Assembly: GCA_045604025.1 (NCBI GenBank)
Contig: JAZUNG010000027.1
Span: 1-63,834 of the forward strand
DNA from: Lachnospiraceae bacterium
GTDB taxonomy: Bacteria > Bacillota > Clostridia > Lachnospirales > Lachnospiraceae
DNA: 63,834 nt
Direction: 5' to 3'
Shown: positions 1-63,834 of the stretch, in pieces
Layout: every line of letters begins with the position of its first letter
Numbering within the stretch: the stretch's first letter is position 1
Notes under the pieces: generated by a model
The model's database searches: none
What the model was told of the DNA's origin: nothing
Seen by the model: only the letters and a program-made list of their open reading frames with translations
Translations under genes and position numbers: made by a program

Positions 1-814
1 TGGTCTCGCCGAGAGAGGCAGATGCCAAAAGACCGATGGAGCCGGGGATCTGTGATGCCTCGTCTGACAGGTTGGCTCCGAACATATTGGAGGTCAGAAC
101 AACATCAAATCTGGAAGGCTCCCTGACCAGCTGCATGGCCGCGTTGTCCACGTACATATGATCGACCTGAACCTCCGGATACTCAGAAGCGATGCGGGCA
201 ACAGTCTCTCTCCACAGACGGGAGGTCTCCAGCACGTTGGCCTTGTCGATGCTGACGAGGTTTTTGCGGCGTTTCATGGCGGTTTCAAAAGCGACTCTTG
301 CGATTCTTTCGATCTCCATCACGCTGTAGCACTCTGTGTCATATGCCTCGGGGCCATACTTGCCGTCTCTTCTTCCGCGCTCGCCGAAGTAGATACCTCC
401 GGTCAGCTCTCTTACGATCACCAGGTCAAATCCTTTTGCCGCGATATCGGGACGCAGAGTACACGCCTCAGCCAGAGCGGGGTAGATCTTCGCAGGACGA
501 AGATTGGTGAACAGTCCCAGCGCAGAACGGAGTCCGAGCAGAGCTCTCTCAGGTCTGTTTGCCGGCGGCTGGCTGTCCCATTTGGGACCGCCCACGGCAC
601 CTAAGAGCACGCTGTCACTGGCCAGGCATCCGTCTACAGTCTCCTGCGGCAGCGGAACGCCGGTCGCATCGATGGCGCAGCCGCCTGCCAGATACGGTGT
701 GAATACAAATTCGTGGCCAAACTTCTCAGCAATCCGCTCCAGAACCCTTACTGTACTGTCAACTATTTCCGGGCCTATACCATCGCCACGTATGAGTGCA
801 ATGTTGTATTTCAT
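1..814 (-). CDS. leuB: 3-isopropylmalate dehydrogenase (3' end of the gene lies beyond the left edge of the window)
   Basis: Absent from the ORF track because it runs off the edge. My minus-strand translation from the ATG at 812-814 gives MKYNIALIRGDGIGPEIV...LLGAVGGPKWD...RELTGGIYFGERG...NMFGANLSDEAS, which are typical IPMDH motifs. Confidence 0.9.
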   Translation of the reverse strand, partial: MKYNIALIRGDGIGPEIVDSTVRVLERIAEKFGHEFVFTPYLAGGCAIDATGVPLPQETVDGCLASDSVLLGAVGGPKWDSQPPANRPERALLGLRSALGLFTNLRPAKIYPALAEACTLRPDIAAKGFDLVIVRELTGGIYFGERGRRDGKYGPEAYDTECYSVMEIERIARVAFETAMKRRKNLVSIDKANVLETSRLWRETVARIASEYPEVQVDHMYVDNAAMQLVREPSRFDVVLTSNMFGANLSDEASQIPGSIGLLASASLGET

Positions 815-861
815 ATAAATGTCCTCATTGATCTTAATATTGAATATCAGATATCGGCGTG

Positions 862-934
862 GGCGCCGGCCGTTCGCGGAGGGGACAGTTGGATTACGTC
901 CCCGGAGAGAAGGGCCGAAGCGGGGTCCCGCGCC
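862..934 (-). repeat. GC-rich long imperfect hairpin element, copy A (ilvD|leuB intercistronic gap)
   Basis: Apical stem GGGGAC(881-886)/GTCCCC(898-903). Outer arms GGCGC/GCGCC and CGGCCGTTC/GAAGGGCCG. Shares its core with copy B at 2832-2905. Confidence 0.6.
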
Positions 935-955
935 GGGATATCTGATAATGAATGT

Positions 956-2617
956 TTACATCAGCACAGCGCCCTTATCAGCACTGGTAACCAGCTTCGC
1001 ATACCTGGCGATGTAGCCGGTCTTGATGCGTGGCTCAGGAGCTGTCCAGTCTGCGCGTCTTGCTGCAAGTTCGTCATCACTTACCCTGGCGTTGATGGTG
1101 CAGGCCTTGATATCGATATCGATGATGTCACCTTCACGGATGAGGGCGATGTTGCCGCCTGCAGCAGCCTCAGGGCTGACATGTCCGATAGCAGCACCGC
1201 GGGTAGCGCCTGAGAAACGTCCGTCAGTGATCAGGGCTACGCTCTCGCCTAGTCCCATTCCCACGATAGCAGATGTAGGATTCAGCATCTCACGCATGCC
1301 GGGGCCGGCCTTGGGTCCTTCGTAGCGGATGACTACTACGTCACCTGCCTGGATCTGCTTGCCATAGATGGCTTTGATAGCGTCCTCTTCAGAGTCGAAT
1401 ACTCTGGCAGGACCTGAATGCTGCATCATCTCGGGAGCGACAGCGCTCTGCTTGACGACGCATCCGTCGGGAGCAACATTTCCTTTGAGAACCGCGATAC
1501 CGCCGCTCTCAGAGAAAGGATTGTCAATAGGACGGATGATCTCAGGGTCAGTATTTTCTGCGCCTGCCAGATTCTCTTCCATGGTCTTTCCTGTAACGGT
1601 GATCACGGACAGATCCAGCAGATTCTTTTTGGTCAGCTCTTTCATGACTGCATAAACGCCGCCTGCCCTGTCGAGATCTTCCATAAATGTATCTCCGGCA
1701 GGTGCCAGATGGCACAGGTTCGGAGTACGCGCGCTGATCTCGTTGGACATATCCAGGCTGATCTCCATGCCACACTCGTGAGCTATGGCAGGAAGGTGGA
1801 GCATGGTATTGGTTGAGCAGCCGAGAGCCATGTCAACAGTTTCGGCATTGTGGAAAGCAGCCTCTGTCATGATATCTCTAGGGCGGATGTCACGGTTGAC
1901 CAGCTCCATGATCTGCATGCCGGCCTTTTTGGCCAGTCTGATACGTGCAGAGAGCGGAGCAGGGATAGTGCCGTTTCCGGGAAGAGCCATGCCGATAGCC
2001 TCGCACAGGCAGTTCATGGAATTGGCTGTATACATACCTGAGCAGGATCCGCATGAAGGACAGGCGTTCTCGATATAGTCGTTGACGCCTTCCTCGTCAA
2101 GAGTGCCTGCATGGTACGCGCCTACTGCCTCGAACATATGGCTCAGGCATGTGCGTCTGCCATCCTTCAGGTGACCGGCGAGCATAGGGCCGCCGCTGAC
2201 AAAGATGGACGGGATATTCAGTCTTGCTGCGGCCATCAGCAGTCCGGGAACATTTTTGTCACAGTTGGGGATCATGACCAGTCCGTCGAACTGATGGGCG
2301 ATAGCCATAGCTTCGGTAGAGTCGGCGATCAGGTCTCTGGTGACCAGAGAGTATTTCATGCCGATATGTCCCATGGCAATGCCGTCGCAGACAGCGATCG
2401 CAGGGAACATGATGGGAGTTCCGCCGGCTATGCGTACGCCTGCCTTGACAGCGTCTGCGATCTTGTCCAGATGCATATGGCCGGGGACGATCTCATTATA
2501 GGAACACACCACTCCTATGAGCGGGCGATCGATCTCTTCTTCAGTGAGCCCGAGGGCAACCATAAGGCTCTTGTTGGGTGCGCGGTCTACGCCTTTCTTA
2601 ATAAAATCAGAATTCAT
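956..2617 (-). CDS. ilvD: dihydroxy-acid dehydratase
   Basis: ORF 956..2641. I place the start at the ATG at 2617 ([18 protein letters not shown]...), preceded by AGGAGG (plus-strand cctcct, 2622-2627). Family motifs CDKNVPG and SGGPM are present. Confidence 0.95.
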
Positions 2618-2685
2618 AATTCCTCCTGAAAAAATCAGCAACTGAGCCTGGACACAGCGTCCAGAATAACGGTTGATTTTGGATG

Positions 2686-2760
2686 CGGGGAGCCGATACT
2701 TTACGGAGGGGACTGAGTCTGAACAGTGCCTCCCAGGTAACGGTAGTATTCAGGCACGGG
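2686..2760 (-). repeat. degenerate or partial relative of the hairpin element (copy C)
   Basis: GCCGATACTTTACGGAGGGGA matches the 5' half of copy B (GCCGATGCTTTACGAAGGGGA) at 19/21 positions. The remainder diverges (GGAGG...CCTCC stem). Confidence 0.35.
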
Positions 2761-2831
2761 CGCTGACCTTTTGCGGAGGTGCCTTGAATGATTCTGGATA
2801 CGGCTTCCAATACAATAGATATATGAGGGAT

Positions 2832-2905
2832 GTGGGGGGCCGATGCTTTACGAAGGGGACAGTTGAATTACGTCCCCGGAGGAAAGCATCGAAGCGGGGC
2901 CCCAC
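2832..2905 (-). repeat. GC-rich long imperfect hairpin element, copy B (ilvC|ilvD intercistronic gap)
   Basis: Apical stem GGGGAC(2855-2860)/GTCCCC(2872-2877). Arms GTGGGG/CCCCAC and CGATGCTTT/AAAGCATCG. Conserved bulge sequence GAAGCGGGG, as in copy A. Confidence 0.6.
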
Positions 2906-2926
2906 ATCCTTATATAATCTACAAAG

Positions 2927-4475
<1,549 letters not shown>

Positions 4476-4484
4476 GATGTCCTC

Positions 4485-6191
4485 CTACAGTGTTAAGAAC
4501 TTGTTGATGGGGTTGCCGCCGTTAACCATGGGACGGACCATCTCGTCAATGCCGATAGCGCAGTCGACTACATAGCCGTGGCCCCATTCAAGAGCTTCTT
4601 TGATAGCAGCCTTGAGTTCTTCTACATTGGTGACTCTGCTTCCCTTCAGGCCATATGCCTCTGCCAGCTTGACGAAGTCAGGGCCTCTGTCCAGGGTAGT
4701 CTGTGAGTAATGCTCGTCATAGATCAGAGTCTGCCACTGACGGACCATACCGAGGGTTCCGTTGTTGAAGATAAATGTGATGATCGGTATGTCGTATGCC
4801 TGCTCGGTCGCCAGCTCGTGGCAGTTCATGCGGAAGCATCCGTCGCCTGTGATGTGGATAACAGTCTTGTCAGGATTGCCCAGCTTAGCTCCGATGGCTG
4901 CGCCGAGACCGAATCCCATGGTACCGAATCCCCCGGATGTCATCAGCTGACCTTCATACTCGAAGTGGAAATGCTGTATAGCCCACATCTGATGCTGGCC
5001 TACGTCAGTAGCGACCATGGTGTCATCAGGCAGAGCCTTCGCAATGGTATCGAGGACCTGAACAGGTGTGAGCACGTCTTCCTCAGGATCGTACTCGGTC
5101 TCTCTCGGATAGGAAAATACATAATCCTTCCATTCAGGATGACTCTGATCGGTCAGCTTGGCATTCAGCATGGAAAGGACCTTCTTCGCGTCACCGATGA
5201 TGTGGTGAGCGGTCTTGACGTTCTTGTCGATCTCGGAACGGTCGATATCGATATGGACGATCTTTGCGTTCTTTCCGAATGTTGAAGGATCCAGAGCAAC
5301 ACGGTCAGAAAATCTGCAGCCAACGCCTATCAGCAGGTCGCAGGCAGCGCATGCCTGGTTGGATGCCTGACTGCCGTGCATGCCTATCATACCGGTAGCG
5401 AGAGGGTGACGTCCGTTCAGTCCGCCGCCGCCCATCAGGGTGATGGCGGTCGGAGCATCGCACTTCTCAGCGAACTTGACCAGCTCAGATCCCGCGCGTC
5501 CTCTGACAACGCCGCCTCCACAGATGATGAAAGGCTTCTTTGCCTCATGGATCATGTCAATCAGGAGGTCGATGTCCTTCTCATCGGGAGTAGGGGTCTT
5601 GAAGTCGTCGGATGAACGTGCTGCCAGCTTGGCCAGACGGCCATCTTTGTAATGATCCTTGAGATCGAGGTGAGTGTAATCCACCTTCTCAGCTGTTGCG
5701 TTCTTCAGGATATCGATAAGAACAGGTCCGGGACGGCCGCTTCTTGCGATAGCGAAAGACTCTCTAACAACGTCAGCCAGTTCTTTGGCAGTCCGGACTA
5801 CGTAATTGCATTTCGTGATAGGCATGGATATGCCCGTGATGTCCACTTCCTGGAATGAATCCTTGCCCAGAAGGTTCTCATTGACATTACATGTGATAAA
5901 TACGACAGGTGAAGAATCCATGTGAGCAGTAGCTATTCCGGTAGTCAGATTGGTGGCTCCGGGACCGCTGGTCGCAAAGCATACACCTACCTTGCCGGTG
6001 CTCCTGGCGTATCCGTCTGCAGCATGGGCAGCACCCTGCTCATGGGAGGTCAGGATATGCCTGATCCTGTCAGAGTAATTGTAGAGCTCGTCGTAGACAT
6101 TGAGGATTGTGCCGCCGGGGTAGCCGAATACGGTATCTACGCCCTGTTCAAGCAGACATTCGATCAATATCTGTGCGCCGGTCATTTCCAT
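4485..6191 (-). CDS. ilvB: acetolactate synthase large subunit (ThDP-dependent)
   Basis: 568 aa: MEMTGAQILIECLLEQGVDTVFGYPGG..., plus the GDG...NN ThDP motif (ITGDGCFRMNCHELAT...FNNGTLGMV). RBS GGAGGA lies 9 nt upstream. Confidence 0.95.
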   Translation of the reverse strand: MEMTGAQILIECLLEQGVDTVFGYPGGTILNVYDELYNYSDRIRHILTSHEQGAAHAADGYARSTGKVGVCFATSGPGATNLTTGIATAHMDSSPVVFITCNVNENLLGKDSFQEVDITGISMPITKCNYVVRTAKELADVVRESFAIARSGRPGPVLIDILKNATAEKVDYTHLDLKDHYKDGRLAKLAARSSDDFKTPTPDEKDIDLLIDMIHEAKKPFIICGGGVVRGRAGSELVKFAEKCDAPTAITLMGGGGLNGRHPLATGMIGMHGSQASNQACAACDLLIGVGCRFSDRVALDPSTFGKNAKIVHIDIDRSEIDKNVKTAHHIIGDAKKVLSMLNAKLTDQSHPEWKDYVFSYPRETEYDPEEDVLTPVQVLDTIAKALPDDTMVATDVGQHQMWAIQHFHFEYEGQLMTSGGFGTMGFGLGAAIGAKLGNPDKTVIHITGDGCFRMNCHELATEQAYDIPIITFIFNNGTLGMVRQWQTLIYDEHYSQTTLDRGPDFVKLAEAYGLKGSRVTNVEELKAAIKEALEWGHGYVVDCAIGIDEMVRPMVNGGNPINKFLTL

Positions 6192-6208
6192 TTGTGTCGT
6201 TCCTCCTT

Positions 6209-6252
6209 AAGTGTCTGAAAATTAATTATACATAATTAAGGTAGATTTGCAA
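6209..6252 (-). promoter_or_regulatory. sigma-A-type promoter of ilvB with an overlapping CodY-box-like 15-mer
   Basis: On the minus strand: TTGCAA (6247-6252), 16-nt spacer, TATAAT (6225-6230). AATTTTCAGACACTT (6209-6223) matches the CodY consensus AATTTTCWGAAAATT at 13/15 and covers the expected transcription start. The leader to the ATG is only about 25 nt, so there is no room for a T-box. Confidence 0.55.
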
Positions 6253-6294
6253 AGTTGAAAAGTGTATAAAAATGCGAAAAAACCGCGATTTTAT

Positions 6295-6336
6295 GCTGAA
6301 AATCAAAAATCCTGCGGCTTGGTGAGTCGCAGGATC
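6295..6336 (-). terminator. intrinsic terminator or attenuator between the small ORF and ilvB
   Basis: Minus-strand RNA: AUCCUGCG-ACUCACCAAGC-CGCAGGAU followed by UUUUGAUUUU. Confidence 0.75.
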
Positions 6337-6372
6337 TATTGCAAATCTGATCTATCAGTTCAGGATATGATA

Positions 6373-6483
6373 TCAGTCAGCAGTTCGTGCGTCACAAGCA
6401 ACACCGTTACCAAGGCTTTCCACAAGCACTCGTACGATGACCACGACGACTATACCGATAATACCGATAATGCTGAAGTTCAT
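6373..6483 (-). CDS. 36-aa Ile/Val-rich hydrophobic peptide (candidate ilv leader peptide, or a small membrane or toxin-like peptide)
   Basis: Internal ATG of ORF 6373..6573: MNFSIIGIIGIVVVVIVRVLVESLGNGVACDARTAD. AGGAGA lies 4 nt upstream. It has its own promoter (6512-6540) and a terminator 37 nt downstream. Confidence 0.55.
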   Translation of the reverse strand: MNFSIIGIIGIVVVVIVRVLVESLGNGVACDARTAD

Positions 6484-6511
6484 AAGATCTCCTGTAAAGT
6501 TAGTGGTACTA

Positions 6512-6540
6512 TTTATAGCACCCCTCCGAAAATATGTCAA
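6512..6540 (-). promoter_or_regulatory. sigma-A-type promoter of the small Ile/Val-rich ORF
   Basis: On the minus strand: TTGACA (6535-6540), 17-nt spacer, TATAAA (6512-6517). Confidence 0.65.
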
Positions 6541-6589
6541 TGTAAAATCAGCAAGTGTATAAATAAAGTACAAAAATTAGTACAATCTT

Positions 6590-6667
6590 AAAATAAAACA
6601 CCGCCTGCAAAAGATATCTCCGCAGCGATTTTTCTATGAGCGAGGAAGATATCTATTGCAGGCGGTG
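6590..6667 (-). terminator. leuA intrinsic terminator (long hairpin)
   Basis: CACCGCCTGCAATAGATATCT...AGATATCTTTTGCAGGCGGTG followed by TTTTATTTT on the minus strand. It begins about 20 nt after the leuA stop. Confidence 0.85.
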
Positions 6668-6687
6668 CTGCAGTTAATGTTCAGATG

Positions 6688-8391
6688 TTATTTATCTTTA
6701 TTGGCTATTTTATAGCGGTTGATAGCGCATATGATGGCGCGGAGCGGTGCCAGGTTGATATTGTGGCTCAAACCTACTCCAAAGTAATCCTTGCCTTCAT
6801 CATCACGGAGCTGAACGTATGCTACAGAGCGTGAGTCGGAGCCCTGTGTCAGAGCGTGGGACTTGTAGTCAACGAAGTTCAGCAGGTTCATCTTTTCGCC
6901 CTTGATGGCGTTGAAGAACGCGTCGATAGGTCCGTTGCCTTCTCCCTGAACATTGAAGAAAGTCTCTTCGTCCTTCTGTGATGTATGGGAGATGGTTCCG
7001 AAGAAGGTGACCACGCTGTGGCCGTTTACGGTCTCTTCATGGAATACATGCTTGACCATCTTGTAAGGTCGCTCGATGTCCAGGTATTCTTTCTCGAAGA
7101 GCTCGAGGATACGTGCGGGTTTGAGCTCTCGCCCTACATAATCGCTCTCCGCCTGGACCACGGCACCGAACTCGGGATGCATGGCCTTGGGCATATCGAA
7201 TCCGAACTTGTGGTTCATGATGAATGCAGCGCCGCCCTTGCCGGACTGGCTGTTGATACGTACAGGCTCGTACTCTCTGCCGATATCTTCGGGATCGATA
7301 GGCAGATAGGGTACCATCCACTTGTCATAACCGTGCTTCGTCATGTAGTTGAAGCCCTTGTTGATGGCATCCTGATGGCTGCCGGAAAATGCGGTAAATA
7401 CCAGGTCTCCGCTGTATGGCTGTCTTTCGGGAACGCGCATCTTGGTGCAGCGTTCGTACAGCTCGCGGATCCGGTCCATATGGGTGAAGTCAAGCTCGGG
7501 ATCTACCCCCTGAACGTACATGTTCATGGCAACAGTAATCATGTCAACATTGCCGGTACGCTCACCATTTCCGAACAGACACGCCTCGACTCTTTCGGCA
7601 CCTGCCAGAAGTCCTGCCTCTGTGGTTGCTACTCCGCATCCTCTGTCGTTGTGAGGGTGCAGCGAAATGATGGCGCGCTCTCTTCCGGGAAGGACTCTGA
7701 TGAAGTATTCCAGCTCATCCGCAAACTGATTGGGCATGCAGTTTTCCACGGTAGTGGGAAGGTTCAGGATGACCTTGTGCTCCTCGTCTGCATGGAGTGC
7801 GTCCAGAACAGCTGCGCATATCTCGGCGGCAGCGTCCATCTCCGTCCCCATGAATGATTCGGGAGAGTACTCATAGCGCAGATCCATGCCGGAAGCCAGT
7901 ACAGGCTGGGCCATCTCATAGATCAGCTCTGCGGCATCCACGGCGATCTTTTTGACGCCTTCTACATCGGTCTCGAAAACGACCTCTCTCTGCAGAGTGG
8001 AAGTGGAGTTGTAGAAATGGAAGATGACATGCTTTGCACCCTGGATAGCCTCGAATGTCTTGCGGATCAGATGCTCTCTGGCCTGGACCAGTACCTGGAT
8101 AGTGACGTCATCAGGGATATGACCTCCCTCGATGAGCTCGCGGCAGATCTCATAGTCGGTGTCGGACGCGCTGGGGAATCCAATCTCGACTTCCTTTACA
8201 CCGATCTCATCAACGAGTATATGGAACATATCCAGTTTTTCCTGCATGTTCATGGGATCGATCAGGGCCTGGTTGCCATCACGCAGGTCAACAGAGCACC
8301 AAATGGGTGCCTTGGTGATCTGATTGTCAGGCCATGTCCTGCCCTCTATCGGCTGCGGGATAAACGGGATATATTTTTCGTAACCCTTCAT
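6688..8391 (-). CDS. leuA: 2-isopropylmalate synthase (long LeuA form)
   Basis: ORF 6688..8412. The likely start is MKGYEKYIPF at 8391, with AAGGAGA upstream. Contains WCSVDLRDGNQALIDPM and HPHNDRGCGVA motifs. Confidence 0.9.
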   Translation of the reverse strand: MKGYEKYIPFIPQPIEGRTWPDNQITKAPIWCSVDLRDGNQALIDPMNMQEKLDMFHILVDEIGVKEVEIGFPSASDTDYEICRELIEGGHIPDDVTIQVLVQAREHLIRKTFEAIQGAKHVIFHFYNSTSTLQREVVFETDVEGVKKIAVDAAELIYEMAQPVLASGMDLRYEYSPESFMGTEMDAAAEICAAVLDALHADEEHKVILNLPTTVENCMPNQFADELEYFIRVLPGRERAIISLHPHNDRGCGVATTEAGLLAGAERVEACLFGNGERTGNVDMITVAMNMYVQGVDPELDFTHMDRIRELYERCTKMRVPERQPYSGDLVFTAFSGSHQDAINKGFNYMTKHGYDKWMVPYLPIDPEDIGREYEPVRINSQSGKGGAAFIMNHKFGFDMPKAMHPEFGAVVQAESDYVGRELKPARILELFEKEYLDIERPYKMVKHVFHEETVNGHSVVTFFGTISHTSQKDEETFFNVQGEGNGPIDAFFNAIKGEKMNLLNFVDYKSHALTQGSDSRSVAYVQLRDDEGKDYFGVGLSHNINLAPLRAIICAINRYKIANKDK

Positions 8392-8423
8392 AATAATAGC
8401 TCTCCTTTTCAAGGGGTTTATTC

Positions 8424-8452
8424 ATTTTAAGGATTGAAAAGGATATTGTCAA
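8424..8452 (-). promoter_or_regulatory. leuA promoter
   Basis: On the minus strand: TTGACA (8447-8452), 17-nt spacer, TAAAAT (8424-8429). The leader is about 26 nt, so there is no T-box. Confidence 0.6.
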
Positions 8453-8491
8453 GTGAGAAGGATAATTCACAAAATATCCCCAACAAGGTTC

Positions 8492-8520
8492 TTGAGACAA
8501 TTTCAGAAACCCTGTATAAT
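8492..8520 (+). promoter_or_regulatory. promoter of the 8528 gene (geometry implies a leaderless mRNA)
   Basis: TTGAGA (8492-8497), 17-nt spacer, TATAAT (8515-8520). The first plausible ATG (8528) lies 7 nt after the -10 element, and there is no Shine-Dalgarno sequence. Confidence 0.5.
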
Positions 8521-8527
8521 GTGCGTG

Positions 8528-11020
8528 ATGAGAAAGAAAAGACGTTCCACATATTCAACATATGCGCGCAGGAACTGGTTTTCCAGGAACAAGGTGCTGA
8601 TCATCATTGTCAGCACTCTTTTATTTCTGGCACTTGTGGCCGGAGGTGTCCTGTTCTTTCTGAATATGCAGAAGAGGCAGCAGGAGTCAGGGATCAAATA
8701 CGAGGCCATGAGATCTGCATCCATCCCGGTATTGTCCATGACATACAATGCCATGCAGGTCAATACGCTGCACGGCTATACACAGGAGATGGATATCCAT
8801 TATATCAGACACAATATCTATGTATTGGAAGACACCTATGATATCCCCATCACCGTATCTCTGTATGGCAACAGGGTCAATTCCATATCGTTCAAGGTAA
8901 TAGATGCCGAGGTAAACAATCTGATACAGAATGCCACGGTGGAGGACTATCAGACCTCTGATGACAAGCTCATATGCACGCTCAAGATCGACAATCTGAT
9001 AGATGAGGGCAGAGAGTATATCCTGGATGTGATCATCAGCACGGCCAGAGCAGACGAGATCCATTACTATACACGTATCAAGAGGGATGTCACCACGTCT
9101 CTTAAAGGGCAGATCGAGGCAGCCCTCAGATTCCACCAGGCTATCTATAATGCAAATGATGACGAGGTCAAGGCATATATCGTCAGCATGCTCGATACAA
9201 AATACTGGATGGATGACAACACTGATTTCAGCAATGTCAGCCTGTATTCTTCTATTTCCAGCGTGACCTGGGGCAAGATGAACGCACAGCTGGAGGGAGA
9301 TCCGGAGATAGAGATCCTGGATGTAGACGGCGAGCTGGGATATCTGCGGATCAACTATATCATGTCACGCGCTGCAGGAGAGGATACCGAATACTACAGA
9401 GTATCTGAGTATTACAGAATGAGGGTGGCAAATGAATATGCCTATATCCTGAATTATGAGAGGACCTGTGACCAGGTATTTGACCCGGAAGCCGCGGAAA
9501 CCGTCGGAACAAAATCTGCCAAGCTGGGAGTGATCAGCGACAAGGATATCTCCATGCTGTCCAATCTTTCCGGTACGCTGTCATGCTTCGTAGCCGACCA
9601 TACACTGTGGGCCATGGACACAGAGACCAAGACTCTGAAGAGGATATTCTCATTCTCATCCGGCTTCAACGATCTGAGAGGCAATTACAGCAAGCACAAT
9701 ATACGTATAGTCAATGTCTCTGACGAAGGAGACATCCAGTTTATCGTTTATGGATATATGAATGCCGGCCTGCATGAGGGCAAGGTCGGTATCGGTATGT
9801 ATACTTACCATGCAGATATAGAGGAGGTATCGGAGGAGATATTCATTCCGACCAATCTTCCGTATGAGATACTGAAGAATTCAGTCGGAAATCTCTTCTA
9901 TCTGAGCAGCAGCAACTACCTGTATATCATGATGGACCAGTACCTGTACAGGCTGGCTCCCGACAGCGATGAGGCTGTTCTGGTCACAGACGGACTGGTA
10001 GACGGTACATATATGATCCACTCTGAGGGCAAGCTGATCGCATGGCATGATGAGAGCAGGGTAAACGATGCAAAGAGTATCACAGTCCTCAACCTGGAAA
10101 CCGGGAAGAGCTATACAGTCAAAGCTGCAGACGGATGCTGCATCAAGGCACTGGGATTCCTGAATCAGGAGCTGGTGTACGGACAGGGCGAAGAAGGCAA
10201 TCTGTACGAAGCACAGTCCGGTCATGAGTACCTGCTGATGAGCGATATGTATGTCATAAATGACAGGCTGATCGTTGAGACCGAGACCAATGCAGGCGAC
10301 GGATTCTTCTATGATGCGTTAAATGAATATAACAGAGTAGTGCTGAAGAAGGTCATACGTACCAGAGACGGATTTGATAATTCGGATGACTACACCCTGT
10401 TTGCTGCAGAGCTGGAAGCATATCCTTCACTGGAGAAATTCACACAGTACGACGAAGTGAAAAAGACCGTATATCTGGTCAGATTTGCAGACAGTACGAC
10501 CACGGCAGGTGATCTGAAGATCAATGACGACGCAGTAGTCATGTTTACCAATGAGAAGACCATCGATATCAGAGATATGCTGGAAGACACCGGAAAGTAT
10601 TATGTATATGCTAAGGGTGAGGTTGTGGCTCTGATGGACAATCCTGCAGATGCGATCATCACTGCTTATGACCAGTGCGGAGTGGTCCTTGAGTCAGACG
10701 GAGCACTGTTCTACAAGAGAGGCCTGATGCCAGGTGAAGTGGAGCTGTCCAAGGTAACTGCAGATCTGGCTGTCGAGAAGATACGCAATAATGATATGAT
10801 CAATGTAACTGGTATTACATTGATGGAAGCGCTGTATTATACAGCGGCCAAGATCGCGTTTGCATGGGAATGGGACGGTACCACGTATCTGTTCCTGGGA
10901 TATGATTACAGTGACAATATCTTCATGATGGATGTGAATACAGGAGAGGAGATCGCGTTTACCTCTGCATATATAGAAGGCCTGATAGAGAATACCGGCC
11001 ATACTTATGTTGTGAAATAA
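8528..11020 (+). CDS. large membrane-anchored protein of unknown function
   Basis: ORF 8453..11020. I start it at [22 protein letters not shown], which is followed by one TM helix ([23 protein letters not shown]). I recognise no motif in the roughly 780-aa extracytoplasmic part. Confidence 0.6.
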
Positions 11021-11034
11021 ACAGGGAGATCGAT

Positions 11035-11790
11035 ATGAAGTGTATATCATGGAATGTTAACGGAATACGTGCCTGTGTCGGCAAGGGCTTCATGGATTTC
11101 TTCAATGAGGCGGACGCTGATATATTCTGTCTGCAGGAGACCAAGCTGCAGGCAGGCCAGATAGAACTGGACATGCCGGGCTACTATCAGTACTGGAATT
11201 ATGCTGAGAAGAAAGGCTATTCGGGCACTGCGGTATTTACTAAAAAAGAACCGTGGGCGGTGACTTACGGTATAGGGATTGCCGAGCATGACACAGAAGG
11301 CCGCGTGATCACGCTTGAATATGAGGATTTTTACTTTATCACAGTATATGTTCCCAACTCGGGTGATGAACTGAAGAGGCTTGCGTACCGCATGACGTGG
11401 GAGGATGCATTTCTTACGTATGTCAAGCACCTGGAGCAGACCAAGCCGGTCATCTACTGCGGAGATCTGAATGTAGCACATGAAGAGATAGATATCAAGA
11501 ATGCAAAGAGCAACAGAGGACGCTCGGGATTTACCGATGAAGAGCGCGAGAAGATGAGTATAGCCCTGGAAAGCGGTCTGGTAGATACATTCAGGTACTT
11601 CTATCCTGACAGAGAGCATGTTTATTCCTGGTGGTCATATAGATTCCATGCAAGAGAGAATAACGCTGGATGGCGTATAGATTATTTTATAGTTTCTGAC
11701 AGCCTGAAGGATAAACTGCAGGATGCAAAGATCCTGACAGATATTTATGGTTCGGATCACTGCCCTGTGGAACTGGATATAGATCTGTAA
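11035..11790 (+). CDS. xth: exodeoxyribonuclease III (AP endonuclease)
   Basis: 251 aa: [13 protein letters not shown]...FCLQETK...GDLNVAH...SDHCPV, which are ExoIII/EEP family motifs. Confidence 0.92.
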
Positions 11791-11955
11791 CCAGATTTCC
11801 CATTTACAATACAAATAGATCGTTTAGCAAAAGGCTGCCTGTTCCGGGCAGCCTTCTTGTTACCTGTGAATGTCCAAAAACGCTCTTTTTTAGCGTTTAT
11901 ATAGTCTAAGATTAAAGGCCTGATAGTTTACAATAAGATGCTATAATGAAAATGT

Positions 11956-12744
11956 TCAGTTCAGAAACCACATCTCCATGATGCCGTACATCTCCCGCAC
12001 AGACAGTGAAGGGAAGAGCCACCAGAGCGTAGAAGCGGGTACCGCACCGGGATCTGACAGGCCTGCATCCTCAGCATAGGTCAGGGCCCGGTACATATGA
12101 AAGTCATTGGTGGCGATGACTGCCTGTGCCGTGAGATCGTTTTTGTCTATTATATGGGCAGCATTAGCCAGGTTTTCTCTGGTGTCGGTTGAAGAATCTT
12201 CCCTGTAGATACGTTCAGCCGCTATTCCCTTATCAGTCATATACGAATACATGGCCTGGGCTTCAGTAGTGGGCTCTCCAGGTCCCTGTCCCCCGCATAC
12301 TATACAAGCAGCATCAGGGTGTTCTTCAAGATACCGGATGGCGGCATCCATGCGCGCGATAAGAGACAGACTGGGTCCATATGAATATACTTTGCATCCC
12401 AGGACCAGGATGGTCGCTGGCCTGGGAGACTGTGTCTGTGATGCTTCCGGCTGCCTGCAGGCATTTATCATATGATAGATACACATTCCTGCCAGAGCCA
12501 TGATGGCGCACAGAGCCAGACTGACAGTTAAGATCAGTATCTTACCTACGGCGTACTTCCACAGCTTTCCGATACCGGAATTGATCTGGGTAAAGAAGAT
12601 GCCGTACAGAGTCAGCACTAAACCAATACCGGCGCCCGTGAGGACGCCGATATGAAAGTTGGCAGTTATTACACCGGGGATAAAGAACCATGCAAAGATG
12701 ACCAGTCCCGCGATGCTCAGAAAGAACCGTAAGACCTTTTTCAT
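11956..12744 (-). CDS. YdcF/SanA-like DUF218 membrane protein
   Basis: N-terminal TM helices followed by ILVLGCKV...CGGQGPGEPTTEAQAM...SSTDTRENL...TNDFHMYRA, the DUF218 pattern. Confidence 0.75.
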   Translation of the reverse strand: MKKVLRFFLSIAGLVIFAWFFIPGVITANFHIGVLTGAGIGLVLTLYGIFFTQINSGIGKLWKYAVGKILILTVSLALCAIMALAGMCIYHMINACRQPEASQTQSPRPATILVLGCKVYSYGPSLSLIARMDAAIRYLEEHPDAACIVCGGQGPGEPTTEAQAMYSYMTDKGIAAERIYREDSSTDTRENLANAAHIIDKNDLTAQAVIATNDFHMYRALTYAEDAGLSDPGAVPASTLWWLFPSLSVREMYGIMEMWFLN

Positions 12745-13946
12745 CCCAGATAGTCGTAGATGGTTTTCTCCAGCTCATCGTGGTTGTAACGCTCGATCAG
12801 GTTTTTGATCTTGGCTGAAGGATCCAGAAGATCTCCGATAGAAGCGTTGTGATTCAGCGAGTCGATGAAGTATGATATATATTTGCAGATATCCACACTG
12901 ATATAGTACTCTCTGGAGAGCAGCTCCGGTGACTGATATGTTCCGTTGGTGGTCAGTACTCTCTTGAACAGGCCATCTTTGTATGCCTGGTCAAACTTCT
13001 CCAGACCGTTGGTGAACAGACCGAATGTTGCGAAGATATAGACATCCTTCGCACCGCGTTTCTTGAGCTCTTTGGCTGTATCGATCATGCTGCCGCCGGA
13101 TGAGATCATATCGTCAACTATGATGACATCCTTGCCTTCGGGGCTGGTTCCCAGATACTCATGAGCTACGATCGGGTTGGAACCGTCAACTACCTGTGAA
13201 TAATCTCTTCTCTTGTAGAACATACCCATATCGATACCCAGCACACTGGCAAAGTATACAGAACGGTCGATAGCGCCTTCATCCGGGCTGATCATCAGCA
13301 GGTGGTCCTTGTCAAACTTGATGTTCTTCTCATACTTGGTCAGATACTTCAGGAACTGATATGAAGGTCTGATGTTTTCAAAACTGTTCAGAGGAGCAGC
13401 ATTGATAACCCTCGGGTCATGGGCATCAAATGTCAGGATATTGTCTACTCCCATTGCATAGAGCTCTTCCAGAGCCATGGCGCAGTCCAGAGACTCACGG
13501 TAAGTTCTCTTGTGCTGTCTGCTTTCATACAGGAACGGCATGATCACGTTGATACGGTTGACCTTGCGTCCGAGAGCGGCAATGATACGCTTCAGATCCT
13601 GGAAATGATCATCAGGAGACATGCGGTTCATCCTGCCGTTCATCTTGTATTCGATACTGCTGTTGCATACATCCACCAGAATGAATACGTCCATTCCTCT
13701 TGCAGAACTTCTGACTATACCTTTAGCTTCACCTGAGCCAAATCTCGGGGTGTCTACATCGATGATGTATGAATCCCTCTCATAACCGGACAGGGCGATG
13801 GAGTATTTATGTTCACTGTCACGGTTTTTACGCCATGTTGAAAGATAGTAATTGATGTTTTCTGCCATCTGTTCGCAGCCTTTCATGGCTACGATACCCA
13901 GAGAGCCTACAGGAATGGTATTGATCTCGATCTCTTCACGCAGCAT
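12741..13946 (-). CDS. prs: ribose-phosphate pyrophosphokinase family protein (long 401-aa form)
   Basis: Contains RFGSGEAKG, DAHDPRV and the PRPP-binding loop VIIVDDMISSGGSMIDTA. It overlaps the downstream gene by 4 nt. Confidence 0.75.
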   Translation of the reverse strand: MLREEIEINTIPVGSLGIVAMKGCEQMAENINYYLSTWRKNRDSEHKYSIALSGYERDSYIIDVDTPRFGSGEAKGIVRSSARGMDVFILVDVCNSSIEYKMNGRMNRMSPDDHFQDLKRIIAALGRKVNRINVIMPFLYESRQHKRTYRESLDCAMALEELYAMGVDNILTFDAHDPRVINAAPLNSFENIRPSYQFLKYLTKYEKNIKFDKDHLLMISPDEGAIDRSVYFASVLGIDMGMFYKRRDYSQVVDGSNPIVAHEYLGTSPEGKDVIIVDDMISSGGSMIDTAKELKKRGAKDVYIFATFGLFTNGLEKFDQAYKDGLFKRVLTTNGTYQSPELLSREYYISVDICKYISYFIDSLNHNASIGDLLDPSAKIKNLIERYNHDELEKTIYDYLG

Positions 13947-13951
13947 AAATA

Positions 13952-14935
13952 TTATACCTCCAAAGCTTTTTTGATCCTTATATCGTCTGCAAATAACTTA
14001 ATGACCGTATAGCCCATGGCTATGCGGGAAAAAACACGTTCTGAATATACTGACTGCAGCTGGCTGACAGACAGGTTGGATGAGATAACAGTGTGCTTCT
14101 CTTTGAGGAAGCGTTCGTTGATACAGTTGAAAAGGTGTGTCTGGACGAATGAATTGGTCATCTCGGTTCCCAGATCATCGATGATCAGCAGATCGCAGTC
14201 ATAGATCAGTCTGGCGGAGATATCCGTCTCATCGGTCCTCTGGAAAGCTGAGTCAGCAAGGATATCAAACAGTCTTACTGCGGACAGATAGACCACTGTA
14301 TATCCTGCTTCGATCAGTTCTCTGGCGATGCAGTTGGTAAGGAATGTTTTTCCGACCCCCGTCCCGCCTGTGATATACAGATTGGATGGAGAGTCCTTGA
14401 ACGTCCTTACATAGTTCATGGCCTTGGAAACAGCGTCCCTGGCCATGTCAAGTTCAGTCCGGCCTTCACGTGTGACGGCTTTCTCAGAAGAGTAGTATTT
14501 ATAATCAAATGTACCGAAGTTTTCTTTTTCAAGGATAGGGCGGATGTGTGAGAAATCGTACAGTCTGTCTATGATACGCTTACGGAAACAGCTGCACATG
14601 CTGCCGTCCTCTTCGTAGCCTGTATCGTGGCAGATGCTGCACTGGTAATGCGATTTGAGATCTTCTAAAGAATATCCTGCATCTTCCAGAAGCTGGGATT
14701 TCTGTTCATTCAGCGCAGCTATCTCGCTGCGGATATCCCTGCCGGGAGCTCCTCCGGAGATCCTCTGCCTCGCCATCTCTACATACAGTGATGTGATGCG
14801 TTCTTCTATTTTCTCCAGCTGCGGAACAGCCTTTTCGATCTGGGCTCTGCGGGCATCGAGTTCCTGTAAACTGCGAAGCTGCAGATCTTCGTATTCTTTT
14901 AAGATACTTTCGTAGGTTGTCCGCGTAATACCCAT
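13952..14935 (-). CDS. DnaC/DnaI-like helicase-loader ATPase
   Basis: Walker A GGTGVGKTFL, Walker B LLIIDDLGTE, and a Cys cluster (CSICHDTGY...CSCF) upstream of the AAA+ core. Confidence 0.8.
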   Translation of the reverse strand: MGITRTTYESILKEYEDLQLRSLQELDARRAQIEKAVPQLEKIEERITSLYVEMARQRISGGAPGRDIRSEIAALNEQKSQLLEDAGYSLEDLKSHYQCSICHDTGYEEDGSMCSCFRKRIIDRLYDFSHIRPILEKENFGTFDYKYYSSEKAVTREGRTELDMARDAVSKAMNYVRTFKDSPSNLYITGGTGVGKTFLTNCIARELIEAGYTVVYLSAVRLFDILADSAFQRTDETDISARLIYDCDLLIIDDLGTEMTNSFVQTHLFNCINERFLKEKHTVISSNLSVSQLQSVYSERVFSRIAMGYTVIKLFADDIRIKKALEV

Positions 14936-14947
14936 GGAGATCTCCGG

Positions 14948-16024
14948 CTATTTGTTAAGAAGTTTTGCTTCCAGCTCATCATAGTCGTAAGAGCGCTGCT
15001 GGAAGTTGTTGAAGTTCATCTTTATTGTAGCAGATTTCATGGGTCTTTTGGTAGTATTTCTTGAAGAAAATTCCTTGTCTGCGCGGCTGACTTCTTCCAG
15101 TGTGGTTATCCCTGCGCTCTTCCATCTTTTGAGGATGGATTCTGCATATTCGAAGCTGGGCTGATGGATGGTACTGATAGTCCTTGAGCATGCCTCCAGG
15201 ATCATATCAAGACTGAATCCGTATGACAGTACCCATCTGTCGATATAGCGGCATTCTTCTTTGGCCGGGTTCCTGCCGGTCAGGCCGAATGCCTTCATGA
15301 CAGGGTAACAGTTCTCAGAATAGATAGTATTGATCAGCTTGGCTCCTTCGGCATCTCTGATGCCCTGCTCAGCCCATGCGATAGCGGTTTTTTCTATATA
15401 ACGGATACTGGTCTTGTGTTTGTCTGCGCAGTATTCGAAGACATACTCGATCAGGTCGTCCGGGAAATGCAGACCGTCCTTCATGAACATGACGGTATTG
15501 ACATCAGCACCGGTCAGGACTCTGCCCAGGAGCTTCTGGATAACAAAGATGAGCATGGTGTTGTCGTCATCTGAAGAGAAGCTGGCCACTTCACCTCTGG
15601 AGTACTGTTTCTTCTCAGGCGCATGGAATACAGGAGTCTCTTCTTCGGGCTCTGCAGATACTTCTTCTGTGACATCCTCAGCGATATCAGAGATCTCCGG
15701 TCTCCTGATCACGGTCTCCTCGCTCTCTGGTGAAGATGTAAGGGTAAGAGACCTCAGCGTACCGTCTTCATTGAAGGACAGCTTGAGAAGGCCTTTCTTC
15801 TGCCAGTACTTGAGGGCCCTGGTGGTGTCTTTTTCGGTATTGTTGAATACGTCTGCCAGTCTGGAGATAGACAGCTCGCGGCAGTTTTCAGATATGCACT
15901 TCAGCAGATAGATATATATCTTGACGAACTCACCTGCAGCAGTGGGCATGAAATTCTCTATGAAATTGTTCGGGATGCTGGTAGTGCTTCCGTAGCCTTC
16001 CTGCTTCAGTTCAAAGTTGCTCAT
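14948..16024 (-). CDS. DnaD-domain replication initiation protein
   Basis: 358 aa. N-terminus FIENFMPTAAGEFVKIYIYLLK (winged-helix DnaD type) and a C-terminal DnaD/DnaB_2-like repeat (SIRYIEKTAIAWAEQGI; SFEYAESILKRWKSAGI). It sits directly upstream of the loader ATPase. Confidence 0.7.
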   Translation of the reverse strand: MSNFELKQEGYGSTTSIPNNFIENFMPTAAGEFVKIYIYLLKCISENCRELSISRLADVFNNTEKDTTRALKYWQKKGLLKLSFNEDGTLRSLTLTSSPESEETVIRRPEISDIAEDVTEEVSAEPEEETPVFHAPEKKQYSRGEVASFSSDDDNTMLIFVIQKLLGRVLTGADVNTVMFMKDGLHFPDDLIEYVFEYCADKHKTSIRYIEKTAIAWAEQGIRDAEGAKLINTIYSENCYPVMKAFGLTGRNPAKEECRYIDRWVLSYGFSLDMILEACSRTISTIHQPSFEYAESILKRWKSAGITTLEEVSRADKEFSSRNTTKRPMKSATIKMNFNNFQQRSYDYDELEAKLLNK

Positions 16025-16087
16025 TTTATATAAAGACCTGTCATGAAATACTGGTCGAAAGCCAGTCGTAATATCTTTCGACAGAGG

Positions 16088-17692
16088 TCAATATATCACA
16101 CTTGTTTTGGATTGAAAAGAGGCAAAAAAAGGCCCGAAATCGCGAAAATGGCGATAGTGCTTATAATGTGGAAACTGTGGATAAAGTGGATAAAAAACCG
16201 TTTCGTTTTTATGAAAAAGCCATCCATTTTCGGATGGCTTAAAATGGGCATTTATTCGATTGAATGCAACCTTTATGCAACTTGATTTTATCAACCGTAA
16301 AATTGTGGATAAAGTGGATAAGTATTTTCCAAGCAGAGAATTGCCTATATTTACAACATCTCCGGCTCCCATAGTTATCAACAGATCTCCGTCCACACAA
16401 TTTTCAAGCAAAAAATTTTCAATTTCGTCGAAGGTGGGGACATAATAACTCTCCGTACCCAGCTCAGCTATCTTTTTACTGAGATCTTCGGACGACACCC
16501 CGAAGGTATTCTGCTCCCTGGCAGCGTATATATCGGGGAGGACTACAGCGTCGGCTCTGGACAGGGCTTTGGCAAAATCATCCATCAGAGAAACTGTCCT
16601 GGAATAGGTGTGAGGCTGGAAGACAACCCAGAGTTTGTTCCTGGGGAGCTTGAGCGCTGCATCCATGGTGGCATTGATCTCATCGGGATGATGGGCATAG
16701 TCGTCGATCACGGTCACTCCGCCCAGCATGCCCTTGTATTCAAAACGTCTTTCCACGCCTGTGAACGCGTCCAGACCTGCTATGATCTTCTCCGGGGCGA
16801 TGCCTGTAGCGTCGCATGCTGCAGCTGCAGCCAGTGAATTGCTGACATTGTGCTCTCCAGGGATCTTCAGGGCCACATGTCCCAGTACCTCACCGCCTTT
16901 TACCAGGTCATACTCTCCGCATGCCATGGTATTGAAGGAGATGTTTCTGGCTGTGAAGTCGCTCTCTTCGTTCAGACCGTATGTGACTATCCGGCAGGGA
17001 AGCCCTTCTGTGAAGTATGTATAGTTTTCAATCTCGTCGTTGATGACCAGGGTTCCGTCTTTTGGTACCAGTTCGGCAAACTTCCTGAAGCTGTGTCTGA
17101 TATCATCCAGATCCTTGAAGAAATCCAGATGGTCAGCCTTGACATTCAGTATGACAGCTGTGGTAGGGAAGAATGACAGGAAGCTGTTGGTATACTCGCA
17201 GGCCTCTGCGATCATGTGATCCGGACCGCCTATGCGGGTCTGGCTTCCGAGGAAGGGAATGATGCCTCCCGACAGGATAGTGGGGTCTTCATCAGCTTCC
17301 ATATAGATCTGTGAGATCAGGGATGTGGTCGTGGTCTTGCCGTGGGTTCCGGAAACGCACAGTACATGTGTATATTCCTTCATGAGGCGTCCGAGAAACT
17401 CTGCACGTGTAAATGCGGGGATACCCTTGGCGCGGACGGCTGCCAGTTCGGGATTGCTCTCACTGATAGCAGCTGTATAGACTACGATACCTATATCATC
17501 AGAGATATTGTCTGCGCTCTGTCCGATAAAGACCGTGGCGCCGAGTCCTGCCAGTTCATCTGTAAGGGCAGACTCCTTTGAGTCTGATCCGGAGACCTTA
17601 TATCCTCTTGATAGTAAAATATTGGCGATCGAGCTCATGCTGATCCCGCCAATACCGATAAAATGTATAGTTTTATTTATATCCAGTTCCAT
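16088..17692 (-). CDS. murC: UDP-N-acetylmuramate--L-alanine ligase, with an anomalous 78-codon 3' extension
   Basis: IHFIGIGGISMSSIA and GTHGKTTTTS motifs. The Mur ligase core ends about ...ITMGAGDVVNIGNSLLGK (456 aa). The frame then stays open from the TAC at 16322-16324 to the stop at 16088. Confidence 0.85.
   Translation of the reverse strand: MELDINKTIHFIGIGGISMSSIANILLSRGYKVSGSDSKESALTDELAGLGATVFIGQSADNISDDIGIVVYTAAISESNPELAAVRAKGIPAFTRAEFLGRLMKEYTHVLCVSGTHGKTTTTSLISQIYMEADEDPTILSGGIIPFLGSQTRIGGPDHMIAEACEYTNSFLSFFPTTAVILNVKADHLDFFKDLDDIRHSFRKFAELVPKDGTLVINDEIENYTYFTEGLPCRIVTYGLNEESDFTARNISFNTMACGEYDLVKGGEVLGHVALKIPGEHNVSNSLAAAAACDATGIAPEKIIAGLDAFTGVERRFEYKGMLGGVTVIDDYAHHPDEINATMDAALKLPRNKLWVVFQPHTYSRTVSLMDDFAKALSRADAVVLPDIYAAREQNTFGVSSEDLSKKIAELGTESYYVPTFDEIENFLLENCVDGDLLITMGAGDVVNIGNSLLGKYLSTLSTILRLIKSSCIKVAFNRINAHFKPSENGWLFHKNETVFYPLYPQFPHYKHYRHFRDFGPFFASFQSKTSVIY
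16167..16321. promoter_or_regulatory. DnaA-box cluster (5 boxes in two groups)
   Basis: The plus strand carries TGTGGATAAAGTGGATAA twice (16176-16193 and 16304-16321) plus TGTGGAAAC (16167-16175). On the minus strand these read as TTATCCACA-type boxes, two of them perfect 9-mers. Confidence 0.7.
16211..16240 (-). terminator. intrinsic terminator downstream of the canonical murC end (inside the extended ORF)
   Basis: Minus-strand RNA: AAGCCAUCC-GAAAAU-GGAUGGCUU followed by UUUCAU (overall run GGCUUUUUCAU). Confidence 0.6.
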
Positions 17693-17914
17693 AAATAGTT
17701 CCTTGTTGGAAAATCGTTTAATTTACAATAGGAAATTATATCACGCGCGGAAATGCTTGGCAACTGCTTAAAACTAGTGGAGTACATCAAACGTGCAGTT
17801 GACGCAAAACCTGTGAGAAGTTTATACTTAAACAGTCGTAAGCAGCGTATTACTCATGACAGTTTTACGCTGCCTTGTGGCGCATATATTTATTACTACC
17901 AGAGGTATAAAGAC

Positions 17915-18475
17915 ATGTACATGATAGCCGGTCTTGGCAATCCGAAAAAACAATATGAGCATACCAGACACAACATGGGATTTGACTGCATCGACATACT
18001 GGCAGACAGGCTGGGCGTCAGGATGAAGCAGTCCAGATTCGGTGCGCTGGTAGGCAAGGGTACGATTGGAGGAGAACAGGTCCTGCTGGTCAAACCCCTG
18101 ACATTCATGAACCTAAGCGGAGCGGCTGTAGGCCCTCTGGCGAAGTATTATAAAATAGATACAAAGAAGGAACTGATCGTGATATATGACGACTCTGACA
18201 TGGATGTCGGCAGGATCCGTATCCGCAAGAAGGGCTCTGCTGGCAGCCATAACGGTATGAAGAGCGTCGTTCAGCATCTGGGACACGAGGAGTTCCTCAG
18301 GATCCGTGTGGGTATCGGAAAACGTCCTGAATATATGGACATGGTTGATTATGTGCTGGGCAGATTCAGCTCCGAGGAACGGAAGACCATCGATGAGGCC
18401 CTGGGCAGGGCTGCTGAGGCAGCAGAGGATGTGGTCAGAAACGGTGCGGACCACGCGATGAACAATTATAACTGA
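17915..18475 (+). CDS. pth: peptidyl-tRNA hydrolase
   Basis: ORF 17753..18475. The likely start is MYMIAGLGNPKKQYEHTRHNMGF at 17915. Confidence 0.9.
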   Translation: MYMIAGLGNPKKQYEHTRHNMGFDCIDILADRLGVRMKQSRFGALVGKGTIGGEQVLLVKPLTFMNLSGAAVGPLAKYYKIDTKKELIVIYDDSDMDVGRIRIRKKGSAGSHNGMKSVVQHLGHEEFLRIRVGIGKRPEYMDMVDYVLGRFSSEERKTIDEALGRAAEAAEDVVRNGADHAMNNYN

Positions 18476-18496
18476 AGCAGAGGATGAACCGGCTAA

Positions 18497-21400
18497 ATGT
18501 TAGAAAGCATTTATCAGAAAATAGATATCATAGAGTCCGTAAAGAAGGATCTGAAGGCAGGTAAGAAGGTTCAGATCACCGGCTGCGTGCCCTCGCAGAT
18601 GGAGCATCTCCTGGTGGGAGTGACCGGAGAGTACGAGCAAAAGATCATCATAGCCATAGATGAGCAGAAGGCTATGGAGATCATGGAAAACTATCTGGCC
18701 TTCGACAGGGCTGTGGCATATTACCCGGCCCGAGACCCCATGTTCTACAAGGCGGATATCCGCGGCAATTATATATCCGGACAGCGCATAGATGTTACAA
18801 AGCGTATTTTCAACAATGAGAAGCTGACTGTCATTACATGCCCGGAGGCCTTTACCGACAAACTGATAGCCAGGGACGAGGTCCGTTCCCTGAATATAAC
18901 CATTCACAAAGGAGACCAGCTGGACGTTCAGGAGCTGGCAGGTCATCTGGTCGCTCTGGGCTATGAGAACGAGTCTCAGGTATCTGGACACGGAGAGTTC
19001 TCGATCCGTGGAAATATAGTTGACGTATTTCCTCATGCTGAGGAGGCGCCTTTCCGTATAGACCTGTGGGGAGACTCTGTGGAGACTATCAAGGTATTTG
19101 ACGCGGAGAGCCAGAGATCTATCGAAGAGGTGGAAGAATTCACCGTATTTGCAGGCGGTGACAAGGATACTATTGATGGCGGGCAGGTCAGCTTTCTGAG
19201 CTATTTTGACCCCGGAAAAACCGTGCTGATATTTAATGATCCCGGAAGGATCGCTGAGGCAGGAGGCCTGTTTGATCCGGAAGGATTCCCATGTATATTC
19301 CTGTCTCTGTTCGGAACTCCTTCGGGCAGTTACGATCAGGAGGAGAAGCTGGGTGTGTCGGAGAGTGTAGATGCCGAAACAGCCACTGATGAGGATGTAT
19401 ACAGCGTATCTGATGAGCTCCACGGTCACAGGATAGCCGAGGTGCATCTGAAGATAGATTCGACCTATCAGATAAACGCGAAGAACATCCCTTCATACAA
19501 CGGAAGGTTCTCAGAGCTGGCACAGGATATCATCGCTTACAGGAAGAACGGATGGAATGTAACTCTGTGCTGCGCCAGCCAGTCGAGGGCGGAACGCTTA
19601 AGGAGCGATCTGGCAGAAGAAAACGCGTCCGCAAACGTGATAATAGGCTCTGTAAGAGTCGGATTCGAATACCCCGATATCAAAGAGGTTCTGATCTCTG
19701 AGGTCGACATCTTCGGTCAGAGAAGAGCCAGGAAGAGAGCCAGAAAACGTTTTACCGGAGATCCGATCAAATCGTTTACTGACCTGAACATCGGAGACTA
19801 CGTGGTGCACGAGCAGCACGGCGTGGGAGTCTACTGCGGCATAGAAAGGATAGTTTCAAACGGTCTGGAGAAGGACTATATGAAGATCCAGTATGCGGGC
19901 AAGGCAAGCCTCTATGTTCTGGCCACACAGTTTGACAGGATTCAGAAGTATGCCGGAAGCGACAATGCTGCACCCAGGCTCAACAAGCTGGGCGGCAAGG
20001 AATGGGCCGGAACCAAGGCCCGGACCAGAAAGGCTGTGCAGGATATAGCAGAAGAGCTGGTCAGACTTTATGCGGCCCGTCAGGTGAAGAAAGGGTTTGT
20101 CTACAGCCCGGATACCGTATGGCAAAGAGAGTTCGAGGACCAGTTTGAGTTCGAAGAGACAGATGACCAGCTGAGGGCAGTAGCGGATGTGAAGTCCGAT
20201 ATGGAGCATGGCAAGGTCATGGACAGGCTGATCTGCGGCGACGTGGGATTCGGAAAGACCGAAGTGGCTATCCGTGGCGCATTTAAAGCCATCCAGGATG
20301 GAAAACAGGTAGCGTTCCTCGCGCCTACAACGATTCTGGTCAAGCAGCATTTCGACAATATAGTAAGCCGCATGGCCAACTATCCGGTAAATATCAGGAT
20401 GATGTCCAGATTTACCCCCGCCAAAGAGCAGCGGCAGACCATAGAAGACATGAAGAAGGGTATGGTTGATATTGTCGTGGGAACTCACAGGCTCCTGTCC
20501 AAAGACGTGGAGTTCAAGGATCTGGGGCTCCTGATCATAGATGAAGAGCAGCGCTTCGGCGTGGCTCACAAGGAGAAGATAAAAGAGCTCAGGAAGGATG
20601 TGGATGTACTTACCTTAAGCGCCACACCTATTCCCCGAACTCTGCATATGAGCCTGTCAGGCATACGTGATATGAGCCTGCTGACTGAGCCGCCGGTTGA
20701 CCGCATACCCATCCAGACGTATGTCATGGAGTATTCAGAAGATGCTGTCAGGGAGGCTATCCTCAGGGAGGCCGGAAGAGGCGGACAGGTGTACTATATC
20801 CACAACAGGATCGACTCCATAGAGGATGTCTGCTCACATATCCAGGCGCTGGTGCCTACTCTGCATGTGCAGTATGCCCATGGACGCATGTCATCGAGGG
20901 AGCTGGAGCAGATCATGACAGACTATGTCGCCGGTGATATAGACGTGCTGGTATCCACAACCATCGTTGAGTCAGGTCTGGATATCCCGAATGTCAATAC
21001 GATCATTATCCAGGATGCGGACAACTACGGTCTGTCACAGCTGTATCAGCTGAGGGGCCGCGTGGGAAGAGCAAACAGAATGGCATATGCTTTTCTCATG
21101 TACAGGCAGAATAAGATCCTGCGCGAGGAGGCAGAGCAGAGGCTCAAGGCTATCAGAGAGTTTTCGGAGCTGGGAGGCGGCATCAGGATCGCCATGAAGG
21201 ACCTGGAGATCAGAGGCGCCGGAAATGTGCTCGGAGCAGAGCAGTCCGGCCACATGGAGGCCGTAGGCTACGAGCTGTACTGCAAGATGCTGAATGAGGC
21301 GGTGGCACTCCTCAAGGGTGAGATCGTGGAGGAAGACTATGAGACCACGGTTGACCTGAAAGTGGACGGGTTCATTCCCTCTGAATATATCAAGAATGCT

Positions 21401-21823
21401 TATGAGAAGCTGAACATGTACAAGAAGATCTCGGTGATCCAGAATACGGAGGACGCTGAGGATGTGCGTGCGGAGCTGGAGGACAGGTTCGGGGAGATAC
21501 CCACTGTGACAGAGAACCTCCTGACCATAGCGCTGATCAAATCTGCGGCGCACAAAAGATATATAACTGAGATCTCGGGAGGAGCAGGGGAATACAGGAT
21601 CACGATGCTTCCCACCGCGCATATAGATACATACAAGATGCACGGATTCTTAAGCAAATATGCGGGAGAGATCAGATTTACAACTGACAAGAAGCCGTAT
21701 TTCACCTACAGGCCTAAGGATCCTTCCAGAACGCTGGAGCAGGAACAGAAGAATCTGATGCGTTTTTTCAAAATGCTGGATGAGATCATACAGAAAGAGA
21801 CTGCCGGAGAAGACCATGAATAA
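18497..21823 (+). CDS. mfd: transcription-repair coupling factor
   Basis: 1108 aa. CarD/TRCF domain ([12 protein letters not shown]), helicase motifs ([18 protein letters not shown]) and a TRG region. Confidence 0.95.
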
Positions 21824-22445
21824 AAAAGAAAGAGTAGAGAAGATACTGGAGCTGCTGGACGAGCATTACTCAGTTCAGAAGAAATGCTGGCTGGACTATG
21901 ACAACGCCTGGCATCTGCTCATAGCGACGATCCTGAGCGCACAGTGTACAGATGCCCGCGTGAATATCGTTACGAAGGATCTGTTCGTGAAGTACCCGGA
22001 TCTGGCCAGCTTCGCGGCAGCAGATCAAAAGGAGCTGGAGGAGGATATCCATTCCACAGGATTCTACCATAACAAGGCGAAGAATATCATCGGATGCGCC
22101 AGGGTGCTGCTGGATAAATATGACGGAAACGTGCCATCGGATATAGATGAGCTGACAGCTCTTCCCGGTGTGGGACGCAAGACCGCCAATGTGATCCGCG
22201 GAAATATCTACGATATCCCCAGCATTGTTGTAGATACTCATGTGGGCAGGATCTCACGCAAACTGGGTCTTACGAAAAATGAAGACCCTGAGAAGGTGGA
22301 GCATGATCTGGAGAAGGTTCTGCCGAAGGATCACTGGATACTGTGGAATATCCAGATCATCGCGCACGGAAGAAGCATCTGTATAGCCAGAAGGCCGAAA
22401 TGCAGCGAGTGCTTCCTGGCCGGGTACTGCCCCGGAAAAGAGTGA
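21816..22445 (+). CDS. nth: endonuclease III
   Basis: The [14 protein letters not shown] start overlaps the mfd stop. HhH-GPD (LPGVGRKTANV) and a C-terminal 4Fe-4S Cys cluster (CIARRPKCSECFLAGYC). Confidence 0.9.
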   Translation: MNKKERVEKILELLDEHYSVQKKCWLDYDNAWHLLIATILSAQCTDARVNIVTKDLFVKYPDLASFAAADQKELEEDIHSTGFYHNKAKNIIGCARVLLDKYDGNVPSDIDELTALPGVGRKTANVIRGNIYDIPSIVVDTHVGRISRKLGLTKNEDPEKVEHDLEKVLPKDHWILWNIQIIAHGRSICIARRPKCSECFLAGYCPGKE

Positions 22446-23014
22446 TGCGGACCATGTCAGACAGAGTCTTGATGAATATATATGTATGCGGTCCTGTAGG
22501 ATATGAGACCGCCAGGAAGCTATATACTCAGAATAAGGAAATGCTGGAGAGGAGATTTCCGCATTTCTTTCTTGAGCAGTTTGAGAGTATAGAAGGAGAT
22601 GTTCTGCAGCTGCGGACTGAGCCGGGAGGGGGCGTTTATGTGCGGGAGATCACAGAGGGCGGGCTGCTCCGGGCTCTGTGGGAAGCCGGTGAGGAGCTCT
22701 CAAGCGGTCTGCATATCGAACTGGAGAAGATCCCTGTTCGCCAGGAGATCACGGAGATCATGGAAGTATGCAAGGAAAGTCCGTATGAATGCACTTCCAC
22801 AGGGAGCTATGTGATAGCCGCCGGAGGACCTGAAGCTATCATAGATATATTTAAGAGGTCGGGATATGCACAGGACATACCGTTTGCCAGGATCGGAAGG
22901 ACTGCGGATACAGCTGCCCGAGTCGTCTGCTTCAGGGATATGGTCAGGTATCTGACTCCTCCGTCCAGACAGGATAAAGATATAAAGGACAGAAAGAATG
23001 CCGATCTGTATTAA
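22445..23014 (+). CDS. hypothetical protein resembling only the C-terminal domain of PurM/AIR-synthase-related proteins
   Basis: The ATG overlaps the nth TGA (gTGATG). REITEGGLLRALWEAGEELSSGLHIELEKIP...IGR resembles the PurM-family C-domain pattern, as I remember it. Confidence 0.4.
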   Translation: MRTMSDRVLMNIYVCGPVGYETARKLYTQNKEMLERRFPHFFLEQFESIEGDVLQLRTEPGGGVYVREITEGGLLRALWEAGEELSSGLHIELEKIPVRQEITEIMEVCKESPYECTSTGSYVIAAGGPEAIIDIFKRSGYAQDIPFARIGRTADTAARVVCFRDMVRYLTPPSRQDKDIKDRKNADLY

Positions 23015-23146
23015 AGCTGCGGATGTATTTTCAAAGAACACGGAAACAGGATAATACGTATTGTTAGCGCAGAGATAGTGTGATATAATTCTTGTTTAGA
23101 TTGTACGGATATTAGTACAAAAATATTCATTCAGGAGGATTTCAAG

Positions 23147-23629
23147 ATGAGAGAAGAATTATTGCGGCTGATCGAACATAACAGCAGGATAGAGTTGCCT
23201 GAACTGGCGGTACTGCTCGGAGTGAGCGAGGCGGAAGTCGCGAATGAGATCGCTGATCTGGAATCCAGCGGTATCATCAGCGGATATTATACACTGATCG
23301 ACTGGGATGACACGGACGAGGAGAAGATCGACGCTATCATCGAGGTCAGGGCAAATACAGAGCGCGAAGTAGGATTTGACACCATAGCTGAGAAGATCTA
23401 CAGATTTGACGAGGTCAAGAGCTGCTACCTGGTATCGGGGGCATTTGACTTCATGCTGATCCTGGAGGGCAAGACCATGCGCCAGGTGGCCAATTTTGTA
23501 GCCAGCAAGCTTTCACCTATCCAGTACATCACAGGTACTGCCACCCACTTCATCATGAAGAGATACAAGGATTACGGAACCATCCTGGGTGAGAAGAAAA
23601 AAGATGAGAGAGAGAAGGTGTCATTTTGA
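23147..23629 (+). CDS. Lrp/AsnC family transcriptional regulator
   Basis: 160 aa with an N-terminal HTH (LAVLLGVSEAEVANEIADLESSGII) and an AsnC-type ligand domain. Confidence 0.85.
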   Translation: MREELLRLIEHNSRIELPELAVLLGVSEAEVANEIADLESSGIISGYYTLIDWDDTDEEKIDAIIEVRANTEREVGFDTIAEKIYRFDEVKSCYLVSGAFDFMLILEGKTMRQVANFVASKLSPIQYITGTATHFIMKRYKDYGTILGEKKKDEREKVSF

Positions 23630-24798
23630 GGAATCCCGTTTCAAAAGTTGCTGAGAATATGCAGCCGTCCGGCATCAGAAAGTTCTTTGATGTGGTTGCT
23701 GAGATGCCGGATGCCATATCGCTGGGCGTAGGCGAGCCAGACTTCGACACGCCCTGGCATATCCGCGAGGCCGGTATATATTCTCTGGAAAAGGGCAGAA
23801 CATTCTATACTTCCAATTCGGGCCTGATGGCTCTGAGGGAAGAGGTTTCAAAATATTACGAGAGAAAGCACGGCCTGAGTTATGACCCCAGAAATGAGGT
23901 GTTCATTACAGTGGGCGGCAGCGAGGCTATAGATATGGCTATCAGAGCCATGGTCGATCCGGGCGACGAGATCATCATCCCTGAGCCCTGCTATGTATCC
24001 TATGTGCCTTGCGCGCAGCTGGCAGGTGCGGTGCCCGTAACCATTGATCTGAAAGAGGAAAATGAATTCCGTCTGACTGCCGATGAACTGCGCGCAGCCA
24101 TCACACCGAAAACAAAGATCCTGATGCTGGCCTTCCCGAACAATCCGACCGGCGCCATCATGGAGAAGAAGGACCTCGAGGTTATCGCCGAGATCATTCT
24201 TGAAAATGACCTGTATGTCATCTCGGACGAGATCTACGGCGAACTGACATATCTGGGTGAGCATACGACCATTGCGTCTCTTCCCGGCATGCGTGACAGG
24301 ACCATAGTGATCAACGGGTTTTCCAAGGCCTATGCAATGACAGGCTGGAGACTGGGATTCGTCACAGGACCGAAGCTGATCCTGTCGCAGATGCTCAAGC
24401 TCCATCAGTATGCGATCATGTGCGCTCCGACCACCAGCCAGTATGCGGGCGTCGAGGCGCTGAGAAACGGCGATGATGATATCGCCCGCATGCGTGAGTC
24501 ATACAATCAGAGAAGACGTTATCTGGTCAAGGAACTGAACGATATGGGACTCCATTGCTTTGAGCCTTTCGGAGCATTCTATGTATTCCCTTCGATCAAA
24601 CATCTGGGCATTACCTCAGATGAGTTCGCTACCAGACTGCTCGAAGAGGAGAAGCTGGCAGTGGTTCCGGGCACGGCATTCGGAAACTGCGGCGAAGGCT
24701 TCTTAAGGATATCCTATGCATACTCGCTGGATGAGCTGAAGGAAGCACTCAGCAGGATCAGAAGATTCGTAGAAAGACTGGAAGTTGTCGGAAACTGA
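23626..24798 (+). CDS. class I/II PLP-dependent aminotransferase (aspartate/aromatic type)
   Basis: MQPSGIRKFFD..., SFSKAYAMTGWRLG (PLP lysine) and the NPTG motif. The TTG start at 23626 overlaps the Lrp stop. An ATG at 23659 is an alternative start. Confidence 0.85.
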   Translation: MRNPVSKVAENMQPSGIRKFFDVVAEMPDAISLGVGEPDFDTPWHIREAGIYSLEKGRTFYTSNSGLMALREEVSKYYERKHGLSYDPRNEVFITVGGSEAIDMAIRAMVDPGDEIIIPEPCYVSYVPCAQLAGAVPVTIDLKEENEFRLTADELRAAITPKTKILMLAFPNNPTGAIMEKKDLEVIAEIILENDLYVISDEIYGELTYLGEHTTIASLPGMRDRTIVINGFSKAYAMTGWRLGFVTGPKLILSQMLKLHQYAIMCAPTTSQYAGVEALRNGDDDIARMRESYNQRRRYLVKELNDMGLHCFEPFGAFYVFPSIKHLGITSDEFATRLLEEEKLAVVPGTAFGNCGEGFLRISYAYSLDELKEALSRIRRFVERLEVVGN

Positions 24799-25520
24799 TG
24801 TTCAATATAGTGCTGCTTGAGCCGGAAATACCGGCAAATACAGGAAATATAGGGCGGACCTGTCTGGTGACAGGCTCCCGCCTTCATTTAATTGAGCCCA
24901 TGGGCTTTATCATCAACGATAAAAATCTTAAGCGTGCCGGCATGGACTACTGGCACGATCTTGACGTCACGGCCTATGATTCACTGGAGGACTTCGTCAG
25001 GCAGAATCTGGAGGTAATTGATTTCCCGGAGGGCATGCTGGAAATGCTGCACATCACCCGCGGGTCGCAGGCTGCAGGTGGTCCCGGTTGCACCGACAAG
25101 GAGGGGTGTACAATCGGGAATGCTTCGCGGGGAGATGGTACTGAGACACAAACTCTGCAGGACATGCAGGAAACTGCAACGTCCAGACAGGATCAGGAGG
25201 GATCAGTATGTGACGGGATTCCGAGATCAACTTCTGCTGGCAAAGCCCGGCTGTGGTTTGCGACCACCAAGGCCAGGCAGGTCCACTCAGATGCGCATTT
25301 TCAGGACGGAGATTTCATCATGTTCGGCAAAGAAAGCGCAGGCATACCTGAGGAAATACTGATGACTGACAGGAAGAGCTGCATCCGTATCCCGATGGCG
25401 CATGAGCAGAGAAGCCTGAACCTGTCCAATTCAGCTGCCATAGTTCTCTATGAGGCACTCCGCCAAAACACCTATCTGGATCTGGAAACCGAAGGACAGC
25501 TTCATAATCATATCTGGTAA
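24798..25520 (+). CDS. trmL: tRNA (cytidine/uridine-2'-O)-methyltransferase TrmL (SpoU family) with an internal insertion of about 75 aa
   Basis: The N-terminus IVLLEPEIPANTGNIGRTC and C-terminus IPM...RSLNLSNSAAIVLYEALRQ are typical TrmL. Residues about 71-149 are low-complexity extra sequence. Confidence 0.8.
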   Translation: MFNIVLLEPEIPANTGNIGRTCLVTGSRLHLIEPMGFIINDKNLKRAGMDYWHDLDVTAYDSLEDFVRQNLEVIDFPEGMLEMLHITRGSQAAGGPGCTDKEGCTIGNASRGDGTETQTLQDMQETATSRQDQEGSVCDGIPRSTSAGKARLWFATTKARQVHSDAHFQDGDFIMFGKESAGIPEEILMTDRKSCIRIPMAHEQRSLNLSNSAAIVLYEALRQNTYLDLETEGQLHNHIW

Positions 25521-25547
25521 TATCCACCACATTTTACGAAACACATT

Positions 25548-25736
25548 GGGCCTGAATCCTGAATTTCTGAATTCAAGCCCGGTCTGAGAGGCTATAGCGC
25601 TGAGAAAGCAGGGCCTGAATCCTGAATTTCTGAATTCAAGCCCGGCCTGAGAGGCTACAGCGCTGAGAAAACAGGGCTTAAACTCTGGATTCCTGAATTT
25701 AAGCCCTGCCTGAGAAGCTATGGCCTTGTCTGACGA
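25548..25736. repeat. tandem repeat, 3 x 63 bp, each unit containing a hairpin
   Basis: Units start at 25548, 25611 and 25674. Unit consensus: GGGCCTGAATCCTGAATTTCTGAATTCAAGCCCGGYCTGAGAGGCTAYAGCGCTGAGAAARCA. The third unit is diverged but keeps its stem through compensatory changes. Confidence 0.85.
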
Positions 25737-25898
25737 CAGATCCGAGTGACTGGGGGGGCAGATTGCCATGAAAATTGATTCTTTCCTGTATCGGAAGGAT
25801 GAGGCTTCCATTTTTTGAGAATTCATCCCTTATTTTTAGCCTTTTTCAGGCCAAATGCGGGTCTAAAATGGGATGAATATGCGCAAAACATAAAATAA

Positions 25899-25951
25899 TT
25901 ATCGTAAAACGATAAATAATTGTTGACGCGCGGCATGTGACTGTATATAAT
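25899..25951 (+). promoter_or_regulatory. promoter with an upstream inverted-repeat operator for the DUF2975-XRE operon
   Basis: TTATCGT-AAA-ACGATAA (25899-25915), then TTGACG (25923-25928), 17-nt spacer, TATAAT (25946-25951). Confidence 0.6.
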
Positions 25952-25998
25952 GCTCTTGATACATGACATGTTTCAGTTTATATACAGGAGGTATGATA

Positions 25999-26481
25999 AT
26001 GACTCAGAAGGCTTTATCCAAATGGCTCAAGATGGCCATAATTGCAGTAGGTGTATTCGGGTTATTCTTATATGTATTTCTGATCCCGTATTATGGATAT
26101 TTTCTGGCATATGTAGAGTATCCTGAATTCTCGTATTTCTATGTTCCATGGCTGGTGTTCCTCAGCGTTTCGGGACTGCCGTGCTACGCAGTGCTGGTCC
26201 TGGGCTGGCTGATCTCATCAAATATCGGCAGGGACAGATCATTTTCCGAAGCAAACTCTAAATATCTGAAATGGATAGCGATCCTGGCCGGCGCAGACTC
26301 GATCTACTTCTTCATTGGTGACGTGGGTCTGTGGTTTGCAGGTATGAATCACCCCGGAGTAGCCCTTTTTCTGTTGAGCGTGGAGCTGATCGGTATCCCG
26401 GTAACGATCGCGGCAGCGGTACTGTCGCATCTGGTGCACAGGGCAGCAGTTCTTCAGGAACAGAACGATCTGACGATATAG
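25999..26481 (+). CDS. DUF2975-like multi-pass membrane protein
   Basis: Four predicted TM helices. It sits immediately upstream of a YozG-type HTH gene, which is the usual pairing. The start at 25999 is 7 nt after AGGAGG. Confidence 0.65.
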   Translation: MTQKALSKWLKMAIIAVGVFGLFLYVFLIPYYGYFLAYVEYPEFSYFYVPWLVFLSVSGLPCYAVLVLGWLISSNIGRDRSFSEANSKYLKWIAILAGADSIYFFIGDVGLWFAGMNHPGVALFLLSVELIGIPVTIAAAVLSHLVHRAAVLQEQNDLTI

Positions 26482-26490
26482 GAGGCAGTT

Positions 26491-26700
26491 ATGGAAGGAG
26501 AGATCATTTTCAATATTGACGTCATGCTCGCTAAAAGAAAAATGAGCGTTACGGAACTCGCTGACAGGGTCGGCATAACCCTGGCCAATATGTCCATCCT
26601 GAAGACCGGCAAAGCGAAGGCGATCAAGGTTCAAACGCTGGCAAAACTGTGCCAGGCACTGGATTGTCAGCCCGGCGACATACTCGAGTACAGACCTTAA
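26491..26700 (+). CDS. XRE/Cro-C1 family HTH regulator (YozG-like)
   Basis: 69 aa: NIDVMLAKRKMSVTELADRVGITLANMSILKTGKAKAIKVQTLAKLCQALDCQPGDILEY. Confidence 0.85.
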   Translation: MEGEIIFNIDVMLAKRKMSVTELADRVGITLANMSILKTGKAKAIKVQTLAKLCQALDCQPGDILEYRP

Positions 26701-26828
26701 AAATCCTTTATTTTTAGGCTATTTTCGTGATTTTCGTTGACAAAGACGAGCGAATGGTCTATAACTATCTGTGGGTTCTCCTTAAAAAGGGGAAGATGAT
26801 ATTTTTTTATTTATTTAGGAGGATTAAA

Positions 26829-27101
26829 ATGAATAAGGTTGAGTTGATCGCTGAGATCGCCGAGAAGGCCGACATTAGCAAGAAGGACGCTGCAGCAGCT
26901 CTTAAGGCTTTTACTGACACAGTTGAGGCTGAGCTTAAGAAGGGTGGAAAGGTTCAGTTAGTTGGATTTGGTACTTTCGAAGTTACCAAGAGAGCAGCTC
27001 GTACAGGAAGAAACCCTCAGAGCGGAGCTACTATGAAGATTAAGGCTTCCAAGTCACCTAAGTTTAAGGCTGGAAAGGCTTTCAAGGACGCTCTTAACTA
27101 A
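26829..27101 (+). CDS. hup: DNA-binding protein HU
   Basis: [28 protein letters not shown]...[22 protein letters not shown] promoter (TTGACA, 17-nt spacer, TATAAC) lies upstream. Confidence 0.95.
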
Positions 27102-27121
27102 TTTATAGACATTAAGATCCA

Positions 27122-27156
27122 ACTGCCGTACGCAAGCCGCGTACGGCAGTCTTTTT
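27122..27156 (+). terminator. hup intrinsic terminator
   Basis: ACTGCCGTACGC-aagcc-GCGTACGGCAGT followed by CTTTTT. Confidence 0.85.
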
Positions 27157-27247
27157 ATGCCCGCAAAACAACACAAAATGTCAAACAAGTACTTTAAATA
27201 TTCACAATTATTTCTTATAATATCTAAAACACAAGAAGCAGAGTTTT

Positions 27248-27487
27248 ATGAGGATCGATAAGTATTTAAAAGTTTCCAGACTGATCAAGAGAAGGACCGT
27301 GGCCAATGAGGCGGCAGGCGCAGGCAGGATCATTGTAAATGACAGGCCTGTGAAGCCTTCGTATGACGTGAAGGTCGGGGATATCATAGAGATCGCTTTC
27401 GGCACGAGGACTGTTCGTGCCCGAGTGACGAGCCTTGCAGAATCGGCCCGAAAAGAAGAAGCAGGAGAGATGTACGAACTGCTGTGA
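27248..27487 (+). CDS. RNA-binding S4-domain protein (YabO/Hsp15-like)
   Basis: MRIDKYLKVSRLIKRRTVANEAAGAGRIIVNDRPVKPS. Confidence 0.85.
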   Translation: MRIDKYLKVSRLIKRRTVANEAAGAGRIIVNDRPVKPSYDVKVGDIIEIAFGTRTVRARVTSLAESARKEEAGEMYELL

Positions 27488-27774
27488 GATTTTCAAGGAA
27501 CCAGAAAAGACTGATATTACGTATTCTGATAGCCGCTGCGGTTATCCTTTTTTGTGCTATCATGCTGGTTCAGATCGTCAAGGTCAATCATAAAAATGCA
27601 GAACTGAAGATCCGCAAGGAGCGCCTGGAGCAGCTGATCGAAGACGAGAAGCTCAGGCGTCAGGATCTGGAAGACGAAGCGGTCTACGTCAAGACAAGAA
27701 AATATATAGAAGAGAAGGCAAAATCCATCGGATACGTGTATCCGGATGAGATCATATTCCGTGAAGATGACTAA
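27484..27774 (+). CDS. divIC: septum formation initiator family protein (DivIC/FtsB)
   Basis: The GTG start overlaps the yabO stop (GTGA). One TM helix followed by a coiled coil (LKIRKERLEQLIEDEKLRRQDLEDE). Confidence 0.75.
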   Translation: MRFSRNQKRLILRILIAAAVILFCAIMLVQIVKVNHKNAELKIRKERLEQLIEDEKLRRQDLEDEAVYVKTRKYIEEKAKSIGYVYPDEIIFREDD

Positions 27775-29260
27775 GAAATTTGAACAGATGGTCATTGACC
27801 ATATCAGGGCTTATGACATGATCAACCCCGGAGACAGGATCATTGTGGGCGTTTCCGGAGGCAGAGATTCCGTATGTCTGTTATTCCTTTTAAATAAACT
27901 GAGCAAAGAGTGGGGCTTCAGCCTGTTTGCCGTGCATGTAAATCACATGCTCAGAGGAGCTGAGTCGGAAAGAGACAAGACGTTCGTAAAAGAACTGTGC
28001 AAGTCTCTGGATGTGCCGTGTATGGCCGTAAACACCAATGTTCAGGCCATGGCTCAGGCTCAGGGCATCAGTATCGAAGAAGCCGGCAGAGCCGCCAGGT
28101 ATAAGGCATTTACCAGTGCTGCCAGAAAGCTGTCCAAACAGAGCGGCGTTCCGTACAGCAAGGTGGCTGTAGCTCACCACAGAGATGACAATGTTGAGAC
28201 CATCCTGCTCAACCTGGTGCGTGGAACCGGACTGAACGGGCTGAAGGGCATGGTGCCTGTAACGGAGCAGGGCGACCTGACTGTGATCAGACCGCTCCTG
28301 TCAGTGGGACGTGCAGACCTGGAAAAGTACGTCAGGGACAACAGGCTCACGTTTGTAAATGATTCGACCAACTTCAGCGACGACTATACCAGAAACAAGA
28401 TCCGTATGAATGTGATCCCCGAACTGCAGAAGGTCAACAGCCGCGCGGTCGAGCATATCAACGAAACAGCCGGCACACTGTCGCAGGTAAGAGAATACAT
28501 GGAGAAACAGATCTTTGACGCCATGAACAGGATAGTTGACAGGCGCGACGACTCCATGGCCATAGATATCAGACTGCTGGAAGACCAGGAGAGCGCTATC
28601 CAGACAGGCGTTGTCCACAGATGCATCGCAGAACTGTCCGGAACCATGAAGGATATCACCAGGGTAAATGTGATGGATGTCATCTCTCTGGCTGAGAAAC
28701 AGACCGGAAGGCGTATCGAGCTTCCGTACGGACTGACCGCACAGAAGAGCTATGACAATATCATTATAAGACATGCCAGCGATCTGAACTCCGGCCGCGG
28801 AAGAAAAGACTACAACGAGCAGCCCGTACATATGACCATGGGTTCGCATATCAATATTTCTCTCAAGGAGATCAAGCAGGAAGGCGGCAAAACATTCATC
28901 ATGGCCGATGGCGGCATGCTGACATTCCGCATCATTGATGTCAACGATGAAAACCGCAGTCAGCTTACTGAAAAAAACCTGTACAACAAAGTGTTCGACT
29001 GTGATACAATAAAGGGTAGCTTGATTTTAGGAAGGCCTATGCCGGATGACGAGATCAAGTTCGCAGGAGGCACCAAGTCTCTGAAGAAATATTTTACAGA
29101 CGAGAAGATACCACTGGAGATCAGAAACCAGCTTCTCGTCCTTAAAGACGTTAACAGCACATTGTGGGTCCTGGGGTATCGTATAGGGGAGCCGTACAAG
29201 GTTACGGAGCGTACTACCAGAGGGCTGGAAGTAGCTATAACCGGAGGAAATGATGAGTAG
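27767..29260 (+). CDS. tilS: tRNA(Ile)-lysidine synthase
   Basis: PP-loop VGVSGGRDSVCLL. The start MTKKFEQMV overlaps the divIC stop. It lies in the conserved tilS-hpt-ftsH order. Confidence 0.9.
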   Translation: MTKKFEQMVIDHIRAYDMINPGDRIIVGVSGGRDSVCLLFLLNKLSKEWGFSLFAVHVNHMLRGAESERDKTFVKELCKSLDVPCMAVNTNVQAMAQAQGISIEEAGRAARYKAFTSAARKLSKQSGVPYSKVAVAHHRDDNVETILLNLVRGTGLNGLKGMVPVTEQGDLTVIRPLLSVGRADLEKYVRDNRLTFVNDSTNFSDDYTRNKIRMNVIPELQKVNSRAVEHINETAGTLSQVREYMEKQIFDAMNRIVDRRDDSMAIDIRLLEDQESAIQTGVVHRCIAELSGTMKDITRVNVMDVISLAEKQTGRRIELPYGLTAQKSYDNIIIRHASDLNSGRGRKDYNEQPVHMTMGSHINISLKEIKQEGGKTFIMADGGMLTFRIIDVNDENRSQLTEKNLYNKVFDCDTIKGSLILGRPMPDDEIKFAGGTKSLKKYFTDEKIPLEIRNQLLVLKDVNSTLWVLGYRIGEPYKVTERTTRGLEVAITGGNDE

Positions 29261-29771
29261 TATCGATGTTCTTATAGAAGAAAAGGACGTTAGATTGAGA
29301 ATAAAGGAGCTTGCAGCAGCTCTGAGCGAGAAATACAGGGACGGTGACGTTCTGCTGGTAGGTATCCTGAACGGTTCGGTATTCTTCATGACCGCGCTGG
29401 CACAGGAGATGACCGTGCCCATCGAGATAGATTTCATATCTGCATCCAGCTATGGATCGGGAACAGAGTCATCGGGCAATGTACAGATAGTCAAGGATCT
29501 GGACAGACCGCTGACAGGCAAAAATGTCATCATTGTCGAGGACATCATAGATACCGGACGTACTCTCAAGGTCATCAAGGAGATGATACTGTCACAGGAG
29601 CCGGCAAGCTTCGACATAGTCACTCTGTTGGACAAGCCTGACAGGAGAGTGGTAGATCTGGAGGCGGATTATGTGGGATTCAGGATCCCGGACGCCTTCG
29701 TGGTCGGATGGGGACTTGACTTTGACCAGAAATACAGAGACCTGACATTTGTCGGTGTTTTAAATGAGTAA
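29250..29771 (+). CDS. hpt: hypoxanthine phosphoribosyltransferase
   Basis: PRPP loop VIIVEDIIDTGRTL; 173 aa. Confidence 0.92.
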   Translation: MMSSIDVLIEEKDVRLRIKELAAALSEKYRDGDVLLVGILNGSVFFMTALAQEMTVPIEIDFISASSYGSGTESSGNVQIVKDLDRPLTGKNVIIVEDIIDTGRTLKVIKEMILSQEPASFDIVTLLDKPDRRVVDLEADYVGFRIPDAFVVGWGLDFDQKYRDLTFVGVLNE

Positions 29772-29795
29772 ATACAGAGTTTTGAAAGGTACAGC

Positions 29796-31655
29796 ATGAA
29801 CAATAACAGCAGAGGAAGCGGCTTCAGAGGGCTGATCATATATGCCATCATCATACTCGTCGTTTTCGGAGCGGTCTATCTGATGACCAGCTCTTCGAGA
29901 GTTGACGATGGATATACATACAGCGAGTTCGAAAAGGATCTGAATGCCAAATCCATCACAGAGATAGTGATCAATCAGAACAACGAAGTTCCAACAGGTG
30001 TCCTGACTATCACATTCAAGGATTCTTCCAAGAAGGTCCTGTATGTTGAGGATGTGTCCAAGATTGCTGACGAACTGAAGGAAAAGGATATGGACTATAT
30101 CCTGAAGGACGTTACCAGAGAGAGTTTCTTTATGGGAACTATCCTGCCAATGCTCCTGATGGTAGCACTCATGTTCGTCTTCTTTATCATTATCGCTAAC
30201 AGGCAGGGCGGAGCAGGCGGAAACGTCATGAGCTTCGGAAAGAGCCGTGCCAAGGCTACAGACAGCAAGGACAACAAGACCACATTCCAGGATGTTGCGG
30301 GACTTCATGAGGAACGCGCGGAACTGGAAGAGGTCGTATCGTTCCTCAAGAATCCGCAGATGTATACCAGGGTCGGCGCACGTATCCCCAAGGGCATACT
30401 GCTGGTAGGCCCTCCCGGAACAGGTAAGACACTGCTGGCCAGAGCAGTATCAGGTGAGGCGGGCGTACCGTTCTTCCATATCTCAGGTTCAGACTTCGTA
30501 GAGATGTTCGTCGGTGTAGGTGCATCACGTGTTAGAGATCTCTTCGGAGAGGCTAAGAAGAATTCACCATGTATCATCTTCATCGATGAGATCGATGCAG
30601 TTGCAAGACGCAGAGGCACCGGTCTGGGCGGCGGACACGACGAGAGAGAGCAGACCCTGAACCAGATTCTGGTTGAGATGGATGGTTTCGGTGTAAACGA
30701 AGGCATCATCGTCATGGCGGCTACCAACAGAGTGGATATCCTGGATCCTGCTATCCTGAGACCCGGACGTTTCGACAGAAAGGTATTCGTCGGCAAGCCC
30801 GACGTCAGAGGAAGAGAAGAGATCCTCAAGGTACATGCGCGCAACAAGCCGCTGGCAGAGGATGTCGATCTGGAAAATACAGCCCGTACAACAGTAGGAT
30901 TTTCAGGCGCGGATCTGGAGAACCTTCTCAACGAGGCAGCCATCAATGCGGCTTCATCGGGCAGAGCATATATCAAGCAGGCCGATATCGATAAAGCTTT
31001 CATCAAGGTCGGTATAGGCGAAGAGAAGAAGAGCAAGGTCGTTTCTGAGAAGGAACGCAGGATCACTGCTTACCACGAATCCGGACATGCCATCCTCTTC
31101 CATCTGCTTCCCGAGGTCGGACCTGTACATATGGTCTCGGTCATCCCTACAGGTATGGCCGGTGGTTATACCATGCCTCTTCCTGAGAAGGATGAGATGT
31201 ACAATTCCAGAGAGAAGATGCTGGAGAATATCAAGGTATCCTTCGGTGGTCGTATCGCTGAAGAACTGATATTTGACGATATCACTACCGGCGCCAGCCA
31301 GGATATCAAGCAGGCTACTGAGATCGCCAGATCCATGGTCACCAAGTATGGTATGAGCGACAAACTCGGTCCTATCGATTATTCATCATCTGACAGTGAT
31401 GAGGTCTTCATCGGACGTGACTGGGGACAGGCAAAGCCTTATTCAGAGGCGGTTGCAGCCCAGATCGACGAAGAAGTCCGCAATATCATGGAGCGCTGCT
31501 ACAAAGAAGCCAAGGAGCTCATCCAGTCACACATGGATGTTCTCGAGGCATGTGCAGAGCGTCTGATGACCAAAGAAAAGATCATGCGCGAAGAATTCGA
31601 AGCACTGTTTGATCAGCCGGTGGCTCCTTCAGGAGAACCAATCCCTGAACTGTAA
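29796..31655 (+). CDS. ftsH: ATP-dependent zinc metalloprotease FtsH
   Basis: Walker [15 protein letters not shown] region, and HEXXH motif (YHESGHAI). Confidence 0.97.
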
Positions 31656-31674
31656 GAAAAAGAATTGAAAAGTC

Positions 31675-31716
31675 GGCGCCCTTGTGCATTTTGCATAAAG
31701 GCGCCCTTTTCTTTTT
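31675..31716 (+). terminator. ftsH intrinsic terminator
   Basis: GGCGCCCTTGTGCA-tttt-TGCATAAAGGCGCC followed by CTTTTCTTTTT. Confidence 0.8.
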
Positions 31717-31759
31717 GCCATATTTGTTAACACTGGATTGTGAAATAGTGATATATTTA

Positions 31760-31840
31760 CTACAGTGAAACTTATGTTTTACAACATCACAAAATACCTT
31801 CTCCTTTTTTGGAACCAGCGCAAGCTGGTTCTTTTGTTTT
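31760..31840 (+). ncRNA. candidate small RNA (extended -10 promoter plus its own strong terminator)
   Basis: TGaTATATT (31749-31757), then about 50 nt containing CCTTCTCCTTTTTT, then GAACCAGC-gcaa-GCTGGTTC followed by TTTTGTTTT (31812-31840). No ORF is present. Confidence 0.25.
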
Positions 31841-31865
31841 CTGAAGAACTTATCTGCGCATAAAA

Positions 31866-31879
31866 CGAACATTTGTTTG
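31866..31879 (+). promoter_or_regulatory. LexA (SOS) box overlapping the -35 of the Y-family polymerase promoter
   Basis: CGAACATTTGTTTG against the Firmicute consensus CGAAC-N4-GTTCG. It is followed by TTGCAT (31877-31882), 17-nt spacer, TGtTATCAT (-10 at 31900-31905). The ATG at 31913 lies 7 nt after the -10. Confidence 0.65.
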
Positions 31880-31912
31880 CATAGCGTATGCGTATGTGTT
31901 ATCATATAACAT

Positions 31913-33226
31913 ATGAAAGAAACCCAGCAGTATATATGCATAGACCTGAAATCATTCTATGCCTCGGTCGAGTGTGTCGAACGCGGTCTGGATCCCATGA
32001 CATGCAATCTGGTAGTAGCAGACCCGACCCGTACAGAGAAGACCATCTGCCTTGCCGCGTCACCAGCAATCAAGAAACTTGGAGTATCCAACAGATGCAG
32101 ACTCTTTCAGATCCCGAAGAATATAGATTACATCATCGCGCCTCCGCGCATGCAGTTGTATATCAATTACAGCGCGCGGATCTATGGTATATATCTGAAG
32201 TATTTCTCACCGGAAGACATCCATGTGTATTCAGTGGACGAAGCTTTTATGGATGTCACCCATTATCTGCACCTGTACGGTATGTCGGCGAAGGAACTGG
32301 CGAAGAAAATCCTGAAGGACATATTTGACTCCCTCGGTCTGTATGCCACCTGCGGGATAGGGACCAATCTGTATCTGGCGAAGATTGCCCTCGATATCAT
32401 GGCCAAGCATGCTCCGGATTTTATAGGAGAGCTGGATGAGGACAGCTACAGGAAGCAGCTGTGGGACCACAGACCGCTCACGGACTTCTGGATGGTGGGA
32501 AGAGGTACGGTCAGGAGACTGGCCGGAGTAGGCATCCATACCATGAGGGATATTGCCATGGCGGACGAGCATATGCTGTACAGACTGTTCGGGATCAACT
32601 CTGAGCTGCTCATGGACCATGCATGGGGGCTGGAACCCACGCAGATCAGCGATATCAAGAATTACCGGGCGAAATCATCGTCCATATCCAGCGGTCAGGT
32701 CCTGGCACATGATTACAACTGGAGCGACCTGAGACTGATAGTCAAGGAGATGACCGAGCTGGCGTGTCTGGACCTGGTGAAAAGACACCTGGTCACGGAC
32801 AACATCTCGCTGACCATGGGATATTCCTTCGGGATAGACAAGCGTCCGATATCCGCGTCCAGGTCCCTGTCGGTCAGGACCAGCTCCAACCGTGTACTGG
32901 TCAGGGAAATGGTTGATTTATTTGATGCAATAGTAGATAAAAAGTTATATTATAGACGGGTATACATAGGCTTTAACAATCTGGCGGACGAATCCTTCGA
33001 GCAGACAGATCTGTTCACCGATCTGAAGGAGCTGAAGAAGGATCATGCGATCCAGGAAGCTGCGCTGAAGATCCAGAGCAGATACGGCAAGAACGCATTC
33101 CTCAAGGGCATGAATCTGGAAGATGCCGGAACAACCATTGAGAGGAATGGCCAGATAGGCGGACACCGCAGTTCGGTGGAGCCCATGGAGGGCGATACGA
33201 CGCTGCAGGCAGGAAAGGACATATGA
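31913..33226 (+). CDS. Y-family (translesion) DNA polymerase, UvrX/YqjW-like
   Basis: YICIDLKSFYASVECVERGLDP...VYSVDEAFMDVT, the IMS/UmuC family motifs. Confidence 0.88.
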   Translation: MKETQQYICIDLKSFYASVECVERGLDPMTCNLVVADPTRTEKTICLAASPAIKKLGVSNRCRLFQIPKNIDYIIAPPRMQLYINYSARIYGIYLKYFSPEDIHVYSVDEAFMDVTHYLHLYGMSAKELAKKILKDIFDSLGLYATCGIGTNLYLAKIALDIMAKHAPDFIGELDEDSYRKQLWDHRPLTDFWMVGRGTVRRLAGVGIHTMRDIAMADEHMLYRLFGINSELLMDHAWGLEPTQISDIKNYRAKSSSISSGQVLAHDYNWSDLRLIVKEMTELACLDLVKRHLVTDNISLTMGYSFGIDKRPISASRSLSVRTSSNRVLVREMVDLFDAIVDKKLYYRRVYIGFNNLADESFEQTDLFTDLKELKKDHAIQEAALKIQSRYGKNAFLKGMNLEDAGTTIERNGQIGGHRSSVEPMEGDTTLQAGKDI

Positions 33227-33447
33227 TGCAGCCCAGAACCGATAGACCTCCTCATATACATCCGCCCATGGCAGTATCTGACAGGGCGAAGCAGTTTGCT
33301 CCGTTTGCGGCGCTTGGCCGTCTGGATGATACACTGAAGGCTGTTGAGGAAGGCCGGGATATCGGAGATTATATCCACGAAAGCAACCTGGAAGATTTTA
33401 ACTATATCGAATCAGAAGACAACGAGATCGAACTGACAGATATCTGA
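33223..33447 (+). CDS. YolD-like protein (accessory factor of Y-family polymerases)
   Basis: 74 aa with RAKQFAPFAAL. It overlaps the polymerase stop by 4 nt. Confidence 0.75.
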   Translation: MMQPRTDRPPHIHPPMAVSDRAKQFAPFAALGRLDDTLKAVEEGRDIGDYIHESNLEDFNYIESEDNEIELTDI

Positions 33448-33463
33448 GGAACCTGTATAGAAT

Positions 33464-35440
33464 ATGGCAGACAGATTCAAACTAGTATCAGAATACAAAC
33501 CTACCGGAGATCAGCCGCGTGCAATACGTGAGCTGGTGGATGGATTCAGGGAAGGCAATCAGTTTCAGACGCTCCTGGGAGTTACAGGCTCAGGCAAAAC
33601 ATTTACCATGGCCAATGTCATCCAGGAGCTGAACAGACCTACCCTCGTCATCGCGCATAACAAGACTCTGGCAGCACAGCTCTACAGCGAGTTCAAGGAG
33701 TTCTTCCCGGAAAATGCCGTCGAGTACTTTATTTCCTACTACGATTACTATCAGCCCGAGGCCTATGTGCCATCTACGGATACATATATAGAGAAGGACG
33801 CGTCCATCAACGATGAGATAGACAGGCTCAGGCATTCCGCGACCACCTCATTGGTAGAGAGGAAGGACGTTATCGTCATATGCTCGGTATCATGCATCTA
33901 TGGCATCGGTGACCCGGAAGAATATGAGCGCCAGTGCGTGTCGTTAAGACCGGGTATGAAGAAGGAAAGGGACGATGTGGTACGTGAGCTGATCAGTATC
34001 CAGTACGACCGTAATGACATGGATTTCCAGCGCGGCACCTTCAGAGTGCGCGGAGATACAATAGAGGTACTGCCGGCCCTGACCGCCAAGAACGCTATCC
34101 GCATAGAGTTCTTCGGAGACGAAATTGACAGGATCACGCAGATTGATGTGCTGACAGGAGAGATAAAGGCGCGTATGGAGCATGTAGCCATACTGCCTGC
34201 ATCATATTATGTAGTTCCTCCGGACAGGATGGAGAGGGCCCTTGAGGGCATAAAGAAGGAACTGGATGAGAGGGTGGAGTATTTCCGCAGCGAGGATAAG
34301 CTCCTGGAGGCGCAGCGCATCTGGGAAAGAACGAACTTCGACATGGAAATGATGCGGGAGACAGGCATCTGCTCCGGCATCGAGAATTATTCCAGACACC
34401 TGACCGGACTGGCACCCGGAGAGCCTCCGGCAACGCTCCTGGACTTCTTTAGGGGAGAGTTCCTGATCATAGTAGACGAGTCACACATGACCATCCCGCA
34501 GATTGGAGCCATGTATGCAGGTGACCGTTCGAGAAAACAGACTCTTGTGGATTTCGGATTCCGGCTGCCGTCAGCACTGGACAACAGACCGTTAAACTTC
34601 GCAGAGTTTGAGAGCAAGATAGACCAGATGATGTTCGTATCGGCAACTCCCGCGAAATACGAAACAGAGCATGAGCTGCTGAGGACAGAGCAGATCATCA
34701 GGCCGACAGGTCTGCTGGATCCGGAAGTATCGGTCAGACCCATAGAAGGACAGATAGACGATCTGATCGCTGAGATCAACAAAGAGACAGACAAGGGCTT
34801 CAAGGTCCTGGTCACTACCCTGACCAAGAAGATGGCAGAAGACCTGACCGATTATCTGAAGGAGGCCGGCATCCGGGTCAGATACCTGCACTCGGATATC
34901 GCAGCACTCGAGCGTACCGAGATCATCAGAGACATGAGGCTCGACCTCTTTGATGTGCTGGTTGGTATCAATCTGCTGCGTGAAGGTCTGGATATCCCGG
35001 AGATTTCTCTGGTAGCCATACTGGACGCGGACAAGGAAGGGTTCCTCAGGAGCGAGACCAGCCTGATCCAGACCATAGGAAGGGCAGCGAGGAATTCGGA
35101 GGGTCATGTCATCATGTATGCGGATATGATCACCGACTCCATGCGCAGGGCCATTGATGAGACCAACCGAAGGCGTTCCATCCAGGAGGCCTACAATGAA
35201 GAGCACGGTATCACTCCGACCAGTATCCATAAGGCTGTCCGCGACCTGATCAGCATCACCAAGGAGGCGACCAGGACTGCCAACAAGCTCGAAAAAGAGC
35301 CCGAGTCCATGTCACCCAAAGAACTGGAGACTCTTATCGCGAAGATCAGGCGTCAGATGGAAAGAGCAGCTGCGGACCTGGATTTCGAGACCGCTGCCCA
35401 GCTGCGTGATCAGATGCTGGAGCTGAAAAAGAAACTTTAG
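33464..35440 (+). CDS. uvrB: excinuclease ABC subunit B
   Basis: 658 aa: [12 protein letters not shown], the beta-hairpin region [10 protein letters not shown], and the C-terminal UVR domain. Confidence 0.97.
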
Positions 35441-35575
35441 ATATTCCCGATATATGCCGCTGGGGATATCAGAGATTTCTGCGCAGGCAAAAGCATTTGA
35501 ACAAAAACCATTCTTCGTGTACAATTAATATGTTCTAAATAAGATCATGTAAATGCATGAAGGAGGGAGCTTACT

Positions 35576-35971
35576 ATGAACAAGCATGTTTTAAATAATG
35601 ATGTAGCCGAGCCTCTGGTCAGGAAGCTGGTTGCAGATACACTCTCAGGAGCTATTATCTGGGAAAGACAGGAAGTTGATAACAACGTTGAGATCCCCAA
35701 AGAGATGCAGGTTCCTCTGACAACAGCCCGCGTGGACTATCATTTCTCCGCAGAGCTGGGCAATAGCACAGTATGTCATTTCCAGCATCAGAATTCACTG
35801 TATTTCGTGTGGCTGGTCAATGACAAAGGCGGATTTGCATATTTTTCCGGCGGGCTTTATGAGATGCCCGGATTTTCCGCTGGGATCATAGATCTGGCAA
35901 ATGCCATCAGAAAGGTCACACATGATGACGATGGCATCCTGGAAGATATCAGCGCATATATCAACGGCTGA
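35576..35971 (+). CDS. hypothetical protein (131 aa) between uvrB and uvrA
   Basis: Good RBS (GAAGGAGGGAG). Own promoter: TTGAAC (35497-35502), 17-nt spacer, TACAAT (35520-35525). No motif recognised. Confidence 0.6.
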   Translation: MNKHVLNNDVAEPLVRKLVADTLSGAIIWERQEVDNNVEIPKEMQVPLTTARVDYHFSAELGNSTVCHFQHQNSLYFVWLVNDKGGFAYFSGGLYEMPGFSAGIIDLANAIRKVTHDDDGILEDISAYING

Positions 35972-36093
35972 CAGACATCTATTTGAATACGTATTACAGA
36001 GCGGCATCTGTTCATCTATAAGAGCGGATGCCGTTTGTGTCCTGTAAAGCACAGGCATGAGCCGGCCATGCGGGATGCAAGGAAAGGATATTT

Positions 36094-39003
36094 ATGGCAG
36101 CACAGGAGCAGAAATATATCAGGATAAAGGGTGCTTCTGAGAACAATCTGAAAAATATAGATCTGGATATTCCCAGAAATGAGATGGTAGTATTTACCGG
36201 TCTGTCAGGTTCCGGTAAATCCTCGCTGGCATTTGATACCATCTATGCGGAGGGACAGAGACGTTACATGGAGTCACTGTCATCATATGCCAGACAGTTC
36301 CTAGGCCAGATGGAGAAACCCAAAGTGGAGATGATCGAAGGCCTGTCGCCTGCTATCTCCATAGACCAGAAGTCTACCAACAGAAACCCCAGATCTACTG
36401 TGGGGACGGTTACTGAGATCCATGATTACCTGAGACTTCTGTATGCCAGAGCCGGCATACCACACTGTCCTGAGTGCGGCAGGGAAATCTCGCGTCAGAG
36501 TGTGGACCAGATGGTTGAGGCCGTCATGAGCCTGCCGGAAGGAACACGCCTGCAGCTGCTGGCCCCTGTAGTCAGAGGCCGCAAGGGTGAGCATGTCAAG
36601 CTCTTGGATTCTGCCCGCAGATCAGGTTATGTGCGCGTGCGTATCGACGGCAGCACATATGAACTGGACGAGGAGATCAGCCTCGAGAAGAATATCAAAC
36701 ACAGCATAGACATAGTCGTGGACCGACTGATAGTCAAAGAAGGCATAGAATCCAGAATGCCCGACTCTATCGAGACTATCCTGAACATGGCCGACGGCCT
36801 GATGACCGTGCAGATAGTCGGATGGCCTGACGGCGCGGAAAAGCCAGGTCCGGAAGAGAAGAGCCTCTACGTCGATGACAATAACGAGATCCATTTCTCC
36901 AGCAGCTTCAGCTGCCCCGACTGCGGTATCAGTATACCTGAGATCGAACCCAGGAACTTCTCGTTCAACAATCCGTTCGGAGCCTGCCCCGCGTGCGCGG
37001 GACTGGGTTACAAGATGGAGTTCGATCCTGAGCTGATCATCCCGGACAGAAGCGTCTCCATCAGTGAAGGAGCCATAGTCGTGCCCGGATGGCAGGGAGC
37101 CAAAAAGGACGGAAGCTTTGCACACAGTCTGCTGATAGCGCTGGCAGATGAGTATGGGTTCAGCCTGGATACACCATTTGAAAAATATCCAAAGAAGATC
37201 CAGAATATCCTGCTCTACGGCACGGACGGAAAGAAGGTCGAGGTCAGATACACTGGCAGATCCGGAAGCAGGGGAGTATATCCGATAGCATTTGAAGGCA
37301 TCATGAAAAATGTTGCCCAGAGATACAGAGAGTCTCCGTCGGAAATGATGAAGCAGGAATATGAAGAATTCATGCGTTTCAGTCCGTGCGAAGAATGCGG
37401 CGGTAAGCGTCTGAAGAAGGAAAGCCTTGCAGTTACCATCGGAGGAAAGAACATATTCGAGGTATCGGACATCACCATCAGCGAGAGCAGGGATTTCTTC
37501 ACGAAGCTCAAACTGAACAGGATGCAGACAGAAATTGCAGCGCCTATCCTGAAAGAGATCAATGCCAGACTGGGATTTCTCCTGGACGTGGGACTGGAGT
37601 ATCTGACACTTACGAGATATGCCGCATCCCTGTCCGGAGGAGAGGCACAGAGAATACGTCTGGCCACCCAGATAGGCTCCGGGCTGACAGGAGTGCTGTA
37701 CATACTGGATGAGCCCAGCATAGGACTTCATCAGAAGGACAATGACAAGCTTCTGGCTACGCTGAAGAAGCTCCGCGACCTGGGTAACACCCTGATTGTG
37801 GTTGAGCATGATGAAGATACCATGAGACAGGCTGACTGCGTGGTGGATATCGGTCCCGGTGCAGGTGAACATGGAGGAGAGGTGGTCGCCATAGGAACCG
37901 CCGAAGATATCATGAACTGCCCCGAGTCCATCACAGGTGATTACTTGAGCGGCAGGAAATATATTGAGATCCCGAAGGAGAGACGCCAGCCCAGAGGCTG
38001 GATAGAAGTACAGGGCGCCAGAGAGAACAATCTGAAGAATATCGATGTCAAGTTCCCTCTGGGTGTCATGACAGCCGTTACCGGTGTGTCCGGTTCAGGC
38101 AAGTCATCACTGGTAAATGAGATTCTTAGCAAATCCCTGGCCAGAACCCTCAACAGGGCTCATACAGTGCCCGGAAAACATAAGAAGATCCTGGGAGTAG
38201 AGCAGCTGGACAAGGTCATAGTCATCGACCAGAGCCCCATCGGCAGAACGCCCAGATCCAATCCTGCCACATATACCGGAGTGTTCGATCTGATCAGAGA
38301 CCTCTTCGCGCAGACGCCTGACGCGCGTGCCCGCGGTTACAGCAAGGGCAGGTTCAGCTTCAATGTAAAGGGCGGCAGATGCGAAGCATGCTCCGGTGAC
38401 GGTATCATCAAGATAGAGATGCATTTTCTTCCGGATGTGTATGTCAAATGCGATACCTGCAAGGGCAAGCGTTACAACAGAGAGACCCTGGAGGTCAAAT
38501 ACAAGGGCAAGAGCATTTACGACGTGCTCAATATGACTGTAGAGGAGGCACTGGAGTTCTTCAAAAACGTGCCGAAGATCTACAACAAGATAAAGACACT
38601 GAACGAAGTAGGACTGTCATATATCAGGCTGGGACAGTCGTCGACTACGCTCTCCGGAGGAGAGGCGCAGCGAGTCAAGCTTGCTACAGAACTGAGCCGC
38701 AAGCCTACCGGCAAGACCATGTACATACTGGATGAGCCGACTACGGGACTGCATTTTGCTGACGTTCACAAACTGGTAGATATCCTGAGGAGACTGTCGG
38801 AAGGCGGCAACTCAGTCGTAGTCATAGAGCACAATCTCGAGGTGATCAAGGTCGCAGACTATATCATCGATATGGGGCCTGACGGTGGTGACAGAGGAGG
38901 CACGGTATTCGCGAAAGGTACGCCAGAGGAGATCGCAGAGCATCCATTAAGTTATACAGGACAGTTCCTGAAGAGGTATCTGGGCAAAAACGGACGCAGA
39001 TAG
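36094..39003 (+). CDS. uvrA: excinuclease ABC subunit A
   Basis: 969 aa with two ABC modules ([12 protein letters not shown]; [11 protein letters not shown]), zinc fingers and LSGGEAQR signatures. Confidence 0.97.
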
Positions 39004-39083
39004 TTCGGATCAAATAGTATAAAACCTCCCGGCGGGATAACCCGTGGGAGGTTTTCTTATATCGGCCATTCGTAAAATACCAT

Positions 39084-39113
39084 TAGACAAAAACATTTCC
39101 GGTATAGTATAAT
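39084..39113 (+). promoter_or_regulatory. promoter of the GltD-like/hydrogenase operon
   Basis: TAGACA (39084-39089), 18-nt spacer, TATAAT (39108-39113). This leaves a 5' leader of about 200 nt. Confidence 0.5.
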
Positions 39114-39316
39114 TTCTTTACTTAAAGGTCTGCCAAATTCTTAATTTAACCTGTCCGGCACTATTTTGACAAGGGAACATATGTACCGTGGGAACCAGAG
39201 GTTGTCACGGGCGGTTTCGCATTTGTCGGGTGATATGGATCATCACTGAAGTATCTGTATTCGGACAGGATCAATAACACGTTAAAACTGAACACTTACA
39301 GCGAGGGGGATTGTTA

Positions 39317-41149
39317 ATGAGCCGATTGACTATCATGACAAAAGACAAGGCTCGTGAGACTGTGGAAGAACTCTACAAGGATATAGAGCGCAGGATCACA
39401 GCCAGCCAGCCGGGACTGTGTCCGGTAGATCTTGCGGCAGCATTTCTGCATCTGTGCCATGCTCAGTCATGTGGAAAATGTGTACCATGCCGCGTAGGTC
39501 TGGGGCAGCTCGAGCTTCTGATCGAATCCGTACTGGACGGAACAGCAGAAATGGAGACTCTGGATCTCATTGAAGATACAGCTGAGTGTATCTATTATTC
39601 TGCAGACTGCGCGATCGGATCTGAGGCTGCCAAGATGGTGCTGAAAGGCATCAGAGGATTCAGAGAGGATTATATCGAACATATCGAACACGGACGCTGC
39701 ACATGTGTACAGGACAAGCCGGTTCCGTGCGTTGCTCAGTGTCCCGCACACGTAGACATACCCGGATATATCGCACTGATCAGGGAGGGCAGATATTCAG
39801 ATGCTGTCGAGCTTATCAGAAAGGATAATCCGTTCCCTGCAGCATGCGGCCTGATCTGCGAGCACCCATGCGAGGTGCACTGCCGCAGGACTATGGTCGA
39901 TGATCCGATCAATATCCGCGGACTCAAGAGATTTGCAGTTAAGCATGAAGGTACGCCTCCCATGCCGGAGATTGCCGAACCAACAGGCAAGAAGGTGGCA
40001 GTAATAGGCGGAGGCCCCGGAGGTCTGTCCGCAGCTGTATATCTGTCTGTCATGGGACATGAGGTTACCGTTTACGAGCAGAGGAAACAGCTGGGCGGTA
40101 TGCTCCGCTATGGTATCCCGAGTTACCGTCTGCCCAGAGAGGTACTGGATCATGAGATAGAAGTGATGAAGAGGACGGGCTTCAAGGTCGTGACCGGTGT
40201 ATCTGTAGGAAAGGACATCAGCTTCTCAGAGATCAAGGAACAGAACGATGCGGTATTCATCGCCATCGGAGCTCATACCGACAAAAAGATCGGTATCTAA
40301 GGAGAGGATGCGAAGGGCGTCATCTCCGCAGTCGAGATGCTCCGTGCTATAGGCGACAATGAGATGCCGGATTATACCGGGCAGGATATAGTTGTAGTAG
40401 GCGGCGGAAATGTTGCCATGGACGTAGCCAGAAGCGCCATCCGTCTGGGAGCAAAGACCGTGAAGATCGTCTACAGAAGGAGAAGGGCAGACATGACAGC
40501 CCTTCCTGAAGAGGTTGAGGGAGCAGTTGCTGAAGGCTGTGAGGTAATGGAACTGCACTCACCTGTCAGGATTGAGAAGAATGAGGACGGCTCAGTGAAG
40601 GGCCTGATAGTGAAGCCTCAGATCGCAGGAATGATAAAGGGAGGCAGACCTACACCGGTGGATTCATCAGAACCTGAGTATCTGGTTCCCTGTGACAAGG
40701 TGCTGGTAGCTGTCGGACAGGGTATCGACTCCACATCATTTGAGGAGTATGGTATCCCGATCAAGAGAGGCGCGATCACAGCTCTTGATACCGGTGACGT
40801 CAAGGATTTCAGCGGTATATTCTCCGGAGGAGACTGCGTGACCGGACCTGCAACAGTTATCAGGGCTATTGCAGGCGGCAAGGTGGCAGCAGCCAATATC
40901 GACGAATATCTCGGATTCAATCATGAGATAGTGAACCATATAGTGCTTCCGCCTGCGCGTTTCGACGACAGGGTACCCATGGGACGTATCAACATGAAGG
41001 AGCTTCCGGCGGACGAGAGGAAGAAGAGCTTCGTGCACATCGAATGCGGTCTGACAGAAGAAGAGGCCATGTGCGAGGCATCCAGGTGCCTGCGCTGCGA
41101 CCACTTCGGCTATGGAGTCTTTAAAGGAGGCAGAAGAGAAAAATGGTAA
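39317..41149 (+). pseudogene. NuoF-4Fe4S/GltD-like NAD(P)H oxidoreductase interrupted by an in-frame TAA at 40298-40300
   Basis: ORFs 39311..40300 and 40337..41149 are in the same frame, and the 36 nt between them contain no further stop. The sequence reads ...AIGAHTDKKIGI*GEDAKGVISAVEMLRAIG... straight through a GltD-type FAD/NAD fold. Motifs: CGKCVPCRVG, VAVIGGGPGGLSAA, VVVVGGGNVAMD. Confidence 0.7.
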
Positions 41150-42876
41150 ATATTACGATTGACGGAAACAAGATCCAGGTCCCCGAAAGAACTACCATTC
41201 TGGACGCTGCCGCTATGGCAGGTATCAGGATCCCTACGCTCTGCTACTGGAAGGACCTGAATGAGATAGGCGCATGCAGAGTGTGCGTTGTAGAAGTAGA
41301 AGGTTATGAAAGGCTCCTGACCGCCTGCAACAATGCAGTCAGCGAAGGTATGGTCATCTATACCAACAGCCGCAAGGCACGCAATGCCAGAAGGATCAAC
41401 GTCCAGCTGATCCTGTCGCAGCATGAGACCAACTGCCCTTCATGTGTAAGGAGCGGCAACTGCGCGCTCCAGGCAGTTGCAAATGAGCTCGACATCTACA
41501 AGAAACCATTCCAGAAAGTACTGCCCGAATTCAAGATCAATGACAGTTTCCCTCTGGTCAGGGATGCGCAGAAGTGCATCAAGTGCATGCGCTGCATACA
41601 GGTCTGCGATCATATCCAGGGAGTAAATATCTGGGATGTGGTAAATACAGGTTCCAGAGTAACTGTAGATGTCGCGTCAACATATGACATAACTGAGTCA
41701 AAATGCGCTCTGTGCGGCCAGTGTATCACACATTGTCCGACTGGCGCCCTGACTGAAAGAAATGATAATGCCAAGGTGCTCAGAGCCATCGAAGACCCTG
41801 ACAAGATTACAGTTGTACAGATCGCACCGTCCATCAGGGCTGCCTGGGGAGAAGCGTTCGGTCTGAGCCCTGAGGAGGCAACCGTGGAGAGACTGGCAGC
41901 GGCTCTGCATCTGGTGGGATTTGATTATATCTTTGATACGAACTTTACTGCTGACCTGACTATTATGGAGGAAGGAAGCGAGTTCCTGGAGAGGCTCACA
42001 CATCCGGAAACCTCGAAAATTCCGCTCTTTACTTCATGTTGTCCGGGCTGGGTGAGATACCTGAAAGGACATTATCCGGAGTTTACGGACAATCTGTCTA
42101 CAGCCAAGTCGCCTCAGCAGATGTTCGGAGCAGTGGCAAAGAGCTATTACGCGGAGATCCTGGGTGTAGATCCTTCAAAGATATTCTGTGTATCCATCAT
42201 GCCGTGTCTGGCCAAGAAGCATGAGTGCGCGATACCGTGCATGAACGATGCATGTGGAGAACCGGACGTAGACGTATCCCTGACCACACGTGAGGTTGAC
42301 CGACTCATCCGTATGCTGCATATCATGCCGGATAAGCTTGAGGACAGACCGTTAGATATGCCTCTTGGCATAGGCAGCGGTGCCGGAAATATATTCGGAG
42401 CTACTGGCGGAGTTATGGAGGCAGCACTCCGTACGGCATACAAGCTGGTCACAGGCAGCAATCCTGACCCGGATGCATTCAGGGACGTACGTGGCATGGA
42501 CGGCTGGAAGGAAGCCACATTTGACGTGGCCGGAACTCCTGTCAGAGTTGCAGTCACCAACGGTCTTGCAAACGCAGGCAAGCTCCTGGATGCACTTAAG
42601 AAGGGACAGGTTCATTATGACTTCGTGGAAGTCATGGCATGTCCGGGTGGATGCGTAGGCGGAGGCGGACAGCCTATCCACGAAAGAGAAGAGAGGGCAG
42701 AAGAGCGTGGACAGACTCTGTACCGTCAGGATGCGAATATGACGCTCAGGTTCTCGCATGAGAATCCGGCGATCATAGACATCTATGACAGATATCTGAC
42801 CAAGCCTCTGTCTGAGAAGTCGCATCACCTGCTCCATACCGACCATCACGCATGGAAGATGCCGGGTGAGAAGTAG
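41143..42876 (+). CDS. hydA: [FeFe] hydrogenase catalytic subunit (2Fe-2S plus 4Fe-4S N-terminal domains and H-cluster)
   Basis: H-cluster motifs FTSCCPGW, MPCLAKKHE and EVMACPGGCVGGGGQP. Ferredoxin-type Cys clusters are present. It overlaps the upstream gene by 7 nt. Confidence 0.93.
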   Translation: MVNITIDGNKIQVPERTTILDAAAMAGIRIPTLCYWKDLNEIGACRVCVVEVEGYERLLTACNNAVSEGMVIYTNSRKARNARRINVQLILSQHETNCPSCVRSGNCALQAVANELDIYKKPFQKVLPEFKINDSFPLVRDAQKCIKCMRCIQVCDHIQGVNIWDVVNTGSRVTVDVASTYDITESKCALCGQCITHCPTGALTERNDNAKVLRAIEDPDKITVVQIAPSIRAAWGEAFGLSPEEATVERLAAALHLVGFDYIFDTNFTADLTIMEEGSEFLERLTHPETSKIPLFTSCCPGWVRYLKGHYPEFTDNLSTAKSPQQMFGAVAKSYYAEILGVDPSKIFCVSIMPCLAKKHECAIPCMNDACGEPDVDVSLTTREVDRLIRMLHIMPDKLEDRPLDMPLGIGSGAGNIFGATGGVMEAALRTAYKLVTGSNPDPDAFRDVRGMDGWKEATFDVAGTPVRVAVTNGLANAGKLLDALKKGQVHYDFVEVMACPGGCVGGGGQPIHEREERAEERGQTLYRQDANMTLRFSHENPAIIDIYDRYLTKPLSEKSHHLLHTDHHAWKMPGEK

Positions 42877-43011
42877 AAGCATGATCACTGTAGTGAAATG
42901 GGCTGTGGCCGTTACGGGTCACAGCCTGTTTGTTTGATTAAAGAACTTTCATCACCGTAATAACTGTGATATACTGTTGAAACGCATTATCAATATATGA
43001 GGGAGTGAATC

Positions 43012-44211
43012 ATGCTTACACTGAACCAGATATATCAGGCGGCTTACGTACTCAAGGACGTAGCCAGAGTAACGGACCTTATCTATGCGCCGGAGTTTGT
43101 GGACGGAAGAGAGATCTATCTGAAGACTGAAAACCTTCAGGTGACCGGAAGCTTCAAGCTGCGTGGTGCCTACTACAAGATCAGCCAGCTCTCCGAGGAG
43201 CAGAGGGCTGCGGGCATCATTGCCTGCAGCGCGGGAAATCATGCGCAGGGTGTCGCGCTGGCTGCCACCCATATGGGCATTAAGAGTATTATCTGCATGC
43301 CTGACGGTGCTCCGATCAGCAAGATTGAGGCCACCAGACATCTGGGCGCTGAAGTGTGTCTGGTAAATGGTACATACGATGACGCCCATGACAGAGCAGT
43401 AGAACTGCAGAAGGAAAGCGGCGCCACATTTATCCATCCTTTCGAAGATGATGATGTGATCGCAGGACAGGGAACTATAGGTCTGGAGATACTGGACCAG
43501 CTGAAGGACGTGGATGCGATACTTTGTCCCATAGGCGGAGGCGGTCTGATAGCAGGCGTGGCGTATGCTGTCAAAAGCCTCAACCCTCATGTGAAGATCT
43601 ACGGAGTTCAGGCGGCCAATGCACCCAGCATGTATGAGAGTGTGAAGCAGGGCAGGTCTGTGACCGTACCGACCGTGGCCACATTTGCAGACGGTATCGC
43701 GGTAAAGACTCCCGGTGAGACCACTCTGGAGCTGGTCAATAAATATGTAGATGGTGTCGTGACCGTAACCGAGGACCAGATAGCTGCCGCCATCCTGAGG
43801 CTCCTGGAGCGTCAGAAGCTCATCACAGAGGGTGCCGGAGCCGTCAGTATCGCAGCAGCCATGTTCTCAGACCTTCCGCTTGAAGGAAAGAAGACTGTAT
43901 GTATACTTTCCGGCGGAAATATAGACGTGAATATACTCTCAAGAGTTATCACCAGAGGACTGACCACCAGCGGTAGGAACTATATGATCCAGATCGCGCT
44001 GGAGGACAAGCCCGGTCAGCTCGAGGGTGTCAGCCATATCATTTCAAAATGCGGTGGAAATGTTATTTCAGTTCATCACGAGCGTTCTGACCCCAATACA
44101 CCTATTACCAGCTGTATCCTGAGGATAGGAATGGAGACCAGGGACTTTGATCAGATTGGTGAGATCCGCTCAGAACTGACCAGGGCAGGATTCCATCTGA
44201 TAGCTGACTGA
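43012..44211 (+). CDS. ilvA: threonine ammonia-lyase (threonine dehydratase) with a C-terminal ACT-like domain
   Basis: PLP lysine motif QVTGSFKLRGA; GGGGL loop (CPIGGGGLIAG). Confidence 0.8.
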   Translation: MLTLNQIYQAAYVLKDVARVTDLIYAPEFVDGREIYLKTENLQVTGSFKLRGAYYKISQLSEEQRAAGIIACSAGNHAQGVALAATHMGIKSIICMPDGAPISKIEATRHLGAEVCLVNGTYDDAHDRAVELQKESGATFIHPFEDDDVIAGQGTIGLEILDQLKDVDAILCPIGGGGLIAGVAYAVKSLNPHVKIYGVQAANAPSMYESVKQGRSVTVPTVATFADGIAVKTPGETTLELVNKYVDGVVTVTEDQIAAAILRLLERQKLITEGAGAVSIAAAMFSDLPLEGKKTVCILSGGNIDVNILSRVITRGLTTSGRNYMIQIALEDKPGQLEGVSHIISKCGGNVISVHHERSDPNTPITSCILRIGMETRDFDQIGEIRSELTRAGFHLIAD

Positions 44212-44214
44212 ATT

Positions 44215-44673
44215 TCAGCTGTTCTTTCTGGCCAGCTGCGACAGGATCAGCTGGATGCCGTACAGGACAAGTCCTGCGCATACCAGAAAGATACCGCATA
44301 TCCAGTATATTCCGGACAGCCTGTTGGTTGTTCCGTAGATTTCCAGTACACCGGTGACTATGCTTCCGCAGGTCAGGGCAGCGACGCCCGAACTGTAGGC
44401 ATAGACAGCCGGGGTGCAGGGATGCCACCACAGATAGCCTGCTGATGAACCGGATCTGCCCGGCAGCCTGTTGTTTCCGGCCCGCATCCTGCATGAAAGA
44501 TACATTCCCAGAAACGGTATGCCTCCCATGACCAGTGGAAAGGCGAAAGCCCATATCATATACGGAGAATACACTCCGTGACTGAAGATTTCATATACAG
44601 TTCCGAAAAGCCAGACAAATGCTGCAGATCCCAGATAGATCAGCGCCGTCTTAAACAGTCTGTTCTGTTTCAT
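44215..44673 (-). CDS. small multi-pass membrane protein, unknown function
   Basis: Start MKQNRLFKTALIYLG after AGGAGG. Four hydrophobic segments. Translationally close to the upstream gene. Confidence 0.55.
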   Translation of the reverse strand: MKQNRLFKTALIYLGSAAFVWLFGTVYEIFSHGVYSPYMIWAFAFPLVMGGIPFLGMYLSCRMRAGNNRLPGRSGSSAGYLWWHPCTPAVYAYSSGVAALTCGSIVTGVLEIYGTTNRLSGIYWICGIFLVCAGLVLYGIQLILSQLARKNS

Positions 44674-44683
44674 GATATACCTC

Positions 44684-45727
44684 CTAATATCCAATATATA
44701 TGATGTCGCTGACGCTGCGCTCAGAGACTCTGTTTCCATTTGTTGTCGGGTTGTTGATCACCTCACCGTTGAAATACATGGTAGATGACCCGCCGCCATC
44801 CAGATTGTAGGCACTTTCAGCCCCCAGACTCTGAATGAACTGCGCCAGCTGGTACAGGCTCAGACCTGTGCTCTCACTGGTCCTGCCGTCAGATACTATG
44901 AAGAGATAGTGCAGTTCATCTATGATCGCTATGGCTGTCCGTGGATTGCTGGCCTTGGCCTTGCCTACCTCTTCGCTTTCCGTGACTGCTATATCGCCAT
45001 CAATCAGCAGGGCAGGGCCGAATGAATACACCTGCCATGCTCCGTCTTCCAGCAGCTCAGCTGCGCTGATTTCGGCTTCATTGATGATGCCGAAGCTGCC
45101 GTCATAGTAGATGACCAGATCCTCTCTGCCTGCGGAGGTGCCCCTGAGGAGCACACCGTTGCGGATCACATAGCCTTTTTCCTGAGAACCGTAGTAGTCA
45201 CCATTGATGGCCAATATGGCTCCGTTCTCTTCAGCTATCTCAGAAGTAGCGGCAGTGATATTCCTGCCAAAGAGCCCCTGCGCAAATGCGCTTTGTAAGC
45301 TTTCCAGCGAGTCAATCTGTACATCGGCTACATAGATGGTCGTATCATACTCACGGTATTCACTCAGTGTAACGGAGATATGGCTGTCCGCATATGAATC
45401 TTCTGAAACCACAGGAACCATCACATCATTCAGGGCTTCAGTGTTTTCCGTCTGAGTGGTCTCTCCGGATGCGGCAGATGTATTGCTGTCTGCAGCCGTG
45501 CCTTCCCCGGAAGAAGAGCTGCCTAAGTATCCTTCCGGTACACCCTGGCTGACAGTAGCACTATGACCTTCATCTGATGTACTGAAGGAGTATGGCAAGC
45601 TGCCTCCGGAGATACTTTCCGCTGAATAGACGCGCGTGATCACGAAGGTATCCAGCAGCAGATATACGGTAAATGCCAGAAGTACGGCAGAATATATGAT
45701 CGTCCATAAATGCTTTTTCTTAAACAT
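44684..45727 (-). CDS. phosphodiester glycosidase family protein (DUF2233/NAGPA-like), membrane anchored
   Basis: AINGDYYG...GPALLIDG...NPRTAIAI...FIVSDGR...NLDGGGSSTMYF; N-terminal TM helix. Confidence 0.75.
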   Translation of the reverse strand: MFKKKHLWTIIYSAVLLAFTVYLLLDTFVITRVYSAESISGGSLPYSFSTSDEGHSATVSQGVPEGYLGSSSSGEGTAADSNTSAASGETTQTENTEALNDVMVPVVSEDSYADSHISVTLSEYREYDTTIYVADVQIDSLESLQSAFAQGLFGRNITAATSEIAEENGAILAINGDYYGSQEKGYVIRNGVLLRGTSAGREDLVIYYDGSFGIINEAEISAAELLEDGAWQVYSFGPALLIDGDIAVTESEEVGKAKASNPRTAIAIIDELHYLFIVSDGRTSESTGLSLYQLAQFIQSLGAESAYNLDGGGSSTMYFNGEVINNPTTNGNRVSERSVSDIIYIGY

Positions 45728-45872
45728 GTCGTTATCCTTTCTCAATGTTTGATATTGCTGTGCTTAAAGCATAAAACGCCATGCTTAAGTCAGCCTTAGA
45801 AGAAAATCTGTTTCGCGAGCAGGGCTATGATGGTATACTACGCATATACTGACAGAAATGAATGGAAGATAA

Positions 45873-47033
45873 ATGCAAAACAACAGATACGGATATAAGA
45901 TCATAGCGATCATAATAGTGCTGATCATGATTGCTGCAGGGGCCTGTGGGAAGACAGGACCCGAAGAGGCCGAAGGCACAGCAACACCCGTGACCACAGC
46001 AGCAACAACTGTGACCTCTGCAACAGAAGCACCAGAAACAGAAGAGACCTTGGAGTCAGAAACAGAAGAGCCGGAGAGCACGGACGAAGCGACCACGGAG
46101 CCGCAGTCCGAAACCCGGACAGAGACTGGGTCATCAGCAGAGTCAACAGAGAACAGTTCTGAGACAGAAGAGGCTGAGACTGAAACAGAGACTGCCGAGT
46201 CATATAAAGTGGAAACAGAGACCGGCGAGGTAGAGGTCGGAGTGAAGGACGGGGTGCTCACCTTTGTGGATGCGCACGACAATATCTATGAAGTCGATGT
46301 AAATGAGGACTGGCCCGCAAATGACTACGACCCGCAGGCCTTCGTAATGCAGGCATTCACCACACCGAAGGATATGCGTATGATATACGATTCCGACGAG
46401 TACGATTACAGGCTCGGGATAGATGTCTACGGCGAACACGGAGGCATAGACTTCTGGGCTGTAGATTATGTTGGATATGATTTTGTCATCGTCCGCGGAG
46501 GATACAGAGGATACCTGTACCCCAATCTGGTCCTGGACGAGAGAGTACTGGAGTATGTCGGAGGAGCTCTGGAGTATGGTCTGGATGTAGGCGTGTATTT
46601 CTTCTCACAGGCTATCAGTGAGGAGGAGGCCGAGGAAGAGGCACAGTTCATCATAGACGCGCTGGAAGAGGAAGGCTACGGACCTGACGACCTGGCTATG
46701 GGTATCATTTACGATCCTGAGAGCATCCTTCATGCCGAAGCCCGAACCGATGATCTGACGAGAGAACAGATCACTGCAAATGCTATTGCATTCTGCGAGA
46801 CTGTGAAGGAAGCCGGTTATAAACCCATGATCTATGCCAACATGCTGTGGGAAGCAGAAAAACTCGACTTGGGAGAGCTGTCAGAGTACCCCGTCTGGTA
46901 TGCAGACTATACGGGATATCCCCAGACTCCGTATGCGTTTGAGATCTGGCAATATGGTCATGGAATGGCAGGAGGAGTGGCCGCGCAGGTCGATCTGAAC
47001 ATACAGCTGATCCCCAAGCAGGGGCAAAAATAA
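45873..47033 (+). CDS. GH25 family lysozyme/muramidase lipoprotein with a Thr/Glu-rich linker
   Basis: Lipobox IAAGAC. A low-complexity T/E linker of about 90 aa. GIDVYGEHGGIDFWAV...DFVIVRGGYRG...WYADY is GH25-like. Confidence 0.7.
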   Translation: MQNNRYGYKIIAIIIVLIMIAAGACGKTGPEEAEGTATPVTTAATTVTSATEAPETEETLESETEEPESTDEATTEPQSETRTETGSSAESTENSSETEEAETETETAESYKVETETGEVEVGVKDGVLTFVDAHDNIYEVDVNEDWPANDYDPQAFVMQAFTTPKDMRMIYDSDEYDYRLGIDVYGEHGGIDFWAVDYVGYDFVIVRGGYRGYLYPNLVLDERVLEYVGGALEYGLDVGVYFFSQAISEEEAEEEAQFIIDALEEEGYGPDDLAMGIIYDPESILHAEARTDDLTREQITANAIAFCETVKEAGYKPMIYANMLWEAEKLDLGELSEYPVWYADYTGYPQTPYAFEIWQYGHGMAGGVAAQVDLNIQLIPKQGQK

Positions 47034-47097
47034 AAAGCAGATGCCAAGCATATAGTTTTAGTGTATAATATATTAAATTTTTTCCGGAGGTTTTCTG

Positions 47098-48642
47098 ATG
47101 AAAAACGAAAGAGAGATTAGCCTCAAGGGTTTGGTCATATATATCCTTCAGCACTGGAGGAGCATCATAATCGGTATCATCATCGGCGGTCTGCTGCTGT
47201 TGGGATTTGGCTTCTACAAAGAAAGAAGCAGTGCTTCGAGTGCTGCGCTGCCTGATGATATTCAGACTCCCGAGCAGGTGCTGGAGGAAATGCTGGCAGC
47301 AGAGGCTGAAGAAGATGCTGTGCCTATTTCCGAGCTGGACAAGAGTACCGCTGCCACAGCGTATCTGAGTATGTCCAACTATTACGAAGGTGTTGACTAT
47401 ATGAACAGGACACCTTATATGCAGATCAACGGAGCATTTGCGCCACAGACTACTATCTCCGTATCGCTTCTTCCGTCAATAAATGATAAGAACTCCGCGA
47501 TCGTATATTCACTGAAGCAGCTGCTTCTGGGCGGAGATCTGCACAGCTATGTCAACAGCAAGGCCGGAACCAATATTGAAAACTGGGAGAGACTGATCTC
47601 AGTATCGGACAATATCTCGACTGAGGTTCCGTCTGTGAACGGAGTATTCACTATCACGGTGATCTATATCGATGAACAGGGCTGCAGGGATATCACCGAC
47701 AGTATTATTTCGTTTATTAATGAAAAGCAGCCGGAGCTGGCAGCTCTCTACGGAGACTTTGATCTGAATATCATCAACAATGGAACTGAGCTGGTGTACA
47801 GCAATACCATCCTGAATGCGCAGAGAGACAAGAAGACTTCCGTTCAGAACTACTACAGCACAGCGATCAATGCCATGTCGTCCTTTACAAAGAAGCAGCT
47901 GGATTATTATGACAGCCTGTTGGATAGTGCATCGTTCGATGCCGCTGACCAGAAGGCTTTGGTAAAGAGCCTCAGGGATTTCATAGAGGAAGACCGTGAA
48001 CTAAAGCATCAGGAGGCTATGCTGAAGGCACAGACCGCCATAGATGCTGCACTGGAGAAAGCCGCTTCTTCATCCTTAAACAAGAAGAAATATGTACTTA
48101 TTGGACTGCTTCTGGGTGCTTTCGTGATGGTTGTCATCCATGCGTGCAGATATATATTCGCAAACCGTACAGATCTTTATGACGATGTGCAGAACATCTA
48201 TGGTATCGCTGATCTGGGACATATCCCGGCAGACAAGCCGAAAAAGAAGATATTCTCATTTGTTGATAAATGGATTCTCAAATGGAGAAACCGCGCGTTC
48301 AGACAGGGCAGACACGAGGCTATCGGTGTCAGCGCAGCAGGCATAAATATGCTGGCTGAAAAGAACCAGCTGAATAATATAGCGATCGTATCCTGCGGCA
48401 GAGAGTGGACCGGCATGGAGCCTGCTGATTCCGTGATCGCAAATATCGGCGAGCTCACATCGAATTCAGTAGTACTTGAAAATGTTCTGGATGATCCCGT
48501 TGCCATGAACAAGATGGCATCTGCTGACGGAGTGGTGATCATAACCCGCACAGGAAAGACATTCAGAAGTGAAGTCGCCAGACTGGCGGATCTCATAACC
48601 AGGCAGGGCATAAAGATGCTCGGTGCAGTGACAGTTGACTGA
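47098..48642 (+). CDS. Wzz/CpsC-like chain-length determinant fused to a degenerate BY-kinase-like C-terminal domain
   Basis: Wzz-type N-terminus (ISLKGLVIYILQHWRSIIIGIIIGG) and a second TM helix at about residue 340. The C-terminus (IAIVSCGREWTG...ADGVVIITRTGKT...MLGAVTVD) follows the CpsD layout but lacks GxxGxGKS/T. Confidence 0.55.
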   Translation: MKNEREISLKGLVIYILQHWRSIIIGIIIGGLLLLGFGFYKERSSASSAALPDDIQTPEQVLEEMLAAEAEEDAVPISELDKSTAATAYLSMSNYYEGVDYMNRTPYMQINGAFAPQTTISVSLLPSINDKNSAIVYSLKQLLLGGDLHSYVNSKAGTNIENWERLISVSDNISTEVPSVNGVFTITVIYIDEQGCRDITDSIISFINEKQPELAALYGDFDLNIINNGTELVYSNTILNAQRDKKTSVQNYYSTAINAMSSFTKKQLDYYDSLLDSASFDAADQKALVKSLRDFIEEDRELKHQEAMLKAQTAIDAALEKAASSSLNKKKYVLIGLLLGAFVMVVIHACRYIFANRTDLYDDVQNIYGIADLGHIPADKPKKKIFSFVDKWILKWRNRAFRQGRHEAIGVSAAGINMLAEKNQLNNIAIVSCGREWTGMEPADSVIANIGELTSNSVVLENVLDDPVAMNKMASADGVVIITRTGKTFRSEVARLADLITRQGIKMLGAVTVD

Positions 48643-48663
48643 TCCAAAACATGACTGTATGCG

Positions 48664-48696
48664 AAAAGTGAGGGGGAACTTCCCCTCACTTTTTTT
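48664..48696. terminator. bidirectional intrinsic terminator between the convergent Wzz-like and AAA+ genes
   Basis: AAAAGTGAGGGG-gaactt-CCCCTCACTTTTTTT. Confidence 0.85.
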
Positions 48697-48718
48697 GAGC
48701 ATTTATGTCCCTGACGCT

Positions 48719-50212
48719 TTATAGCTCCAGAGTATTGATCTCTTCCATCAGCTCGTTTTCACGCTCATGGAACATCAACTGATGGTCATGTGCAAAGTAC
48801 TCATCTGAGCCATATCTGCTGATGAATCTTGCGGAATAGTTGTTGATGGTCAGCTCTGTGACCAGGATGATCATCTCACGGCTGTCACCGTTTGCATCCA
48901 TGCCGAACATGCGCTCTGTAAAGCGGAACAGGTTGGCCATCTTCTCACCTGCATCGGCAGCCTGGTCCTTCAGTGCTGTTACGCGGCCTGAGAAATCAGC
49001 CCTGATATCATCGAATGATCCGAGCTCCTTCATTTCGTTCAGGATAGCGATAACACGGTTCAGTGTGAACAGGCGGTCTGGTGAAAGAGTAGATGAACGC
49101 TTGCCGGTGTCGATCTCTCTGTTCACATTTGCAATCTGTGCCTGTACGGCGTCGCTGACGGAAGAGCCGCCATCCAGAGCATTCTTGACGTCCTTCAGTC
49201 TCGGGACCAGATCGCTCATGGCATCTTCTTCAAAACATACAGCCTTGAGATAGCCTGTCAGTCCGTCCAGCAGCAGGCCTAAAAGGCTCAGACGCTCATC
49301 GGAGCCTGCCTGTTTTGCACGGGTCCTGATATCGACATCGAAGTCGCCTGCCAGGATCTTGTCAACCTGATAATCAGAGCGGTACTTGTTGAACAGATCG
49401 TAGTAAGCCGCGAAATCCCTGGCAATACGGTCGTTCTGCAGATACTGACGCACCAGCCTCTCCGTAACCTTGAACCCTCTCTTTTCATATATACGGAGCA
49501 TGCCGGACATATCGACCCATCCACGGGCTGTTACGAATGTCTTGCCGTCAGCCGTGGACTCAACCTTGTAGAAATCATTTTTCTTGATATCCAGATATGT
49601 GGTGATGGCAGGATGTACGCCGATGTTGACAGCATATTCCTTCCATACCGCATAGTCAGGCTCGATATCGATCCTCTTCAGTCTGTCCCAGGTAACGATA
49701 TCCAGCTCACGGACGGAGTTGTTGTACTCCGGAGGGTTGCCGGCAGTAACGACTATCCATCCCTTCGGAACCTGGTGCTTGCCGAATGTCTTGTACTGCA
49801 GGAACTGCAGCATAGCGGGAGCCAGAGTCTCGGATACGCAGTTGATCTCGTCCAGGAAGAGTATGCCTTCCTCAATGCCTGTATCGTTGATCATATCAAA
49901 AACGCTGGCGATGATCTCACTCATGGTATATTCGGAGACGCTGTATTCTTTGCCATTATAGACCTTGGTCGTGATATAGGGGAGACCCAGCGCACTCTGT
50001 CTGGTGTGGTGCGACATCGAGTAGCTGACCAGACCGACACCCAGCTCCTGGGATATCTGTTCCATAATGGCAGTTTTCCCGATCCCGGGAGGACCCATCA
50101 GAAAGACCGGTCTCTGTCTTTCGATAGGGATCTCATATTCGCCAAATTCATTCTTCGTGAAATAAGCAAATATAGCGTTGCGGATCTCTTCTTTGGCTTC
50201 CTTGATATTCAT
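48719..50212 (-). CDS. AAA+ ATPase (MoxR/AAA_5-like) with a long helical C-terminal extension
   Basis: Walker A LMGPPGIGKTA and Walker B ILFLDEIN, followed by VVTAGNPPEYN. 497 aa. Last gene of a three-gene operon. Confidence 0.8.
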   Translation of the reverse strand: MNIKEAKEEIRNAIFAYFTKNEFGEYEIPIERQRPVFLMGPPGIGKTAIMEQISQELGVGLVSYSMSHHTRQSALGLPYITTKVYNGKEYSVSEYTMSEIIASVFDMINDTGIEEGILFLDEINCVSETLAPAMLQFLQYKTFGKHQVPKGWIVVTAGNPPEYNNSVRELDIVTWDRLKRIDIEPDYAVWKEYAVNIGVHPAITTYLDIKKNDFYKVESTADGKTFVTARGWVDMSGMLRIYEKRGFKVTERLVRQYLQNDRIARDFAAYYDLFNKYRSDYQVDKILAGDFDVDIRTRAKQAGSDERLSLLGLLLDGLTGYLKAVCFEEDAMSDLVPRLKDVKNALDGGSSVSDAVQAQIANVNREIDTGKRSSTLSPDRLFTLNRVIAILNEMKELGSFDDIRADFSGRVTALKDQAADAGEKMANLFRFTERMFGMDANGDSREMIILVTELTINNYSARFISRYGSDEYFAHDHQLMFHERENELMEEINTLEL

Positions 50213-50234
50213 AAAAGCATCTCCTTATCTGTTC

Positions 50235-51722
50235 CTAAAAATCCAGTGCGTTTTCGAGTGCGTCGAAACGCTGCTGCATTTGAGTTTTTGCATCTGTAGT
50301 TACTTTCCGCTCGATCTTCGGGCGGATGCTGTTCTTGTAGCTGAGGAGCAGCGCGCTGGCACTGGCACGCGCACCGGCAGCAGCTCGTTCAATAAGTCTT
50401 TCTATATCCTCCTCCGGGATCAGACGATGGCTGCACATCCATCTGACGATCTCGTCGTTGTCAAGCATATCATCGTAGTAGTCGGTGACATGCGCACGGA
50501 TCTGGTCTGTATATTCCGCTGCAAGATATTTCTCGCAGGTGATACCCGCATTATCTGCCAGGATGAATCCGAGTGAAGCTCTTTTTGCTCCTATATTGGA
50601 TGATATATCACTGAACGGTCTGGTCGAGGTGAACGGGATCACGGTATGATCAGCGCTGAATGCCGGCGGATCATGCGGAGTGCAGAACCAGTGTATATCA
50701 AACGGCAGATCATCCGGAAGTCTCAGCCACATCAGAGCCCTGCAGTTTCTGAATGAACTCTCACCTATAGAGCGTACGCCATCCGGTATATAGAGCTCAG
50801 TCAGCTTTCCGCATCCTTCGAATGAAGACGACCCTAGGCTCACGAGAGTATCGGGGAAATCTATGCCGGTCAGCTCGCTGCATCTGTAGAATGCAGAGTC
50901 TCCAATGGATCTCAGTCTGGACGGCAGTTTGATACGGTCAAAGTTGCGGTTCTCATAGAAGCTTTCCGCACCTATCTCAGTCACCTCGTCCGGTATCTGT
51001 ATCTCCATCAGACCGCCCGGGAAGTACTTCAGACATGAGCCGTCACGGCTGTAGAGTACACCGTCGATACTGCGAAAGAACGGATTGTCCTGCGAGACCA
51101 TGATCCTCTTCAGGGAAGTGCATCCGGAAAATGCGTTGTTTTCCACAGAAGAGATATTCTCCTGGAAAATGATCTCCCTGAGGGAAGAACACCCCAGGAA
51201 CACACCTCTGACCAGAGCCTTGAGAGACTTAGGTAAGGTAATGGAGGTCAGGCCAGAACACATGGAAAATGCGCTGCGGTCTATCTTCTCCAGCGAATCC
51301 GGAAGTGAGACCTCATTCAGCCTGCGGCAGCAGGAGAATGCGAACTCGCCCAGATCTTTCAGACTGGAAGGAAGTACCAGACGGGTGAGCGCCGCGCATG
51401 GTGAAAATGCGCTCTGACCGATAGTTTCCAGTCCTTCAGGAAGGATCAGTTCGGTCAGTCCGCCGCAGCTTGCGAATGCATGGTTTTCTATAACCTTCAG
51501 ACCGGTTGAAAAAGATATCTTCTTCAGTTCCTGACATCCGAAGAAAGCAGATTCTTCGATCCTTTCAAGAGATGCCGGAAAACTGATCCCGGTCAGGTCT
51601 CTGCGTCCATAGAAGACCCTGGGTGCTATTTTGGTCACGCCATCAGGAATATTCACGTGCCCGCCTGCTCCTGTATATTCGATCAGGACTGAGTCATTTA
51701 TATTGAATTCTGTTCCTTGCAT
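50235..51722 (-). CDS. cytoplasmic BspA-type leucine-rich-repeat protein with an unknown C-terminal domain of about 150 aa
   Basis: About 13 repeats of the LRR_5 type (IPxxVxxIGxxAFxxCxxLxxI). No signal peptide or TM helix. Start MQGTEFNIND at 51722 after GGGAG. Confidence 0.75.
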   Translation of the reverse strand: MQGTEFNINDSVLIEYTGAGGHVNIPDGVTKIAPRVFYGRRDLTGISFPASLERIEESAFFGCQELKKISFSTGLKVIENHAFASCGGLTELILPEGLETIGQSAFSPCAALTRLVLPSSLKDLGEFAFSCCRRLNEVSLPDSLEKIDRSAFSMCSGLTSITLPKSLKALVRGVFLGCSSLREIIFQENISSVENNAFSGCTSLKRIMVSQDNPFFRSIDGVLYSRDGSCLKYFPGGLMEIQIPDEVTEIGAESFYENRNFDRIKLPSRLRSIGDSAFYRCSELTGIDFPDTLVSLGSSSFEGCGKLTELYIPDGVRSIGESSFRNCRALMWLRLPDDLPFDIHWFCTPHDPPAFSADHTVIPFTSTRPFSDISSNIGAKRASLGFILADNAGITCEKYLAAEYTDQIRAHVTDYYDDMLDNDEIVRWMCSHRLIPEEDIERLIERAAAGARASASALLLSYKNSIRPKIERKVTTDAKTQMQQRFDALENALDF

Positions 51723-51736
51723 AACTAACTCCCATC

Positions 51737-53065
51737 TTACAGTTCGTCTTTCTGCAGTGTCAGCCGGATACCCCACGCAGGGACAGCGGGCTGGCTGTAA
51801 TCATCATTGATAAATATAAACGCTCCGGGGAATGTCGGCATGGATGCCGGGAATGTCCCGGCAGAGTCCGTGACTGCTATCAGGCCCCGGAGGGTTCTGA
51901 ATGTCTTCTTTCTGAGCAGGTCTGCAGTGCGGTTGAATGCAGGCCTGAAATCAATGCCTTTGTATGGAGCCAGAGCAAGGTCGCTTACAAATGTCTCCAT
52001 CTCACTGTCTGAGGTGATCACGGCATGCTTAAGGGCAGCACCCTGGAAGTCCGCGTCTGGGTCATACGGTATGACCTTCGGTCCGGTGACAGCAGGGTAG
52101 AGTATATGCAGCCTGATCCTGGAGAAGAACGTTTCATTTGCATGCAGTATGTTCCAGGTGTTCAGAAGGAAGAGCTTGATCTTCTGAACGGGCATATCCT
52201 CAGTGACCAGCAATGCCATAGCCACATCCTTGATGCGGGCTGAATCCCTGTATTCGACAGGCTCTATGAGAGGCATCTTTCCGCCGGACATCTGCATCCC
52301 CAGACTGTACATGGTGAAGTCCCACTCATCAGGGTCGAGCTTCATACCGTCACCCTTGGCCAGGAGTTTGGCCAGGAATCCTGCATAGTCTGAAATCTCT
52401 CTGTTGACCTCCTGCAGGTTCAGCAGGACTGCGCCGGCGCGGCTTCCCTGCTGGCGGGTAAATGTCTCCATGTCTACCTGCATGCGTCTCGACACTCCGT
52501 TCCAGATGATGCTTAACGTCTCGCCCTGACGGGTCCATTTGCTGTGGTCATCTGCCCTGAACGTATCTTCAAGAAATTCCAGAGTCTCTTCGTCAGGCCT
52601 GTTCTTGGCATAGTATTTATAGATCTTCTCTGCGGTCAGCATGCCTGCATGCGCTTCCAGATCCGGATATACCTTTTCCTGACGCTGCTGCCTCAGGCAT
52701 TCGGCGGAACGCAGGCTCAGACCGGTCACCGTATACTCGCATGCGATATCACATGCCAGATTCCACAGCCTCAGATCGCAGCCTTCAGGTATGCAGATAT
52801 GCTGGAAGACGCAGTGAAATATCAGATGCAACAGATTTCTGGTCACGGAATTCTGCTCGGCCTTGTAGCTGAGCAGTATGTGACGGGGATCATAATACAT
52901 TCGGTATCCGTCAGTAGTCATGGTCCCGGTGTATGACGTGAACTCCAGCCTGTTCATGGCAATATCAAGAAACCTCAGGTTCACCATGAGTGTATCACGG
53001 GTATAGTTGAGGATCTGCATGGCCAGGGTATTGGCTTTTTCGTTTTGTTCTCTGATCTCAGTCAT
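51737..53065 (-). CDS. DUF2201-type protein (N-terminal putative metallopeptidase domain plus VWA-like domain) with degenerate motifs
   Basis: 442 aa. N-domain LLHLIFHCVFQH, where the family normally has HExxH. The C-terminal VWA-like region lacks an obvious DxSxS MIDAS motif. It is the usual partner of AAA_5 ATPases (family assignment from memory). Confidence 0.6.
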   Translation of the reverse strand: MTEIREQNEKANTLAMQILNYTRDTLMVNLRFLDIAMNRLEFTSYTGTMTTDGYRMYYDPRHILLSYKAEQNSVTRNLLHLIFHCVFQHICIPEGCDLRLWNLACDIACEYTVTGLSLRSAECLRQQRQEKVYPDLEAHAGMLTAEKIYKYYAKNRPDEETLEFLEDTFRADDHSKWTRQGETLSIIWNGVSRRMQVDMETFTRQQGSRAGAVLLNLQEVNREISDYAGFLAKLLAKGDGMKLDPDEWDFTMYSLGMQMSGGKMPLIEPVEYRDSARIKDVAMALLVTEDMPVQKIKLFLLNTWNILHANETFFSRIRLHILYPAVTGPKVIPYDPDADFQGAALKHAVITSDSEMETFVSDLALAPYKGIDFRPAFNRTADLLRKKTFRTLRGLIAVTDSAGTFPASMPTFPGAFIFINDDYSQPAVPAWGIRLTLQKDEL

Positions 53066-53166
53066 AATAATATTCCTGCTATTATTTTCTTATGTTTAGA
53101 GCGTAAATTCAAGCAGAAATTATTTTAACAGTTCCGGGCGGATGTATAAGATGCGGTCCGTGCAGG

Positions 53167-53228
53167 TTGAATTACAGGTAAAACGGAGTATAATACTTAT
53201 TGTGCAATAAAAAACAATACGTATTGTT
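53167..53228 (+). promoter_or_regulatory. methyltransferase promoter followed by two palindromes
   Basis: TTGAAT (53167-53172), 16-nt spacer, TATAAT (53189-53194). Then TTATTGtgCAATAA (53197-53210) and the perfect 16-bp palindrome AACAATACGTATTGTT (53213-53228). Confidence 0.55.
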
Positions 53229-53253
53229 GCGCATTCGCGAGGGGACTGTAAAT

Positions 53254-54003
53254 ATGGAACAGAGACAATATGACGAAATGAAGAAGCAGCAGAATCTCCA
53301 CTGGTGGTATGTCGCCAGAAAAGAGATAGTCAGGGATTTTGCTGCTCATAATCAGGCCTTTGAGTCTGATAATGTAACTATCCTTGATGTGGGATGCGGC
53401 ATGGGTGTCATGCTGGACGCGCTCAGGGAGCACGGGGAAGTATTCGGAACTGATATGAATGAAGAGTCGGTAGAGTACTGCCGGGAGTGTCAGCCTGAAG
53501 GCATCTCGAAAGATCATATCCGCGTGGGATATCTGCCGGATCAGGTACCTTTCGAAAACGGTTCATTTGACTGCATATTCGCACTGGACGTGCTGGAACA
53601 TGTTGAAGATGAGGCGGCCGCAGTGCAGACCATCCACGACCTGCTTAAAAGTAATGGCAGACTGATCATCACGGTGCCCGCCCTGATGAGTCTGTGGAGC
53701 TACAATGATGAGCTGAATCATCATTTTCGCAGATATGATAAGAAGCAGCTGGTGGCAGCCCTTAAGAGGGCAGGCTTCACTGTCGACAAGTGTTCGTATT
53801 ACAACAGCTTCCTCTTCCTGCCCGCATTTCTGGTCAGAAAGATCAAGAACCTGCTGCATATCCAGGAGTCTGACATACCTGATATCGATCATGACACGTT
53901 GGTCAACCGTCTGCTGAAGAAGATATTCGCTGCGGAGAAATACGTTCTCAGGAAACACTCATTCCCTGTGGGGGTATCTCTGATAGCTGCAGCTCACAGA
54001 TAA
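53254..54003 (+). CDS. class I SAM-dependent methyltransferase
   Basis: Start MEQRQYDEM after GAGGGGA. Motif I ILDVGCGMGV. Layout is Methyltransf_11/23-like. Confidence 0.75.
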   Translation: MEQRQYDEMKKQQNLHWWYVARKEIVRDFAAHNQAFESDNVTILDVGCGMGVMLDALREHGEVFGTDMNEESVEYCRECQPEGISKDHIRVGYLPDQVPFENGSFDCIFALDVLEHVEDEAAAVQTIHDLLKSNGRLIITVPALMSLWSYNDELNHHFRRYDKKQLVAALKRAGFTVDKCSYYNSFLFLPAFLVRKIKNLLHIQESDIPDIDHDTLVNRLLKKIFAAEKYVLRKHSFPVGVSLIAAAHR

Positions 54004-54062
54004 TGGCTGTCTGCAGGATCTGCGGATTTGAACTGTCAGATAAACTGTGATATTCTGATAAC

Positions 54063-55058
54063 ATGAAAAAGGACCCTCAGACTGAGTCATCAAAAAAGAA
54101 ATATACAGGCCTGATAATCGTGGCAGTGATCGTGGTACTGATCGCTGCAGGTATTGTCGGTCTGTATCTTTATATGACAGGAGGGCTGACAAGAGTCAGT
54201 GCCACGGATGATGAGTTTGGTATAACAGAGCCTGATGACGAAGCCGAAACTCATGAATATCCCAACATAAATGATGACATAATGAACATAGTTTTCCTCG
54301 GGATAGACCGCCAGGAAAACCGCAGCGATGTCATGATGATCCTGTCTGTAAACAAGACCAAAAAGACATACAAGGTCATCTCTGTCCTGAGAGATACCCG
54401 GGTAGACATAGAAGGGCATGCCCCTACCAAGCTGGGATATGCATACAAGTGGGGAGGTTCAGTATTCGCGGTACGGACCATCAACAGGAACTTCCATACG
54501 GATTTCAACCAGTTTATAACCATGAATTTCGAAAACGTCGCGGAGATCGTTGATTTCGTGGGAGGCGTTGATATCGAACTCAGTCATGAGGAAGCGATAA
54601 GAGTGAACAAGTATTCGCACGATGTTCCGCACGATGCTCCGGATGTGACGGAAGGCTGGAACAAACTCAACGGAGCTCAGGCAGTGGCGTATTCCAGGAT
54701 CAGAGATATAGATTCGGAGTATTACAGGGCGGGCAGGCAGCAGGCTGTTATCGAGTCTATGTTCAGCTCGATCAGGAAAATGCCGGTTACCAGCTATATC
54801 ACCCTGGCCAATCTGGTACTGGGCTGTATGGAAACAACTCTTTCAAACGGAGATATGATCAGTCTGATCTCCTCAGGACCGTCAACATATAAACTGACTA
54901 AATATATCATTCCGGATGAACAATACGAGGAGGATCTGTTCGGAGGCTGGGTGGACAATCCTGACGGAGGACCTGAAGAAGATCCGGTGCAGTGGCTGTG
55001 GGTTTACGATCTGGATGCTGCGTCAGACAGACTGAAGAGTATCATTTACGGAGATTAG
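54063..55058 (+). CDS. LytR-CpsA-Psr (LCP) family cell-wall glycopolymer transferase
   Basis: N-terminal TM helix, then NIVFLGIDRQENRSDVMMILSVN...ISVLRDT...LNGAQAVAYSRIR. Confidence 0.85.
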   Translation: MKKDPQTESSKKKYTGLIIVAVIVVLIAAGIVGLYLYMTGGLTRVSATDDEFGITEPDDEAETHEYPNINDDIMNIVFLGIDRQENRSDVMMILSVNKTKKTYKVISVLRDTRVDIEGHAPTKLGYAYKWGGSVFAVRTINRNFHTDFNQFITMNFENVAEIVDFVGGVDIELSHEEAIRVNKYSHDVPHDAPDVTEGWNKLNGAQAVAYSRIRDIDSEYYRAGRQQAVIESMFSSIRKMPVTSYITLANLVLGCMETTLSNGDMISLISSGPSTYKLTKYIIPDEQYEEDLFGGWVDNPDGGPEEDPVQWLWVYDLDAASDRLKSIIYGD

Positions 55059-55111
55059 TCACATCATTTCTCTTGACAAGAGAAATAAAATGATAAATAC
55101 TGTATCCGAAT

Positions 55112-55184
55112 GGGGCATTAGCGCAGCTGGGGGCGCGCCACAATGGCATTGTGGAGGCCAGGGGTTCGAGCCCCCTATGCTCCA
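55112..55184 (+). tRNA. tRNA-Ala (anticodon GGC)
   Basis: Cloverleaf folded by hand. Acceptor GGGGCAU/AUGCUCC with the G3:U70 alanine identity pair. Anticodon arm CCACA-AUGGCAU-UGUGG. T arm AGGGG-UUCGAGC-CCCCU. CCA is not encoded, and a T-run follows. Confidence 0.9.
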
Positions 55185-55222
55185 TTTTTTGTTATTATTA
55201 TGTATAGATTGAAGGTGATATC

Positions 55223-55609
55223 ATGGCAGAAGTGATAAACAGAGAGCAGGTAAATATTCCGAGGTATCGCTTTGTATGCTTCAACTGCGGAGCCGAGGTA
55301 GTGTATAAGAAGAATGAGATCCACCGCAATCCGGGTCTGAGCAGGGTCGTTCGTAATCATGGCTATGAGGGATTTACAGGCGAGATCCATTGTCCTTCAT
55401 GTGGCACATGGCTGCCTCACTATGATCAGAATGAAGTTCCGGCAGGCTACGGTGTCAGACAGGATCAGGAAGCCCCAAAGCCTCAGGCTGCGCCAGCAGC
55501 CGATGCAGCAGGAGATGCCGAGATGAAGCATATCTTCTGCATATACTGCGGAAAACAGCTGCCGGAAGATGCGGTATTCTGCGGTTACTGCGGCAAGAAG
55601 ATCAGATAA
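55223..55609 (+). CDS. double zinc-ribbon protein, unknown function
   Basis: CFNCG...CPSCG and CIYCG...CGYCG pairs separated by a Pro/Ala/Gln-rich linker. Confidence 0.6.
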   Translation: MAEVINREQVNIPRYRFVCFNCGAEVVYKKNEIHRNPGLSRVVRNHGYEGFTGEIHCPSCGTWLPHYDQNEVPAGYGVRQDQEAPKPQAAPAADAAGDAEMKHIFCIYCGKQLPEDAVFCGYCGKKIR

Positions 55610-55632
55610 CAGAATATCTTTAGCACAAACTG

Positions 55633-55664
55633 AAAGGAGCTTCGCGCGGCGCGAAGCTCCTTTT
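55633..55664. terminator. strong hairpin terminator (copy 1 of a duplicated 45-nt module)
   Basis: AAAGGAGCTTCGCG-cgg-CGCGAAGCTCCTTT followed by T. A near-identical module lies at 57212-57257. Confidence 0.85.
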
Positions 55665-55684
55665 GATTTACAGATAAAGCACAT

Positions 55685-55790
55685 CTGGATATATAGCCCA
55701 ATAGCTGTGGTTGTTATCGTGATCGCGGGAACTGTATTTACATCTGTCAGGAAAAAAGCGGCAATGATCCCGGTACATAAAATCTGTTAG
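55685..55790 (+). pseudogene. orphan 3' fragment (TM-anchor tail) paralogous to the end of gene 56304..57185
   Basis: 55685-55782 aligns by eye with 57101-57199 at about 85% identity. It encodes IWIYSPIAVVVIVIAGTVFTSVRKK, against WIYIPIAVVVIAIAGTVFTSVRRK. There is no upstream gene body. Confidence 0.6.
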
Positions 55791-56009
55791 AGAATGGTAA
55801 ACATGGAAGACTGCTGTATTGTGAAAATACGGCAGTCTTCAAATAAATAATCTTGCATAAATGGCTTCAGAGAGTTCTTTTAGTAACTGCATATAATTAC
55901 GCTATTAGAGTAGATAATAATTGATAAAAAACTTGAAATAAAATATAATCATATATAATATTATAATAGCTAGCACTATATTTTAAATGCTCTAAAAGGT
56001 AGAGAATTA

Positions 56010-56300
56010 ATGAATTATAAACAAAGAAGGCACAATAGATCTGCATTTGTATTATTAATAGTTGTAGTTATACTGTTGTTCTTATGTGACACTTTTTTGG
56101 TGCCACATGTCATACAGGCTGATCCACCTGCCCAGATAGAAGGAGAGTGGATCCAGTCATCAAACGGAAAATGGTGGTACCGGCATACCGACGGTTCATA
56201 TACAACCGATGGCTGGGAATACATCAATGGCAGATGGTATCATTTTGACTCGAGCGGATGGATGCAGACGGGCTGGCTGCGGGTAAATGCCAAGAGGTGA
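56010..56300 (+). CDS. small membrane-anchored protein with cell-wall-binding (CW_binding_1-like) repeats, possibly truncated
   Basis: TM helix, then GKWWYRHTDGSYTTDGWEYINGRWYHFDSSGWMQTGW. AT-rich codon usage compared with its neighbours. Confidence 0.55.
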   Translation: MNYKQRRHNRSAFVLLIVVVILLFLCDTFLVPHVIQADPPAQIEGEWIQSSNGKWWYRHTDGSYTTDGWEYINGRWYHFDSSGWMQTGWLRVNAKR

Positions 56301-56303
56301 AAA

Positions 56304-57185
56304 ATGAAAAAAAGTCTGCTGATGATCCTGCTCGTGCTGATCAGTGTGTCGGCTCTCGGCGTATCTGCCGTTCGGGGTGACTCTGACAATACATTTGTGG
56401 GTATGGATACGGCCAGTGAACTGGATGATCTTGATTATATTTTGCAGGATGCAAATGGCCCCAAGTTTGAGGATGGGGAGATAACAGCCGAGGAACTGGA
56501 TTTCAGCCGTATACAGAAGATACATATCAATACCTTGACATATTTTTTCAAGGATCAGGAGACTGATGCGGGATCGATAAAGGAAATGCTCGATGATGCA
56601 GATTATGTATATTACATGCCCCTGTACAGGGAGCACCAGACCATCTTCCTTACGATCGCCATAGGACGGGAGCTGTCACCTGAAGGAGAAGCGATACTGA
56701 CAGAGGAAGGAAAAGCCTACATCCGTGAACGTGCCGGAAAATGGATAGTGTCAGAGGTCGGAATATCTGAAGAACCATTGGACCCTGCAACTGATTATAT
56801 GGGGCTCATGGAAAGCTATCTGGAACTCAAGGACATACATAACGCAGAGATATATTTTGTCAGCAGGATCAATCCGGAATCCATGATCAACGCAGTATGT
56901 CTTACCGGGAAAAAGACTGAGTCCGGAGAAGATGAGATGATATTCGTAGCGGTCGATAAGCTGGAATATGATGAGTCAGGGGTCCTTGACTACAGTGATG
57001 CTGAGTACACATATGAAGAGCTCCGGAAGATGAACGAGGAAGATGACTGGGGCCCCGAGTATTCAGGAGGAGGCGGAGGCACCGGGAAACGCGATATCAG
57101 CTGGATATATATCCCGATAGCTGTGGTCGTCATTGCGATCGCGGGAACTGTATTTACATCTGTCAGAAGAAAAATGAGGCGATGA
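56304..57185 (+). CDS. secreted, C-terminally TM-anchored protein of unknown function
   Basis: Signal peptide MKKSLLMILLVLISVSALGVSA. A Gly-rich stretch, then the TM tail IPIAVVVIAIAGTVFTSV followed by RRKMRR. Confidence 0.6.
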   Translation: MKKSLLMILLVLISVSALGVSAVRGDSDNTFVGMDTASELDDLDYILQDANGPKFEDGEITAEELDFSRIQKIHINTLTYFFKDQETDAGSIKEMLDDADYVYYMPLYREHQTIFLTIAIGRELSPEGEAILTEEGKAYIRERAGKWIVSEVGISEEPLDPATDYMGLMESYLELKDIHNAEIYFVSRINPESMINAVCLTGKKTESGEDEMIFVAVDKLEYDESGVLDYSDAEYTYEELRKMNEEDDWGPEYSGGGGGTGKRDISWIYIPIAVVVIAIAGTVFTSVRRKMRR

Positions 57186-57224
57186 TTCCGGTTATAAATT
57201 GAACTAAAGCATTAGCACAAACTG

Positions 57225-57257
57225 AAAGGAGCTTCGCGTGGCGCGAAGCTCCTTTTT
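57225..57257. terminator. bidirectional hairpin terminator (copy 2 of the duplicated module)
   Basis: AAAGGAGCTTCGCG-tgg-CGCGAAGCTCCTTT followed by TT. It lies between convergent genes. Confidence 0.85.
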
Positions 57258-57273
57258 CAGTGTTTCAGGCTAT

Positions 57274-58368
57274 CTATCCGTTTCTGCGGCGTTTTCTGAT
57301 CGCTCCTCTGACGATGAAGAAGATGATCAGGAAGACGACCACATGTATGACAATGATGAACAGGATCCATGTCCAGCCTTCTGCGAAGAAGACAGCCAGG
57401 TTTTCCATAGCCTCTCCGAAATCTTTCAGGCCCTGGTTGAATGCCTTTGAGATCCGCTCACCGAATGTCAGAGGCGCGGGAGAGACGTCGACTACTTCAT
57501 AGACCTCTTTTAGATTGATCGAGATAGTAGAGTAGGTAACCTTTGAATCATAGCTGTTCAGCTGTCCCTGATAATAGTCTATCTCCCACTCGGTTTCGGA
57601 AATAGCTTCTTCGATAGTGATGATATCTGCCATTTCCTCGGCCGTAGCCATGAGCTCCTGCAGTCTTTTCAGTTTGGTCTTGGCGGTCTCCAGTCTGGAC
57701 TGTATGTCATAGTAGGATTCACTCACGTCATCAGCGCTCTGATACTGATATGTGATGGTTCCACTGCCTGCAAGACTCCGGATAAAGCTCTCATACTGCT
57801 CTTTCGGGATGCGGATGCTGAAGATCGCGGTCCTGTATTTACCTGCATTATCTGCGATGTTTTTATTCTCATAATATCCGCCGAACTGATCCACCAGTGC
57901 ATTAATATCTTCCAAGCACTTGTCGAATTCAGTAGACTCCATACCTATATCCGCTGTGTAGATGATCTTGGCGTTTGATGCGGCCTCTCCCTCGGACGGT
58001 ACTTCATATGAATTCTTTCCCTCTTCATACTCGGGAGCCATCTCGGGAGCCATGGGTCCGGCAGCCTCAGACATTTCACCATCCAGTGCATAACCGCCAT
58101 ATCCGCCTCCGGCAGCATAGCCGGAATAGTTAGGTGAGGCACCGGTTTCCGATATAACTATAGAGTTGTCAGCGGACTTGGCTCCTCTGGAGCTGATCAC
58201 TGCAGCGGCTATACCGATGGATGCTGACAGCGCTATCACGCAGCAGGCTGCGATGGCTATGCCCTTCCATACACGGAGGGACCTTTTCTGCCTTCTGTAA
58301 GCGGCAGCTTCTTCTATATATTTATCATTTACGTTTGTCAGCGCATTCTGGAAATCTGTAGCTTTCAT
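57274..58368 (-). CDS. anti-sigma-like membrane protein with a DUF4349 domain
   Basis: Short cytoplasmic N-terminus, a TM helix (GIAIAACCVIALSASIGIAAAVI), an extracytoplasmic domain with a coiled coil (RLETAKTKLKRLQELM) and a C-terminal TM helix. It overlaps the sigma gene by 4 nt. Confidence 0.65.
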   Translation of the reverse strand: MKATDFQNALTNVNDKYIEEAAAYRRQKRSLRVWKGIAIAACCVIALSASIGIAAAVISSRGAKSADNSIVISETGASPNYSGYAAGGGYGGYALDGEMSEAAGPMAPEMAPEYEEGKNSYEVPSEGEAASNAKIIYTADIGMESTEFDKCLEDINALVDQFGGYYENKNIADNAGKYRTAIFSIRIPKEQYESFIRSLAGSGTITYQYQSADDVSESYYDIQSRLETAKTKLKRLQELMATAEEMADIITIEEAISETEWEIDYYQGQLNSYDSKVTYSTISINLKEVYEVVDVSPAPLTFGERISKAFNQGLKDFGEAMENLAVFFAEGWTWILFIIVIHVVVFLIIFFIVRGAIRKRRRNG

Positions 58369-58922
58369 ACTGAATATCCTCTCTCTTTAAGATATGCTTT
58401 AAGTCTGTTCCTTATGCGTGTGAGTCTGACCGAAACGTTTTTTTCAGTCAGGCCGGTCAGGATAGCGATGTCTGAATAAGGATCCGAGAAATAATATCTG
58501 CGCATGAATATTATCCTGTCTTCCCTGTTCAGAGTGCCCAGAAAACGGTCGATATCTTCTTCCAGAGCTCGGGCTTCCACTTCGGCTTCCACGCCTGATG
58601 GAGACGCTATGCAGTCTTCCAGCTCCTCGAGAGCGGTATCGAAATGACTGTTTCTTTTGGCTGCTGTGTTGTAATCGTAGCGTTTCAGGGCATGGTTTCT
58701 GACCACCTTACACACATAAGCGATCAAAGAGTCGGGACGGTTTGGAGGTATACTTCCCCAGATGCCCAGCAGAGCGTCATTTACCGTCTCTTCGGCATCT
58801 TCAGGGTTGTTCAATATGTTCATTGCGATCCTTTTGCACAGTTTGCCGTATTTTTCAGTCAGCTGGGCAATAGCAGTTTCAGATCTTTCGAAAAACAGGC
58901 CTATGATCTTACTGTCATCCAT
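58365..58922 (-). CDS. ECF-type sigma-70 family RNA polymerase sigma factor
   Basis: 185 aa with region 2 (DAEETVNDALLGIW) and region 4 (IAILTGLTEKNVSVRLTRIRNRLK). Confidence 0.85.
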   Translation of the reverse strand: MDDSKIIGLFFERSETAIAQLTEKYGKLCKRIAMNILNNPEDAEETVNDALLGIWGSIPPNRPDSLIAYVCKVVRNHALKRYDYNTAAKRNSHFDTALEELEDCIASPSGVEAEVEARALEEDIDRFLGTLNREDRIIFMRRYYFSDPYSDIAILTGLTEKNVSVRLTRIRNRLKAYLKERGYSV

Positions 58923-59082
58923 ATCTGTTTCCTCCCGTCTTAACTATACACTACGGTTTGAATGAAAAAAACTACAAACTTTTTGAAGAATTGTTGAAAA
59001 AATGGAATGAATTTGAAAAATTTAATCAAGATAAAAAAAGAGGAATATGTTAGAATGGCAAAAAGTTTTTAAAGAGGTGCTT

Positions 59083-60027
59083 ATGGATATTTCAAGATTT
59101 ACCGAATACAGAGACAAAGTAGTAGACAACTGCAGCAAGGTCATTGTAGGCAAGGATGACATCATCAAACTGGTGCTGACATCATTTATCTGCTCCGGAC
59201 ATGTCCTTCTCGAAGATGTTCCCGGAACCGGAAAGACCATGCTGCTCAGAGCGTTCGCAAAAACCATCGGCGGAGATTTTAAGAGGATACAGTTCACACC
59301 CGACCTGCTCCCTTCGGATCTGACCGGTATCAACTATTACAACCAGAAGTCAGGCGAGTTCGAATTCAGACCCGGCCCGCTCTTTACCAATATCGTCCTT
59401 GCTGACGAGATCAACCGTGCCACTCCGAGAACTCAGTCATCACTTCTTGAGGCAATGGAGGAGAGACAGATCACGGTAGACGGAGTGACCGCGAAGCTGG
59501 AAGAGCCGTTCATGGTCATGGCAACCCAGAACCCTATCGAGTCATTCGGAACATTCCCCCTGCCCGACGCGCAGCTGGACAGATTCTTCATGCGCCTTTC
59601 ACTGGGATATATGGAGAGAGAACAGGAGATGGCAGTCATAGCCAGAAAATCTACGCTGGCTCTGGTCGAATCTCTTGAACGCAGGGTGACGGATGAGGAC
59701 ACTGCTTTCGTACGCAGCGAGTATGTAAATGTCAAAGTGACCGATGAAGTCTGCGGATACATGATGGATATCATCGAGGCCACCAGGAAGAAGGGTGTAT
59801 TCTCATTGGGTGTATCTACCAGAGGTGCCATGGCCCTGTACAAGGCAGCGCAGGCTACAGCAGCTCTTTCAGAGCGTGATTATGTCATCCCCGAGGATGT
59901 CAAGTATGTAGCCCCATTCGTACTGTGCCACCGTATCAGAGCCGGCAGAAGTGACGGTTCCGATATTGATATGTTTAAGAGAAATGTCCTCGACAACGTG
60001 GCCGTTCCCAGAGAAAACGCAGAGTAA
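59083..60027 (+). CDS. MoxR-family AAA+ ATPase
   Basis: VLLEDVPGTGKTMLLRAFA, VLADEINRATPRTQSSLLEAMEE, QNPIE..GTFPLPDAQLDRF. Confidence 0.9.
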   Translation: MDISRFTEYRDKVVDNCSKVIVGKDDIIKLVLTSFICSGHVLLEDVPGTGKTMLLRAFAKTIGGDFKRIQFTPDLLPSDLTGINYYNQKSGEFEFRPGPLFTNIVLADEINRATPRTQSSLLEAMEERQITVDGVTAKLEEPFMVMATQNPIESFGTFPLPDAQLDRFFMRLSLGYMEREQEMAVIARKSTLALVESLERRVTDEDTAFVRSEYVNVKVTDEVCGYMMDIIEATRKKGVFSLGVSTRGAMALYKAAQATAALSERDYVIPEDVKYVAPFVLCHRIRAGRSDGSDIDMFKRNVLDNVAVPRENAE

Positions 60028-60034
60028 TATATAG

Positions 60035-61135
60035 ATGAAGATATTTATCATTGTCGTAGCGGTGATAGTAGTCCTGCTGATCCAGTTCATACTGGAGCGG
60101 AGAGCAAAGGGCGGCATCACTGCAGATATCAATCCGGAGACTACTGCGGTAGAACCCGGACAGAAGGTCAGGCTGACACTTAAGATTACCAATACCACTA
60201 TCCTGGTGCGTCCTTTTGTCCGCTATGCGGTACTCCTCCCGGACAGTATGCATCTGGTCTCAGAGCATGAGACCCAGACGGCGCCTCCTGATGCCTACAG
60301 GGTCATGGGGTCTGCTTTCCTGCTGCCCAGACAGACCATCGAAAGATATATCGATATAGAGATCACACGCCGCGGATACTATCGTTTCGGAAGCGTCAAT
60401 ATCGAGACCGGAGATTTTCTGGGATTCAAAGAGCACAGACAGGAATATATATTCTTCAGGTATATTTCCGTATACCCTGTCAGGATAGGCAGCGCAGAGT
60501 GCGAGGCCCAGGTCGGCGGTATCATCGGGGACTATTCGGTCAGAAGGTTCATATTTGAAGATCCGGTCCTGATCACTGGATTCAGGGAATACACCGGCAG
60601 AGAGCCCATGAAGGCTATCTCCTGGACACATAGTGCCAGGAGCGGTGAACTGATGGTCCGCAATTATGACCATACCGCCCAGATGTCGGTTTCCATAGTA
60701 CTGGATACGGACGGAGCAGAGGGCGATGTAGTCGAGCCTTGCTTTTCCGTGGCCAGAGAGGTTATCGAGCAGCTGAAGGAAAAGAACATAGAATACGATT
60801 TCTTCCTGAATGCCAGCATAGGCGGTGCGGGCAGCAGCCGTCATTACTATGCGAAAGGCATGGGAGACCGTCACTATACAGGCATACTCTTCCAGCTGGC
60901 AAATGCGCTGGATATCACCAGCTATTCCGCCGAGGAGCTGGCATACAGAGTCGCCGAAAAGCCAGGTGATGTCACAGGAGTTATCCTGATCACACCGTGG
61001 CGCGGCGAGAGAGCCGACCATCTGGTCAGCATTCTGTCAAAAAGGCCCATGACTCAGGTCAGAGTCATGTACGGCGAAGACTATGCAGAGACAACAGAAG
61101 ACGCCTACGACGCATATGAAAGGGAGGTAAGCTGA
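60035..61135 (+). CDS. DUF58 family protein (VWA-like partner of MoxR)
   Basis: N-terminal TM helix and the DUF58 core (FREYTGREPMKAISW). Position is directly after moxR. Confidence 0.75.
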   Translation: MKIFIIVVAVIVVLLIQFILERRAKGGITADINPETTAVEPGQKVRLTLKITNTTILVRPFVRYAVLLPDSMHLVSEHETQTAPPDAYRVMGSAFLLPRQTIERYIDIEITRRGYYRFGSVNIETGDFLGFKEHRQEYIFFRYISVYPVRIGSAECEAQVGGIIGDYSVRRFIFEDPVLITGFREYTGREPMKAISWTHSARSGELMVRNYDHTAQMSVSIVLDTDGAEGDVVEPCFSVAREVIEQLKEKNIEYDFFLNASIGGAGSSRHYYAKGMGDRHYTGILFQLANALDITSYSAEELAYRVAEKPGDVTGVILITPWRGERADHLVSILSKRPMTQVRVMYGEDYAETTEDAYDAYEREVS

Positions 61136-62373
61136 TGCCTGTAATGGTATTTCTTAAATTCGCATCAGAAGCCGCCCTGCTGCTGACCGCAGGCGGAGCG
61201 ATGGCCTTCCATTTTGGTGCAGGTGTATGGCAGATCGTAGTCACACTGATAGTGATCGGTCTTACAGAAGTGCTGTCGTATCTTATCTACACGAAGACAG
61301 GCGATGAGAGCAGGGCAGGACGGTTCCTCAGAGTGCTGGTAATGATCATACCATTTGTTTGTATACTGCTGCCCGGATTCAGTATCGCTTGGGCCGTACT
61401 GTGCGGCGTCATCTGGCTGTACGCGGTATTCCTGGCAGTTACCGCCAGATATATGTCAGAATCCGACCATTTCAAGACAGTGTTCAAGATTGCCATCGGA
61501 CTGACGGTAGGCGTGGTGATCATATTGCTGTTCGCATCTGCTACAGAAACATCGTTCTCGCTGACCATATTCTCGGGAATGGTATCTCTGGCGTGCTCCA
61601 TCCTGCTGATGAGATCGCTGAGACATGACATCTCGGTTTATTCAAGCGCATCGTTCCAGCTGATCAATGTGGGACTGGTGGCAGCAGTAGCTGCGGTCAT
61701 ACTCCTCCTCAGCAGCAATGTCGTGATCAGCAGCATACTGAGCGTCATCAAGACCGTATATACCTTCATTGCCGAGATCGCCCTGAAGGTGATCATGTGG
61801 CTTGTAGAGGGCATAGGCAAGTTCATCGAATGGCTGAAGACGATCATGACATTCCATGAGATCCCCCAGCAGGAACGAGAGGTTATTGAGCTCAATACCG
61901 ACAGCGGTGCAGGCGCATTCGGATATGAGGATGAGTATGTCGGCACTCCTCTGGGAGTGAAGATAGCAGTGATCGCGATCGCTGCGCTGGTGGTTGCATT
62001 CCTTCTGTTCCTTATCTTCAGATATATCGCAGGACAGAGAGCAGCCAGACAGAAGGGCGAGGCAGCAGGTGTATCAGACAGAGGGCCTCTTCGTCCCAGA
62101 CAGAGACGTGCAGAAGATGAACAGTCAGAGGTCCGCGGAGTCAGAAAGCAGTACAAACGTTATCTGCATTTCCTGAGGAAGGAGGGTATGTATATAGATC
62201 CTTCCGATACATCGGCGGATATTGTCCGAACGTCGCCTGAGCCATATCAGAGTCAAGAGGCAATAGAACTCAGAGGTCTGTATCTGGAGGCCAGATATAA
62301 CAACAGGGCGGACGAGCGTGCAGCCGACCGGGCGAAAGAATTGGTAAGGATAATAAGAAAAGGCGAGGCATGA
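61135..62373 (+). CDS. multi-pass membrane protein with a C-terminal DUF4129-like domain
   Basis: At least six TM helices. The C-terminus has RKQYKRYLHFLRKEG...DTSADI...LRGLYLEARY. Third gene of the MoxR operon. Confidence 0.6.
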   Translation: MPVMVFLKFASEAALLLTAGGAMAFHFGAGVWQIVVTLIVIGLTEVLSYLIYTKTGDESRAGRFLRVLVMIIPFVCILLPGFSIAWAVLCGVIWLYAVFLAVTARYMSESDHFKTVFKIAIGLTVGVVIILLFASATETSFSLTIFSGMVSLACSILLMRSLRHDISVYSSASFQLINVGLVAAVAAVILLLSSNVVISSILSVIKTVYTFIAEIALKVIMWLVEGIGKFIEWLKTIMTFHEIPQQEREVIELNTDSGAGAFGYEDEYVGTPLGVKIAVIAIAALVVAFLLFLIFRYIAGQRAARQKGEAAGVSDRGPLRPRQRRAEDEQSEVRGVRKQYKRYLHFLRKEGMYIDPSDTSADIVRTSPEPYQSQEAIELRGLYLEARYNNRADERAADRAKELVRIIRKGEA

Positions 62374-62405
62374 AGCCTCGCCTCGTTATTTGCATTAACT
62401 GTCTG

Positions 62406-62981
62406 TCAGAAATTCTCCGGAGGCAGCCTGTCATATTCGGTATTTGATTCAAGCCTCCACATGATAAACATCTCGGCTACCGGCACCAGGTATGCCAGGT
62501 TCCACGGAATGTAGATCGCAGAAAAGCTCCCACCGTAGATAAATGTGGTTATGATCGCAGTTACGAATACACAAGCGCTGACAGCCAGGCAGATCAGATG
62601 GGCAATGATGAAGTTCGTGTGCGCGCCTTTGTATGATCTGATTTCCATCTTGTACGGAGCGGTCAGGTATCTGAACAGATAAACCGCTGATGTGATCATG
62701 ACCAGGATATCGAGGCACTGCAGCACGCCCATCATCCGGGTACGGTTCATCGGTATGCTCATTGCGATACCTGCGATGATCTGAACTGCAGCCGATACCA
62801 GAAACAGAACTCCGTAGAAGATCTTCCTGATGGTAAATGTCCGCGGCTCGATCTGGGGACTGTAGTAGTCGCCAACATAGACAAACCGGGGTTTGCTCTG
62901 GCCGTTCATGTCGAAGTTCGAGCGCTGCTCGTAACCTTCAAAATATCTGTTGAATCTGTCTTTCCTGTTTAAAAATGACAT
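62406..62981 (-). CDS. membrane protein, unknown function
   Basis: 191 aa with four TM segments after a basic or aromatic N-terminus. 2-nt gap to the upstream PAP2 gene. Confidence 0.55.
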   Translation of the reverse strand: MSFLNRKDRFNRYFEGYEQRSNFDMNGQSKPRFVYVGDYYSPQIEPRTFTIRKIFYGVLFLVSAAVQIIAGIAMSIPMNRTRMMGVLQCLDILVMITSAVYLFRYLTAPYKMEIRSYKGAHTNFIIAHLICLAVSACVFVTAIITTFIYGGSFSAIYIPWNLAYLVPVAEMFIMWRLESNTEYDRLPPENF

Positions 62982-62983
62982 AA

Positions 62984-63834
62984 TTAATTGCCTGTGAGTT
63001 CCTTCCAGTGGATCTTGCAGTAATACTCTCCGTCGATGGCAGGATATTTGTCATCCGTACGGGCCTCGTTCTGACAGTCGTAATCACCGTCATATGCGCA
63101 GCGGACAGCATCCTCGCCGCCGCTGGTGATGATCTGTTTGAATGACAGACCGAACATGCACAGCCATACCAGGATCAGCATAAAGACAACACCACCACGC
63201 AGGCCCTTCTTCATATTGGCCTGGGCTTCGGGAGTGCGGTCCTTCCTGAATATCCGGCACACGGCCTTGCTGAGGAAATATCCGATCACACCTGCGATGA
63301 TACCGATGATAAATCCAGCCAGGATATCGGTAGCATAGTGGACCATCAGATACACTCTGGACGCTCCGACCAGAATGGCAACTACAGGGAAGACCCAGGC
63401 AAAGGCCTTAGCACTCTTTCGTTTTGATGATGCATGACAGAGCATCAGGGCGATGGCTATCTCGGTAGCGCCTGTGGTGTGTCCTGAAGGGAAGCAGTAG
63501 TCAGACTCGGACAGCATGCCTGCTCCGACATACCAGTTCCAGTATGCGGCATTACCCTGCAGAGTATTGTAAGGACGGATCCTGAGAGCCCATGGTTTGA
63601 TCAGGATATTGGTAAAGAGAGTTCCTACGATAACTGCAAAAACGATCGCGAAACCTACCTTGCGTGTGCGTCTGAAGAAACACAGGATCAGTCCGAGCGC
63701 AGCGAACATCGCTATGTACATGGTCGATCCCATGGCTGTGAATGCCTTGGCAATGAGCGTCAGGATATCATTCTGAAAGCTTCCGAAGAACTGGAAAATG
63801 CTGAAGTCAAATCCTGAAAACCACGCGTCCAGTT
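62984..63834 (-). CDS. PAP2-family phosphatase (5' end lies beyond the right edge of the window)
   Basis: PSGHT and SRVYLMVHYATD motifs. The frame stays open upstream of the tracked Met (…LDAWFSGFDFSIFQFFGSFQNDILTLIAKAFTAMGST…) to position 63834. There is also a Cys-rich C-terminal tail. Confidence 0.8.
   Translation of the reverse strand, partial: LDAWFSGFDFSIFQFFGSFQNDILTLIAKAFTAMGSTMYIAMFAALGLILCFFRRTRKVGFAIVFAVIVGTLFTNILIKPWALRIRPYNTLQGNAAYWNWYVGAGMLSESDYCFPSGHTTGATEIAIALMLCHASSKRKSAKAFAWVFPVVAILVGASRVYLMVHYATDILAGFIIGIIAGVIGYFLSKAVCRIFRKDRTPEAQANMKKGLRGGVVFMLILVWLCMFGLSFKQIITSGGEDAVRCAYDGDYDCQNEARTDDKYPAIDGEYYCKIHWKELTGN

Follow-up and report, generated by a model that had tools for sequence, protein, structure and literature searches.

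Three minus-strand genes in the window, as we call the whole 63,834-nucleotide stretch of Lachnospiraceae DNA that was analyzed, encode a DUF2201-type protein, an LRR_5 protein lacking a signal peptide, and an ATPase of the AAA_5/MoxR-like type. Our favored reading, offered tentatively and at slightly less than an even chance, is that the operon specifies a Clostridia-wide cytoplasmic AAA+/VWA remodelling machine with a tagged LRR partner. We observed the domain identities, linkage of the genes, a module common to the partner proteins, and co-divergence of the components. The triad belongs to a large and apparently undescribed family in gut Clostridia; consistent with the original prediction, PADLOC, Pfam architectures, and the papers searched yielded no described system of the same composition.

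Organization of the Operon

The genes and the putative signals that bound them are as follows.

51737..53065, minus strand: gene 1, DUF2201-type putative adaptor, 442 aa (Pfam DUF2201_N, AF2 fold)
50235..51722, minus strand: gene 2, signal-less LRR_5 protein, 495 aa (LRR_5; ribosome-binding site; orthologues)
48719..50212, minus strand: gene 3, AAA_5/MoxR-like ATPase, 497 aa (Pfam AAA_5, phrog_1297)
53119..53148, minus strand: promoter-like site TATACA-18-AATAAT (consensus scan only)
48664..48696, no strand assigned: terminator-like hairpin with A-run and T-run (consensus scan only)

The tight three-gene operon described originally was borne out by these ORF coordinates, the intergenic gaps being 14 nt (genes 1/2) and 22 nt (genes 2/3). 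The ATG start of gene 2 at 51722 is supported by GGGAG upstream; the mechanical ORF list gives an alternative start, a GTG at 51776, that would overlap gene 1. Consensus scanning also recovered the two boundaries that had been proposed. The promoter-like site lies ∼50 nt 5′ of gene 1 within the divergent intergenic region, and the hairpin has a G+C core at 48672–48686 with an A-run and a T-run on its flanks, which makes it a candidate bidirectional terminator. None of the three products contains a signal-like or TM-like segment (maximum 19-aa hydropathy ≤1.45), in agreement with the earlier claim that the LRR protein lacks a signal peptide and TM helix.

The DUF2201-type Protein and the ATPase

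Gene 1 encodes an N-terminal helical zincin-like domain followed by a C-terminal VWA fold. DUF2201_N matched with E = 1.2e-7 (32.1 bits; Pfam cutoff 23.2), and the C-terminal half resembles the VWA domains of ITIH1 and Ku80 and integrin I domains by structure comparison (AF2 model, pLDDT 82); over its full length, the fold matches phage “metallopeptidase/VWA-like” proteins. The predicted DUF2201 architecture therefore stands for both halves of the fold, but a Pfam search gave no match to PF09967 on the C-terminal half. The search for homologues of gene 1 returned 118, and two stretches were compared with 74 relatives in an alignment.

52799..52828, minus strand: H80-x3-H84-x4-H89 motif, HLIFHCVFQH
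52190..52216, minus strand: MIDAS-equivalent stretch, residues 284–292, ALLVTEDMP, with DxSxS lost

As had been noted, the catalytic Glu of HExxH is missing, Leu replacing it in HLIFH (H80–H84). The suggestion that the motif is degenerate, in the sense of a private loss, did not survive alignment, because the same position is I, M, V, S, L, or T in 74/74 relatives and Glu-less motifs are also found elsewhere in the superfamily. H80, H84, and H89 are invariant in all 74 relatives, as are D106 and E110, and homologues from phage Phosso and Oceanithermus retain HEVLH. The alignment thus points to a Glu-less motif as the state of the whole clade and not a private degeneration of the window protein. 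The reported absence of a DxSxS MIDAS was also correct, ALLVTEDMP occupying the position. DxSxS is kept in 71/74 relatives and lost in the window and in loci L001 and L013; it is lost too in L082–L089, so that MIDAS loss is specific to the window's small subclade.

Gene 3 matched AAA_5 (E = 1.5e-9) and phrog_1297 (5.6e-39), and bpMoxR scored below its cutoff (22.1 versus 27 bits). Midasin was the top PDB sequence match, and no solved relative was found in the PDB beyond Walker A similarity. Identity across related loci is 48–91% over the full length.

50072–50095, minus strand: Walker A, GPPGIGKT, G40–T47 (invariant family columns)
49841–49861, minus strand: Walker B, LFLDEIN, L118–N124 (invariant family columns)
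48722–49315, minus strand: conserved helical C-terminal extension, residues ∼300–497, ∼200 aa

The Walker motifs, called intact at the outset, both fall on invariant columns, and the C-terminal extension of ∼200 aa is present and conserved in the family. The parallel once drawn with “NTPase plus LRR” (NLR-like) logic proved to be mere resemblance, given that the ATPase is of the AAA_5 type and not STAND.

The LRR Protein and Its Helical Module

Gene 2 (LRR_5, E = 6.5e-79) comprises ∼12–13 repeats, each of 23 residues, and then a 155-aa helical domain at its C terminus, close to the ∼13 repeats and ∼150 aa first reported. Orthologues occupy the same position in L082–L089 with 38–80% identity. 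Iterative HMM searching revealed within the C-terminal domain a helical “handle” common to partner proteins of the DUF2201/ATPase pair, present in the window as a single copy.

50331..50525, minus strand: partner module, ∼65 aa, residues ∼400–464, AAEYTDQIRAHVTDYYDDMLDNDEIVRWMCSHRLIPEEDIERLIERAAAGARASASALLLSYKN

This ∼65-aa module has no Pfam counterpart, was previously unnamed, and is new here. It is present in 66/80 complete LRR ORFs of related loci and in four non-LRR partners, which bear DUF6273 in place of LRR. The module domain could be modelled only with low confidence (pLDDT 50). An acidic residue occupies module column 57 in 72% of the modules whose loci keep MIDAS and in 0/12 of those whose loci have lost it, a co-loss that counts as a single evolutionary event because it rests on one clade.

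BspA-type LRR_5 proteins normally work at the cell surface, and the matches of gene 2 to adhesin families such as HupY/LrrG (HupY, 9.7e-32) and Gli349 would suit a role of the pair in maturing surface LRR proteins or exporting them by an unconventional route, in which the tagged LRR would be unfolded, assembled, or handed over for display. The GH25, LytR_cpsA_psr, and methyltransferase genes beside the window operon, a synteny shared by L086 and L087, fit the same idea. We nevertheless regard it as distinctly unlikely: a signal peptide is missing from 78/80 complete LRR ORFs and a TM or anchor segment from all of them, and the two LRR genes in these loci that do encode a signal peptide both lack the module. 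The envelope neighbors are, moreover, limited to close relatives, flanks elsewhere being unrelated housekeeping genes, and no secretion component was linked among 845 clustered neighboring ORFs.

Linkage of Module Genes to the Pair

Relatives of the DUF2201/ATPase pair occur in at least 597 species genomes, and the pair family forms 1,321 clusters at 50% identity (E ≤ 1e-30). Eighty loci were retained for neighborhood study; in 59 of them (complete pairs) the DUF gene is followed by a co-oriented ATPase gene. When the 845 neighboring ORFs were clustered, LRR (106 genes in 62 loci), DUF (74), and AAA (57) families emerged, signal-less LRR_5 being the only other widely common family beside the pair. 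The order kept in the window's subclade shows that the LRR gene did not insert sporadically; family-wide, a module gene lies within 3 kb in 45/59 complete pairs.

There, DUF-LRR-AAA is the order in 7/8 further loci (L082–L089); the exception, L083, has DUF-LRR with no ATPase in the next 1.5 kb. The genome scan supplied three more loci with this order, L001, L012, and L013. Identities to the window fall in parallel among subclade loci (DUF, 78–39%; LRR, 80–38%; AAA, 91–69%), and because the LRR protein diverges at the rate of the DUF2201 protein, it is not hypervariable in this clade.

Fortuitous linkage, in which the pair serves an unlinked client and LRR_5 genes, abundant and often duplicated in Clostridia, simply gather nearby, would account for several features of the wider family. 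The partner may lie upstream of, between, or downstream of the pair and numbers 0–5, 14/59 complete pairs lack a module gene at this range (≤3 kb; contig ends limit some of them), and orphan module genes occur away from any pair (for example L142, between gatA and gatB). We give this explanation only a small probability. The near zone (the pair plus 3 kb each side) holds ∼0.93 module per locus compared with only 5 modules in 242 kb of far flanks; 50/55 modules near complete pairs are on the same strand as the pair, with a spacing of 3–60 nt in many loci; non-LRR partners carry the same module; and the window's clade combines fixed order with co-divergence. An unbiased reverse motif scan of metagenomes likewise regained the pair from module matches only. 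Its 108 matches comprised 82 true modules, 35 of which had a DUF or AAA gene in the retrieved stretch, and 26 false matches, none of which did; among the true-module loci of 8 kb or more, one or the other of the pair genes was present in 22/34.

Genomic Context

Flanks across the loci consist of housekeeping genes with only sporadic defense matches, and no defense island, plasmid, or phage signal was detected around them. A census of the triad had been proposed to see whether it is conserved as a unit and enriched in defense islands or near mobile elements; the unit is conserved (45/59 complete pairs with a partner), but neither association was seen. The original prediction also cited a second MoxR operon in the window, which is real at 59047–62373 (AAA_3, 8.1e-64; weak DUF4129), although its DUF58 component is unconfirmed because the middle gene had no Pfam match at 1e-4.

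These flanks bear directly on whether the triad could be an NTP-dependent conflict (immunity) system, in which cytoplasmic LRR proteins would sense invader proteins, and the MoxR-vWA couple would act as threshold or switch, with effector function falling to the zincin-like domain or to an unlinked factor. Such a system would add a fifth kind to the MoxR-vWA ternary systems, those known having variable third components (PMC7159879). Outside the window's clade, the number (0–5), position, and architecture of the partners (LRR_5, Ank-like plus LRR, DUF6273) are variable in a manner compatible with this, and the orphan module genes inside housekeeping operons resemble inserted cassettes. However, PADLOC gave no match beyond the Walker A region, integrases and transposases are not enriched in the flanks, a plasmid search found no close homologue, and among 2.9 million viral contigs (IMG/VR) just 5 carry a relative. 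No effector domain was recognized in the triad, and the catalytic Glu is missing. The conservation of the ATPase across families and the co-divergence of LRR and DUF in the window's clade fit vertical, constrained inheritance. The conflict reading raised at the outset is thus unlikely, and the housekeeping flanks, with no defense, plasmid, or phage signal, lead us to prefer a dedicated remodelling machine to a proven conflict system.

In Acidianus two-tailed virus, a MoxR/VWA pair has reportedly been proposed to act in virion or tail assembly, as have AAA/VWA-like pairs in N4-like phages and others. A phage-derived or prophage module acting in this way would be in keeping with the phrog_1297 match of the ATPase, a phrog_1314 match of the DUF protein, the full-length fold match of gene 1 to phage proteins, and faecal GenBank “Bacteriophage sp.” contigs that carry the pair, although these records, being short and unannotated, may be bacterial. 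Yet the resemblance to cultured phages is confined to the first 290 residues of the ATPase, with ∼25% identity, relatives are as rare in IMG/VR as stated above, and 0/17 motif matches in viral contigs were true modules. The loci occupy conserved sites on the chromosome where phage genes are lacking, none of the common flanking families is of phage type, and a phage origin is accordingly very improbable.

A Minimal Model

The remodelling reading can be expressed by the following minimal scheme, in which the AAA_5/MoxR-like ATPase would be the motor, the DUF2201 protein its VWA adaptor with a metal-binding zincin-like domain lacking the usual catalytic Glu, and the signal-less LRR_5 protein a dedicated partner recognized via the ∼65-aa helical module. 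We infer physical contacts and a direction of action, such that the VWA adaptor would dock the module-bearing repeat protein and the ATPase ring would spend ATP to remodel it, the outcome being the loading, release, or recycling of the LRR solenoid plus its bound ligand; any cleavage by the zincin-like domain would likewise be conjectural. Midasin, CbbQ/CbbO, and other MoxR-vWA pairs act in this manner, using a VWA domain to pull on a client. In most relatives, the MIDAS metal site would mediate docking. The window's lineage has lost MIDAS and also has a non-acidic residue at the module position that is usually acidic, and docking there would therefore have to be metal-independent, like that of the Ku80 vWA domain, which binds peptide motifs.

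Comparison with Known Systems

DUF2201 or “VWA-like domain-containing” proteins (PF13203 plus PF09967), partnered by MoxR-family ATPases, are encoded in many phyla and also in phages. Gene 1 shares their two-domain architecture (HMM for the N-terminal half; full-length fold) and their HxxxHxxxxH and W..(A/C)D motifs. By contrast, the whole Clostridial clade lacks the catalytic Glu and has an invariant Glu, E110, where phage and Oceanithermus forms have Asn; PF09967 does not match the window protein; and the triad family is ordered DUF-then-ATPase, unlike the ATPase-then-DUF of the canonical DUF2201 pairs examined. LRR/module partners were observed with the Clostridial DUF2201 family only.

The repeat type of gene 2 is that of BspA-type LRR_5 surface proteins (BspA, LrrA, HupY/LrrG), from which it differs in lacking a signal peptide, anchor, and TM segment, in carrying the helical module, and in being co-operonic with cytoplasmic ATPase and VWA proteins.

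MoxR-type AAA+/VWA pairs include RavA-ViaA, CbbQ-CbbO, NorQ-NorD, and CoxD-CoxE, with Midasin as the fused eukaryotic form (PMC7159879). As in these, the gene for a VWA-fold protein adjoins that for an ATPase of the AAA_5 clade whose Walker A and B motifs are intact, and by analogy the VWA protein is likely an adaptor gripping the client for the ATPase. The triad departs from them in the extra conserved ∼200-aa C-terminal extension of the ATPase, in the zincin-like domain of the VWA protein and its MIDAS loss in the window, and in a third component that is a tagged LRR protein where those pairs mature an enzyme.

MoxR-vWA ternary conflict systems are of VMAP, iSTAND, beta-propeller, and FtsH types, and some of their vWA domains lack the MIDAS aspartates (Kaur et al. 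2020, PMC7159879). The triad resembles them in joining a MoxR-like ATPase and a vWA protein to a variable, largely repeat-built third protein, and the window VWA resembles some of theirs in lacking MIDAS. It differs from all four types in a third component (LRR_5, DUF6273, or Ank-like) with its own module, in having no linked effector domains or peptidase cascades, in the bpMoxR score under cutoff, and in its housekeeping context in gut and rumen Clostridia. If the remodelling reading is true, the MoxR-vWA ternary theme gains a variant with module-tagged LRR partners.

Organization of the triad operon

The three genes proposed to form a compact minus-strand operon were recovered with the coordinates, the intergenic gaps (14 and 22 nt) and the Pfam domains that the original prediction had given. 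The features of the operon are as follows.

51737-53065, minus strand: gene 1, DUF2201-type protein, 442 aa (ORF call and Pfam)
50235-51722, minus strand: gene 2, LRR_5 protein, 495 aa (ORF call and Pfam)
48719-50212, minus strand: gene 3, AAA_5 ATPase, 497 aa (ORF call and Pfam)
53148-53119, minus strand: promoter-like site upstream of gene 1
48672-48686: G+C hairpin between an A-run and a T-run, 3' of the last gene

Each expected domain was matched on its own gene: DUF2201_N on gene 1 (1.2e-7; 32.1 bits against a Pfam gathering cutoff of 23.2), LRR_5 on gene 2 (6.5e-79) and, on gene 3, AAA_5 with 38.4 bits (1.5e-9; cutoff 22). Judged from the sequence, the likeliest start of gene 2 is the ATG at 51722, preceded by GGGAG; an alternative GTG at 51776 would overlap gene 1. 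A hydropathy heuristic detected no signal-like or transmembrane-like segment in any of the three proteins.

Genes encoding a GH25 protein, a LytR_cpsA_psr protein, a methyltransferase and an ECF sigma factor with DUF4349 surround the triad. A 514-aa ORF convergent with it (47098-48642, plus strand), previously called an envelope gene, had no Pfam match at 1e-4, and neither did a 518-aa counterpart in the equivalent position at locus L086. A second MoxR operon, separate from the triad, lies at 59047-62373 (plus strand). Its products are an AAA_3 ATPase (8.1e-64) and two proteins of 366 and 412 aa, the longer of which weakly matches DUF4129. Of the classical MoxR-DUF58-DUF4129 composition ascribed to this operon, the ATPase and, weakly, DUF4129 were recovered, but DUF58 was not, the 366-aa protein having no Pfam match at 1e-4. 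The AAA_3 operon is also found close to the triad at loci L083 and L087, so the two are syntenic neighbors in the window lineage.

The ATPase and the DUF2201-type protein

Gene 3 has the intact Walker A (GPPGIGKT) and Walker B (LFLDEIN) motifs originally described, and when 46 sequences were aligned (mean column identity of 58%) both motifs fell on invariant columns. The C-terminal extension seen in the window is conserved throughout the family. The bpMoxR model scored 22.1 bits (9e-5; cutoff 27). No STAND-type NTPase was detected in gene 3, in which nSTAND3 stayed below its cutoff (17.1 bits; cutoff 27.2) and AAA_5 was matched instead; the likeness to NTPase-plus-LRR logic pointed out originally is only a resemblance. 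When PDB sequences were searched with a profile and with single sequences, similarity to the ATPase did not extend past Walker A; Midasin was the best single match.

The C-terminal VWA-like model PF09967 is matched by more distant relatives of gene 1 but gave no match on the window protein, and neither profile nor single-sequence searches of PDB sequences matched that protein. In an AF2 model built with 27 homologues (pLDDT of 82), residues ∼277-437 matched the VWA domains of ITIH1, Ku80 and the integrin I domains in the PDB, and the full-length model matched phage "metallopeptidase/VWA-like" proteins.

The zincin-like motif of gene 1 reads HLIFHCVFQH, and it had been called degenerate for want of the HExxH glutamate (HLIFH). 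The glutamate is indeed missing, but this is not the decay of one gene, as it is absent from all 74 Clostridial relatives taken from genomes, in every one of which H80, H84, H89, W101, D106, E110, D172 and H174 are invariant. Given that the glutamate is never present while these residues never vary, the Glu-less state is constrained and clade-wide. A dead domain was considered and not adopted, and the invariance of the three histidines, D106, E110, D172 and H174 indicates that the zincin-like domain is under constraint. By contrast, HEVLH is retained in the homologues from phage Phosso and Oceanithermus, which carry Asn at the position of the Clostridial E110, a residue that may replace the missing glutamate as general base. 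The domain is probably a metal binder rather than a standard peptidase. Two plasmid-borne DUF2201-type proteins of ∼600 aa, each following a MoxR ATPase, have HCLLH (Nostoc, locus L220, 3564-5336) or HALLH (Streptomyces, locus L221, 3538-5367) with DTSGS kept, so that the Glu-less form of the zincin-like domain is found again in remote parts of the superfamily.

In the VWA-like half, the DxSxS of the metal site (MIDAS) is, as predicted, missing from the window protein, which reads ALLVTEDMP at this position and retains the later TD (AVTDSAG). DxSxS is kept in 71 of the 74 relatives, its loss being confined to the window and its near relatives.

Distribution of the pair and its neighbors

With each species represented by a single genome, at least 597 genomes carried a relative of the DUF2201-type gene, and after clustering at 50% identity the family comprises 1,321 clusters that reach E <= 1e-30. 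With one exception, on a contig binned to Bacteroidaceae, the 80 loci kept for comparison are all from Clostridia/Bacillota. Metagenome-assembled genomes from gut or rumen supplied most of them, and two come from isolates, Pseudoflavonifractor capillosus An827 (L023) and Alkalibacter mobilis M17 DMB (L053). The DUF2201-type gene and its ATPase gene (the pair) therefore represent a very large uncharacterized family concentrated in gut and rumen Clostridia.

Genes were counted at each locus by tblastn and six-frame HMM searches, which placed an ATPase gene downstream of the DUF2201-type gene on the same strand at 59 loci. When 845 neighboring ORFs were clustered, no more than three families proved to be widely shared, namely LRR (106 genes at 62 loci), DUF (74) and AAA (57). 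The linked third component is an LRR protein rather than a specific enzyme that the pair matures, the alternative raised at the outset. The LRR genes lie upstream of, between or downstream of the pair genes, several in tandem at some loci, and a frequent protein start is MSxxxDFVIENGVLxKYxGxGGDVVIP. Four Anaerovoracaceae-type loci (L033, L046, L054 and L070; about 9.9-15.3 kb) have no partner adjoining the pair; here four conserved genes (about 390, 217, 600 and 341 aa) follow the pair, and an LRR gene lies ∼5 kb downstream of it, where the retrieved sequence ends. These loci could represent a different, extended operon form.

The LRR_5 protein had been described as signal-less, and the heuristic found neither an N-terminal hydrophobic nor a transmembrane segment in the window protein and no signal peptide in 78 of 80 complete LRR ORFs. 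That the pair exports or matures surface LRR proteins would suit the BspA-type repeats, but is improbable for partners of this kind.

A helical module common to the partners

The 155-aa C-terminal domain of the window LRR protein served as seed for repeated rounds of HMM searching among the locus proteins, which converged on a helical module of ∼65 residues with the consensus EEIRAKYLKYIKRNKKKLLEEAIENDELLKLMLEEGLITKKDIDELIEYASKNGATEATAFLLEYKNK. Its only copy in the window lies within gene 2 (∼50331-50525, minus strand). The module was present in 66 of the 80 complete LRR ORFs and absent from both LRR genes with a signal peptide. It was also found in four partners beside the pair that carry DUF6273 in place of LRR_5 (L037, 8318-9823; L060, 6901-8103; L067, 6570-7733; L074, 9813-11012), which identifies the module, and not the LRR, as the common denominator of the partners.

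No model of the module was found in Pfam. In a collection of 5.8 billion proteins, a 54-sequence module alignment gave no match and the 155-aa domain a single one (P0119), and the module census was consequently made by iterating HMMs locally and scanning DNA for a motif. An AF2 model of the C-terminal domain from a two-sequence alignment (pLDDT of 50) was too poor for a fold search. The second half of the module weakly resembles an ankyrin helix pair (hhalign against consensus ankyrin, probability of 9.9%), and some partners have sub-threshold or borderline Ank matches in their N-terminal regions; an ankyrin-like nature is at this stage a lead from sequence comparison. A second class of partner begins MELxQEEKAARLQxAVINSS and consists of a helical N-terminal region of ∼250 aa with sub-threshold ankyrin matches, followed by the module and finally LRR_5. 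Genes of this class come immediately after the DUF or AAA gene (L028, L034, L040, L042, L047, L049, L065 and L078), with up to four tandem paralogues between the two.

Linkage of the module to the pair

A six-frame scan placed at least one module within 3 kb of 45 of the 59 complete pairs. Among the 55 modules at such distances, 50 were on the same strand as the pair, and only 5 modules were found in the 242 kb lying farther than 3 kb from pairs. The reverse test made no use of the pair: the back-translated motif A-x6-E-x2-A-x-L-[LM]-[DE]-[YF]-K-N was run over metagenome contigs and gave 108 matches, 82 of which were true modules by HMM. A DUF or AAA gene was present in the stretch retrieved at 35 of these 82 loci; among the 34 loci that were 8 kb or longer, 22 had one. 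Neither gene accompanied any of the 26 false motif matches. Linkage of module and pair is strong but not exclusive, since orphan module genes exist. Such orphans would be expected if LRR genes and the pair were linked fortuitously, a possibility to which the results from both directions leave little probability. The linkage and the new module are regarded as solid.

One orphan partner gene, with borderline Ank_2, LRR_5 and the module (L142, 3446-4963, minus strand), lies in a housekeeping operon, where it separates gatA (Amidase) from gatB and has ligA adjacent, and it resembles an inserted cassette.

Eight further loci, obtained via close homologues of the window DUF2201-type protein, form with it the window subclade. 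MIDAS is lost in all eight, and the order DUF, LRR/module protein, ATPase is kept in seven. Together with the modules near 45 of 59 pairs, this speaks against the LRR gene being the sporadic insertion that the original prediction had allowed for. The eighth locus, L083, has the DUF and LRR genes (7346-10391) and no ATPase in the remaining 1.5 kb, which holds an opposite-strand ORF; the motor gene may have been lost or relocated. Identities to the window proteins across the subclade were 78, 63, 53, 53, 46, 43, 42 and 39% for DUF2201, 80, 69, 61, 59, 46, 39, 38 and 41% for the LRR protein and 91-69% for the ATPase. Because its divergence runs in step with that of the adaptor, the subclade LRR protein is a stable orthologous partner and not a hypervariable one.

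Column 57 of the module is acidic in 72% of modules at MIDAS-intact loci, compared with 0 of 12 at MIDAS-lost loci. The pattern fits a role of this residue as MIDAS ligand; as the MIDAS-lost loci form a single clade, the co-loss counts as one event.

Defense and mobile-element context

The 113 flanking ORFs are a housekeeping mix including ABC transporters, FtsH, UvrC, URO-D and spore germination proteins, with one match each to Cas1 and RT. PADLOC-DB v2 contains no model for the triad; its models gave no matches to the DUF and LRR proteins, and weak IetA, DolB and mad8 matches to the ATPase were restricted to the Walker A region. Among PLSDB plasmids, no close homologue was found, only distant MoxR N-terminal halves, and in the three annotated matches inspected the order is ATPase then DUF2201-type, the reverse of the pair. 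The PADLOC, plasmid and viral searches and the housekeeping flanks leave a defense or mobile origin unsupported, and the proposed conflict-system reading gains nothing from this check of defense islands and mobile elements.

A conflict (immunity) system would be in keeping with the variability of partners in other clades. Genomic context, vertical co-divergence and the absence of an effector all count against such a system, which is considered rather unlikely; neither effector domains nor peptidase cascades linked to the pair were found among the conserved neighbor families or flanks.

A relative was present in 5 of 2.9 million viral contigs, and a scan of viral contigs with the shorter motif E-x2-A-x-L-L-[DE]-Y-K-N gave 17 matches, none a true module. 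Similarity of the ATPase to cultured phages is confined to its N-terminal 290 residues at ∼25% identity. A phage origin of the pair, for all the phage proteins that gene 1 resembles in fold, is very improbable. Short unannotated "Bacteriophage sp." contigs from human feces carry a Clostridial-type pair with 45-59% ATPase identity (MT835935.1, MT837836.1, MT837993.1, MT837937.1 and others; H1-H7, H26-H33); these may be bacterial contigs deposited as phage.

Possible function of the triad

The preferred reading, tentative and held at a little under an even chance, is that the pair forms a dedicated cytoplasmic AAA+/VWA remodeling machine whose partners are repeat proteins bearing the module. MoxR-vWA pairs and Midasin are the established source of the mechanism envisaged. 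By analogy with them, the partner would be held by the VWA domain, usually through the MIDAS metal together with an acidic residue, and pulled on by the ATPase; in the window lineage, the grip would be metal-independent.

A bolder reading, judged unlikely, sees the triad as a new and widespread surveillance or quality-control system of gut Clostridia. Interchangeable binders (cytoplasmic LRR_5, Ank-like or DUF6273 proteins), all with the common ∼65-aa helical handle, would each capture specific targets, on which the dedicated AAA+/VWA machine would act, in a Midasin-like or NLR-like logic split over three polypeptides. It would then be the fifth of the MoxR-vWA ternary systems, would have a new adaptor domain and might be immune in function. 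If true, an immune or surveillance role would bring a major group of the human microbiota within the MoxR-vWA ternary theme and provide a bacterial example of intracellular LRR-based recognition.

A housekeeping remodeler, if that is what the pair is, would provide the first function for many "cytoplasmic BspA-like" proteins. That the pair has dedicated partners, in the form of signal-less LRR_5 proteins whose cellular role is puzzling, is a testable hypothesis. A compact, previously unnamed domain marks these partners, and linkage and module together offer a testable handle on two large uncharacterized protein sets.

Comparison with known systems

No description of the DUF2201/LRR_5/ATPase combination or of the module was found in the literature searched, and the original statement that no system of this composition was known stands for that literature and for PADLOC-DB v2. 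MoxR-vWA pairs and Midasin are listed by Kaur et al. 2020 (PMC7159879), in whose ternary systems the third component is VMAP, iSTAND, beta-propeller or FtsH only. The triad instead has LRR_5 plus the unnamed module; as the third component differs and effectors are unlinked, it is not among these four systems. It is not a catalogued defense system.

The window LRR protein shares LRR_5 repeats (6.5e-79) with BspA-type surface adhesins but is devoid, by the hydropathy heuristic, of a signal peptide or anchor, and it is not a standard BspA-type surface protein. Unlike NLR/STAND receptors, the triad has an ATPase of the AAA_5 and not the STAND type, and the ATPase and LRR are separate polypeptides. 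By N-terminal HMM and fold, the window protein belongs to the DUF2201 superfamily (PF13203 and PF09967), from which it differs in having no HExxH glutamate and no PF09967 match. With systems of the MoxR/VWA kind, the triad shares an ATPase of the AAA_5 clade, intact Walker A and B motifs and an adjacent VWA-fold protein, the VWA domain of the window differing in its loss of MIDAS.
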